Part shown: positions 1 through 64,000 of the stretch, in pieces
Position numbering within the stretch: position 1 is the first letter of the stretch
How the letters are laid out: each line of letters starts with the position of its first letter
NCBI GenBank assembly: GCA_951406725.2
Contig: OX597819.1
Coordinates: forward strand, 69,626,001-69,690,000
Origin: Octopus vulgaris
Taxonomy: Eukaryota
Length of the DNA: 64,000 bases
Direction of reading: 5' to 3'
Notes under the pieces: generated by a model
What the model saw: only the letters and a program-made list of their open reading frames with translations
Database searches by the model: none
What the model was told of the DNA's origin: nothing
Position numbers and translations under genes: made by a program

Positions 1-53
1 ATAAACCTATATATATATACATATATGTGTGTGTGTGTACATTGACAAACGTA

Positions 54-54
<1 letters not shown>

Positions 55-93
<39 letters not shown>

Positions 94-583
94 TCTAGTT
101 GTGTGAGTGTCTGTCCCCTTCGATTTAGATTCCTAACTCCTCCCACATTTTGCGGTGCAGTTTAACCAAAACCGGGTATCTTATAGTCGTGATTCATATC
201 GAGCCCGTCTGACTATTAGCGCGCGTCAACGATGAGTCTACAATTTTAAAAATAATTTAACATCATTTTTTATTCCATTTTAATGCATAAAATGCATCGT
301 GTGTCGATGGCGGCGGAGTTGGCGTCCACGCTCACAGCTGCACCTGTTTGCTTCTTCCCCTTCCCTCCCTCGTGAAGCTGTGGGGAAGGGAGTGTAAAGA
401 AATCAACGTCGTAATGCGTTGTGAAGGAAACCAGCGTTCTTTTAGAACAACGACTTCATGGCTTGAAGATACCAAAACAAAAATGGCTAAGAAAGCCTGA
501 ATTTATAAGGGAAGTAACTCTCTAAAAATGCTTATATAGTTATTTCCCTTACAAACCCGAGCAACGCCGGGCGATACTGCTAG
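55..583 (+). mobile_element. Non-autonomous Helitron
   Basis: Ends in CTAG|T (580-583), preceded by a GC hairpin CCCGagcaacgcCGGG (556-571). The 5' end is CTATATA...TAAAACTCTAG with an expanded TA run. No TIRs. Confidence 0.75.
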
Positions 584-1350
584 TATATATATATATATGT
601 ATATGTATGTGAGTATAGATATATATAGACGTGCATATATATATTTGTGTGTGTGTGTGTGAGCGTATATGTATATATATATAAGATATATATATATAAT
701 ACATATATAATATATATATGTATTTAAAAATGTATATATCTACATATATATAAGCATAATCTTACATCTATATAAATGTATGTATATATACATATGTGTG
801 TGAGTGTATGTGTGAGACTGTGTGTATGTGTGTATGTGTGTGTGTGCATGTACATGTGTGTGTGTCTATATGACAGTACATATTTTGTGAACATTATATT
901 TGTTTTCCTCCCTACTATTGAGTTTCCTGGTAAACACCAGCAAACAAGCGACATAGGGAGTCATAGATGCTGAAGATTATGTAACGTGTTTCAACATGGT
1001 TCGAAACATATGTTTGTTTACCTGCACACATCTTCGCACGCATACACGCATATATACACATATATATACGCACATACATATACACACACAATCACAAGCT
1101 CTCACTCGTACTGACAGACTGAGAGATAGTGTCCAGCCAGTACATATACATGCTTGAATATATATGAGTGTGTCTGCTTCTGTTTTCAAATATGAAGGCA
1201 GGTATGTATATAGGAATATACATATGAACATGCATATGAACAGGCATATATGAACAAGCATATATACGTGTGTGTATAGGTACACACTTTTATGTATATA
1301 TATATATGTATATATATTATATACATTTATTATATATACATATGTATGTG

Positions 1351-1385
<35 letters not shown>

Positions 1386-2150
1386 TGTTTGTATGTATAC
1401 ATGTATGTATATATACAATTTATAACTTCAAACACACATTTACATTTAAAATATTATACATATATATATACACACATATGTACATTATATATATATATAT
1501 ATATAGATACATATATATATATATATATATATATACCTCCGTACATATAATATATATATATATATGTGTGTGTACATATATATATATATACACACACACA
1601 CGCATGTATATGCATATATATATATACACACACACATACAGACACACAAGCAGAGTACAACCACTATTGAAATGCTATGACATAGGACGTTCTTGCCTGC
1701 AGAAGACGGCTTTCGCATGTTTATCTCTAAATTCAATAAACAAAGAAATAAAAAGCCATCGAAAATTCGTGTTGCGCATGCGTATATGATTACCATTAAA
1801 AGTTTTGTTTTGCATTTAATGTTATTACTGTATTATTTTTTGTTTTTTGTATTGTATATTTTTCCTACCTGATTTTTGTTTTGCGATCATATCACTCCCC
1901 TCTCTCTCTCTCTCTCTCTCTGTTCTGTTTTGGTTCTGTGCATGAAAAAAGAAAATAGTTATTTTTATATATTTTTTAATTATATATATTTATTCTTCTG
2001 TGTCTTTTTTACGAATCAACAATCAGATCTTAGCGTAGACTAAAAATGTTTCTAATCTTCAAAAACGATCGCATATTAACATCTTATTTTCATTTAAAAG
2101 ATTTCGAGAAATTAATTTCGTTTTTCTCCGATTTTTTTTTTCCTTTTGAA

Positions 2151-2372
<222 letters not shown>

Positions 2373-3018
2373 TTGTTCAGCTCCATAAGTAAAACAAGCA
2401 CCAGTAATAACAATACCAACAACTATAATATTAGTATCATGACGAGCAAATGAAATTCGTAACAAATAACTGTTATTATACGGAATATCAACAAAACTCA
2501 GATTCAATTACCAACGTGTCAATTACCAAACTATTTTAAGGTGTGATGTCGTGTGGGTTGTTGTGTAATGTTGGAAAATATTTGAGTGTCTCTCACTTTT
2601 AAGAAAAACATTGGTGACATTCGAATTGTTGAAAACAAAGTTATACCGTAAATATCTAACTGCTGCGCCATTTTGTTTACGTCAGTTTTACGTTAGAAAG
2701 TATGCATATAATTCGTGTTCAGTGTCAGGTTATTTGGAAAGAAAGCAGAAATTTAGAACTAGACATTTTTCATGATTCTTTTCTTTTTCCCTCTCTTCTT
2801 TGGGTTTCTTTTTTGTCAGCAACAAGTGTTTTAATGTTCGATGAGCCTAATATCTTTGCATATATAGTTTGACGAGGGCTAGCTGACTGAAGCTTTGCCC
2901 TCAGAGCCATCTCTTTGTACCTCTGAATTTCAGATACTATTCATTTTTCCCAGCTGAGTGCACTGCAGTAACTGAAGTCAAGTGTCTTGGTCAAGGACAC
3001 AATGCACCGCTAAGAATT

Positions 3019-3252
3019 GAGGCGGCGAACTGACAGAATCGTTAGCATGCTGGGTAAAATGCTTAGCAGTATTTCGTCTGCCGTTACGTTCTGAGTTCAA
3101 ATTCCACCGAGGTCGACTTTGCCTTTCATCCTTTCAGGATCGATAAATTAAGTACGAGTTTCGTACTGGGGTCGATGTAATCGACTTAATCCCTTTGTCT
3201 GTCCTTGTTTGTCCCATCTATGTTTACCCCCTTGAGGGAAATAAAGAAATAG
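3019..3252 (+). mobile_element. tRNA-derived SINE, family B (Meta-SINE-like core)
   Basis: GGCGGCGAACTGACAGAATCGTTAG head, B-box GAGTTCAAATTCC, core GACTTTGCCTTTCATCCTTTCAGGATCGATAAA, tail AATAAAGAAATAG. Many copies in the window. Confidence 0.85.
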
Positions 3253-3354
3253 GAATGACCTTGCGAACGTGTGCGCTACGTCGCGCGCTTTTTTTCTCTC
3301 TCTCTCTCCCCCAAACGCACACATTCATACATACACACTTACATACGTATGCAT

Positions 3355-3950
3355 GTTTACGGCACGATGTTGTTACTAAGACAATTTGCAATGCCATCCT
3401 CAAAAAAGACTGTTCTGAAATAAACTTAGAAAATCCCTGTTATGGAATACATTCATAAACACCAACTCAAGGAATACTGGTGGAATATTCCCATCAAAAC
3501 CTCTGTCAAATGTAAACATAACAGGCCGGGTATTGTTGCTTGGGACAGAGGGGCAAAGGTATGTAACATCATAGTGGTCAGTTGCCCTGCATATATGAAT
3601 ATCTCTTTGAAAATCAAAGAAAAAGAGGATATCTACGGACAACTGCTTCGAAACCTCCAGCTATGAATTCATATTCATACGAAGAATTGGAGCGCTAGGT
3701 TTTGTTAGTAAATGCTTAAATGAGAATCTGGATAAACTGAGATTTTCAGGAAGAGAAATCGATCGGCTATTTCGTACATTACAAGTGCAATCTGTGAGTA
3801 GGACAGTAAAAATGTTCAAGACTTTTCTCAACTTCCAGATGTGAAGTTGCCTGTGTTAACTACATCTCAGAGATGGAACCTTGTATCTGTGTTGGTAACC
3901 GGCTCCCTCCTTAGTGGAAGATTTATAATAATTGAAAAAATAAAAAAGAC
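3355..3950 (+). mobile_element. 3' fragment of an RLE-type (R4/Dong-like) non-LTR retrotransposon, degenerate
   Basis: Translates RHDVVTKTICNAI...YWWNIPIKTSVKCKHNRPGIVAWD...VSCP (RHD and RPD-like motifs), with frameshifts and an A-rich end. Confidence 0.8.
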
Positions 3951-4069
3951 ATATATATATAATTGCAGACATACATATATACGTACATATATGTGTATAA
4001 AACAACATATATATGTGTAAGCATAAATGCGTATTTGTATTTATGTGTGCATGTAACTATATGTGTATG

Positions 4070-4123
<54 letters not shown>

Positions 4124-4157
4124 TATTTGTATTTATGTGTGCATGTAACTATATGTG

Positions 4158-4251
<94 letters not shown>

Positions 4252-4442
4252 CGCTTGACAATTGGACTCGACGTGGGTGGCATATTAACGGGCATTCTGC
4301 AAATTTTCAGCAGAACAATCGGGGGATTGAGTGAACTGAGCCATGAACGCACCCAAATGCGTATCAGAAACAGCTGCAAGTCTATAATGCTTATATAAAG
4401 GCACAGGATCCACAATATGTTTCTTACTACCTGCAGCCTTAT

Positions 4443-4490
4443 GATTATTATTATTATTGTTGTTGTTGTTGTTGTTGTTATTATTATTAT

Positions 4491-4527
<37 letters not shown>

Positions 4528-4546
4528 GGTGGTTGTGGTGGTAGTT

Positions 4547-4578
<32 letters not shown>

Positions 4579-4670
4579 GGTGGTGGTGGTGGTGGTGGTG
4601 GTGGTGGTGGTGGTGGTGGTGGTGGTGGTGGTGGTGGTGGTAGTAGTAGTAGTATCATAATAATTATTAT
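4443..4670 (+). repeat. Compound TTA/TTG/TAG/TGG microsatellite
   Basis: Directly visible. Confidence 0.95.
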
Positions 4671-4687
4671 CAATATGCATATATACA

Positions 4688-5579
4688 TGCGATGTCTGAT
4701 AAATAAATACCGGGGCTGTTACCTTAGTAACGAATCTAATGCATGTAGAGTAAAGTCGCTTGGCAAAGATTGATCTTGAACTCTGCTGTTCAAGCGCTCC
4801 AAGCTTAACGTTCTAGCTCACTTCTGCTGTTTACTGCAGCGCTTGGAAGGAAGATGTGTAGCGTGTGATCGTCGCATTGACCATGACAGAGAAAGTTGTC
4901 ATGGCTATACCTGCTCACAGGCCTACGGAAATTGCAAAAAGTGTGTGGAGAGAAGTGCATGAGCTGCACACAAGTGTACGAGCTGATCAGACGTTATCAA
5001 GATGGCCGAAAAAACGTCGATATTGACGACGTTCTGGGACACCCGAATACAACACAACTGAGTAATGTATTGCAGATGTACGTGCAGCTGTGTTGAGGAA
5101 ATCGTCGAATCACCATCCGTGAATTATGAGACGATATGAGATTAGTTACACTTCAGTTCACTCCCTTATCAATGCATATTTGCGTATGAGATGCGTGTCT
5201 GCCAGGTTTATACAAAAACTGATTTCAGCTGGCCAAAAGTACACTCGGATTTCTGTTCCACGAGATCTTGATTGTGTTGAGAAAGATGACAACTTTTAGA
5301 AAATTTGCGTAGGTCTCTGAGCAGGTATCGCCAAGCTTTTCACAAAATTTGATGCAAATCTTTGCTCAACTTTTTCTGCCATGTTGAATGGTATGATCAC
5401 ACGCAACACACCTTCCGTCTAAGCACTGATGTAAACAGCGGAATTGAGCTAGAACGTTAAAACCTAGTACGCATCCACAACAAAGTTTAAGATCTACCTG
5501 TGCCAAGCTGCTTCTCTCTGCGTGCTTTAGCTTCGTTACTAAGGCAAGAGTTATGTTACTTATTGATCAGACCACGTAT
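4688..5579 (+). mobile_element. Degenerate, internally deleted mariner transposon
   Basis: HTH-like peptide KLQKVCGEKCMSCTQVYELIRRYQDGRKNVD...NRRITIRE...VSARF. Degenerate TIRs (TGCGATGTCTGATAAATAAATAC / GTTACTTATTGATCAGACCACGTA). Confidence 0.8.
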
Positions 5580-5586
5580 ATATATA

Positions 5587-5886
5587 TCACCGTGATCACC
5601 GTGACCGACCAGGCTATCAGATGTTGTTATAAATCGCTGGTCATAATGCACTTTGCATTGTTTTAGCCTGCAAATGATGCCGCCCCGCTGGCTAAGCGAT
5701 CAGGCCAACAGAAGAAAGAGTGAGAGAAGGTTGTGGCGAAAGAGTACAGCAGGAGTACTGCCGGAGCCTCGTGGAGCTTTAGGTGTTTTCGCTCAATAAA
5801 CACTCACGATGCCCGGTCTGGGAATCGAAACCGCGATCCTATGACCGCAAGACCGCTGCCCTAACCACTGTGCCATTGCACCTCCA
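5587..5886 (-). mobile_element. tRNA-derived SINE, family C
   Basis: Reverse complement begins GGAGGTGCAATGGCACAGTGGTTAGGGCAGCGG...GGTTTCGATTCCCAGACC; same head as 9425. Confidence 0.85.
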
Positions 5887-5913
5887 CACACACACACACA
5901 CACATACACACAT

Positions 5914-5990
<77 letters not shown>

Positions 5991-6577
5991 TATATTATAT
6001 TATATTATATTATATTATATTATATTATATTATATTATATTATATATCAACATGTATACATTTCCAGGTTAGCAGACTGGGGCACTGCAAACTAATGTGT
6101 CTTACACAAGGAGATAACGTGCTACCACGTCCAGCAATGTAACCTACAATCTTATATTCGTAAACCTGTATTCGTAAGCATTAGGACACTCAGCGGATTC
6201 ATTTGTACATGAATAACGCTTCCGTTCTAAAAATTCCAAATATTATGCGTAAAGTTGTATTTATCACATGACTTACGAAACCGGGGTTATATTCCAATCT
6301 AACAGAGTGGCAATTAGTCTAACGGAAGTACTGCAAGGTGCATATTAAGAAATTGTAAAGCATCACTTTAAAAAATTAGATATGATTTGAATGCTGGAAG
6401 CTACCGGCCGCTTGATTATAGAAATAGTGTTTTGTTGTAAAAGGAAAAAGAAAAAAATCGGGGAAAAAAAAAACACAGAGAAAACTGGACTGTGAATAAA
6501 CGTTTGATAAGTAGGTCGAGGCAACGTACATTTTCTAAAATAGTATGGTTTCGAAATGGGATATTTGTTTTGCATAG

Positions 6578-6764
6578 ATCTGCAGGCATCATGTGTTCTT
6601 CCAGTAATTATTCAGAATATAATACAACAAATATTCTTCGTCGACGTATAAGAACGTTTGCAGCATACTTATTGGGTGAGGCAAATCGAATACATCTCCA
6701 ATGGAATGATATGTGTTATCGGGCTCCGGTTCGAAGAATAAGTAATCAAAGAAAAGATTCCTAA
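6578..6764 (+). CDS. Possible host exon, unknown protein
   Basis: Non-repetitive open frame (SAGIMCSS...LQWNDMCYRAPVRR...) after TTTGTTTTGCATAG, an acceptor-like site. No recognisable homology. Confidence 0.2.
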
Positions 6765-6930
6765 ACCAGAAACGGAAGGAAGGTGACCTACTTCAAATTT
6801 AGGATGGAAAAGTACAGCTAATGGAGAGTTTATTAAATATCAACCTACTGTACATCAATATTAATTTGCCATAACCTCCAGTCTGATGTCTAATAAGTCG
6901 AATATATATATATATACATACATATTATTA

Positions 6931-7003
<73 letters not shown>

Positions 7004-7007
<4 letters not shown>

Positions 7008-8027
7008 TAGTTTTATTTTTATAGCGCGCTTTCACTTCACTACCGAGCGCAGCTCTGTGTGCCTTAGGTATGTGCTGTGATTTGTTGTGATGCTCTGATG
7101 GTTATTGTATGGAAAGTTTTCTGCGTAGAGTATGTGCAGTGCCTAGTAGTGCAATTTTCTGTATGTTATATGTGTTTGTAAGTCCTGGTGTTTTTGTTAT
7201 GTATCTGTCTGAATGTTTTTTTATCATGCATAATGCACCTACTATGATAGGAATTGTTTGTTTTTAGATTCCACATTCTGGTTACCTTTATTTCCAGGTC
7301 TTTGTATTTTGAAAGTTTCTTCATTTCTTTTAGAGACACGTAATCATCTGCTGGTATTGATACATCAATTAGAAAGCATTTTTTTCTTCATGATCTCTGA
7401 CAACTATATCCTGTCTGTTGGCCTTAATTTCTCTATCTGTGTGTATCGACATATCCCAGAGTATGGCTGCTTTCTCATTTTCTGTGACCTTTTTCTGGTG
7501 TGTGACTATACCATCTTTTTTCTGTTGTTATTCCATAATGTTGGCATAGCTTCCAGTGTATGTAGGTTCCAACTCTGTCATGTCTGTGAATATATTCCTT
7601 CTTAGCCAGGACTGGGCAGCCAGAGAATATATGATTTATTGTTTCTTGTCCATCTCCACATATTCTGCAGTTACTTGTTATATTTCTTTTCATTACATGT
7701 TTTTGGTAATTTCTGGTGGGGAGGCTTTGGTCTTGTGCTGCAATTAAAAATCCCTCTGTTTCTGCTTTGAGTCCTGAGCTTCTCAACCATTGCTGGGATT
7801 TTTCTTTGTCTATTTCTTTTGCGTTTAGTTTAGTCCAGTATTTACCATGAAGGGGCTTTTCTTGCCATTGTTTTATCATGGTTCGTTGCTGTTCTATTTT
7901 GAGTTAGGATTTCATTTGTTTTCTAGCTTTTGTTGTTTCTTCATCTTCTTCTTCTCCTTCTTCTCCATATTTATTAGGTGGTATGATTTCTTGTTTGTAT
8001 TTGTCAGCTTTCTTAAATACTGAGAAC

Positions 8028-8030
<3 letters not shown>
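7004..8030 (-). mobile_element. 5'-truncated R4/Dong-like RLE retrotransposon inside a (TAA)n array
   Basis: HGKY...WLRSSGLKAETEGFLIAAQDQ...CRICGDGQETINHIFSGC...RHDRV (CCHC knuckle plus RHD). (TTA)n arrays flank both ends. Confidence 0.9.
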
Positions 8031-8114
<84 letters not shown>

Positions 8115-8231
8115 TGTAGTAGTAGTAGTAGTAGTAGCATATAACATCCATACACACACACACATATATATATATAGGTATAATGTATGGATGTTATATG
8201 CTACTACTACTACAAATAATAATAATAATAG

Positions 8232-8287
<56 letters not shown>

Positions 8288-8519
8288 GGGAAGCTTTATG
8301 AAAATAGACAAAAGACGAAGGCAGGTGGAAATACACACACACGCATATAAATATGCACACACACACACACACACACAAACACGTATATATGTGGATAAAT
8401 TAACTCCAGTTAATATATATATTAACTGTAGTTAATTTGTTCGACTAAAGCCATTCAAGGTTGTACTTCAGCATAACCGCAGTTAAATGACTGAAACAAG
8501 TAAAAGAATAACAATAAAA

Positions 8520-8575
<56 letters not shown>

Positions 8576-8761
8576 AGGCGGAGGTGTGTCTGTGTGGTAC
8601 GTAGCTTGCTTCCCAACCACATGGCTCTGGCTTCAGTCCCACTGCGTGGCACCTTGGGCAAGTATCTTCAACTATAGCCTCGGGCCCACCAATGACTTGT
8701 GAGCGGATTTGGTAGACGGAAATTGAAAGAAGCCCGTCGTATATATACATATATATATAAA

Positions 8762-8814
<53 letters not shown>

Positions 8815-9046
8815 ATATATATGTATGTATATATGTATATATATATGTATGTATTTATGTATGTATATATGTATGTATTCGTGTGTATGTGTTTGTCCCC
8901 CACCCACTATCGCTTGAGAACCGATGCTGGTGTGTTTACTTAACGGTTCGGCAAAAAGAACCGATAGAATACGTACTGGGGGCAACTTGTTCGACTAAAG
9001 GTGGTGCTTCAGCATGGCCACAGTCAAATGACTGAAACAAGTAAAA
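8576..9046 (+). mobile_element. tRNA-derived SINE, family A (internal TA/TG microsatellite, LINE-like tail)
   Basis: Head ...GTGTGGTACGTAGCTTGCTTCCCAACCACATGG, GCACCTTGGGCAAGT, tail GGTGGTGCTTCAGCATGGCCACAGTCAAATGACTGAAAC. Confidence 0.85.
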
Positions 9047-9353
9047 GTCGGAAAGTTCTTCGTTCTCGTGTCTGTCCAATGATTTGTCTCCAAAGTGACA
9101 CGAATTCGTGAACTGTCGTTTAAGAATTCGAAAATGTATTAAGAGATATACGCAAAATTTCAAGCGATAAAACCTGTAAAGCAAATAACCGCAGAAAGGA
9201 TTCCATTGCCAAGATTACAGGAATCTAAGAAAACAGCGACATTGATTGCTTAGACGAGAAACCAAACTCACACTAGACGAGACATGTAATGCACCTGAAA
9301 CGCTTCTAATATACGTTATATCAAAACTTTATAGGATTTTTCATACCTATGTA

Positions 9354-9398
<45 letters not shown>

Positions 9399-9424
9399 CA
9401 TTTTATATATTATATATACATTAT

Positions 9425-9635
9425 GGAGGCGCAATGGCCTAGTGGTTAGGGCAGCGGACTCGCGGTCGCAGGATCGCGGTTTCGATTCTCAGACCGGGCG
9501 TTGTGTGTGTTTATTGAGCGAAAAAACACCTAAAAGCTCTACGAGGCTCCGGCAGGGGGTGGTGATCCCTGCTGTACTCTTTCACCACAATGGCGGTGCC
9601 CCAGCATGGCCACAGCTCAAAAGCTGAAACTGGAA
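9425..9635 (+). mobile_element. tRNA-derived SINE, family C, with CR1-type tail
   Basis: A-box TGGCCTAGTGG, B-box GGTTTCGATTC, tail GGCGGTGCCCCAGCATGGCCACAGC. Confidence 0.85.
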
Positions 9636-10123
9636 AAACAAAAACAAACAAAAACAAAAAACAAATTATATTGTATATAAATATGTGTATTATATATACA
9701 CATATATATGGATATTATATATATGAATGTATATATTATATATATAAATGTATGTGAGTGTGTATATATGTGTGTGTATGTGTGAGTTTCTGTGTGTTTT
9801 GATAAATAAAGAGACACATACATATATTCTTTCATAAATCACATGTACATAAATATGAATAATAAAGACATGTATAGACAGAGAGACAAATAGACAGAAG
9901 CACACTTCAGTAGGAAAAGATTAAAGAAACAGAGAAAAATAAAAAGACACACACACACACACATGCGCTTGCATACGCACACATACACATAGACAACGAG
10001 GCATGAGATTGTGACAAATTGAGACACGACTGCGTACCTATCTATATACTTAACACAGTTTCACAAGATAATGTAATGATACGTATGGCGAGGGTGGACA
10101 GAGTCGAGGATAATCTGTCTAGG

Positions 10124-10168
<45 letters not shown>

Positions 10169-10871
10169 GTATGTATGCATACGTATGCATCTATGCATGT
10201 ATGTATGTACGTAGGTATGTATGTAACTGTAGGAATGTATTTATGTGTCTGTATGTGAGGTGTGACAGACAGAGTGAAGTGAAATCATTTGAGTATGCGT
10301 GTTAAAACAAATCGATGTTTGCTTTTTTTTAACGTTATCTTTATATTATTGGGAAGATGAAACACAAAGTAAACTTAGATATATCTCTCTATGCATGCTT
10401 TTTGTATTAATATGTACATCCAGATAGCTGTCGTGCTTTCGTGTTTGCGTGATCGGGTTAATTTTTCAATCGAACTTCTCTACTCGGCGACATAACAAGT
10501 ATATCCTTTATCTAATCTTTGAGCAAGAACCCGAAAATGGATACATGCAAAGACAAGCAGACAAACAGATACACCCACCCACACACACACATTCATACGT
10601 GTATGTTCGCAGAAACATGCTCACACTTATGGACACACGTAGCATGAATATTATTAGCGTGTGTGTATGCATTATCTATATAAGTGTATATATATATATA
10701 TACATACATACATACATACATGTATATGTATATGTATTATATATTATATGATATATGTATGATATATATTGTACTTAGCATATATATATATATATATAAT
10801 ATAAATATATTACATATATACTATATTTATAATGCTTATTTTATATGTTATTATATATATTATATATGTAT

Positions 10872-10968
10872 ATGTCATTGTTCAGTTTTATTTCAAGATT
10901 CCTTGCCAATAGAGCTGGCTTCTAATCTAGATCCAAGGCTTCTCTACTGAATTTTCAACATCAGCACC
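10872..10968 (-). mobile_element. 3' terminus of the RLE element family seen at 20893
   Basis: Reverse complement matches 21375-21472 (CCTTGGATCTAG...GGCAAG...CTTGAAATAAA.CTGAA.AATGACAT). Confidence 0.75.
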
Positions 10969-11269
10969 ACGTCCCACTCTACGGATCAGAGTTTTAACAT
11001 TTTTCTCTTTATTCCATTAACCGATTAATTGAGTTGTAGCAACGTTGGATAGCTTCAAGTTTCTTCCTGAATTTTACTCTGTTCGATCACCAGAATTGGT
11101 GGGGGGGCAATAGCCTAGCCGTCTTGAAGACAAATGTCTTCAAATAGATCAACATGGTTTGATCTATTTCTGGTTTCTTGTTCTTGAAGGCCCTTAAAAA
11201 TCTATTCGGCAAGCTGTTTACATTACATATTAACAATATTCCCATGATAATATGCGTCATTACTCATGA

Positions 11270-12294
11270 GGTACTGGTCGTGACTAGGGGACCACAATCC
11301 CCGCTGGTCCAGGATATCTTGTGTGCATTGAATTTAAATTAATGTGTTGATAGCAGAAGATGTGGAACATTTCAACATCGAATTGCATATTTTTTCAACC
11401 CGCTGATATTTCGTACTGCATATACTCGACTATAAAACGCCCTCGCCTATAAGACGCAGCCCCGACTTACATACTTCAAATTTGGAATTTTTTCATTGAT
11501 CCGACTATAAGTCGCAGCGACTTTTTTGACGTTGCACAACAAAGTTCGATTAGGAATCGCGCCGACATAGTTGTTGTTTGATAACCGAGCTTTCATTAAG
11601 CTGGAGGTGTCTTACAACAACTCTTAACCCATTAAGCCCATTCAATTTAGAAACCGTTGTTTATAATGAAAAATGTTATCCTTTTCGGTTATTCCAAGTA
11701 TTGGAACATCAGACGTGGCTAGAAAATATCTGAAAATATTTTTTAATAGGATGCGCTTATAAGTCGCACCCGACCAACTTTAGGTGAAATTTTCAGGGGG
11801 AAAATGCGACTTATAACCGAGTATATACCGTATTTAAAATGGCGTTTAAGTACGTAGCATCTACACTTTTCTTTATGTAACATCCCCATAGCTTCAAGGA
11901 GTGACTATCTGTATAGTTGAGAGCATACCTGAGAAAGCTACTATAAACAGGATTGGCCACCGAGTCAGCACCTTGTGAGATTCCACTCACTGTTTGCTGG
12001 AAGATGGCCCCACTAATTACCACAACCTGATTTCTTTCCCTTGACAGGTGACGCAGCCACTTCCCTATTTTTTCGGGTATGAGAAGATGACGCAGTTTGT
12101 GGCATATTCCGTGAAGGATGTTATCGAAGGCTTTCGAAATGTTAAAATAAATTATATTCACATTTGAGCGGTTGAGCAACTATTTTAACAGCCATTTTTA
12201 AAGTTGCGAGAGGTGTGTGAGGCAGCTGCTTCCTGGTCGAAATCGACAATGGGTGTTATGTAGCAGGTCATTTTCTTCAAGTAAGATGATTAGG

Positions 12295-12295
<1 letters not shown>
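11270..12295 (-). mobile_element. Old CR1-group LINE RT fragment, interrupted by a MITE
   Basis: LEENDLLHNTHCRFRPGSSCLT / NVNIIYFNISKAFD..HGICHKLR / SGISQG aligns with the RT at 42973-45486. Similarity continues on the other side of the MITE. Confidence 0.85.
11416..11830. mobile_element. pogo/Tigger-like MITE with TA target duplication
   Basis: TA|CTGCATATACTCGACTATAAAACGC ... GCGACTTATAACCGAGTATATACCG|TA, with internal TATAAGTCGCA/TATAAGACGCA repeats. Confidence 0.8.
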
Positions 12296-12351
<56 letters not shown>

Positions 12352-12569
12352 GGTGTGTGTGTGTGCGTAATATTTGTTATTTTGTTCGAGTCAAGCTCTT
12401 GCTCCCTTGAAGTTCGCTTGTGGTTACACATGTCTTCAGGTAAGGATCTTGACTCGGTCGAACCAAACTATCGAGTAGTATTTTCAACACGAAACAGATA
12501 CACACACTCACATACACACACATACACACACACGAATACATACTCGTACACACGCACACATGTGTGTAT

Positions 12570-12921
12570 GTCCATCAGCGTTCACTGTTTTTCCCTCGTT
12601 CATGTCTAACGACCCATTCATGTTCTTTTTTCGTTCGGTTTCCCCGAATGTCTCCACTGTCCTGTTTTTGCTCCTAACTTTGAGCCTCCATAAATACAAA
12701 ATTTTATTTTGGTCTTTATGGGAGCAATTGTCTTCGAAGACTCATATTGTCGTTGATTGCTCGAAATGGAGAGTAGATAGTCAGCCCACAACTGATGGAG
12801 GGTCGCTCTTTGTATTTTTGTATTACTTGCCTTGTTTTCCATTTTTTCCCCCGTTATTTGTGTATTTAATTCTTTTGTTTTCGTATTTCTTGTTGTTTTC
12901 TGTTGGTGGCGTCCTGTACCG
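12570..12921 (+). mobile_element. Terminal-repeat-like element ending GCGTCCTGTACC, with a permuted hammerhead-like motif
   Basis: Related to 61021-61358; abuts a TA array; motif at 12722-12798. Confidence 0.6.
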
Positions 12922-12926
12922 ATATA

Positions 12927-12986
<60 letters not shown>

Positions 12987-13182
12987 AGAGAGAGAGAGAG
13001 AGAGAGAGAGATTACAAAAAGCCACCTTTAATCAATTCAAAATGAACAATTAAATTACACCATCTAGAAAATTACATATAATAGAAATATTAAATATAAA
13101 TATGAAATAACAATAATATACCGATGATTAAGTAATGTGCAAAATAATAAAACAATGTATATATTAGGTATATATATATATA

Positions 13183-13343
13183 AATCGACCCCAGGACTTA
13201 TTCTTTGTAAGCCTGGTACCTATTCTATCGGTTTCTCTTGCCGAACCGCTAGGTGACGGGGACTAAACACACCAGCGTCGGTTGTCAAGCGATACAGAGG
13301 GGACAAATACAGACACACAAACATATACACACACACACACACG

Positions 13344-13389
<46 letters not shown>

Positions 13390-13702
13390 TAGATATGTTT
13401 CGACCAAAGGTTGGTCCAGGCCATGTCTAACTTAATAGCACCACCTGATAGGATTACCTAAATCCTCTTCAAGTCAAGTTTTGTTTATGGTCCATTCAAG
13501 TAGTGAATTCTTGTTGAGTGAGTTGTATCCAGGTATGGGTGGCTTATCTGGTATTCCTTGAAGAAATCTGTCCAGACTCCGTTTAAACGTGATGGGATCC
13601 TTTTCCTCTTTGATCTCTTTCGGGACAATGTTAAACAGGGCAGGACCTGTTGGGGAAAAGAAGTCGTGTTGCAGTGTACCTATATGCTGTGATCCTGAAT
13701 TG

Positions 13703-13770
<68 letters not shown>

Positions 13771-13930
13771 CGATGGGCTTCTTTCAGTTTCCGTCTACCA
13801 AATCCACTCACAAGGCATTAGTCGGCCCGAGGCTATAGTAGAAAACACTTGCCCAAGGTGCCACGCAGAGGCACAGAACCCGGAACCATGTAGTTGGTAA
13901 GCAAGCTACTTACCATATAGCCACTCCTGT
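13183..13930 (-). mobile_element. SINE family A split by a CR1 3' fragment
   Basis: 3' half at 13183-13330 and 5' half at 13768-13930, with a LINE inserted in the internal TA tract. Confidence 0.8.
13385..13705 (-). mobile_element. 3' end of a second CR1-group LINE family
   Basis: Close match to 59420-59740; minus strand encodes ..TGPALFNIVPKEIKEEKDP.. followed by the 3' UTR. Confidence 0.85.
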
Positions 13931-14734
13931 TTATATTTATATTATTATGCACGTATGTATGTATGTATTTATGTATGTATGTATGTAGGTATGCATGAAT
14001 GTATGTATGTATGTTTGCACGTATGCATGTATGTATGTATGTATGTATGTATGTATGTATGTATGCATGAATGTATGTATGTATAATTGATACCTAGCTG
14101 CTGGTCAGTTCTCTCTCTCCCACCCGTTATCACAGTATCATCTGTAGTCAAATACAGACTTGACGAACTTTATAGCTATACATGTCACATCTAAACACGT
14201 CAAAACGCCGTTGGATCAAATTATTGATTTCAAATTTCCACATGCTGACGGCATGCAAACGATTCTGTCGACACGCCGCCTGTGTAAAATTAGGCAAAGA
14301 CAAAAGAGGAAAAGAGAGGAAATAGTCTCCCCAGACATATTGTCTATATTTAAAATGTATCATTTCGATTTATGAAAGATAGAGAGATAAACGAAATTTG
14401 AAGAGGGCGTCGTAGCAGCTACAAGTGTAGTTATATTAATGAAACTGAAAAGTAACAGCTTGCATATCTTATCGCATCAATTTTTAATGAAGAATATTAA
14501 GAAGCCAGTCTTTTTCTCGAGAAAAGTTTCAAAGACGAAAGATAAGTTGCTTATAACAGACATTATTGTCAATCAAACCACCTAAAAATCTACTTTCTCT
14601 TATGCTTTTACTATATTTGTTAAATAAAAGTCGCGGCCATTTAAAAAACAAAATTAGTTCCGTCTAAGTTATGCAAAAAAGGCTGCTGTAACTATGTTGA
14701 TATCAGTCTATCTATCAATCAATCTATCCATCTC

Positions 14735-14814
<80 letters not shown>

Positions 14815-14863
14815 ATGTATGTATATAGACATATATGCATATATATACATATATATATATATG

Positions 14864-14940
<77 letters not shown>

Positions 14941-14990
14941 ATACGTATATATGTGTGTGTGAAAATACACACACACACACACACACACCA

Positions 14991-15031
<41 letters not shown>

Positions 15032-16453
15032 GTGTTTATGTGAGCTTATATAATTGTGTGAGTGTATGTCCATAGGCCTATCCAAACATAAACACAACAC
15101 ACACATGCACACACTTTCTACCATACCTACCTCTAAGTATGTATTTGTGTGTGTGTGTAGAGGGAGAGAGAGAGAGTGGGGAGAATGGTTGATCTTATGG
15201 ACGTATCACAACGAAGGCTGCACTGTGAGTATGAATTAATTCCAGATTAAACTGGTTTCTCTTCTCTACTTTGCTTGATTTACGTTAGATTCGTATGAGA
15301 CTTTATATCTCTCAAGGCGAATAAAATTTAAAAACTAATGATACTGAATCGCTAAATCTTCTTTTAGTATTAATTTTGTGTGTATAGAATGGCACTTTGA
15401 ATATTTATAACTTTCTATCGTAAGTAGATGCAGTACACCGTTTTTGATTTTTTGTTTTTTAAGTTTGTTATTTATTTAGGCTGGTATTTAACAAGTATAG
15501 CGAAAGTATAAAAGACAGAAATTTACTAATTTATACTTCATTGGTTATGAGTAATAGCCGTTGATATAAGAACACGTATGAAAACGTATCTCTTATTTAT
15601 GAAAATTTTCGTATAAGATTCCTGAATAGTAAATAACATTTAAATCATAAACCAAACGAAGACTCGCTTAAACATGTCTGAGGGATAGGTGAACCCGTAA
15701 AAAGCTTTTTGCTGCAGTTTTCCAATGGAAAACATTTCTGTGTTTAGACAAAACGTGTCAAAACAAGGTAGTCAGCACAGAGCGCTTTCTATTAGACTCA
15801 AAAACGCATTTCGAAACCTTTAGTTCTCTTCGTAACCAAATACCGAGGTGAGATGGGTCTAATCTGCTTGGAAAACAGAGTTTCATTTATAAAATCGCTA
15901 AAATTAGTGACTGATGGTGTATATTGGCCGCCATTGTTGTTTTCTAAGATATTTTAACCGATAACACAGAGGAACAATTTTGAAGATTATTCCTTTTTAG
16001 TCTGTTTTTTGCTTGGTTTATACTATCGAGTTAGTTATTCTTTTCGTATATTCTTACTCCCTGAAGAAGCACAATTGTATTTTTGTCCGTAAGTAATAGG
16101 GTAATCAAATGCTTTTATTATTTCATTGATAATTCACTTACGAGCATGTGAGATGCTGCTTCTCTACATTCTAAATAACTCTTGTCTCTTATTCACTAAA
16201 ACATTCGTGATGAGCAAGCCTTTCCGTCGTTTTCTTGCGCTTATAAATCGATATAACATATCTTAAATGTAAATAATATCATTGATACTGATTTCCGTAG
16301 TCTTCTTATTATGTTGATCTGTTACTTTGAAAAATATATAGAGCAAACCTCCTTATCTTTGCTTATTCGAACATTGCGACCTCTGTTGATACTGTGCCAC
16401 CATAGTGAAACAGTACAGAAATTGTGAGGTCTAAATTCAAGTTCACAAATATA

Positions 16454-17011
16454 CACAGACATGCAGGAAATAAATAAACACCTTTTCAAAATCTTTTATT
16501 TTATATCAATTGGTTGAAGGAGAAGTTTTCTTCTAGCTGCTCGTCCATAATACCCAAGCTTATGCAGATATGTAACATATGTACTTGTACTAACGTCTAG
16601 CTGTTTTGCAATGTCAGAAGCCTTCGAACGGCCTTTCATTTTCCACAATTCTCTTCAAACAGCGAAGCTTCCTTTCCGAGGTTCCAGGTCGAGCGGGACG
16701 AGAATCTTTTCCTAGGCTTTTGAATTGCACTATAATTCTATTAACAGTAGCAAGAGGAATTTGAAGATATTCGGCAATTTTTTGCTGGCTAAAACCAGCC
16801 TCAAATTGCTCAACAATACGACCTCTTTGAAAATCTGAGAGTTGTGCTGAATTTTTTTGTGCGTGGCATGGTTACTCTTCGCAAATGTTTAATATAATGG
16901 CATTTGGAATGAAAAAAAATAAGTGCATTCTAAATTATACACCGCTGAGAAAACATTTAGATCAGAAATTTTGAAACTTAAAGGTGTCTAGTTAGTTCTT
17001 ACATGTTTGTG
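16454..17011 (-). mobile_element. Tc1-like non-autonomous element
   Basis: TIRs CACAGACATGCAGGAAATAAATAAACACCTTT / AAAGGTGTCTAGTTAGTTCTTACATGTTTGTG with TA flanks. Minus strand encodes the ..[10 protein letters not shown].. Tc1 HTH start. Confidence 0.85.
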
Positions 17012-17137
17012 TATATTCTACGCTTAAAATCTAAATAGAAAATTCCCGATTGTTCAATCAAGACCATCATACTAACGCACAATATAATGCCGGTGTGTGC
17101 GTATGTTTGTGTATGTGTGTATGTGTGTGTGCGTGTG

Positions 17138-17190
<53 letters not shown>

Positions 17191-17391
17191 ACTAATATGA
17201 TTTACTCAGGGGGCTCGTCGGGCTTTGTCAATAACGTGTTCTCACAGCTGATTACATACCAAAAGAAATGTGTCGTCATCGATGCAGTGAAACAGTGAAT
17301 GAACGTAAACAGAAAAACGCTTAACTCTTTGATCAGCGGACGTCTGACTGATTTCCCTTTGCCCCCAGCATGGCTTTTTATAAATTTTTTT

Positions 17392-17595
17392 ACTTGTTTC
17401 AGTAATTAGACGACGGTCATGCTGGAGGAACGCCTTGAATTTTTAGTTGAAGGAATCGACCACCAGAACTTATTTTTTAAACCTGGTACTTATTCTATCG
17501 GTCTCTTTTGGCGCAAACACACCGACACCAGTTGTCGAGCGCGGTGGTGGCGAGTAAACACAGACACAAATACACACACACATACACATATAGTT

Positions 17596-17647
<52 letters not shown>

Positions 17648-17808
17648 CGGGCTTCTTTCATTTTCCACCTACCAAATCCACTGATAAGGGTTTGGTAGGC
17701 CGAAGGCTATAGTTGAAGACCCTTGCCCAAAGTGAGACGCAGTGGGACTGAATCCTGAACCTTGTGGTTGGAAACAAGCTTTTTACCACAGAGCCACGCC
17801 TGCGCCTG
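17392..17808 (-). mobile_element. SINE family A
   Basis: Full reverse-complement match to family A head and tail. Confidence 0.8.
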
Positions 17809-18097
17809 TGTTATATTTTTAAACACTGCACGACCAATACCGTACTTAATTATCGCAATATATTAAGTATGATACCCATATATACACTCTTCAAAATCCT
17901 GGAATTCCTGTGCCAGAGACCCTGTGGTGGATGCGTTATAATGTGGTACCAAGAAAAAATGAATACATACATACACGCATACTTAGCATACTCTACGATA
18001 AACCAAAATATGAAGATTAATTACCTTAGATTAAGAATTAATACACACACGCAGACACACATACACACACACACACACACACATTTATATATATACA

Positions 18098-18181
<84 letters not shown>

Positions 18182-19339
18182 CATATACATATGTATATAT
18201 ATATATATGTATGGATGGATGTATGTGTGTGGACGTGTGCGTGTCTGTGTTGTATGTGTTTACATATAGATAGATAGAGAGACATATGCATACATGCTTA
18301 CATATATATATATATATATATATATGCATACATACGTGCGCGTGCACACACACACACAGACGTCACACAAATCGATATGTTTCCTTGAGTAATGTCTGGA
18401 CCGAAAGATCCAACCTCATTTACCATATTAATTAGCTGTGAATCAGTATTAATTATTTATAAATCAATTTCACTCTTATCAGAAATATTGTTTTTTACAC
18501 AATTGTCTTTGTTGCTTCTTTGTGATATTCTTGAAGGTCGCTGTTCTGTTCTCTTTTAGGTTTTTTTTTTTCTAAATAAGAAAAACATTATTTTTAACTT
18601 GTCTTTTTGTTCGGATAAAAATTAAAACGTTATCTCGATTTTGCAGACAATTTTGTTCCGTCTGTGATCAGATTATGAAATGTTCATGTGAGTATAAGCA
18701 ACAGTATGTGTATAAATGCACGTGTGTATATATATTTACTTCTGTTGTTTAGCGTGTATGACAGTGATGTTCGTTTTTGCATGCATATCTTTGCTTCTTC
18801 GGTCTTACTGTAGCGTTTGTATTTCTCCATTTTGTTTTTTATGTTTCGTTTCTCTTTCCTGTGTGTATTTCGGCTCTAAATGTTTCGTGGTTGTAATGTT
18901 GAACATATTTATAATTTATTGATTGCATACGCCATGGAAAAGTTTGCGATAATACATAATTATTTAAGGAAGAAAGCTAGGAATAAAGAAAGACTAAGCG
19001 ATCTTTGGAACTGTCATATTCTTCTCTTTAAATTAATTTATCCCTTATTGATGGCGCTAAAATGTCTGAAATATTTCAGACTTGGAACATTTAAAGATTA
19101 TTTATGACAATAAACATTCCTTTTCTTGTTTAATTCCACTTTCCTGCGATGGATGAGTACACAAAGCCGTTATGTGTGTGTATATGTATATATATATATA
19201 TATATATATAGGTGTGTGTGTGAATTTTGTTATTGCGTATATGTATATATATATACACACTCAAATATACATACATATATATATGTATACATACATATAT
19301 TCTGTTAATTAACAAATATTTCACTTATTTTTTCCACAT

Positions 19340-19600
19340 TCGAATATGAAGGATTTCGGTAGAAGTTAATGCGGTTAAAGATAAACAAAATGGAGAACCA
19401 TTACTGAAGCAGCAGAAAAGGCTAAATGCTGGCTATGGATAAAGAGGTCATACCTGTGGTTTACTACTATTGGGATGCAAACAAGCTGAGACTAGATCCA
19501 CCACCGCTAAGGCGAGTGAACGAGGGCGTTTTATGTGAAAAAATTTGAACCCTCCAAGATTCCAGAATTATCACTCATTATGCATCCTTGAAAATTCATG
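19340..19600 (+). mobile_element. 3' remnant of a Hero-like RLE non-LTR retrotransposon
   Basis: ATTACTGAAGCAGCAGAAAAGGCTAAATGCTGGCTATGGATAAAGAGG = ITEAAEKAKCWLWIKR, resembling the C-terminal EAAE.AS.WLW.KR motif of Hero elements. Confidence 0.55.
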
Positions 19601-19681
19601 AGATGTATCGTAGAACACAGCAAGTTTCGGTTTATTTGATTATATGAACTTTATAATTAATTTGATGTTTGGAAATATAGA

Positions 19682-19860
19682 GAGGCGGCTAGTTTGCAGA
19701 GTTGTGAGAACGATGAACTCTATGCTCAACGGTATTTCTTCTGGCTTTTTTTGTTCTGGGTTAAATTCCCGCCGAGGTCAATTTTGCCGATCAAGTACTG
19801 GGATCGATGTAATTTCCTGTTCTCTACCCTCAAAAATCTTGGGCTTGAAGCCTGCAAAAA
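19682..19860 (+). mobile_element. Degenerate SINE family B
   Basis: GAGGCGGC...GGTATTTC...GGGTTAAATTCCCGCCGAGGTC...AAGTACTGGGATCGATGTAAT. Confidence 0.6.
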
Positions 19861-20892
19861 ACCGACGCAATGGGAATCGGGTAAGCAGTCTTATGAGTTA
19901 GCCTTAGGACTCAAGAAAAAGTTTTTTTTAAAAAAACAACGGAAATACCTGGACAACCATTTCTATAACTTACCATTTATACTATAGGTAATCTGAAACC
20001 TACAGAGTCACCACAGTGCATACATCTATCATATTCAATTGTTAATGATAGATTCCTCTGGTGTAAAAAAATTTCCACGATGTAGACAGGGGAAGGTACA
20101 AGTGTGTATATTATAGAGAGAATAAGGGAAAGAGATTCAAACGAACGTCAATGACACGTACACACATACGAACATCAACGATACGTACACACATACGAAT
20201 TTCAATGATACCTACACACATAAAGCCTGACGTTTGTCTGTCCTTGTTTTTCCCCTCTATGTTTAGCCCCTTGTGGACAATAAAGAAATAAGAAAGAAGA
20301 CGAAATGCGAACGATGGTGACAAGCAAGAATATTTAGCACAAGTCAGAATGAGTAACAGACCAGAAGAGAAAAAAAAACATGACCAGAAAATAGGTAAGA
20401 TTTTCCAGAAATTAATATAAGGAGTATGAAGGAAATAACAGGATATTATTACTAAATGAAAATATGTTTATAGCTGAGACTATACCATAAAATGGGACAT
20501 AGAATTTCCCATGGGTTTGCTAGTAATCAGAATCTATTCAGAAGCTGTCAGTATGTATATATACATATTGCTTAGTCTCTTTCACACATATGTATGTATA
20601 GGACATCTTATCTCTGCTTTTCAATGGTATTTTCTCTTCTAGTCTGTTTCCTCATTTTTGCTTGTGTAAAATACTGTTGCCTATCATCACCGTTCATATT
20701 TTTCTTCGGTGATTAACAATTATCAATCTTTGGAAAATTAGCTTCAGCTTCGTCGGTCGTCATACGATACACATATGAATGCTAACGGCCTACGTACGTA
20801 TAAACATAATTACTCACTCCCTTACGCAAACATACATATACATACATACATACATACATACATACATACATACATACATACATACATACATA

Positions 20893-21472
20893 CACAACGG
20901 ACCTGATATAATGATTTGGGATAGAGAAGAGAAACTGTGCACAATTGCGGAAATTAGTTGCCCAGCCGTGGTTAACATAAAGCTGAAGATCAGAGAAAAA
21001 GAGAACACCTACGCTGAACTAGTGAGAAATCTGCAGTTACTCTATCCAGATTACAAGTCCAGGTTTATACCTGTAACTATTGGGGCCCTGGGATATATAA
21101 CACACTTCCGAAATACTAATCTTGAGAAATTAGGCTTCTCAAAACCAGAAAGAAGAAAGCTAATTCGTAGACTACAGATCCAATCCATCACAGGAACTAT
21201 AAAAATCTGTAAAACTTTCCAGAAGTTTAGTATTTAAATGTATCTGAGCATGTCTAGATTTGCAACTATATGCATGACAATAGATGCATAAAACATACAA
21301 ATCTGCACATACATACATACATACATACAGACAGACAGACAGACAGACAGGCACACAAACAAAAAATACCCTGTTGTTGATGTTGAAATTCCATTGAAGG
21401 AGCCTTGGATCTAGGTTAGAAATCGGTTCTTTCTCTTTTGGCAAGAAATCTTGAAATAAACTGAATAATGAC
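20893..21472 (+). mobile_element. 5'-truncated RLE non-LTR retrotransposon inside a (CATA)n array
   Basis: HNGPDIMIWDREEKLCTIAEISCP...K...Y...FIPVTIGALG (PD-(D/E)xK endonuclease), stop at 21237, then 3' UTR. (TACA)n on both sides. Confidence 0.85.
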
Positions 21473-21801
21473 ATACATACATACATACGTACATACGTAC
21501 ATACATACATACATACGTACATACGTACATACATACATACATACATACATACATACATACATACATACGCACAGTTAAGTGTTGTCCTTGTAGGAGTGAA
21601 TGTGTGCAGGTCCCAGTAGCGTTCATTTTAATACTTGTCTCTGCTTATCTGTTTGTCTTTCTATCTCTCTTCCCTTCTCTCTCTCTCTCTCTCTTTTACT
21701 TTCTTAATCACACTTTAGCATCCCGTTTCCACCATTCTATTTTCTCCATGGGAATCTATTGCTCTCGCTTTCGTGCAAAAGTCGTACACATCATGTGTGT
21801 T

Positions 21802-21860
<59 letters not shown>

Positions 21861-21974
21861 GTGTGTGTGTGTATGTGTGTGTGCGCGCGTGTGTGTATAT
21901 GTGTGTGTATGTGTATGTATGTGTGTACACACATACATGCACACACACTTTGTAATTATTGTAGTCGACCGAAG

Positions 21975-22350
21975 GAAGTCCAGTGCTTGTCATTTTTAAA
22001 GCTCGGAACTTAGTCTATCGTAACCGTCTGTTGAAGTAACGGGGACGTAAACACAACACCGGTTGTCAAGCGGTGTTTGGAAACAAACGCAACACGCACA
22101 CCATGACACACACGCACACACATAGGGACACACACGCTTACGCATATATGTGTCTGTGTGTGTGTGTATGTATGTGTGTGTCTGCGTATGTGTTTATAAA
22201 TGTATGTATGTATGTATATATGCGAGGGGATTCTTTCAGTTTCTGTCTAACAATACCAGTTACAAGGCTTTGTCGGCCCGAGGCTATAGTAGGAGACATG
22301 TACCCAAGATGCCAGGCAATGGAATTGAACCCAGAAGTATGTTTGGAAAG
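21975..22350 (-). mobile_element. Degenerate SINE family A
   Basis: GGCTTTGTCGGCCCGAGGCTATAGTAG, ACGGGGACGTAAACAC. Confidence 0.7.
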
Positions 22351-22722
22351 CAAACCGAAATCAACAACAAAGACTGATCCAGAAGGAAGCAATTCAAGAC
22401 ACAATTTCTAAAATGCATTTAAAATTATATTCTTCGTGTCTATAATATTACAGCAAAAATATCATATATTTGAAATTCATTGAAGGTTACAGACGCCCCT
22501 TGTTTACAATCATATTGCATATGGAGTTTGAACATCAATGACTTAGTAAAGCAAAACAGTTTAGCGTTTTCCTTTATATTAAGGCAAATGCGAATTCATA
22601 ACTAAAGCTACCATACCACCTGGGTGTACAAAACGTCGGCATTTCAAACAGCATTTCAAACTACGTATAAGCAATATTTATCTGATTCTCTCATATTTTT
22701 ATCCATTATAAATCTATAATAT

Positions 22723-22782
<60 letters not shown>

Positions 22783-23022
22783 AAAGTATTCTATATATAA
22801 CTATAAATTCATTATGGTATATACCATATATTTATATATATATATATATATACATATAATATATACATATATATAGATAGATAGATCGATACATACATAC
22901 ATTCATGAGAAAGGCAACTAGTTTTATATATATATATATTTATGTGTGTGTGTGTGCTATATTATATATATATATATATATATTATATTATATTATGTAT
23001 ATATATGCCATATTATATTTCA

Positions 23023-23078
<56 letters not shown>

Positions 23079-23817
23079 TATAATATATTATATCAGCAGA
23101 ATATTTAATGTTTTTTTGTATTGTTTACAAACTCACTATATTCGATATCTTCAGCAATATTATTTCTCGAGATAGAAATTCCGTCAGAAATGTTAATATT
23201 GTACAATGCATTGTCCTGATCTCTGTTTGCATTCCTATCGTATGTATAATCAAAAATACGTTGTGCTCTGACAAAGGTCTGTCTCGTGGATGCATTCAGA
23301 TTTAACTTCCATTTAAATTGCGTAATAATAAAAGGCTACGATTTTCATTGAATTCGTTCATATATTTTACGTTATTTACAGCTTTATTTTAGTCTAATGC
23401 GAGGATTTCAAATACAATACTTTAGTATGCCGTTGCTGTTATCGTCTGCGACTGCATATACGTAAAGCCACAGAGATACATATGTACAAATATATATATA
23501 TATATATATATCCATACATACATATGTATATACATATGTGTGTGTGTATCTATGTACATATGAATATAATGGATTTATGCATTTATATAACGCAGTTATG
23601 TTTCCAGTTTTACATAACAGGCATTGTTCACTCTGTGTTCTAAATGTATTTCTGTAGGTTCGAGCATTCCGTACGTCTTCGTAACTTGCACAGAAGCAAA
23701 CTATTCGACATAGAGCAACAGAGACACAAGCACACACACACACACACACACATGTACACACATGTACACACATAAAAACACACACATACACACATACACG
23801 CACATACATATACGTAC

Positions 23818-23878
<61 letters not shown>

Positions 23879-24288
23879 CTCTTAAAAGGGATGTAGCCTT
23901 TTTCTCTACCGAAAAAAACTCCATCAGGGGTACTTGTAACCACTACAATATGTAGCGGCGGCAAGTCAACAGGTTGTTCTGAGACTTAACCTACGAACTT
24001 TTATTTTTGGATATAACGGGGTTACTCAGATGTGCTTGTGTTATTCGTTTCCGCTGTTTTCCATGGGCGCGTGTGAGTATCTCACTTATATTCTCTCGTA
24101 AGCTTAACTGAAGAAGAACAAACACTTAGTGTTGATTCCGAAATTGATTCAATATTAAGATAACGAAATTTAGATGTTCCAAATGTAGAGTTGCCCGCAT
24201 TTCAATTCAACTTTCTGTAGCAAGTAGATTAAACGTGGATTTCAGTATATTGGCTTTAGAAAACTTTCTTTAGCCTTTGCTTATGAGA

Positions 24289-24331
<43 letters not shown>

Positions 24332-24334
<3 letters not shown>

Positions 24335-24460
24335 AGGTACCGCACGAGTAGAAATATATATGAAAGAAAGTTTGAAAATGCAATTTTAAAGATGTTTATT
24401 CACTTGACCGGTTTCACTTTTTTAGAAAAAGATTGTCAAAAGTAAAACGTAAAGCTTTGT
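24332..24460 (-). mobile_element. Penelope-like pLTR remnant
   Basis: Minus strand ...GAAACCGGTCAAGTGAATAAA (minimal hammerhead 3' half plus polyA signal), abutting a TA array. Confidence 0.45.
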
Positions 24461-25762
24461 ATAAGCTTTGTTGTATTAAATACTGGTTGTCACAAAGGTA
24501 TTAAAATACATACATACATTCTATGATAATAATAAGTAAATGTTAAAAACAGTTTATAAGGAAATATCTGACAAAATATTGGACAAAAAGTTCAGTAAAA
24601 GTATTAGTTTATTAAAAATCATGTTTGCTTGGAAGTATCTATATACATACACAAAAAGAGTATTAGGAGTTCAATAAAAATCATGTTTGGTAGTATATAT
24701 ATATATACACAGCAGGAGATATATTTAGGAGTTTACAAAGAATTTGAGATGAACTGACCTGTTTTAACATCTTTTATTTTGTGTGAAGCCAAGGGTTGTT
24801 TGCTATTGTAAGGGACAGTGTGAGAGGTTGGTCGGGGTAGGGGGAGGAAGAGCAATGTGGAATTGAAAGGATTACTTTCTTTCTGGACTAGTCTGTCATG
24901 GTTCAGTGGTTTTTGGGGAGTGGTCTAAGAGGTCAGAATGGTGTGAGTGTGTGTGTCTCTGTGTACGTCTCTATGTGTGCGTGTGTATATAAATGTGTTT
25001 GTGTTTGTGTGTCTTGGGCCGTTTTTACTTGGTCCCAGAGATAAATTGTGGTGTGTGTAAATGTGTGTGTGTGTGTGTGTGTTTTATATTTAGTAGGATG
25101 GTGTGTGTATATGTGTGCACGTTTGTGTGTGTATGTGTGTGATTAATATTTGTTAGGGTGTTGTGTGTGCGCAAGTGTGTGTATGTGCGTGATTGGTATT
25201 TGTCAGGGTGTTGTATGTGCGCATGTGTGTGTATATGTGTTTGTTCGAGTGTTTGCATGTGTGCGTCTGTGTGTGCGCGCGTTTATATTTGTGTGTTTTT
25301 GTGTTGGTGAGGATGTTATGTGTGTGTACGTGAGTGTGTGTGTTGTGTCTGTCTGAGAATGTTTGTGTTTTAATTGTCATTATGGTGTGCGTGTGTGTGT
25401 GTGTGTGTGTGTGTCTACGGTTGGTCACATAGACTGAGCCAATGGCGATTCTTACAATGATGCTAAGTGAAGGAATCCACGAAGATCACCGGTCAGAATC
25501 ACCAAACTCTATTAAAAGAGTAATCGCAACGTTCCCATACAGGTGAAGTCCATGGTTGTGTAATCAGCTAATAGGAGATTCACTATGATTGAAGCCCCTG
25601 AGTAAAATTCATAATGATGGAACTGGATAGCGACAGATTCATGAGGATCTGCAAATATAGGGCAACTGAAAACAGGCATATACAAAGGGAGAGAGATAGA
25701 GAGACAGAGACAGACAGACAGAGACTAACAGACATGCAGACAGATAGAAACACAGACACACA

Positions 25763-25819
<57 letters not shown>

Positions 25820-25852
25820 ACAGATAGATAGATAGAAAGAAAGATAGATAGG

Positions 25853-25922
<70 letters not shown>

Positions 25923-26575
25923 CACAGACAAACAGACAGAGACATATAGAGAAATACTGACTGACAGAAAGATACAGAAGGAGAGAAAGAGTGAGAGAGA
26001 GAAAGAGTAGGAGAGAAAGAGAGAGAGACAGTGACAAACAGACACACATATACAGGAGAGAAAGAGTGAGAGTGAGAAAGAGTAGCAGAGAAAGAGAGAA
26101 AAATACAGTGACAGAAAGAGAGACAGACAGAGATGGAGAGAAAGAGTGAGAGAGTGAAAGGGGTACAAGATACTGCATTTTGCCACGGAGAATATATCAC
26201 ATTTGTTAATAAATGGTGTGTATACCCCGAGATCAGCTCGGTGACTAGAACAGCATAAGAGAGGAAATCTCTTAATTTAGGTCATAGTGTCATCTGCATA
26301 GTGTCTGTGACCGATGAGGAGATAAGTACTCCGAAATATTAACATTAGGTAGATGGGTCTGCGATTTAATTGTCATACACATCATTTGAGTTTGTGTGTG
26401 TTTGTGTATACGACGGGTTTCCATTCATTTTCCATGTACCAAAATCACTAGCAAAGCCTTGGCTGGGGCTACACTAGAAAATACTTGACTCTGATGCTGT
26501 GCAGTGGCAGTGAACTCGAAACAACGTGCCTACAAATTGATCTTCCTAACCAAAGAGCTACGTGTATATGTGTGC

Positions 26576-26613
<38 letters not shown>

Positions 26614-27426
26614 AGGGAGGGGAGAGGCTGATGGAGGAGAGGTGAGAGAGATATGCACATATATCTATACATTCATCTCGACATATATATATAAATGCAT
26701 GTACGTATGTATGTGTGCATGCTTTTAAAGTAGACTGTTGGACGTAGACCTAGTTAAAAAGATCAGACCACTGTCTGTCAAAGACAGTAGAGTGTGACTA
26801 AACGGAAATGAGGTTAATATTTCTTTCAGTTCCTTTAATTATATCGAGGCGTTTTTGTTGATTCTAGATTTCATAGCATGTGTGAGCGCGGTGGTGGAGT
26901 AGACATGTGGGCTTGCTATTGTATACGTGTGTACACTTGTGTGTTTCTGTATATCCGTAATTGCTTTTTATTTTTTATTGTGTACCTGCGCTGTTGAGTA
27001 GCATCAAACGAATATGTTCCAAGCATTTATCAAATGAAAGCGAAAATAAGTACTTGAGGAAACATTTCATAGACGAAAATAAAAGATGGAAGTATATATT
27101 CAAAGTGTCAAATAATATAAGTGAAAAGAATTGTGCAAGAAATTGGAAGCAAACTTTAAAAGTAAGAATCGTATAAATAAATATCCGAGCTTTGATGTTG
27201 TGACCCGTGAAAATGTCTGTGAATATTCGCCGAAGATGAAATGGTTGTCTCGGAAATTGGTGTAGAAGGAAGGAAGCTTAGAGCGCATAATCAACCGGAA
27301 ACAGCAACAAATTATATTATATTTTAATATTGTATGTGTGCATATTTATATATTTGTGTGTGTATGGGTGGGTGTGGGTGTGGGTGGGTGTTTATCTGTG
27401 TGTACGTATATGTCTGTGCGCGCGCG

Positions 27427-27528
27427 AACCGCTAAGTTACGGGGGTCATAAACACACCAGCATCACTTGTAAAGTGATGATGTGAATGGGGGATAAACAC
27501 AGACACACCAACATACAGACACGTGTAC

Positions 27529-27562
<34 letters not shown>

Positions 27563-27705
27563 CACGGGCTTCTTTCAGTTTCTATCTACCAAATCCACAC
27601 AAGGATTTGGTCAGCCCGAGACTATAGTAGAAGACGCTTGTCCCTGGTACTGAACTCGGAACCATGTGGTTAGTAAGCAATCCACTTAGCCACTCCTGCG
27701 CCTGT
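27427..27705 (-). mobile_element. SINE family A
   Basis: GAACCGCTAAGTTACGGGG...GGGCTTCTTTCAGTTTC...AGCCACTCCTGCGCC. Confidence 0.8.
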
Positions 27706-27863
27706 GTGTATATAACATTTATCATTTAAACGTAGCACGTGAATCAGTCACCAATTTCATAACAAAGCTAAATAGCACACAGCGCACACGTACACACACA
27801 CTCACGCAAGACACACACAGAAACACACACACAGACACACAGACACACACACACCTACCCCCC

Positions 27864-27909
<46 letters not shown>

Positions 27910-27910
27910 A

Positions 27911-28240
27911 TGTGCATGGCTCAATGGTTAGAGGGTCGTACTTACGATCATGAGGTTGTGAGTTCGAATCCCGCACTGGGCTGCGTGTTGTGTTCTGGAG
28001 CAAGACACTTTATTTCACATTGCTTCAGTTCACTCAGCTGTATAAATGAGCTGCGACGTCACTGGTGCCAAGCTTCATCTGCTGTTGCGTTTCCCTTGGA
28101 TAACACTGGTGGTGGGGAGAGGGGAGGCCGGTATGCATGGGGGACTGCTGGTCTTCCATAAACAACCTTGCCCAGACTTTTGCCTGGGAGGGTAACTTTC
28201 TAGGTGCAATCCCACGGTCAGTCTTTACCGAAGGGGTCTC
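27911..28240 (+). mobile_element. tRNA-derived SINE, family D
   Basis: A-box TGGCTCAATGG, B-box GAGTTCGAATCC, GAGCAAGACACTTTATTTCAC. Related copies at 47280-47522 and 48210-48345. Confidence 0.85.
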
Positions 28241-28360
<120 letters not shown>

Positions 28361-29794
28361 GGATAGATAGATAGATAAATTTATACACACATACACAGAT
28401 GCATACACACACGCGCGCGTCCATTCAACAGAAATTCTTATTGCACTGTTAGTCTTCCTCTTTGTTTTACGCATTTAACAGAACCATGATTTTTCTTTTG
28501 GCTAAAACCAAATGCTGGTAAATAAAGAGATGTAAAAATATGCATTAATTCAATTCTATTGATTCCAGTATTTCTAAATTTACAAAAATTCAGAAAGAAA
28601 TCTGAAATATGACGTAATAGTCAACCAAATATTTGAATTGCAACAAAAAGTTAAACGTATGTGAAAATATTTATTAATTAATCTTTTGTTCCTGAATTTG
28701 TCTAAAAATTGCGATATAATTCTATTATGACGTCATGTCTACCGAAAGATTTCCTACAGAGTCCTCAGACATTATATTCTTCTTAGTCATATCTGCAATG
28801 CTTCAGTGAACACCAAGCAACTCTATAGTTTGTCTTTTGTCTATAACCAAGACAGCAGTGAGAGATTTTACTAACCTTCAAACAAAGATCCATTGCCACC
28901 CAAGAAATAGAAAGAAAAAATTGTGACACTGACAGATATCGGTTTCAAGAACAATATCATTAGATACAGTTGCCATTAATAATTAAACAGAATTCAATGG
29001 TGAAATATGTATTAATTCTTGCTGAATACATTCTGACCGCCAAATTCTTATTCATAAAATATCTAGAAATCTGGAGTGCCGTGCATGCGCCATGACGACT
29101 ATAAATGCGAGTATATGTTTGGTTTTGTTACTGTAAGGTTTAATCAATGCGTATTCTTCATTTATCATTTAATATATTCCGTTATATGAGTAGCGGATGT
29201 GCCAGTTGTATAATAATCGTATTTAGATATTAAAAGTGCGGCAAGCTAGAACAGCCTCCAAGTTTCAATTACCATTTGGTGTCGTCATTATTTCATTTTG
29301 TTAATTCCCTTGGAATCGACTCGGTACATGTGGAAAAGTTTGTAAGTCGGCTATAAGAGTATATCGCGATTCGAAGCCACCATAGACACAAAGTTTTTTC
29401 ATTTTCAATGCCAAACGAACTAAAATAAAGCCATTTACGTTGACGTCATTCAAATATCGTTTTAATAGCAATTACATTGACCTTCCTGTCAATTTGTAAA
29501 TTGTGAAGGACCTTCTCCTTCACAACGTTCTCTCCATGGCATTGCCCTCTCTCTAGCGCTTATTCCACAATAAAACATATTATGGAATGTTAATAACGTT
29601 ATTTGATTACAATGAAACGAATGGTCAAAGCAGTAGCAATACTATACTGTAACCTAATTGTCTGTAAATGCAGTCTATAGAGAAAAACATAACACTTTTC
29701 TTTCCCATAGTCTACTTCAGCAGTTGCAAAGAGATTATCGAAGATTAAGATTTCTCGGTAGACCCGCTATGCAGTGTTATAACTATCACTTCAT

Positions 29795-30045
29795 CGGTTA
29801 CGATGACGAGCGTTCCAATTGATTCGATCGGCAGAACAGCCAGATCGTGAAATTAATGTGAAATTAACAAACACGCGCACTTTTAACGTAGTTCTCAGGA
29901 TGATTTAGCGTGACACAGTTTGTGACAAGACTGGCCCTTTGAATTACAGGTACTTCTCGTTTTTACCATCTGGATCGCCGGATTTTGAACACACGAACTT
30001 ATGACTTTGAGCCGTGTACCCTAACCGCTAAGTCACGGGACTTCC
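29795..30045 (-). mobile_element. Degenerate SINE, family E
   Basis: GTTACGATGACGAGCGTTCCAATTGATTCGATC..., shared with 33670-33735; tRNA-like head on the minus strand near 30040. Confidence 0.6.
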
Positions 30046-32098
30046 CGGGTCACATCGTATTGGAGCATGATGCATTTTCTGTCCAACTTGGTTTTTTTAC
30101 TGTATAGACCTGACATTGCGAGTCATTAATAAATATAGATTGTATCGTATCATCTTTTATGTTCACCAACTGTCTGTGTTGAGGAATGAAGAAAAAACAA
30201 GTCTTTTCCTAGCCATAGACTCATACCAATGGTTTCTCGTGTTCTGTGGCGCATGTATTTACCACCTGGACATTATGCTTGTCTATCAGATTCTTATTAA
30301 TTTCTATCAGCTGAGTGGACTTAAAGGAACGTCAAATGAATTATTTTTGCTGAAAAGAACAACTTAAGACCTGATTCCAGGGACCGAAACCACAATCTTA
30401 CGCTCATGAGTGCAACAGCTTAACCAGAAATCCATCTACCTATTTGCAGGAGAACTGACGATATTAACAGTCATGAACACCACTTTATTGCAAACTAAGT
30501 ACCACAAACAGTAACATACAACAATGAGAATATAGTATAGTTTCTCATGACTTCACGTCGTTTTGTTTTGTGCAGCCAATATTTTTGATGTCTGATTTAC
30601 ATTGTATCGTAAAAGTTATTTTACTTACTTCTTGCTCAACTAATTAACAAGAAACAAGTGCAGTATTGATTTTATAATTGCCTTATTTGCGGAACTTGAG
30701 TTATTATACCATAATCACAGACCATTTTTTTATTCCTAAAATTGCTGACTCCGATGTGATATTAGCAGTAAATAATTTTCAAAGGAATCGACGATATAAA
30801 GTTTATTGTCGCTAATCTAACAACCTTTTGACTCAAAGCCACGTACGTAGCATCCGTGAGTAAGAAAACTGTTGTAAATGTGGTAATAAATTTCACTTTC
30901 CTGATATATAGCCAAGCTCTTGTATAAAGTTCTTGTGTCAATGTATATGACACCTTGATCTCGTAGTTCGTACAACAGCTGGAAAAGATACTGGAAAATG
31001 GCCAAGTTAAATCTCGTTTTCATCTGCCTAGAAAACTTCTGATGGGTTTACCGTCAAGTAAGTCAACATTCTCGACACCAATGCTACCATTTTGATTTTA
31101 CTGCGAAGCAAATCGTTACCAAACTATCATTCTTAGATATACCCTCACCACCAATTTCAACGGGTTTTATCAAGCCTTAAGATCTTTCTATACTCCAGCT
31201 TTGCCGTCGTTCATGTTTCTATAGCTTAAACCGTTTATATAATACATTCTACGCACTTCACAGATTTTAGTACACGAAATTGCCACTATGAGTTGATAAC
31301 GAATACATACATTCTATTAATATCACGTATTTAAATATAGAATTACTGGTTTATTGTGAAATTGCTAACTAAATATCAGCAATAGGTTGTGATTCTTTGC
31401 AACATTATAGTTTTATGACACTAACATTCGACCTCTTTACCAACATTGCAGCGTACATTAAATTGAGGCCTCTCGACGAAGATAACAGGTATGCGACTCT
31501 TATAAGGCACCAGCGTGGAGAATATTGTGTCAGAATGCAAATGAAAAGGAGTTAGTAGTTTATAGAGAAACAGGAATGAATGATAGTACGTTGAAGAAGA
31601 AACGGAAGTGTGCGAGAGATGGTATACATAAGAAAGAGGAATTAAATATGGGTGTATATAAAAGTGATGTCAGTGGAGTATTAGCAGTGATCGAAACTTT
31701 AATGAATATAAATGTAATGGCGTAATGTTGAATTAACAATGTGATATTTGTGTAGAAGATGGTGTCAAGATCGTATGTAGGAGATTGGGACAAAGGCGGT
31801 GGTACTGTATGTGCGGCCGTTAATCAGTGTTTGTAGGAGTATCATTATTCCTTTCTTTGTTGTACTTCTATCAGTTATTTGACTGCGACCATGTTAGGGC
31901 ACCGTTTTGAAGGGTCTACTCCAACAAATCGCCCCAGTAATTGTCTCGAAGTTTGGTTCTTATTATATCGAGCTTTTTTTCCAAACCACTAATTTAATTC
32001 GACGCAACATGCTCACTTCGATTGTGAAGCTATGGTGACGGAACAAGCACAAAATAACATACTCACATAAATACATACATGCATACATATACATACAC

Positions 32099-32319
32099 GT
32101 GGCAGAAACGTTAACACGCCGGGCGAAATGCTTAGCGGTATTTCGTCTGCAGCTACGCTCTGAGTTCAAATTCCGCCAAGGTCGAATTCGCCTTTCATCC
32201 TTACGAGGTCGATTAAATAAGTACCAGTTACGTACTGGGGTCGATCTAATCGACTTAATCCGTTTGTCTGTCCTTGTTTGTCGCCTCTGTGTTTAACCCC
32301 TTGTGGGCAATAAAGAAAT

Positions 32320-32322
<3 letters not shown>
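32099..32322 (+). mobile_element. SINE family B followed by (GATA)n
   Basis: Near-full family B copy. Confidence 0.85.
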
Positions 32323-32375
<53 letters not shown>

Positions 32376-33069
32376 ATGATAGATAGATAGATAGATAGAT
32401 AGATAGAAGATGATAGATAGATAGATAGATAGATAGATAGGTAGATAAATAGATAGATAGATAGGTAGATAGATAGATAGATAGATAGATAGACAGATAG
32501 ATTGATAGATAGGCAGACAGACAGATAGACAGAGACTTTCCGTCTATAAAATTAACCCACGAAGCATTGGACGTTTTCAGGGCCGTAGTAACAGAAACCT
32601 GTCCAAGTTGCCAACACTTTGTTACTAAACTCGAAACTACGTGGTTGCGAAGAGTATTTCTTACCAGCTGGGCCATGACAGCCGTTGAAGTTATTTATCT
32701 TCAGATGTTCGGTTACTTTCAGGGATACAAACATGTCAGTCACAATACACTACGTCTCCTATTTGAAATCTCTTGAGAGTTGCAGAAACTAGCATTGACT
32801 GTTAAAAAATCAAAACACTAAAAAATTCTATGCTATCTATTGACCTGCTAGAACCATTGTTTATGTAACGTTTTCTCTTATATTTGCTTTTGTGCTCCAA
32901 CTGGTAATTGATTTCCTTTTTTCCTATATGTGTAGAAGGTCCGACGAAGCTATAGAGTGATACACAAGCATTCGACTATGAGTGTATTACAAGTTAAAAC
33001 AGACACACTGTTGTAAGCTAATTGTGCTCATGCCATGTTTTTTTTATTCCTTTGTCCTTCTGATTTCTG

Positions 33070-33385
<316 letters not shown>

Positions 33386-33524
33386 GAGCAAAACAGCTAG
33401 TTTTAAATCTCTAAACTAGATACAAGTAGTAAGAATACCAGACAGTCACTTTTTTTTCCACTGTAATACGGTTACTCTATAAAGAGCTATGTTACTACAT
33501 TGTGCGTGTGTGTGTGTGTGTGCA

Positions 33525-33598
<74 letters not shown>

Positions 33599-34544
33599 TG
33601 TGAGTCTGTGTCTGTATCTGTGTGTGTGTGTGTAAATATGTATATTCATACGTATCTACGACTGCGTAGGTTACGACGACGTGGGTTCCAGTTGATCCGA
33701 TCAACGGAACAGCCTCCTCGTGAAATTAACGTGGTTCTGTGATGCTAACGCTCGACCACTTAATCAACGTTGCAGCATACGTTAAATTGAGACCCCTCGG
33801 CGAAGGTAACAGGTACCTGGCAGAATCGCACGCACGCCCGATGAAATGTGTTCAAATTCCGCCGAGGTCGACTTTCTCCTTCATCCTTTCGAGGTCGAGG
33901 AAATACGTACCCGTTGAGCACTGGGGTTGATGTAATATACTATCCAGGTTCCCCCGCTGAATTTATTGGCCTTGTGCCAATCTTTTAAATCAATTATCAA
34001 CAGTGAAGTTTTCAGAATCTAGCTTGTTGATTACGTAATCATTACGTAATACACATAACAATACATATAATTCGGCAGTATGTATTAAGCATTCAAAAGC
34101 ATTATTTTTCCTTTTCTTTTATCAAACGCTATTGATTAAGTTGGGGTTGAATTGATCTCGCTTTTCATTATGTATAAATTACTTACAGAGTATCTGGTTC
34201 GGTCATTAATCAGTATTTATCGACAACTAACGACTGCTCCTTAATCAACGATTATCGATCTATGGCGAACATATTATGATTAATCAACAAGTATTGATCA
34301 GTTTGAAGTCTACCCATAACAATTAGCTCTACGATTATACTGTATCATTTATTCATAAGTCTTTATCGTTTATTTTATTGCTTTTTTTGTTCCTTATTAT
34401 CTTTATTGTTCTTTATATCGAATTACAGAAGACAAGTTGATACTGTATCAGGAAACAAACTTACGCTCCGACAGTTCAAATCCTGTTGCTTCCGTGAAGT
34501 GTCCAGATACAGGACGCAGTGTTACCGTTTATCTTTTACCCTTT

Positions 34545-34975
34545 GCTTGCTTCAGCCATTACACAGCGGTCATGCTGGGGCACCACCTTCAAGAATTTTA
34601 GTTAAGCGAATTGACTCCACCCCACCTCACCCCGTGCTTTTTTTATAGTGGGGTCCTGGTACTTATTCTATCAAACCCTTTTCCCGAACCACTTGGTTAC
34701 GTGGAACTAAACACATTAAGGGCGGTTGGAAAACGGTGCTGGGGAACAAACACAGACACAGACACACAGACTCACACAAAGACGCAAATATATATATGCG
34801 TGTATATATATATATTCTTTTATTTCTTTGTCATTTATCTGCAACCATACTGGAGCACCGCCTTTTGTTTGTTTAGATCCATATATACATATACGACGGG
34901 CTACTTTTGTTCCCGTGTACCAAATAAACTCAAGGCTTTGGTCGGCCTGAAGCTATAGTAGAATCCACACCTGCA
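34545..34975 (-). mobile_element. SINE family A, diverged
   Basis: GCGGTCATGCTGGGGCACCACC tail; GGCTTTGGTCGGCCTGAAGCTATAGTAG. Confidence 0.75.
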
Positions 34976-34989
34976 AGAAAAACATGTGC

Positions 34990-35450
34990 TTAGAGGAATT
35001 CTTGTGGGAGAATATTCTGGGGAAGAAGAAATGGGTTTAGTAGTTAGTACAGAGCCGGTTGATGTTGATATCAAAGGTGGTGAGTGCGCTGCAGCCATCT
35101 CGTCTCACCTATGGAAGCATTATTCAATTGCCGGCCTCATTTGTCCTCTTAGAGTGTCACAGGTATTGTACACTGCAATTTCGTCTCTTCTGGTGCTGAA
35201 GAGAAGGGCTAGACTTTGAAATGTGGAACTTATTTGTGGTACCGATTTGTTTTCATCAGGAGGTCCTCAGTGATAGAGAGGGCATACATTTCGAGCGACT
35301 CCCAGCGGTGAAGGCACTGGCTGAGTGCCGCACGTCTTTACGAGTGTAAGGCGGTTGTGTCTTCATAGAATGACGTGAGCTTAAATGCTATAGCAAAAAG
35401 AGCATCTCGTAATTAGCCAGAGAAAAAAACACACATTCAATTGTTGTTCT
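34990..35450 (-). mobile_element. Very old LINE RT fragment
   Basis: Minus strand ..HSYEDT.. (YADD-like) and LALLFSTRR...GQMRPAIE*CFH (RP.MEYC.H-like). Confidence 0.45.
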
Positions 35451-35688
35451 ATGTTCGAATCATGATGAGTAAACAGACAAGAATTGTTTTCAAATTTAAG
35501 TCAGCAGTTTCAGATTGAGATGTTGACACGATTACATCCATATATATAACTGACAAGTATCCTATTTTCTCGACTGATGGGGGCGGGGCGGAGAGTCAAG
35601 TTGAGCTCGAGGTCATTTAAACATAGAAAGTCAAGAACCGAAACGACAAGAACATAAACGTACAAATCCAGAATACATACACACATAT

Positions 35689-35920
35689 ATTTCTTTACTA
35701 CCCACAAGGGGCTAAACACAGAGGGGATAAACAAGAACAGACAAACGGATTAAGTCGATTATATCGACCCCAGTGCGTAACTGGTACTTAATTTATCGAC
35801 CCCGAAATGATGAAAGCCAAAGTCGACCTCGGCGGAATTTGAACTCAGAACGTAACGGCAGACGAAATACGGATACGCATTTCGCCCGGCGTGCTAACGT
35901 TTCTGGCAGCTAGCCGCCTT
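35689..35920 (-). mobile_element. SINE family B, young full-length copy
   Basis: Reverse complement of family B from GGCGGC to AAAGAAATA. Confidence 0.9.
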
Positions 35921-36196
35921 AATACATACACGCATAGTTGCACACATACACATACCTAGAATTGAGTTATCTGAGTAGCAGCACTCACGTTTATGCACAC
36001 ACGGACATCTACTCGTACACACACCTTATACTTTAACTCTGTGTGTGTGTGTGTGTGTGGTGGGGTGTAACTGTGTGTGTGTGTGTGATGGAGTGTAATT
36101 GTATAAGCTACAGGTATATTTTGAATATTTTCAACGCACCCTTAAGCGAGGTGCTGCCTAAATTCCATCCTGAAGCAACTTATAAGGACTCTTTAA

Positions 36197-36531
36197 TACT
36201 CTAGGCACAAGGCCCGAAATTTCGGGGGAGGAGGCCAGTGGATTAGATCGACCTCAGTACGCAACTGGTACTTAATTTACCGACCCCGAAAGGACGAAAG
36301 AGAAGGTCGCGCTCGGCGGAATTTGAACTCAAAACATGAAGACAGACGAAACACCTATTTCTTTACTACCCACAAGGAGCTAAACGTAGAGAGGAAAAAC
36401 AAGGACAGACAAACGGATTAAGCCGATTATATCGACCCCAGTGCGTAACTGGTACTTATTTAATCGACCCCAAAAGTATGAAAGGCAAAGTCGACATCGG
36501 CGTGCTAACGTTTCTGCCCGCTCGTCGCCTT
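36197..36531 (-). mobile_element. Tandem or nested SINE family B copies
   Basis: Two consecutive core motifs with two different tails. Confidence 0.8.
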
Positions 36532-36929
36532 GAAACTTATAAGGAATGTCTATGTATGCGTTGAAATTCAGTTATATTTGGGTCCCACCGATTCGAAAGG
36601 TTTATATCATAAATAAACGAATGAATTAAATGTAATGTAAATATGAAAACGTAAAAATTAGACTGAATTTAAACTACATTTAGACGAGGTTGCTCCGGTG
36701 CCAAATGTAAACGATGTGAATTTGATAGGAAAGTTGTTTTTTTTTCTTTCTGATTTCAGTAGAAGCAATGGGAAGAATTTGATTGAGGTTAGGCATTTGC
36801 TGGAGTTCCGAGATTAGGAGAGCCAAGTGGCATTGATTACATATATATGCATACATACAAACACACGCACACGCATACACATCCTCTCATACATATACAC
36901 ACATATATGGTATATATAAATATAAATAC

Positions 36930-36960
<31 letters not shown>

Positions 36961-37026
36961 CCATATATGTGTGTATATGTATGATATATATGTATATGCG
37001 TGTGCGTGTGTTTATGTATGCATGTG

Positions 37027-37062
<36 letters not shown>

Positions 37063-37399
37063 CGTGTTTGTGTGTGCGCTTATGTACACACATACATATA
37101 TATATATATGTATGTATATATATAGGAATATATATGTATAATTATATATATACAAAGATACATATATATGTAAATAATCTATCCTATGTGCATATTATAA
37201 ATACATACATACATATTATAAATACATACATACAAACATACATACATGTATATATGTGTGTGTATATACACACACATATATACATGTATGTATGTTTGTA
37301 TGTATGTATTTATAATATGCACATAGGATAGATTATTTATATATTCCGCTTTGACCCTCTAGTCTTTTTATGGACGCATATATTAATAATTTATCTCAC

Positions 37400-38040
37400 A
37401 AACCTTCGGGGTGTAATTTCATAATTACTGAAGGCTAGTAACTGTGATTTCTAACTGTACGACCGTTTTCTGATTTATTTTGGGGGAACAGATTAAACCA
37501 CGTAATAACTGTCGATGTGGTATCCGATAGTTGTACTGGTGATATCACTTCAAGCTTAGGGATGCTTCTATGAAATATATTCTTATTAATGACAGCAATA
37601 TCTTTGATCATTTTAAAAGATTTTTCTTAAATTGTTTAAGACACTGATCGGTTATCAGCAGCATGTATTTAAAATAATGGTTTTTAGAGACGTATAGGTG
37701 TATTTTTAATGGTTGTTATAATTTGATTTTTTCAGAATGTGTTTCGTGTTCTTTAAGTCAGGAAATAGTTGTTTAAGTATCAATATTGTGTTCTTCCGAT
37801 TATTTCACGTTTGAAGATAGTCTTTTGATGTTTGCTATTAATCGTTGAGAATTAGAAGCAGACGTGATAGGAGTCTTGCTAATGAGCGCTGTTACAAATC
37901 TGTAGAAACATTGTTATTGATTTCGTGGTGACTTTTCTTTTAGTTTTCATTGACTGAATGAAGAGATTGTCTCTTTATTGTATTTCAACGTTTTATTATA
38001 ATTCAAAACGGCTGTTAGTTTTCCGATTTTCATGCAGCCT
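37400..38040 (-). mobile_element. Degenerate Penelope-like RT fragment
   Basis: Minus strand fragments YTSLKNH...KDIAVINKNIFHRSIPKL...STVITWFN...VQLEIT resemble PLE RT motifs (TLKDHK, IG.ISK.IL, VI.WF, F.Q.DI...YPSI). Confidence 0.45.
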
Positions 38041-38325
38041 GGCACCTGTCATACGGCAGGTAAATCTGAAAGTATACTTGTGTCACTGAGAGTAATATCA
38101 AGAAATATGTCAAACATTCAATAATTATAATTTAATCAAATTTATTTCTTAGTGATTATACAAACTAATGAAATGAATTATAATTTTGAAAATAAAAAAA
38201 AATGTACTTTAAAATAAATGAAATAAAACAAATTTTTCAATTGTACACTTGCAATATGTTACTAATTTTCTAAAGTATATCAACATGCTTATGTATATAA
38301 ATAGACGCATATCCTTATCTATCTA

Positions 38326-38417
<92 letters not shown>

Positions 38418-39319
38418 TAAAGAAAACTTACTCGGAAGAGGATGCGTGGCGTTCAATCATATGATAATATAAATAATATATATATGCATATATACATATG
38501 TATATGTACATACTTACATCTGTACGTATATATATATGCATATGTGGGCACAGGATGTCACGTAACGTGTACAGCAAAAAATACGAAGTACGTGTACATG
38601 GAAAACAGTTTATTCCATAATTCTATCTTGTGTACTAAACTGAGTGAGAGTTTTAAGAAATTGCGTATTATCTATTGAAGAATAAATCATCAACTAAAAC
38701 AGATATTGGGAGTGACAATTAATGTTAAAAAAAAACAGACTAAATTGTAAATTAAAAACGGCTAAAATAGACCCTTGGCAGAGTAAGAGTCAAGCTGCTA
38801 ATCTAAGTCGTCGTTGTACTTAACTTGTAGTAACACCAAGAATTGTTTCGTTGTTCATGCAAAGAACATTTAACGACGAAAGTAATATATTTTATCGGAA
38901 AGAGAGGGAGAGAGAGAGAAAGTCAGTCAAATATAAAGGGGTTTTTTTTACGGAGAACTGGAATGTAGAATGGCACGCGTGATGCCGACTAGATGGCCAG
39001 TAATACAGAAGGAGGTAACTTTACCCTAAAAGGACGAGGCGGGAATCGAATTTTCAATTCCAAATAAAGAAATATGAGAAAAACGCAAAAGGTTCACAAA
39101 TAAGTATATGTTTTATATTTTGCTTGCTGGGGCACCGGATTGACGAATTTTAGTCGAACGAATCGACACGATTGCTTATATATTTTCTAAGCCTGCACGT
39201 ATTTTATCGGTTTCTTTTGCGGAACTACTTATATACGGGGATTTAAAGACATCAGCACAGGTTGTCAACTTGTGCCGGGGAACAAACACAGACACGAAAA
39301 TACACACACATATATCTCA

Positions 39320-39364
<45 letters not shown>

Positions 39365-39417
39365 GTATGTATATATATATGCGTATATATATGTGTATGT
39401 ATATATATGTATATATT

Positions 39418-39472
<55 letters not shown>

Positions 39473-39671
39473 ATATATGTCAAGCAAACTAGAGGTTGTG
39501 AATCCAACCAACTAAGGGATAATATCTATCAAATATACTGCTGGTAGAATACCCAATTATTAATACACAAGTGTTTTTTTTTATTGAATTGCAATTATAT
39601 TACCTAGTGTACTAAATGCGTGAGGGTAAAGAGATATTTTACTATAAATGTTTAGAGCAATAAGAAACTGA

Positions 39672-40012
39672 AGGGGTTCAATAGGTGGTATTCATCAACT
39701 TTTAGACATTATACGTTATATTATGTCAATATATTTATTTATTTACTAAAATGACAATTACAAGTATATACATACATGTATAAAATATTATGCTTTACAT
39801 ATAAAATATATAAAGATACCAGTAAATATTAAAATATTTTCTCAATTTATATTCCTGCATGTTACATATTTTAATAATTACTGGTATCGTTATATTTTTT
39901 ATATGTAAAGCATAATATGTTATACATGCATGTACATTGTCATTTTAGTAAATAAATAAATAAATGAATTGACATAATGTCTAAAAGTTCATGAACCACC
40001 CATTGATCGCCT
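39672..40012. mobile_element. Fold-back MITE with ~150-bp inverted arms
   Basis: 39674-39838 is the reverse complement of 39866-40010 (e.g. TTTACTAAAATGACAAT / ATTGTCATTTTAGTAAA; TATGCTTTACATATAAAA / TTTTATATGTAAAGCATA). Confidence 0.85.
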
Positions 40013-40025
40013 CCATTTTCTTATT

Positions 40026-40095
<70 letters not shown>

Positions 40096-40258
40096 GGAGA
40101 GTATTGTAGTTCGCTTAAAGCATTGCGTATTGTTTGTGAAATATAACATGTCTTGAATGCCACAAAAGTATGACTAACTAAATTATAACAGATATTACAG
40201 GGCACTGCATTGTTGCGCCATTCAATACATGTTATATTTCGTGTATATATATAGACAA

Positions 40259-40317
<59 letters not shown>

Positions 40318-40321
<4 letters not shown>

Positions 40322-40799
40322 CATTCAGGAAGTAAATAGACTGCTTTACTTTTCAAAATGTTTTATTTGATATCAATTGGTTGAAGGAGAGATTTTCTTC
40401 TAGCTGCTCGACCATAATACCCAAGCTTATGCAGATATGTAACACACGTTCTTGGACTAACTTGTAGCTGTTTTGCCATGTCAGAAGCCTTCGAACGGGG
40501 CTTTGAATTGCACTATAATTCTATTAACAGTAGCAAGACGAATTTGAAGATTTTCGGTAATATTTCGCAGGCTAAGACCAGCCTCAGATTGCCCAACAAA
40601 ACGAATTCTTTGAAAATCTGACAGTAGTGCTGAATTTTTTGTGCGTGGCATGGTTACTCTTCGCAAATGTTTAATATAATGGCACCTAGAATGTAAAAGA
40701 ATAATTACATTGTAAATTCTACATTACTGAAACATATTAAGACGCTTAGATTAGAAATTTTGAAAAGTAAAGGTGTCTACTTACTTCCTGCATGTTTGT
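40318..40799 (-). mobile_element. Tc1-like non-autonomous element (same family as 16454)
   Basis: Same TIRs; [49 protein letters not shown] (Tc1 HTH). Confidence 0.85.
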
Positions 40800-40969
40800 T
40801 TTTCCTTGGGGCTGGCCGGATCGGAGCGATCTTAAGATTAATCAGCCGAAATTGCTAGGATGATCCGGTTCTTGACTGAAGATTGAAGGCTTCGAATGTC
40901 CCGTCCGTGTTTTTTGTATAGTTTTCTAAATGTTTTACGTTCTTTTCCCAGTTTGTATTTTTCTACATA
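40800..40969 (+). mobile_element. Partial direct copy of the 3' part of the 41044-41709 element
   Basis: Near-identical to 41542-41711; includes the permuted hammerhead motif. Confidence 0.85.
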
Positions 40970-41043
40970 TAAACACATTAAAGGCGGTTGGAAAACGGTG
41001 CTGGGGAACAAACACAGACACAGACACAGCCTCGTTGGCCTTA

Positions 41044-41709
41044 TGTAAGTACATATTCCTGTAAATTTGGTACGACTCTACACACTGTCTCTCTCTCCTA
41101 CATTTCTCTGCCTTTCACACTTTGCATTCTACTATGATCTGTCCCCTTCTCTCTCTGTCTCTCTACTTCTCCTTTTCTCTTTTCTCCCCTCTTTAATTCC
41201 TTCTTTCTCTCTCTTCTTCCCCTTTTGTTGCCTTCGTCCCTCTTTCTCTCTCTCTCTTTGTTTCCTTTGCTCCCTTTCTTTTCTCTCTCTTCTGTCACGT
41301 GACCGCTGGTCAAAATCAGCCTTTTGGCCTCCGACCACTGCCGTGAGAACATCTGTTGTCTTCGTCTGCCGATAAAGGCATTTATTCAAAATACGCCAGT
41401 CGTAAGACACCCGCTGTTTTTGTCCTGTTTTTACCATTATTGTTTTTTGTATTTTATATTCGTGTGGCATCGTCCGTTTTTCTGTCCCTGTTTCGTATAT
41501 ATTCGATCCTTCTTCCAAGAAAGAAGGTTAGTTAGATTAGTTTTTCCTTGGGGCTGGCCGGATCGGAGTGATCTCAAGATTAATCAGCCGAAATTGCTAG
41601 GATGATCCGGTTCTTGACTGAAGATTGAAGGCTTCGAATGTCCCGTCCGTGTTTTTTGTATCGTCTTCTAAATGTTTTACGTTCTTGTCCCAGTTTGTAT
41701 TTTTCTACA
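41044..41709 (+). mobile_element. LTR/pLTR-like repeat (TG...CA) with a permuted hammerhead motif
   Basis: Begins TGTAAG, ends TTCTACA before a TA array. CT-rich interior; related to 58935-59390. Confidence 0.6.
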
Positions 41710-41731
41710 TATAAATAATATATATATATAT

Positions 41732-42135
41732 CAGGGATGCGCCACCTAGATAGGCAAGATAGGCAGTGCATACATTGAATAAGATAGATCAATAGCATCA
41801 TTTTCCTTTTATTGCAAAATATGCACCTAATTCAATAAAATTATGAAGATCAGTCTGATTACTATGCATGAAATTCAAAATAGTTTATCTTTTTCTAGAT
41901 TAGGTGGACATAATTCACCCGTGCCTTTCGATCTTAGTATTTAAGCGACGAATAATAATGCTGTAGTACATATGTTGCATACATTCCTACAACACCGTTT
42001 ACTTTCCGTGCTATAAAGGCAGAAGTAAATTTGTTTTCAGCTCAGTCATGTGGCTGTGTTTCGTTTAAATTTTGTATATTTTACTACATAAACGTCACCA
42101 ACTGCCTACCCTGAGTAATTACTCACGGCACATGC

Positions 42136-42138
<3 letters not shown>
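41732..42138. mobile_element. hAT-like MITE in a TA array
   Basis: 12-bp imperfect TIRs CAGGGATGCGCC / GGCACATGCCTG; subterminal TAGGCA repeats; ATATATAT on both flanks. Confidence 0.65.
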
Positions 42139-42199
<61 letters not shown>

Positions 42200-42274
42200 T
42201 ACACATATATATACATCTATATATATATATATATATATACACTCACATATATATATATATATACACACACACAG

Positions 42275-42355
<81 letters not shown>

Positions 42356-42747
42356 CTGTATAAATCCACAGCACATATAAAACCACTACTCAGTTTCTTG
42401 GTATCATGCTCTTAAGTAGATACGAGCGTGGGATAAACTTAAGTTGTACTTCTTTGTCTTGTCATAATTTCGAGGATTTGAACAATCGTTCTGCAAGTGT
42501 GAGCGGTTTGGAAAAGTGCATTTGACTTTTCTAACGCTTTCCTGGCAATGTGGTATATAAAAGTACAGACAGTTTTCTCTAGCTGGCTTGTTTTGCATTT
42601 GTATAGCCACTATCGGCATATACGGTAGACTAGCACTTTCACACAAGCACTTTGATACGTGCATACGTACATACATACATACATACATACATACATTTGT
42701 CTTCTATACATACATATACATATGCATTCATCTACACTGAATATACA

Positions 42748-42784
<37 letters not shown>

Positions 42785-42826
42785 TTTTATGTGTGTGTGT
42801 GTATATATATATGTATACATATATAC

Positions 42827-42897
<71 letters not shown>

Positions 42898-42900
<3 letters not shown>

Positions 42901-45900
42901 CCTTAAATCCTTAAAAATGTTTTAGCCCGAAGGCCGCGGCCATGCTGGGGCACCACCGCTGAATGAGCCACACTAGTTTGTGAATCCACCTCTGATACGT
43001 GGCACTTGATCAACAAGGGAGTTCGATGCTGCTGCCCGCATCCGTGTCTCCTGTCGTGAGGTAGGTTCATCTGGGACTCCCAACAAGAAGAGATCCAGTT
43101 TAGTTTTAAAGAAACCCACATCCACACCATGTAAGTCTCTCAGGCATTTAGGGAGGATGTTGAAAAGCTGTGGTCCTCTGAAACCCAAGCTGTTGCAGTA
43201 TCTGGACCTGTATTTTGATGGTGATGTTGGAATCCTTGGCACCACGCAGCGGCGCCCCGTTCTGCGGTTGGAGTAACTTTGAATGCCAAAGTTTGGGACA
43301 AGACCCTCCAGGATTTTCCAGATGTATATTACTGCATATCTCTCCCGCCTCCGCTCCAGGGAGAAGAGGTTTAATACCTTCAGTCTTTCCCAGTAGCTGA
43401 CATTTTGCATTGAGACGATTTTCTTTGTGTAGCTTCTCTGAGTTGCTTCGAGTTCTGCTGTTTGTTTTATATTGTGTGGTGACCAAAGTTGGGAGCAGTA
43501 GTCCAAGCGGCTGAGGACAAATGTTTTCCATAGGACCATCAGTGTCTCCTTCTCTCTTGTTCTGAAAGTTCGGAGAATCCATCCAGCTAGCCGTCTGCAT
43601 TTTATCACCAGATTAGCAATATGCATTTGGAAAGATGCATCATTGCTCATGTCAATGCCCAGGTCACGCACTGATTTTGACTCAGGGATTGCAATTCTTC
43701 CTGGGCCAGTGTATCCAGTCTTCACGTCATTTACCTTTGTGTGCCAGTAGCGCAGGGCCTGGAACTTACCTGCATTAAACTGCATGTTGTTGTCCTCAGC
43801 CCACCTGTATATTGTGTCCAGCTCATGTTGCAGATGCGCAATATTTTCAGGGTTCTGTATTGCGTGGGAGACCTTTGTGTCATCTGCATAGCTAGCAAGG
43901 GTGGTCATCGTAGCAACTGAAGGCATGTCTGAAAGGGCCACTATGAACATCAGTGGCCCCAAGACAGTGCCCTGTGGGACACCGCTTGTTACTTGCGTTT
44001 CCCTGGAGGTGGCTCCATTGCTCACAACTGCCTGTTTTCTGTCTTTTAGGAAGTTGTGCAGCCACTCTCCAAGTTTCCCGCCTATGCCGAGACCACGCAG
44101 TTTGTGACAGATCATACCATGGTCGACTTTATCAAAGGCTTTTGCAAAGTCAAGATATATTACATCCACATTTGAGCCATTTAGTAGCTGTTTCAACACC
44201 CAGTCATAGTGTTGCAGGAGCTGTGTTAGGCAGCCTCTACCTGGTCGAAATCCATGCTGGGTGTCAGACAGTAAGTCATTTTCTTCAAGGAACATGATTA
44301 GTTTCTTACGGACTATTCGTTCCATGACTTTGCTGATGTGTGAGGTCAGAGAGATAGGCCTATAATTTTTAGCATCTGCTCTGCTACCTCCCTTATGGAT
44401 AGGGCATATTACCCCCTCTTTCAGTTTGACTGGGAGCTTACCACTTGCAAGAAAGCTCTGAAAAAGAAGCTGTAGCGGTTTTGCAAGGGCTCGTTTGCAC
44501 AATTTGAGAAGGATCGCTGGGAATCCATCAGGTCCACCAGCTGAGTTTGTGTCAATCTCATCAATGGCTAGTGTGATATCATCTTCTTCGATGTTGATGT
44601 ACTCAATTTTTGTCTCTTTGGCCGCTGGTAAAGTGGCAAAGAATTCTTCTGGGTTGTTTACTTGCCTGTGTCCTAGAGGTGTAGTGAATACACTTTGGAA
44701 CTGTTCGTTCAGTATTTCACTTATCCTCGTGGGATTTCCTGTGAGAGAGCCATCTTTTTGGAAGAGAGGTCCTATTCTCTGGTGCACTGTGGCTGTCTCT
44801 TTGGCAAACTTAAAGAAAGCTTTAGGGTTTGATTTTATATTTTCTATTACCCAAGCTTCTTTATCTGCTCTCTCCTTTTCATGGGACTGATGTAGACTTT
44901 TCTCAGTTTCCATTAGCATTCTTTCGAGCCGAGACTTCTCACCACTTTTGGTGTGCTTGCTCAGGCGGTTTGCAATCCTTGTCCGTCGTCTCATAAGAAT
45001 CCTCCTTTCTCTAGGGATCCTGTTTTTATTCTTGTGTGTGCTGGCCCTGCACATTGGGACATATTTGTCACATATGGCTTGTATTATGGACATGAAGTGT
45101 TTGTGTTTCATGTTTATGTCCGGTGTGGAGAGACATTCAGGCCAATCCTGTTTGAGGATCTCTTTCTCAATCGACTTCCAGTTGGCTTTATGAAAGTTTA
45201 AGTTGGAGAGATGGTGGGTGCTTCGTATAGGCTGTGTGTCTGCGGGGGCTTTTGTTCCATACGTAGACAGCTCTATTATGTTGTGATCCGAGATCATTGT
45301 CGGCATCACATTAACATTATGGATAATATCCATATTGTTTGTAAAGCAGAGATCCAGTATATTATCTGCCCTTGTTGGTTGCAGAACTATTTGCTCCATG
45401 AAAGAGGTATTTGTGAGATGGAGCAGGGACTCCACCTGTGCCTGCTGATGGTGTGTCATCCCTGGGAGCATCTGCCCCCAGGCCATTCCACATTGGGGAG
45501 GTTAAAGTCACCCATGAAGAATACACTGTTGTGCTGTTCAAGGTTGGTGAGGACTTCTCCTATTTTTGTTAGGCAGTCTTCAAACATGCCTGAGTGTTTT
45601 GGGGCGTCTGGTGGGCGATATGTAGTGCATATGACGATATTCAGTTGTCTTATGTGTACAATTTGAGTTTCACATACTGAGTTTGAATATGACAGCAGGA
45701 CCTGGGGCGTGAGGTCATCTCGGATGTACATTGCAACTCCACCATGGCTCCTCCCTTTTCTATCTGTGCGTATGACTGCATATTGCGGCATGTGTATTTC
45801 TGCATCACCTATATCGGGTTCAAGATGCGTTTCTGTGAGTGCCATGCATATAGCTTGATTGCATGTCACAAGGTCTCTCAGGAATGAAATTTTCTTTTTA

Positions 45901-46112
45901 CAGTTTCCGCGCAGCAGCCCTCCTACATTCAGTAGAAATATTTTTGTGGTGTGTGTGTTGGTGTTGGTGTCTGTGGTGGCCATCCTGCATCTGTTGGAGG
46001 TGGCCTTATGTGGTGGTAGTTCCAGCTTTGTGCTTGTAGCCAGGTCAGCTGCTGAACAATTTTTTGTGCCATGCACAAAAAAGACTGCTGTTCAGCTGCC
46101 GCCCTTCTCACA
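42898..46112 (-). mobile_element. CR1-group LINE, truncated in ORF1, with near-intact ORF2
   Basis: APE endonuclease plus RT, short 3' UTR with a stem-loop, and (TAAGGATT)-type terminal repeats. TA arrays on both flanks. Confidence 0.95.
42973..45983 (-). CDS. LINE ORF2 (APE endonuclease plus reverse transcriptase), one frameshift at ~45475-45479
   Basis: EN motifs: LLNVGGL, LTETHL, GGVAMY, YRPP, MGDFN, LDL, SDHN. RT motifs: NYRPISLTS, QHGFRPGR, YLDFAKAFDKV, SGVPQGTVLGP, YADD. Confidence 0.9.
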
Positions 46113-46812
46113 TCATATATATATATATACATACATGCATGTATTTGTATATGTATGTCAGCATATATCTATGCATATTTATCTGCGTATGCACACTCAC
46201 ACACACACATATATATATATAAATATATACATATATATATATATTTATTTATTGTATATATTATATGTATATATATATATATGTCTGTGTGTATTATGTA
46301 TGTGTATGTATGTGTGTGGGCTTGAATATGCATATGAGAGAGAAAGAGAGGGAGAGAAAGCGAGAATAAAGGCGAAAGGGAAGAGTTCTAAGACTTACAC
46401 AGAGATGGATGAGTGGTTAATAATTATTATTAGTAGTGATATAAATATATAAAGGTCAGTAGCATGTAACACATTAATGTTCATAATTAACCGATGACAG
46501 TTGGTATATTTGTTAGGCTATGATGGCGCTTTGGCATCGGCTTCTTAGATATGAACGTAATTCTTCCAACCTCGCTACAACTGTCACATTTTCTTCTCGT
46601 TAATTTAATTTATACCCTATTCATTCCGCTAGAATGCCTGTACCATCTTTGAACCGGCAGATTCATAACATTTCCTTATCAATAGCATATGAGAGAGTGC
46701 TCCATCTACCAATCGAATATGGATGCTCTTTAAAGAGGATTCTTAATACTCGGATACGCGCTGCTATGTGGTCATTTATGTATAAATTATATATAGGCGG
46801 TGAGGTATGTGT

Positions 46813-46857
<45 letters not shown>

Positions 46858-47071
46858 TGTGTGTGTCTATTAGTATATCTTGGCGATGTCCGGTTGTTCA
46901 TTACAAGCAACTAAAACATGCTGACTGAAATTTATCTCTTCATGAATATGCATTTATACGTTCAGGAAAATGTACTTATACACGCATCGAAATATGTTTA
47001 GACTAGCATGACGAGGCACTTATACACATGAACATGTGCTTATACAAACGATTAACGTGTAGAAAATGCAC

Positions 47072-47230
47072 CGAGCGTGGCTCTGTGACAAGAAGCTTGC
47101 TTCTGAACCACATAGTTCTGGGTTCAGTTCCACTGCGTGCCACCCTGGGCAAGTGTTTTCTACTATAGCCTCGGGGACCAATCAAGGCCTTGTCAGTGGA
47201 TTTGATTGACGGAAACTAAAAGAAGTCTGT

Positions 47231-47235
<5 letters not shown>
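47072..47235 (+). mobile_element. SINE family A, 5' half
   Basis: GCGTGGCTCTGTGACAAGAAGCTTGC...CCCTGGGCAAGTG...GACGGAAACTAAAAGAAG. Confidence 0.8.
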
Positions 47236-47279
<44 letters not shown>

Positions 47280-47281
<2 letters not shown>

Positions 47282-47522
47282 GACTGGGCTGTGTGTTGTG
47301 TTCTTGAGCAAGAGACTTTATTTCACGTTGCTCCGTCACTGGTGCCACGCTGTATTGGCCCCTTTGCTTTTCCCTTGGATAACATCGGTGGTATAGAGAG
47401 GGGAGGCTGGTATGCATGGGCGACTGCTGGCCTTCCACAAACAACCATGCCCGGACTTGTGCGTCGAGGGTAACATTCTAGGTGCAATCCCATGGTCAGT
47501 CATGACCGAAGGGGGTTTCCTT
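47280..47522 (+). mobile_element. SINE family D, 5'-truncated
   Basis: Matches 27975-28240. Confidence 0.8.
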
Positions 47523-47524
47523 TC

Positions 47525-47569
<45 letters not shown>

Positions 47570-48754
47570 AGTGGCTATGTGGTAAGAAGCTTGCCTCCCA
47601 ACCACATGTTTCCGGATTCAGTTCTACTGCGTGGAAGCTTGGGCAAGTGTCTTCTATTATGACCTCGAGCCAATCAAGTCCTTTGTGAGTGGTTTCGGCG
47701 GATGGAAACTGAAAGCAGCTCATCATATATGTATATATTTGGGATGTGTCGGTGTGGGTGTGTAGGTGCATATGTTGTGTGGCTATGTGGGTGGTTATTT
47801 TGTGTGTTTGTCCTTCCAGCCCTGCTTTAGAACGAGTGACGGTATGCTTACGTCCCATAGTTTAGCAGTTCTGCAAAAGGCACCGATAAATAAGCCCTAT
47901 AGAATAATATACAATAACTCAGAATTAGTCACTGACCGTCTGCAAATAAGCGCGCGCATTTTCTGGTATTATAAGCAACCTAACCGTATAGAATTTCGAC
48001 ATAAGGCGAAATTAGGAAGCTACTTCGTAGTAATGACTGTGATTAAGATGTTCGCTTTACAAGCACGTGACTTCGAGTTCAAATCACTGCGTGGCATCAT
48101 GATCAAGTGCCCTCTGATATAGACTCGAATCGACGAGAGCCTTGTGAGTAGACACGGTATATATGTATGCGTATGTATATGTATGTATGTATATATGTAT
48201 GTATTCATGGGAAGGTGCGTGGTTCAGTGGTTAGAGCATCAGTTTCACAATCATGAGGTAGTAAGTTCAATTCCCGGACCAGGCTGTGTATCGTGTTCTT
48301 GAGCAAGACTCTTTATTTCCACGTTGTTCTAGTTCACTCAGCGATATACATGAATTGTTTTGCTGTTTCTATTAGACTTTCTTCGCAAAGAAAAACGCAT
48401 TCAGAAGTTCTAAGACTAGCTACATTGACCAATTCCTGCTTCCAAATATTACTACAACTTCTGCAAAAAACTCGCGTTCCCGTAGAAGCTGATCAATTCC
48501 ATCACATGTTAATGGGAACCTGCTTTAGTCAGTTCTGTCGTCGCAGGTCAAGCTTTCGGTAACTAAAGCTGGCACGAAATGGACTTTATTCTTTCTCTTT
48601 CCGTCAACCAAATCCATAGTAGAAACCCTTGCACATTTTTCTAAATCCGCAACCTGGGGCTCAAACTGCAACGCTGTGGTTGAAAACAAAAAGCTTACCA
48701 CACAGTTACTCTTGCGCCTACTCTTGAGCATAATATATCATACATTGGTTTATA

Positions 48755-49155
48755 ATCTTGGCACAAAGCCCGAAAGTTTAGGGAAGCGGGTTAATCGTTC
48801 ACATCGACCTCAGTATTCGACTGATATTTATTTTATCAGCCCCGAAAGGACAAAAATACATAAGTGACCTCGGCGGAATTTGAACTCAGAACGTGACGTG
48901 CGACGAAACACCGCTAAGAATTTTGCCCGGTCTGCTAACGATTCAGCCAGCTCAGCAACCTTATATATTCTTTTCTACTCTAGGCACAAGGCCCGAAATT
49001 TTGCGGGAGGGGGCCAGTCGATTAGATCGATCCTAGTTCTCAGCTGGTACTTAATTTATCGACCCCGGAAGGAGGAAGGACAAAGTAAACCTCAGCATAT
49101 TTTGAACTCAGAACATAAAGACAGACGAAATACCGCTAAGCATTTCGCACAGCGC
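48755..49155 (-). mobile_element. Two SINE family B copies
   Basis: GGCACAA.GCCCGAAA...GGAATTTGAACTCAGAAC occurs twice. Confidence 0.8.
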
Positions 49156-49994
49156 AATATTTTAAATATTGAGAGGACAAAATTGAGGGTGAGCGCGTGT
49201 CCTATCTGTGTGTGTGTTTGTGAGTGTGTGGGTGTATGTGTGTGTGTGTGTTTGTGTGTGTGAGTGTGACTTCTATAATATGATATCTACACGGAGATTA
49301 ATTTTCTTTCCATATTTGTTACTTTAAAATATTTTATTTTATTTTATTTTAAAGCGTTGAAAATGTATATCCATTCCATCAAACATAAGTGCAAAGGAAT
49401 TTGATACATATTAAATTATATTAAATTATAATTATTAAATGTATGCCACATTTCATATTTCCTCAAATAGGTGCGAGTGTGGCTGAGTGGTAAGAAGCTT
49501 GCTTCCAAACAACTAGGTTCCGGGTTCAGAACCACTACGTGAAACCTTCAGTAAATATCTTCTACTATTGCTTTGTGCAGACCAAAGCCTTTTCGGTGGA
49601 TTTGGTAGACGGAAATTGAAAGAAGACCGTAGTATATCTATGCGAGTGTGTGTGTATGTGTGTATCGGTTACATCGACTCCGGTGCTCAACTGGTACTTA
49701 TTTTATCGACCCCGAAACGATGAAATGCGATGACGGCCTCGTTGGAATTTGAACTCCGTACGCAAAGACGGCGAATCCTTCTACTCGCTGCCTTTCCTAA
49801 GGTAGCCCTTTGATGTACAGATTCGACTCATTTTTGCCAGCTGAGCGGGACTGGAGCAACGTGAAATAAAATGTCTTGCTCAAAGACACAACGAACCGCC
49901 GGGAATCGAAATCATGACCGTACGATCTAGAGCCTAATACCCCTTAACCACAACACCAGGCACCTTCACGCCCACGTGTTTATAATAGTTCTAT

Positions 49995-50175
49995 TAACAG
50001 AGTGACCTTGTAATTGCCCAAGCTCGAAATGCAGAGAAATATACGAAACCGCTTATTACAGAGTTAACCACTACGCCATATGCCCACGAGCATATGGTAT
50101 AGTGGTTAAGAGCGCGGGCTACTAAACCCAAGATTCTGAGTTCGATCCCAGGCAGTGACCCGAATAATAATAATG

Positions 50176-50266
<91 letters not shown>

Positions 50267-50456
50267 TAATAATAATAATGATAATAATAACAACAACAAC
50301 AACAATATCGAAAAATAACTTAGGGATGAGAACCGAGGTTAGAAATTTCCCCAAGACACCTGATGAAGGCCGGAGGGTACATCAGCCGAAACGTTGTGTT
50401 AACAACAAACAAGAAGAGGACAAATATCCGTCAAATGTAAATAATGTAAATAATGC
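49995..50456 (+). mobile_element. tRNA-head + (AAT)n + hammerhead-tail element (second assembly copy at ~52996-53450)
   Basis: A-box TGGTATAGTGG, B-box GAGTTCGATCC, (AAT)n, hammerhead core, terminal (ATGTAAATA) repeats. Confidence 0.75.
50355..50400 (+). ncRNA. Minimal type I hammerhead ribozyme motif (Penelope-type)
   Basis: GACAC-CTGATGA-A-GGCCG..CAGCC-GAAA-CGTT-GTGTT: stem I GACAC/GTGTT, stem II, palindromic ACGT stem III. Duplicate at 53353-53398. Confidence 0.75.
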
Positions 50457-50570
50457 GTTTATTACAAATTCAGATTCTGGTGCCAAATTGGTGGGATTTT
50501 GTCGATGCCGAAAACGACAAGAAGAAAATTTAGTTCTCATGAGCACAATTTGGTGGGGCAAATTTATCGA

Positions 50571-50670
50571 NNNNNNNNNNNNNNNNNNNNNNNNNNNNNN
50601 NNNNNNNNNNNNNNNNNNNNNNNNNNNNNNNNNNNNNNNNNNNNNNNNNNNNNNNNNNNNNNNNNNNNNN
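50571..50670. other. Assembly gap (100 N)
   Basis: Run of N. Confidence 1.
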
Positions 50671-52217
50671 TCAAGTCCTTTGTGAGTGGTTTCGGCGGAT
50701 GGAAACTGAAAGCAGCTCATCATATATGTATATATTTGGGATGTGTCGGTGTGGGTGTGTAGGTGCATATGTTGTGTGGCTATGTGGGTGGTTATTTTGT
50801 GTGTTTGTCCTTCCAGCCCTGCTTTAGAACGAGTGACGGTATGCTTACGTCCCATAGTTTAGCAGTTCTGCAAAAGGCACCGATAAATAAGCCCTATAGA
50901 ATAATATACAATAACTCAGAATTAGTCACTGACCGTCTGCAAATAAGCGCGCGCATTTTCTGGTATTATAAGCAACCTAACCGTATAGAATTTCGACATA
51001 AGGCGAAATTAGGAAGCTACTTCGTAGTAATGACTGTGATTAAGATGTTCGCTTTACAAGCACGTGACTTCGAGTTCAAATCACTGCGTGGCATCATGAT
51101 CAAGTGCCCTCTGATATAGACTCGAATCGACGAGAGCCTTGTGAGTAGACACGGTATATATGTATGCGTATGTATATGTATGTATGTATATATGTATGTA
51201 TTCATGGGAAGGTGCGTGGTTCAGTGGTTAGAGCATCAGTTTCACAATCATGAGGTAGTAAGTTCAATTCCCGGACCAGGCTGTGTATCGTGTTCTTGAG
51301 CAAGACTCTTTATTTCCACGTTGTTCTAGTTCACTCAGCGATATACATGAATTGTTTTGCTGTTTCTATTAGACTTTCTTCGCAAAACAAAACGCATTCA
51401 GAAGTTCTAAGACTAGCTACATTGACCAATTCCTGCTTCCAAATATTACTACAACTTCTGCAAAAAACTCGCGTTCCCGTAGAAGCTGATCAATTCCATC
51501 ACATGTTAATGGGAACCTGCTTTAGTCAGTTCTGTCGTCGCAGGTCAAGCTTTCGGTAACTAAAGCTGGCACGAAATGGACTTTATTCTTTCTCTTTCCG
51601 TCAACCAAATCCATAGTAGAAACCCTTGCACATTTTTCTAAATCCGCAACCTGGGGCTCAAACTGCAACGCTGTGGTTGAAAACAAAAAGCTTACCACAC
51701 AGTTACTCTTGCGCCTACTCTTGAGCATAATATATCATACATTGGTTTATAATCTTGGCACAAAGCCCGAAAGTTTAGGGAAGCGGGTTAATCGTTCACA
51801 TCGACCTCAGTATTCGACTGATATTTATTTTATCAGCCCCGAAAGGACAAAAATACATAAGTGACCTCGGCGGAATTTGAACTCAGAACGTGACGTGCGA
51901 CGAAACACCGCTAAGAATTTTGCCCGGTCTGCTAACGATTCAGCCAGCTCAGCAACCTTATATATTCTTTTCTACTCTAGGCACAAGGCCCGAAATTTTG
52001 CGGGAGGGGGCCAGTCGATTAGATCGATCCTAGTTCTCAGCTGGTACTTAATTTATCGACCCCGGAAGGAGGAAGGACAAAGTAAACCTCAGCATATTTT
52101 GAACTCAGAACATAAAGACAGACGAAATACCGCTAAGCATTTCGCACAGCGCAATATTTTAAATATTGAGAGGACAAAATTGAGGGTGAGCGCGTGTCCT
52201 ATCTGTGTGTGTGTGTT

Positions 52218-52255
<38 letters not shown>

Positions 52256-53176
52256 TGTGTGTGAGTGTGACTTCTATAATATGATATCTACACGGAGATT
52301 AATTTTCTTTCCATATTTGTTACTTTAAAATATTTTATTTTATTTTATTTTAAAGCGTTGAAAATGTATATCCATTCCATCAAACATAAGTGCAAAGGAA
52401 TTTGATACATATTAAATTATATTAAATTATAATTATTAAATGTATGCCACATTTCATATTTCCTCAAATAGGTGCGAGTGTGGCTGAGTGGTAAGAATCT
52501 TGCTTCCAAACAACTAGGTTCCGGGTTCAGAACCACTACGTGAAACCTTCAGTAAATATCTTCTACTATTGCTTTGTGCAGACCAAAGCCTTTTCGGTGG
52601 ATTTGGTAGACGGAAATTGAAAGAAGACCGTAGTATATCTATGCGAGTGTGTGTGTATGTGTGTATCGGTTACATCGACTCCGGTGCTCAACCGGTACTT
52701 ATTTTATCGACCCCGAAACGATGAAATGCGATGACGGCCTCGTTGGAATTTGAACTCCGTACGCAAAGACGGCGAATCCTGTCTACTCGCTGCCTTTCCT
52801 AAGGTAGCCCTTTGATGTACAGATTCGACTCATTTTTGCCAGCTGAGCGGGACTGGAGCAACGTGAAATAAAATGTCTTGCTCAAAGACAAAACGAACCG
52901 CCGGGAATCGAAATCATGACCGTAGGATCTAGAGCCTAATACCCCTTAACCACAACACCAGGCACCTTCACGCCCACGTGTTTATAATAGTTCTATTAAC
53001 AGAGTGACATTGTAATTGCCCAAGCTCGAAATGCAGAGAAATATACGAAACCGCTTATTACACAGTTAACCACTACGCCATATGCCCACGAGCATATGGT
53101 ATAGTGGTTAAGAGCGCGGGCTACTAAACCCAAGATTCTGAGTTCGATCCCAGGCAGTGACCGAATAATAATAATG

Positions 53177-53264
<88 letters not shown>

Positions 53265-53631
53265 TAATAATAATAATGATAATAATAACAACAACAACAA
53301 CAATATCGAAAAATAACTTAGGGATGAGAACCGAGGTTAGAAATTTCCCCAAGACACCTGATGAAGGCCGGAGGGTACATCAGCCGAAACGTTGTGTTAA
53401 CAACAAACAAGAGGACAAATATCCGTCAAATGTAAATAATGTAAATAATGCGTTTATTACAAATTCAGATTCTGGTGCCAAATTGGTGGGATTTTGTCGA
53501 TGCCGAAAACGACAAGAAGAAAATTTAGTTCTCATGAGCACAATTTGGTGGGGCAAATTTATCGATTGTGCTGAGGCTTACGAATTTTGAACTCGTGCGT
53601 ATGAAAAGAGCATTATCATCTATATGAATAT

Positions 53632-54030
53632 TCTTTTCTACTCTAGACACAAAGCCCGAAATTTCGTGGGAGGGGGCAAGCCGATTAAATCGACCTCTGT
53701 ACGCAACTGGTACTTAATTTATCGGCCACGACAGGATGAAAGGCAAAGTTGACCTCGGCGGAATTTGAACTCAGAACGTAAAGACACCCGAAATACCTAT
53801 TTCTTTACTACTCACAAGGGGCTAAACTCAGAGGAGACGAACAACGACAGACAAACGGATTAACTCGATTATATCGACTCCAGTACGTAACTGGTACTTA
53901 TTTAATCGACCCCGAAAGGATGAAAGGCAAAGTCTACCTCGGCGGAATTTGAACTCAGAACGTAGCGGCAGACGAAATACTGCTAAGCATTTCGCCCGGC
54001 ATGCAAACGTTTCTGCAAGCTCGTCGCCTT
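53632..54030 (-). mobile_element. Tandem or nested SINE family B copies
   Basis: Same two-unit arrangement as 36197-36531. Confidence 0.85.
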
Positions 54031-54044
54031 CATCTATATAAATA

Positions 54045-54203
54045 TTATCATTATACCCACTACTACTTTCATCATCATAATCATCATCATATTTGACATC
54101 ACTATCAGTACTATTAACATCATCCTTATCATCATCACCATCATTAGTATCATCATCATCCACGTTAAGCCATCATTATATCTATTATCTTATTACCGTC
54201 ATC

Positions 54204-54241
<38 letters not shown>

Positions 54242-54492
54242 TATCATCATCATCATCGTCACCACCACTATCATCAACATCATCCACAACAACAGAAGTG
54301 GCTCCATCATCACCAATATTCCATTATGACCATCACACTTATCATCACTTCCCTCAGCACTATTATCACTATCACCATCATCTTCATTATGATCAACACC
54401 GTCAGCAAGAACATCCTCATCATCATCATCATCATCACCGCCACCACCACCACCACCACCATCTTCATCATTACCATTATCATTATCACAAT
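54045..54492 (+). repeat. Degenerate (CAT)/(CAC) trinucleotide low-complexity tract
   Basis: Directly visible. Confidence 0.9.
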
Positions 54493-55454
54493 GAAACACC
54501 ATTCTCTTATTTCTTTTTTCTTTTTCTTCTTTTCTTTTTTTTGTTTTTGTATTTTTTTTTTCGTTTTTGTTTTACACAGTCAGTAATCTAATTGATATCC
54601 AGGATTATAATTAAAAGTTATAACAGAAATCATAAAATTACAACCAAAATTTCTAAATAATTTTAAATAATTTTATAAAAAAAAAATTAAAATGTCCCTG
54701 AAATAGATTTTTCCCAACGAAATTTTGACATATTTGATCCATCTTCAACTTAGAAAAAAGTTATGTTCGGTTAATTCCGGTTTCTTACATTTGCATCTAA
54801 TTTGATTTCGTTTTGCTTTTTTTAATTTTCTTTCAGTTTTTTTTATATATTTGTTGGTTCTTTTCCTTTGTTTTGTGGCTTTTTATTCCTTTTTTTTTGT
54901 CTGTTGGCTTTTATCTTTTCGTTCCTTCGCTCGTTCGTACCAAAGAAAATAAAATAAAAAAATTATAAAACGATGAAATAAAATATAAAGAAGAACCCTT
55001 AATGCTTAATGGCGTCTAATGGCTTCAATGATCCGCCATTTTTGAAAATGTCCATACATTTATATATTTCATTAGGTGCACTTAGAAGTAGAAGAACAAC
55101 AACGATTTGCGATAACAACAACAACAGCTACTACAACAAAAAGAATATGACGCTCAAGATGATGATGATTAAGATGATGATCATGATAATCAGAATGATG
55201 ATCATGGTCATGATGATGATGGTGATGGTGGTAGTGGTGGTGATGGAACTGGAAGTGGTGTACATGATGTTGAAGATGATAACTAACATCAACAGCATCA
55301 TCATCATCTACAACAGCAGCTACTAATACAAGAAGTAAAACACGATGAGGACGATGATGTTGATGATGATGATGGTAGTGGTGCTGCTACTAGTGGTGGT
55401 GGTAGTGGTGTTGGTGGTGATGGTGATGACGGTAACTGATATCAATACCATCAA

Positions 55455-55715
<261 letters not shown>

Positions 55716-55990
55716 ATACTTGAAATACTACTACTACTACTAATACTGCTAAAATATGATGCTGATAATGACGATATAGAAAATGGTGAACACCACGAAC
55801 AAGATCAACAACTAGAGTAAAAGAGTAAGCTGTAATTAAACTAAATGGGTTGTGTATTTTCAAAAAAACCGCACCCAAAAATTCTTCGAGAAACTCTGTG
55901 TAATGCAACTGAAGTGCTACAGAGTTGATAGGTTTACACTGTGTGCATCTGTATGTGCGCGCGGTTTGCACCAGATTCTTTTGGCATATA

Positions 55991-56042
<52 letters not shown>

Positions 56043-56427
56043 CACAATATGTAGGTGTGCATATATACACACACATATACACGCGTATATGTATGTGTGT
56101 GTGTGTCGAAAGAACTGCATGTAGATACGCATAATATTTCACAGAAGTATGAAATATTTCACTATTTCTTAGTGATCGGTGTGAGCGTGTGTGTATGGGT
56201 GTGTGTATGTGTGGTGCAGGTATGGTTATATATCTCTATGGTATTTGTATAGGCAGCGCTTTTGTAGCTTTACATGTTTATATGCATCAGAGTGTATATG
56301 TATGTATGTATATGTATATGTATGATTGCATCTATGTATGTATGTATGTATATATGTATGTATGTATGTGAAATAAGAAGAAGGAGGAGGAGGAGAAGAA
56401 GACGAAGAAGAAGAAAAGCATGAGACC

Positions 56428-56479
<52 letters not shown>

Positions 56480-56798
56480 GATAGATACATACATATATAC
56501 ATACATACCTACATACATACATATATGTGTATGCGTGTGTATGTGAAAACACACGCACATGCACACACACACACACACACGTACACACATATATATACAC
56601 ATAAATATATGTATATGTATATATATATATATACATATATGTACATATAGATATATACATTTTTAAATACGCAAATATACACAAATATACATATTTGAGC
56701 GCGCGCATATAACTGCCTATGCATTTTTAGACATATTCATATCTGAATGCATAATTACATATCCATACATATACCCACATATATGAACACATACATAC

Positions 56799-56860
<62 letters not shown>

Positions 56861-57485
56861 GCATATATTAACATAGACATATATATATGCGAAATGTTAG
56901 TAGAATTTTAAAGCAGGCCGAGACAACTAAGTTACTAAGTATCTGTAGTGAATTGTAGCTGTTTATTAGCATGCTGAGACTTAAAATTTCACAGCTTCAT
57001 TACTCTAGTTTCATTCCAGCTAACGGCGTTCTTCAAATAAATTGGAAACTATCTATTTGAAGTTGTCTTGCATGTATTTCCAGTAATGAAGCTGTGAAAG
57101 CTTACATCGTAACAAAGATGGCTCCATTATACTGACACACACACACACACACACGCGCACACAAAAGAATATGCGTGTATAATAACACACATATACACAC
57201 ATGTGTGGTGGTGTGGGTCGTGGACAGATAGATAGAAAGTCAGAGAGAAAGACAGAAGGACAAACAGACAGAGAGATAAACAAAATGTATCAATATATAC
57301 ACTATATATGTATACATGCACATCTCTACACATACGTATATATACGTATATACAAACATACACACACTTACACACACACACACGCACACACACACACACA
57401 TATATATTTGTATGTATGTATGTTTATAAATGGGAATACATGATTTTGCATTTATATATGTGTGCATATTTATATGTATGTGTGT

Positions 57486-57564
<79 letters not shown>

Positions 57565-57698
57565 TGTGTGTGTGCGTGTGTGTGTGTGTGTGTTGTGTGT
57601 GTGTTGTGTGTGTGTTGTGTGTGTGTATACATACATATATATATATATATATGCATATATATACATATATATATACATATAATTAAATATATATATAT

Positions 57699-58090
57699 AG
57701 GCGCGGGAGTGGATGTGTGGTAGGAAGCTTGCTTTCCAACAACATGGTTCTAGGTTCAGTCCCACTGTGTGGCACCTTGGGCAAGTGTCTTCTACTATAG
57801 TGTCGGTCTGACCAAAGCCTTGTGAGTGGATTTGGTAGACGGAAACTGAAAGAAGCCCGTCATATATATGTGTTTGTGTGTTTATGTGTTTGTGTTTGTC
57901 CCCCTACATCGCTTGACAAACAATGTTGGTGTGTTTACTTTCTCATAACTTAGCGGTTCGGCGATAGAACCGATAAAATAAAATAGCAGGCTTACAAATA
58001 ATAAGTTCTGTAAGCAGTTTGTTCGACTAAAAGCGGTGCCCCAGCATGGCCGCAGTCATACGACTGAAACAAGTAAAACAAAAAAAGAAT
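57699..58090 (+). mobile_element. SINE family A, full length
   Basis: GGCGCGGGAGTGGATGTGTGGTAG...GCGGTGCCCCAGCATGGCCGCAGTCATACGACTGAAACAAG. Confidence 0.9.
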
Positions 58091-58107
58091 ATATAAATTT
58101 ATACATA

Positions 58108-58770
58108 CAGTAATACGTCACTTTACGAGGACCTCCCTGAAGAGACCCCGGGTTTACAATCTTTATTCTATAATCAATATAAAAATGTTAAGCAGTCATA
58201 TTGTGTGTGTGGCAACGTTGTAACATGTGGTAACTGTGGTTCTGGCGCAGCTACGCAGCTGCATATAGCGAAGGAGTAAAATGGCCTCATAAAATTTCCA
58301 TGTGTTAATTTGCGCTTCCGTTTTGTTGAAAGAGATTATTGTAAGCTAATTCTTCGCGCCACATTTTTTAGATCGTATATGTTTATTTACACTAATATTT
58401 TCGGCATTTTTTAAAACCCACCCAATATGTCTAAACGAAAGTGTACAACGGACACCGACGGAGAGAAAAAGAAACGAAACGCTATCACTTTGGAAACGAA
58501 GTATGAAATTGTAAAAATGCACGATGGCTGTACAACTGTGAAAAACATTCGTGACAAATTTTCACTTAACTCGTCAACTGTCTGCATAATTCTCAAAGAA
58601 AAACGTAAACATTTATCTCAAATGAGAAATGCGCAGACTTTGCTATCATCCCGAGCACGTAACAGAGATGCTGGAAGCATTATTCCGGAAAGGGAAAAAC
58701 CTTTAAATGTATGCACAACGCATGTATATGAATGATAATCAAGCGTCGATTCGTAGCAAAGCATTGTCTC
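58108..58770 (+). mobile_element. Tigger/pogo transposon 5' fragment with CENP-B/psq-type HTH (ORF 58427-58735)
   Basis: TA|CAGTAATACGTCACTTTACG TIR-like start; KKRNAITLETKYEIV...FSLNSSTVCIILK.K. Confidence 0.8.
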
Positions 58771-58934
58771 ATTTCAGTATTTTTTCATTCTTTTACTTGT
58801 TTTATTCATTTGACTAGAGCCATGCTGGAGCACCGCCTTTTTAGTCGAAGAATTCGTCCCCTAGACTTATTTTTTTGTAAGCCTCGTACTTATTCTATCG
58901 GTTTCTTCTGCCTAAGCGTTAAGTTACGGGGACG

Positions 58935-59390
58935 GCCAGGCCTGATCTTTTTTTCTTGGTTCGGCCGTCGTCCGTGCAACATCTCTATTCCTCCTTGTGC
59001 CTGTGAAACCTTGTATCACTGCCGTAAGGCTTTATTTCCACACACACCAGCTTAATTTAATTCATACTTAGACGAAAGGCACCTGTTGTTATCTCCCGTT
59101 ATTTGTATTTGTGTAACATTCTGTTTTTTCCGTCCTTGTTTTCGTATACATTCGCTGCATTCTTCCTAGGAATCTAATGCTCTTAGTTTAGTTTTTCCTT
59201 GAGGCTGACTGGACTGGAGCAATCTCGAGTATAACGAGCCGAAATTGCAAAGAGAATCTGGAACTCGACTGAGGAAAGAAAACTCCGAATGACCCGTCCT
59301 TCTTTCCTTTGTATTGTCTATCTGGATGTTTTGTTGTCCCTTTTTTGTATCATCTAACTGGCTGGATGTCTTGCGTTCTTGTCCCATTTT
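58935..59390 (+). mobile_element. LTR/pLTR-like repeat related to 41044, with a permuted hammerhead motif
   Basis: Shared TTAGTTTTTCCTTG.GGCTG...GCCGAAATTGC...GACTGA.GA...CGAATG.CCCGTCC...CGTTCTTGTCCCA. Confidence 0.65.
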
Positions 59391-59419
59391 GTGTGTGTAT
59401 ATATATATATATATATATA

Positions 59420-60283
59420 ACTTAGATAAACTTAGATGTGTTTCGACCAATGATTGGTCCAGGCCATGTCAAACTTAATAGCACCACCTGATAGGATTAT
59501 CTGAATCCTGTTTAAGTCAAGTTTTGCTTATGGTCCATTCAAGTAGTGAGTTTTTGTTGGGTGAGTTGTATCCAATTATGGGTGACTTATCTGGTATTCT
59601 TTGAAGGAATCTATCCAGATTCCGTTTAAAGTTAATGGGATCCTGTTCCTCTTTGATCTCTTTTGGAACAATGTTAAATAGGGCAGGGCCTGTTGATGAA
59701 AAGAAATTATGTTGCAGTGTACATGTATGCTGTGATCTTGAATTGGGCAGGGGACGTATGGCCCGTGGTCACAGTCTTGGATGAACCTTGAAGCTTATGT
59801 TCAGGTCGTTTGGGCAAAGTTGGCGGTATATTCTCCACATCGTACAAATGATGTACCGCTCACGGTGACGCTGGAGAGAGTAGAGTTTCAAGGCTTTAAG
59901 GCGATCCCAATAATCGAGAGCAGCCATGCCTTCAATTCGTTTAGTGAGTGCTCTCTGGGGTGATTCACTCCTCGAGATGTTTTGTCTTGTACGGGGAGAC
60001 CACAGCGGGCAGCAGTATTCGAGCAGTATGCATCAGCTCAAATTTTCCCTCATTCAGTTGCATTTTGTTTCTGTCTGCCCATTGACTCACGGCATATAGA
60101 TCAGACTGGAGTTGAGTTCGGTCTGCTTCTTCATTGACGATTTGCTGGAGCTTGGTGTCATCAGCAAATATTTTCACTGTGCAGTAATGTACGACACTGG
60201 AAAGGTCGTTTATGTAGATTATGAAGAGTAGCGGACCCAAAACAGTCCCCTGGGGGACACCGTTGGTGACTTTTGCTGGTGAC
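59420..60283 (-). mobile_element. 5'-truncated CR1-group LINE (second family), RT C-terminal part
   Basis: GVPQGTVLGPLLFIIYINDL...IFADDTKL; 3' tail with ATCTAAGTT repeats; TA arrays on both sides. Confidence 0.9.
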
Positions 60284-60302
60284 TATATATATATATATAT
60301 AT

Positions 60303-60712
60303 AAAGGATAAAAATACCGCTTGCCAAAATGAAAGGGAAGGCTTTAAAACCCGCCAATCCTACGGTAAATACACACACGAGTAATGCAATGAACACTTCA
60401 AAAAAAAAGTCCTGCCTTCAGGATGGAATTTAAAGATAATGTACATATCCCAATATCAATTGATTTCAGGCTGTGCATGAGAAAACAAGCTTTGCAATCT
60501 TCAGTTGGAGGTAGTCAGATGCAAAGCATGTTTTCTCATGCACAGCATGAAATCAATTGATATTGGGATATGTACATTATCTTCAAATTCCATCCTGAAG
60601 ATAGGCCAATTTTTAAAGTGTTCATTGCATTGCTTGTGTGTGTATTTATCGTAGGATTGGTGGGTTTTAAAGCTGTCGCTTTCATCTTTGGCAAATGGTA
60701 TTTTTACCCTTC
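60303..60712. repeat. Long inverted repeat with ~195-bp arms and a ~20-nt spacer
   Basis: 60303-60499 is the reverse complement of ~60518-60712, roughly 90% identical by eye. Confidence 0.9.
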
Positions 60713-60815
60713 TGTTATTCAAATATTATACCTATTATGGTAGAAGTCTTGCTAACCACCTCATTATAACTGCTTTTAACAGCAACAATGCTTTCATATA
60801 GCTACTCATATATAT

Positions 60816-60904
<89 letters not shown>

Positions 60905-60988
60905 TTAATTGGAAATGGATGCGTGGCGTTCAATCAAGTAATAATATAAATAATATATATATTATTAATATTATTATATATATATATA

Positions 60989-61019
<31 letters not shown>

Positions 61020-61020
61020 A

Positions 61021-61358
61021 GGGTACAGGACGTCACAGACTGTAAACAACATAAAATATGTGAGCTGAGTACGCAAACAACTGGGAAACTGGGCAAGTGA
61101 CATAACGAACTACCCTTCTTCTGTTGTTGGATGCCCACCTACTCCTCATTTCGTGCATTGAACGGCAATATAAGTCTTCGAAGGCAGTTGCTGGCATAAA
61201 TACCAAAATAAAATTTGGGATTTACGGAGAGTCAAAGTTGGGGCAGCCGACAACTAATGAAGTGTGGTTCTTTATGTTACTTGCCCAGTCTTCTATTTGA
61301 TTCTCTCGTTGTTTGCGTATTCAACTAACTTGTTTTCGTTTGCGACTTCCTATACCCA
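61021..61358 (-). mobile_element. Element with long inverted ends (GGGTACAGGACGTC / GACTTCCTATACCC), related to 12570-12921
   Basis: 61021-61137 and 61241-61358 are imperfect inverted copies; degenerate permuted hammerhead at 61116-61193 on the minus strand. Confidence 0.65.
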
Positions 61359-61384
61359 TATATGTATGAGTGTGTGTGCATATA

Positions 61385-61442
<58 letters not shown>

Positions 61443-61665
61443 AGTGTGTGTGTGTACACATGTACACACACATATACCCGAGTAAGCACATGAATGTGAA
61501 ACAAGTTTGGGAAAAGGGAACCCGAATACCGGAGGTAGAGTAATATTCACTCACAAAACTATCACAAAAAAGAGACTGTGATTCTGGATCGCAACGGCCG
61601 ATGAACACGAATATGAAACACCGAGTAGCATTTTTTAGGGATATTCTTAGCAGTTTTAATAATAA

Positions 61666-61823
61666 CTGTGTGGTAAGTAGCTTGCTAACCAACCACATGG
61701 TTGCAGGTTCAGTCCCACTGCGTGGCATCTTGAGCAAGTGTCTTCTGCTATAGCCCCGGGCCGACCAATGTCTTGTGAGTGGATTTGGTAGACGGAAACT
61801 GAAAGAAGCCTGTCGTATATATG

Positions 61824-61854
<31 letters not shown>

Positions 61855-62068
61855 TTGTGTGTCTGTGTTTGTCCCCCTAGCATTGCTTGACAACCGATGC
61901 TGGTGTGTTTACGTCCCCGTCACTTAGCGGTTCGGCAAAAATGACCGATAGAATAAGTACGGGGCTTACAAAGAATAAGTCCCGGGGTCGATTTGCTCGA
62001 CTAAAGGCGGTGCTCCAGCATGGCCGCAGTCAAATGACTGAAACAAGTAAAAGAGTAAAGAGAGTAAA
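61666..62068 (+). mobile_element. SINE family A, young copy
   Basis: Near-consensus family A including the tail GGCGGTGCTCCAGCATGGCCGCAGTCAAATGACTGAAAC. Confidence 0.9.
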
Positions 62069-62095
62069 TATATATCCTTTTATTATTTTATTACT

Positions 62096-62273
62096 TTTCT
62101 TGTTTCAGTCATTTGACTGTAACCATGGTGGAGCACCTTTAGCCAAGAAATCTACTCCAGGATTTATTCTTTGGAAGCCTAGGACTTATTCCAACGGTCT
62201 GTTTTGCCGAACCGCTAAGTTACAGTGACGTAAGCACACCAACATCGGTTGTCAAGCGATGGCAGGGGGACAA

Positions 62274-62350
<77 letters not shown>

Positions 62351-62515
62351 CGATGGGATTCTTTTTGTTTCTCTTTACCAAATCCACCCACAAAGATTTT
62401 GTCGGCCCGAGTCTATAGTAGACAACACACGCCCAAGGTGCCACGCAGTGGGACTGAACCCTGATCCATGCGGTTGGTAAGCAATCTACTTCCCACCCAC
62501 CAACTCCTTCGCCTA
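62096..62515 (-). mobile_element. SINE family A, inverted relative to the preceding copy
   Basis: Reverse-complement family A, tail-to-tail with 61666-62068. Confidence 0.9.
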
Positions 62516-63169
62516 TATCTAATGTGATTCCTTCTGCATTGTATTCCAACTATTGCATTGTAAATTGAAATCTTTATCACATTTTCTTCGCACCAACGAA
62601 CAGACATTTCTTCTCTCGTCTTCAAAACCATCAACCACCAACACCGATGGACTTTTTCCTTGTTTATGCAACTGTTGCCAGTCTTCTGACTCTTATTCCT
62701 GTTGTTGCCATTTTTTTTTCTTTTCGTGTTGATATTCTTTTTGACTTCCATCGTGAATTATTTCAACATGTTCCTTTCTTTGGCGTGTGTTTCTTTTTTT
62801 TTTTGTTTGTTTTTTGCTCTCCTTCCTGCATTTAAATCTCCTCCTACTACTACTACTACTACTACTCTTGGTGTTCTTGCACCTCCTGCACTTCCTCCAT
62901 CTCTTCCTTCACCTCGTTATGGATGATCGTCAACGTGGCTTCGTCGTCTGAGTGAAAGTGTTATTATTGAAAATTGCTTGTGACATTCATTTGCAATCAT
63001 TGATTTTTACCTCTTGCATCGCCTCCTTCGTCTTCATCTCCTCCTTTACATCACCATCTGCAGCTGCAGCAGCAGCAGCGACAGGAGCAGAAGGAGTAAC
63101 AATATGTCGTTCTCTCTCTGCGTCAACGCAAATGAGAGTGTCGATGTCATGGTCGTTAAGCCCCATTCA

Positions 63170-63586
<417 letters not shown>

Positions 63587-64000
63587 TCTAAGCAACCAGT
63601 AAAACATTTTTCAGTTAGAAAACGGCTGCTTGAATCTCGAAACTCCGTGTCAGAGTAACTGACCGTAAACATTAATAAGATTGAAATAAAAGTTACCCCC
63701 TCTCTTCTCATTCTTTATATATTTATATATTTTATATATGTATTTTCCTTTTTTAATTTCTTATATATATATGTGTGTGTGTGTGTTGTAATGTTTATAT
63801 GGCAACAGAATGTGGCAGTCCTATAAAGGACGAGGTTACTGTTGCCCTAGACCCAGCAAAACATCTTTTCCAGCTGGCTAACGACACAGCACTCGCAAGG
63901 GAGGACATCACTCCCGTCTCTAGCCTTCCGTGATACTCACAGACACGGGTTTCTAGGTGGTTACCTGTCCTTAGTATGAGACTATCACTGACTAGTGACA

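Follow-up and report, generated by a model that had tools for sequence, protein, structure and literature searches.

Naiad retroelements and their non-coding passengers in at least six animal phyla probably use active, non-circularly permuted hammerhead ribozymes (we put the probability near 0.65), including a seventh permutation whose catalytic strand would be broken between A9 and G10.1 and rejoined by a four-way junction. A hammerhead ribozyme is composed of three strands, which carry the cleavage site (S), the GAAA sequence (G) and the CUGANGA sequence (C). In the octopus RNAs modeled here, these strands occur in the order S-G-C with crossing helices, rather than as the nested three-way junction with cyclic order C-G-S of types I-III, and the core is interrupted at A9/G10.1 such that the 5´ strand of stem II is located upstream of the cleavage site. 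The full order is 5´-P6-P5 hairpin-II-P4-III-H17-I-linker-II´-GAAA-III´-P4´-I´-CUGANGA-P6´-3´. This six-helix order is kept with different sequences in four families of the octopus genome, one of which lies downstream of a Naiad reverse transcriptase.

A decayed copy at 12.7 kb

The motif was examined in a window of 64,000 nucleotides (G000:C6:69626001-69690000) from the 2.8-Gb octopus genome. Positions 12715-12805 of this window belong to a decayed, 5´-truncated member of a repeat that we call family A. The parts of this copy and the related elements of the window are as follows.

12567..~12929, + strand: 5´-truncated member of family A, which is a non-coding Penelope-type repeat of ~720 bp; aligns with natural copy L004 from 12567 onwards
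12682..12687, + strand: P6 5´ strand, GAGCCT here, GACCCT in the family majority
12688..12721, + strand: P5 hairpin, ending directly before G10.1; also the minimum free energy (MFE) hairpin of the window copy
12722..12727, + strand: stem II 5´ strand, G10.1 being 12722, displaced upstream of the cleavage block; 129/140 cells paired
12728..12733, + strand: 5´ strand of P4, the stem I-stem II interaction helix; 159/168 cells paired
12734..12740, + strand: joint between P4 and stem III, 5´ side, with GAA facing AGUA (12772-75)
12741..12752, + strand: site block, with stem III 3´ strand (12741-45), H17 (A12746) and stem I 5´ strand (12747-52)
12753-56, + strand: 4-nt linker connecting stems I and II
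12757..12770, + strand: GAAA block, with stem II 3´ strand, GAAA (12763-66) and stem III 5´ strand
12779..12784, + strand: P4 3´ strand, AGTCAG here, AGACAG in the family
12786..12798, + strand: stem I 3´ strand and CUGANGA core, with G12787>C and A9>G in the window copy
12799..12804, + strand: P6 3´ strand AGGGTC, beginning directly after A9
12911-12920, + strand: 3´ end of the family A copy, GTCCTGTACC, with (TA)n directly after
40810..40882, + strand: family B ribozyme body in an upstream partial repeat; matches the four-helix descriptor
41552..41624, + strand: family B ribozyme body, intact, with the same fold and a kink-turn-like joint
59203..59275, + strand: family B1 ribozyme body with the same fold; matches the four-helix descriptor
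61022..61339, - strand: another family A copy, decayed further, whose 5´ end bears an inverted partial copy

Judging from hammerhead numbering, cleavage is predicted after H17, between 12746 and 12747. The core helices are those drawn in an initial annotation of this locus: stem II (GAGCAA 12722-27 with TTGCTC 12757-62, then GAAA), stem III (TCAT 12742-45 with ATGG 12766-69, leaving A12746 as H17), stem I (TTGTCG with CCACAA 12786-91, the single mismatch being C.C at 12751/12787) and a core, CTGATGG at 12792-98, with a mutated A9. The extension ATTGTCT/AGATAGT that it added is also present, but the register that is entirely Watson-Crick in the family is CTGTCT/AGACAG (12728-33/12779-84). Likewise, the pieces that it named within 12715..12805 lie where it placed them, but the motif is larger and begins at 12682.

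The annotation had further asked whether a family consensus would restore CGACAA-CTGATGA, and this is the column majority over 28 of the 29 other family A copies. Loss of CUGANGA or of the complementarity of stems I and III from the consensus, which it had named as fatal to its reading, did not emerge, as A9 is present in 27 of the 28 copies and both stems are paired in the family census below. Exact CTGANGA occurs in 24 and GAAA in 27 of these 28 copies. The A9>G (12798) and G12787>C changes are thus private decay of the window copy, which, because of these changes to A9 and stem I, is probably inactive (12682-12804).

A descriptor of the four helices plus the core gives three matches in the window (40810, 41552 and 59203), compared to one in 100 dinucleotide shuffles, both strands being searched. 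The window copy of family A fails this descriptor, and only five of 30 family A copies (L001-L030) pass because the family is about 85% decayed. Rfam reports no hammerhead at 12560-12915 or in family C, and none is found among the 150 of 328 matches listed. This silence is uninformative, since Rfam also misses a canonical-looking minimal hammerhead at 50352-50399.

The latter is one of two copies (50352-50399 and 53350-53397, + strand) of a canonical-looking minimal type I hammerhead in another repeat family, with CUGAUGA, one extra A, a short stem II and GAAA, which Rfam fails to detect. Two other features were noted in the window. A near-intact element at 42973-46091 (- strand) carries an 842-amino-acid open frame preceded by a 211-amino-acid frame; we take it to be LINE-type, given reverse transcriptase motifs in the larger frame and the resemblance of the smaller one to an AP endonuclease. 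Adjoining the 12.7-kb family A copy, an inverted repeat at 12380-12490 (- strand) encloses CUGAAGA. This CUGAAGA (12439, - strand) was rejected as a repeat family, with two matches in the genome, the second of them weak.

Repeat families A, B and C

Family A yielded 3045 first-look candidates, of which 40 were scored and show 84-89% identity. The ~720-bp element has a fixed 5´ end in 30 loci. Its copies are flanked by (TA)n and related microsatellites, are variably 5´-truncated and are often preceded by partial tandem or inverted copies, which are described as structural marks of Penelope-like elements and Naiads (Craig et al., 2021; PMC8557442, as far as its available text extends). By its flanks, truncation and partial copies, family A is a Penelope-type non-autonomous element or retrozyme. 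It holds neither the open reading frame that defines Naiads (N-terminal GIY-YIG plus reverse transcriptase) nor any Penelope-like protein motif that we looked for inside the element. In one locus, another Penelope-like reverse transcriptase fragment (L005:600-1050, + strand) lies directly upstream of a family A copy, and is probably the insertion site rather than part of the element.

Family B, represented at 41.5 kb, is younger than family A and forms tandem arrays, for example at G000:C6:85.54 Mb. Family C was found with the descriptor in flanking DNA and has 618 exact 3´ ends. Its tandem units are ~835 bp long, and many pairs lie 832-886 bp apart. One example is:

L184, G000:C2:39.96 Mb: family C, copies 99-100% identical, often tandem

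Because its copies are 99-100% identical and often tandem, family C has moved recently and needs an active driver.

The initial annotation called the 12.7-kb family unrelated in sequence to that at 41.5 kb. This was an overstatement, for although the stems differ, families A and B are distant relatives: in alignments of the 3´ 330 nucleotides, the A-C and B-C scores exceed all 200 shuffles and the A-B score exceeds 198 of 200. Family A also aligns along its length to family C.

Core helices and strand order

Among 28 of the 29 other family A copies, the paired cells number 126/140 for stem I, 129/140 for stem II, 129/140 for stem III and 159/168 for P4. Between representatives of families A, C, B and Naiad, the stems adjoining the core are rewritten by compensatory change while Watson-Crick pairs persist at 20/20 (stem I), 19/20 (stem II) and 16/20 (stem III) positions; when strands are swapped between families, these stems retain 1.7-1.9 pairs per 5 bp. 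The eight representatives used for stem comparison are descriptor matches and hence selected. Censuses of unselected copies give the same majority pairs and intact cores (28/29 copies for A, 20/20 for C, 19/19 for B and 18/20 for Naiad), and the majorities of all four families carry the CUGANGA and GAAA core and an NUH cleavage site. Pairs G10.1-C11.1 and U16.1-A15.1 are present in 8/8 representatives.

The upstream strand assigned to stem II always starts with G10.1 opposite C11.1 and forms four or five Watson-Crick pairs of five in 8/8 representatives, compared to zero to two of five for the strand that follows A9. CUGANGA is therefore not directly continued by the 5´ strand of stem II, a continuity that is characteristic of type SGC hammerheads. 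Two other hallmarks of type SGC are present. P4 joins the distal ends of stems I and II, and the linker from stem I to stem II is short, being 1-5 nucleotides in the A, B, C and Naiad representatives and 6 in two others.

MFE folds of five natural copies, computed by a pseudoknot-free method, give other structures. MAFFT failed to place the helices of different families in register.

Helices P5 and P6 and the stem III/P4 joint

Both ends of the broken core run into further helices. P5 ends on the base before G10.1, and P6 begins downstream of A9, its partner being the strand immediately 5´ of P5. The initial annotation was right that a scrambled architecture is common to diverged families, of which there are four in this genome, but it overlooked these two of the six helices. 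In a census for which the helices were placed by hand, and in which the slid controls lean towards structure, P5 is paired in 214/232 (A), 169/170 (C), 92/95 (B) and 73/80 (Naiad) cells, P6 is paired in 161/174, 85/85, 95/95 and 55/59 cells in the same order, and slid controls are lower in every case. For family A (29 copies), the controls give 84-113 cells for P5 and 42-111 for P6. The junction-proximal majority pairs of P5 and P6 are Watson-Crick in 28/28 instances, compared to cross-family means of 1.0 and 1.2. The linkers that close the break are 0 nucleotides long in A, C and Naiad, and 2 nucleotides (UU opposite UU) in B.

Automated searches recover these helices in part. A greedy search of single copies for P5/P6 in the eight representatives is significant only in C (0/500) and B2 (1/500), and found neither helix in the Naiad copy. 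In constrained alignment folding, P5 is recovered in C alone and P6 in B alone, and the tight junction is obtained in no family under a scheme where the forced-open body penalizes that loop.

The joint between stem III and P4 is also structured. A 3-nucleotide bulge with tandem GA occurs in the B group and Naiad (5/7 representatives), whereas A and C have GAA opposite AGUA while their helices differ; the joint GA is invariant in alignment A1. We take the former to be kink-turn-like and the latter loop-E-like.

Relationship to Naiad elements

In the available text and metadata of Craig et al. (2021; PMC8557442), Naiads carry no canonical hammerhead, only ‘HHR_core’ and ‘HHR_half_core’ tags, the latter on eight families. 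We inspected by eye the last 400-600 nucleotides of 26 of the 54 Naiad consensus sequences, whose names assume that the sequence file follows the order of the metadata. Six of these 26 ends (Obim, Ovul, 4_Dst, Plae, 2_Movir and 3_Chem) show the split fold with each of the four core helices at least 4 bp long, and two show it imperfectly (Bfor, with a 2-bp stem I, and Esco, with a mismatched stem II). Four others (Parc, 3_Nbra, Hpol and Smim; three nematode, one spider) have an uninterrupted type CSG core, and the remaining 14 have no motif resolvable by eye in the inspected stretch. Equivalents of P5 and P6 are visible in the split-fold Naiads checked, and for seven of the eight ‘HHR_half_core’ families inspection by eye yields a CSG or a split form. 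Naiad_Ovul, which carries only that tag, fits the split fold and so provides an independent test. Since the fold occurs in four octopus families and, by eye, in Naiads of a ctenophore, cnidarians, an acanthocephalan, an ostracod and cephalopods, the initial description of an old and diversified class appears apt.

The Ovul-type motif has 184 exact copies in this genome (control 0), and lies downstream of a Naiad reverse transcriptase on the same strand in 9/30 loci, with none on the other strand. In fold and position, families A, B and C agree with the single Naiad family of this genome, and none was found to resemble its 3´ UTR in sequence; ‘Naiad-type’ is for this reason a label that we infer for family A. 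A search with the Naiad reverse transcriptase for an intact Naiad or other intact driver returned mostly broken Naiad remnants and no intact one. It also returned a young Penelope-like family at (TA)n, with reverse transcriptase preceding GIY-YIG in a 683-amino-acid open frame:

L254, G000:C3:134780500-134787500, positions 2457-4505, - strand: open frame with reverse transcriptase, Zn-finger-like linker and C-terminal GIY-YIG; Neptune/Nematis-type

This family is a candidate driver with no sequence link to A, B or C; its 3´ UTR lacks the split motif and resembles none of the three.

Two cnidarian Naiad ends, which precede Naiad_Amil and Naiad-2_Movir in file S5 of PMC8557442, carry a motif that looks to us like a twister ribozyme. 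Their sequences suggest that Naiads may swap ribozyme classes.

Copy 5´ ends and the predicted cleavage site

If cut RNA serves as template, the 5´ ends of new copies are expected to gather just after H17. For family A, we counted 5´ ends in 93 copies chosen by their 3´ end, drawn from the first 100 of 214. Among the matches listed, a start at +6 to +14 of the predicted cut is seen in 13 of 66 at-risk copies (background hazard 0.053 per 20 nucleotides, P = 4e-5), 11 of 92 begin just after it with a looser alignment, and one of 93 starts within 2 nucleotides of it. This clustering is suggestive of cutting, and a short master element or polymerase stalling could likewise have produced it. Family C, where breakpoints are exact, has 4 of 59 at-risk copies starting at 0 to +19 (+7, +7, +12 and +16; P = 0.22), none exactly at the predicted cut. 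Copies running through the predicted cut amount to 53/93 in A, among the matches listed, and 55/76 in C, and their templates must therefore have been uncut or religated. Canonical Penelope hammerheads, which are retained in each copy, pose the same read-through puzzle.

Discussion

The reading that we favor for intact copies, and consider reasonably probable, is that of a hammerhead acting in cis, in which a single molecule would cut itself after H17 (12746 in the window copy) and thereby trim transcripts for retrotransposition. In this model, P4 and stem III would together make a hairpin, and pairing of its loop with the sequences on either side would create stems II and I, giving two pseudoknots. 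The 1-5-nucleotide linker would tie stem I to stem II, and together with P4 would hold these two helices together as in type SGC. Because A9 continues into P6 and P5 leads into G10.1, the resulting four-way junction would keep A9 stacked on G10.1 in the absence of a covalent bond, and stem III would be folded back towards P4 by the kink-turn-like or loop-E-like joint. Successive ribozymes would cut tandem or read-through transcripts into unit-length RNAs, which a Penelope-like element acting in trans would reverse-transcribe into (TA)n, perhaps as circles after religation.

A geometric estimate indicates that a ring made by stem II, stem III and a 5-9-bp P4 may be strained, and this bears on an unlikely arrangement in which the same helices form across two units, one hairpin contributing its flanks and the following one its loop, so that only tandem or dimeric RNA cleaves. 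Tandem units such as the family B array and the family C pairs are indeed common, and small Penelope hammerheads are said to have been reported by Lunse in 2017 to cleave as dimers. However, P6 closes each unit onto itself, and the kink-turn-like signature of the joint suggests a built-in fold-back. Moreover, type SGC RNAs are predicted, some with a 0-nucleotide link between stem III and the interaction helix, and those tested do cleave, according to the available text of Eckert et al. (2023; PMC10085705). Also unlikely is a hammerhead-derived but catalytically silent structure, retained as a recognition or priming signal for reverse transcriptase. Such a signal would fit the majority of copies that run through the predicted cut (for family A, among the matches listed), the absence of a sharp 5´-end spike in family C and the 14 of 26 Naiad ends without a motif in the inspected stretch. 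Against it, CUGANGA, GAAA, the NUH site and G10.1-C11.1 persist in lineages with rewritten helices, and four other Naiads have the uninterrupted type CSG core, a form shown to cleave (PMC10085705, available text).

We regard as very improbable that these are ordinary type SGC hammerheads whose stem II is formed by what follows CUGAUGA (an additional A and then GGGU), the pairings upstream being mere coincidence. In A and C, a downstream stem II of 4 bp, two of them G.U, can be drawn, and is paired in 100/140 cells in A, but this strand offers two of five Watson-Crick pairs in A and C and zero to two in the B group and Naiad, and it constitutes the 3´ half of P6, which is entirely Watson-Crick in four families. 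The downstream stem II was rejected on these counts relative to the upstream strand. Chance complementarity within a repeat is scarcely credible, and unless the cross-family pairings have been misread they already refute it: the window copy alone fails the strict descriptor and copies inside a family are not independent, but the window matches compare with 0.01 per shuffle, and the same six helices recur with different sequences in four families.

The cis-acting split hammerhead that we prefer has its nearest relative in type SGC, comprising HRIMA-1 and its variants, whose in vitro cleavage depends on the I-II helix (Eckert et al., 2023; PMC10085705). In the text available to us, type SGC is found only in metatranscriptomes and not in genomes of known organisms, which are said to hold no such RNA except one bacterial GCS candidate. 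The octopus element resembles type SGC in its order of site, GAAA and CUGANGA, its short I-II linker, its distal I-II helix and its complete core. In contrast to type SGC, its CUGANGA block is interrupted between A9 and G10.1, with the stem II and interaction strands placed 5´ of the site; the break is spanned by P5 and P6, and both strands of P4 connect to stem III. Given SGC-like working in our model and the absence of one defining SGC feature, we file the split form as a variant of type SGC. Type CSG, known from two metagenomic sequences, has the same cyclic strand order, but it keeps CUGANGA joined to stem II, which the window element does not (PMC10085705, available text).

Among mobile elements, family A resembles Naiads in that it targets (TA)n, is 5´-truncated, occurs in partial tandem and inverted copies and bears its motif near the 3´ end, but differs in lacking an ORF and detectable similarity to the Naiad 3´ UTR (PMC8557442, in part). 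It resembles non-LTR retrozymes, which are non-coding, tandem, hammerhead-bearing derivatives of Penelope-like elements; these and Penelope pLTRs, however, carry nested type I hammerheads, whereas the octopus element is non-circularly permuted and would presumably be missed by the retrozyme descriptors of that study (bioRxiv 10.64898/2026.07.22.740005, available portion).

In a search of open-licence papers, we found no report of the split fold or of permuted hammerheads in Naiads, and no paper testing a break at A9/G10.1; none appears in the available text of Perreault 2011 (PMC3088659), Forgia 2023 (PMC10162972) or PMC13725137. The available text of Eckert et al. assumes that CUGANGA is directly continued by its stem II strand (PMC10085705), and the A9/G10.1 break contradicts this assumption, which is explicit in the six-permutation scheme. 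If the split hammerhead is real, it would be, as far as that search of the open-licence literature extends, the first non-circular hammerhead permutation in animal genomes, and a class with high copy numbers would be escaping standard ribozyme descriptors. The youth of family C makes the role of Penelope-type ribozymes a testable question. The split fold can also account directly for the hitherto unexplained ‘half cores’ of Naiads, and, if true, would overturn both the view that Naiads lack hammerheads and the rule against split blocks, with thousands of copies in animal genomes.

Follow-up and report, generated by a model that had tools for sequence, protein, structure and literature searches.

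The repeat copy at positions 58933 to 59392 of the window (the whole 64-kb stretch of octopus DNA analysed here, AT-rich and microsatellite-dense, from a genome of 2.8 Gb) raises the question of whether a hammerhead ribozyme may be assembled from its usual parts in an order that divides one of them. This non-coding copy, on the forward strand, belongs to what we call family A, measures about 460 bp over the extent common to other copies, looks like the 3' end of a Penelope-like element (PLE) and is followed by (TG)/(TA)n. The first-pass annotation had described a scrambled hammerhead here, and its letters are all at the places given: GGCT at 59203-06 facing AGCC at 59237-40, GAAA at 59241-44, GCAAT at 59219-23 plus C59224 facing ATTGC at 59244-48, stem I as TCGAGT at 59225-30 with ACTCGA at 59263-68, and the core CTGAGGA at 59269-75; the copy at 41.5 kb likewise has TCAAGA/TCTTGA and CTGAAGA. 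The stems and core that it called hold, but it missed the helices that we name b, e and f, and its span of 59195..59285 left out the 5' part of the motif from 59159.

Read from family majorities, the motif has six helices in the strand order e-f-loop-f'-II-b-III(U)H-I-short linker-II'-GAA-III'-b'-I'-CUGANGA-e'. The majorities draw on 34 copies of family A, 35 of B, 18 of C2, one of C1, 15 of D, six of E, 36 of N and three of N2. In the 59-kb copy, where all parts are on the forward strand, the 5' strand of helix e (59159-59164) pairs with 59276-59281, which lies right after A9 in the usual place of stem II, and the 5' strand of helix f (59165-59172) pairs with 59195-59202, which joins stem II with zero linker. 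The 5' strand of stem II (59203-59208, with G10.1 at 59203) is displaced upstream of the core and is followed by the 5' strand of helix b (59209-59215), which pairs with 59255-59261 and bridges stems I and II as in type SGC. Then come the stem III strand to U16.1 (59223) and C17 (59224), together 59219-59224, after which the cut is predicted; the stem I strand immediately 3' of it (59225-59230, pairing with 59263-59268); block G (59235-59248), made of the stem II 3' strand at 59235-40, GAA at 59241-43 and the stem III strand from A15.1 at 59244-48; the helix b 3' strand; and a stretch (59263-59275) that holds the stem I partner and the core CUGAGGA, whose N7 is G, A or U depending on the family. 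The bases after A9 make only 0-1 pairs with the stem II 3' strand, helix e taking them instead. The closing helix was first placed at 59190-96 with 59278-84, a register that gave way to e and f, which suit all families.

The family consensus keeps the pairings proposed from the single copy, and the majority pairs better than that copy does. Stem II has 6 bp in the majority, of which the 59-kb copy retains four, with breaks at 59207 and 59208; it also keeps 6 of the 8 pairs of f and 5 of the 6 of e (6/6 in the majority) and has lost one of the 7 of b, while its core is intact. The 59-kb copy is an old, decayed insertion that records selection on a master element and not on itself, and judged by its letters it is rather unlikely to be active as a ribozyme.

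Family A is abundant. A 17-mer seed from it has 1,275 exact genome matches against 0 for the reversed control, and 39 copies besides that in the window, at 89-92% identity, were scored (40 of 765 candidates in all); the motif is located roughly 120 nt upstream of the repeat's 3' end. Family B, which is 74-79% identical to A and hence shares its ancestry, is represented on the forward strand by the copy at 41030-41715 (motif at 41508-41630, predicted cut after 41573) and, in tandem just before it, by a 5'-truncated copy at 40795-40973 that is without the 5' strands of e and f. Two family B 17-mers have 481 and 2,213 exact matches, the second also catching related subfamilies. This family is younger than A, with 98-99% identity among the top matches, and shows ~830-bp tandem arrays (8 units at one locus, L092), inverted 5' duplications and (TA)n flanks. 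Further family B subfamilies were seen at L306-L343, and a sequence at L121:6372-6510 is an A/B intermediate with the stem I of B, an A-like stem III and a short deletion. Two decayed family E copies, of the same architecture with different stems, lie at approximately 12685-12805 on the forward and 61105-61235 on the reverse strand.

Other features of the window were recorded in passing. For 41580-41635, the coded run X2, which is only guessed to be RNA, contains a variant with N7 = G in a short contig of very high depth; such contigs show neither expression nor ends. A LINE-type ORF2 occupies 42976-46091 of the reverse strand in two frames (endonuclease at 45459-46091, RT at 42976-45501; Pfam PF03372, PF00078). 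A segment of about 3.0 kb is duplicated in tandem (about 47.7-50.7 kb, then about 50.7-53.6 kb); a 100-N gap lies near 50.6 kb, and the duplication is possibly an artefact of assembly.

The two stem I changes between the copies at 59 and 41.5 kb, which the first-pass annotation took as its best internal evidence of selection, are fixed family differences: among 29 distinct rows of A and B, one pair is GC in 18, AU in 10 and unpaired in 1, and the other is UA in 18, AU in 10 and unpaired in 1. Across A and B, 92.3% of 1,102 cells are paired against 28-54% with slid partners, and five family-level double-sided changes occur (two in stem I, two in b and one in e; a sixth is found in a single copy). 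Helix b has 93.6% of its cells paired in these families, with its 2 family-level double-sided changes. Because A and B are kin, this covariation is modest when taken alone, and the two stem I changes by themselves are weak evidence; the case gains its strength from six further families, from Naiad 3' ends parsed by eye and from the 5' ends of copies, and together these support a scrambled hammerhead under structural selection with a predicted cut after C59224.

A descriptor of stems I-III, run on 445,569 bases, found the further families C, D and E, so their stems I-III are in part selected by the search, while e and f were absent from the descriptor. In the eight family majorities, which represent about three independent lineages (A/B, C/D/E and N/N2), 197 of 204 cells are paired and 24 of 27 pairs show double-sided change; helix b is left out of this count, as is the truncated C1 for e and f. 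Three pairs never vary, namely G10.1-C11.1, A15.1-U16.1 and a single pair in e. Counting b from the A and B comparison, each of the six helices shows covariation, while the core letters stay constant. In all seven untruncated families, e and f can be closed inside a single unit by linkers of zero length, family B having two U-U mismatches at the junction; the first f pair is mismatched in 11 of the 29 A and B rows, all of them A copies. The observed zero-linker score of f plus e was reached, among 3,000 shuffles, by 4 for A, 3 for E, 11 for N2, 86 for C2 and 128 for D, and it is not significant alone in N (964/3,000) or B (1,571/3,000).

A strict descriptor gave 2 matches in the window against 0 in 30 shuffles, the 59-kb copy with its 4 stem II pairs falling below the cut-off; the full descriptor gave 1 match in 400 kb of unbiased genome, and 1 match also arose when that sequence was shuffled 20 times. 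Nested MFE folding, a method that cannot represent pseudoknots, gave no stability signal (z from -0.58 to +0.53). Within-family mutation rates were 0.009 in the core, 0.036 in stems I-III, 0.050 in b, e and f and 0.033 in loops, but they come from top BLAST matches and are not relied on.

Is the motif, then, a hammerhead, and of which kind? The core CUGANGA, GAAA and an NUH cleavage triplet are present in 8/8 family majorities and intact in the 59-kb copy, stems I, II and III abut the core, and besides the invariant G10.1-C11.1 and A15.1-U16.1 all 13 remaining stem I-III pairs covary. Readings as HDV-like, twister or pistol ribozymes, made by eye, were dropped once every hammerhead core letter and stem fitted. 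Rfam covariance models gave no hammerhead match up to E 10 in 58930-59395, and the 150 matches listed of 328 were taken up by microsatellite-driven miRNA matches, none at its gathering score. The stem II 5' strand does not directly follow CUGANGA, which means that block C is not intact. A viroid hammerhead study reportedly found one extra nucleotide tolerated between A9 and stem II.

The nearest relatives are the type-SGC (HRIMA-1) and type-CSG hammerheads, which according to the available text of Eckert et al. 2023 (PMC10085705) cleave in vitro. They have the same cyclic block order S-G-C and all the core letters of the octopus motif, as well as its linker of 1-5 nt from stem I to stem II and its helix bridging these stems. 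However, their three blocks are uninterrupted, whereas in octopus helices e and f split block C: the stem II 5' strand precedes the other hammerhead blocks, CUGANGA comes last, and e and f bridge the two, an arrangement outside all six published orders given there (PMC10085705). That text treats block C as uninterruptible, the known alignments showing no insertion of more than 1-2 nt at this place (PMC10085705). Moreover, thousands of copies of the octopus motif sit in the genome of an animal, while theirs were drawn from metatranscriptomes and metagenomes, with a single bacterial GCS candidate besides (PMC10085705). Canonical or minimal type I hammerheads, known from PLE pLTRs and from animal (non-LTR) retrozymes, likewise lie close to the 3' end of PLE-type repeats and in non-autonomous tandem units; they are circular permutations with a contiguous CUGANGA-stem II, often without helix III, whereas the octopus motif is multiply pseudoknotted, with a full stem III and units of about 800 bp. 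Neither a split block C nor permuted hammerheads in Naiads are described in the open-access literature searched, which takes in the available parts of bioRxiv 10.64898/2026.07.22.740005, PMC13725137, PMC10162972 and PMC6155905; subscription papers, Repbase/Dfam notes and supplements could differ. From its sequence, the motif is likely a new hammerhead topology, found in none of the six published permutations.

By eye, the same layout is also seen beyond octopus. File S5 of PMC8557442 has 54 Naiad consensuses; for 49 of them we parsed the final 350-500 nt, by eye only, and eight of the 49 show the full split-core layout, including e and f, with unrelated stems: Obim, Ovul, Amil, Aacu, Anas, 3_Chem, 2_Movir and Plae, among which the three Acropora and the two Octopus entries are near-duplicates. 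Their hosts are octopus, corals, a jellyfish and an acanthocephalan; Esco is a partial fit by eye. Intact type-CSG hammerheads, also by eye, are present in seven nematode Naiads (Parc, 1-3_Nbra, Hcon, Hpol and Asuum), a type known from two sequences in the available text of Eckert et al. (PMC10085705). The other 33 ends were unparsed, had no core in the excerpt, or were represented by too short an excerpt. Craig et al. 2021, in the parts available, describe Naiads as being without canonical hammerheads and give only the labels 'HHR_core' and 'HHR_half_core' (PMC8557442); some of the nematode Naiads with a type-CSG hammerhead carry only an HHR_core or half_core label there. In the same excerpts, bivalve and hemichordate Naiad 3' ends have no CUGANGA; a second conserved motif common to them might be a structured RNA or ribozyme of another kind. 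Several arthropod Naiads have a C-run directly 5' of CUGANGA that we could fit to neither layout.

Within the octopus genome, a 14-mer taken from the Naiad supplement is found at 554 places against 14 for its control, and family N matches by eye the published Naiad_Ovul 3' end, with the same motif at the same place (PMC8557442). Families A and B share with Naiads, as described in the available text, (TA)n targeting and tandem and inverted 5'-truncated copies (PMC8557442), although they are non-coding and no RT was found alongside them. This bias and style of insertion are common to other PLE clades, and therefore are not diagnostic of a Naiad. Among the listed frames in the 1.5-kb flanks of 60 loci there was no RT frame beside A or B, nor an ORF with the N-terminal GIY-YIG and C-terminal RT of a Naiad, so that these families would be at most non-autonomous dependents; equally, there was no RT frame within 1.5 kb of family N copies and no Naiad RT at 45 N loci. 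The shared motif and target nevertheless make it reasonably likely that A and B are mobilised by a Naiad.

Two other candidate partners, both Neptune-type elements, were rejected. A Neptune-type RT fragment beside one A copy (L006), considered as a master, led to a young PLE family without similarity to A or B in 29 further loci, and the one 3' end of it that reaches far enough has, by eye, a canonical-looking minimal hammerhead. This family (L064-L090) has more than 100 near-identical RT copies, with frames of up to 1,214 aa, and the minimal hammerhead is at the 3' end at L064. A GIY-YIG element lies upstream of the C1 copy; its other copies end in (TA)n before the motif, and therefore C1 is only inserted in that tail. 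An older PLE family with RT and C-terminal GIY-YIG was also seen (L154-L172), whose 3' UTR has a conserved GAAA-containing stretch and no CUGANGA in view.

Cleavage of the RNA after H17 would be expected to leave reverse-transcribed copies that begin at that point, and the 5' ends of genomic copies can be read for such a footprint. In a first set, made of the first 40 chromosome-1 matches of each seed (80 copies, seed starting at +11, classed by eye), 23 copies begin at 0 to +11, six of them exactly at 0, and two of the 23 represent a duplicated locus. Five others begin at -32 or further upstream, none at -1 to -31, and 40 run through the site; 12 apparent ends were internal indels and were dropped. 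As a control for anchoring bias, the first 40 matches of a seed at +59 were classed by eye, four run-through copies being shared with the first set. Here 22 of 40 run through the predicted cut and 18 end in view, at 0, 0, 0, +2, +2, +3, +9, +10, +11, +11, +12, +12, +13, +19, +29, +35, +40 and +41. Thirteen of these ends thus lie at 0 to +13 (3 exactly at 0) and five at +14 to +59, with none at -1 to -31. Ten of the 18 fall within 12 pre-set positions of 91, for which a hand calculation gives a binomial chance of about 3 in 100,000. Ends assigned to 0 may be off by one base, as a T is common to copy and target, and around +5 to +11 the sequence is AT-rich and able to join (TA)n by microhomology, which may shape the ends there. 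An internal start site might also contribute, but the edge of the peak falls on the predicted phosphate. The run-through copies imply that cleavage is incomplete or that its products are re-joined. This pile-up of 5' ends from the predicted cut onwards suggests cleavage in vivo.

It could be argued that the motif descends from a CSG or SGC hammerhead but is now a conserved non-catalytic structure, such as an RT-binding or template signal, and that an internal start site or microhomology with (TA)n targets produces the 5'-end peak. The broken A9-G10.1 link, for which no precedent was found in the literature available to us, the many copies that run through the site and the AT-rich sequence just 3' of it would all be in keeping with this proposal. 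However, all catalytic letters are retained across lineages whose stems have turned over, and the peak has a sharp edge at the predicted phosphate, with nine copies at exactly 0 (±1) and none in the 31 nt upstream, a stretch in which AT dinucleotides also occur. We thus find a loss of catalysis improbable.

The ribozyme might instead be active as a dimer or tandem multimer, with strands exchanged between units and e and f serving only as scaffolding. Tandem arrays do exist, e is weak in B and N, and a parallel is at hand in minimal PLE hammerheads, which reportedly cleave as dimers (Lunse 2017). Yet in none of the units is CUGANGA followed by a stem II strand, and therefore strand exchange cannot restore block C; in addition, e and f close inside one unit without linkers, even in B with its two mismatches. 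This arrangement is in our view very unlikely, more so than a non-catalytic role. As to pairings that arose by chance and were inherited by related repeats, the common ancestry of A and B and the absent MFE signal are what such an origin would predict, but it is so hard to reconcile with the shuffle and slide controls, the covarying pairs and the same layout in distant phyla that we give it almost no credence. The self-cleaving hammerhead is the reading that we retain, and from sequence comparison we predict that the motif very probably works as one.

In the mechanism that we propose, a non-autonomous Penelope-like repeat would carry, close to its 3' end, a six-helix, pseudoknotted hammerhead whose RNA cleaves itself after C59224. 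Helices e and f would stack on each other and form a four-way junction with stem II and the core; its crossing strands, A9 to e' and f' to G10.1, would set A9 beside G10.1 without a backbone link, while helix b would hold stem I to stem II, as it does in type SGC. Cleavage would create the 5' end of many of the templates that a Penelope-like RT, likely that of a Naiad, inserts as copies at (TA)n sites. The run-through copies and the tandem arrays would stem from multimers left uncut or joined again.

Taken as a whole, it is probable that the motif represents a seventh topology among natural hammerheads, with a four-way junction in place of the A9-G10.1 backbone link, that it is active in vivo and sets the 5' ends of Naiad-type templates across cnidarians, acanthocephalans and cephalopods, and that it is an ancestor or a descendant of the CSG hammerhead of nematode Naiads. 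The pile-up of 5' ends bears on the role of hammerheads in Penelope-like elements, a question left open by Craig et al. in the available text (PMC8557442). If the seventh topology is real, the stated assumption on possible hammerhead wirings, that block C is indivisible, would be overturned, and it would be clear why Naiad ribozymes escaped descriptor searches. Naiads would then no longer count as lacking hammerheads, and animal genomes would hold an abundance of non-circularly permuted ribozymes, which would move from anonymous metatranscriptomes to named, high-copy animal retrotransposons.
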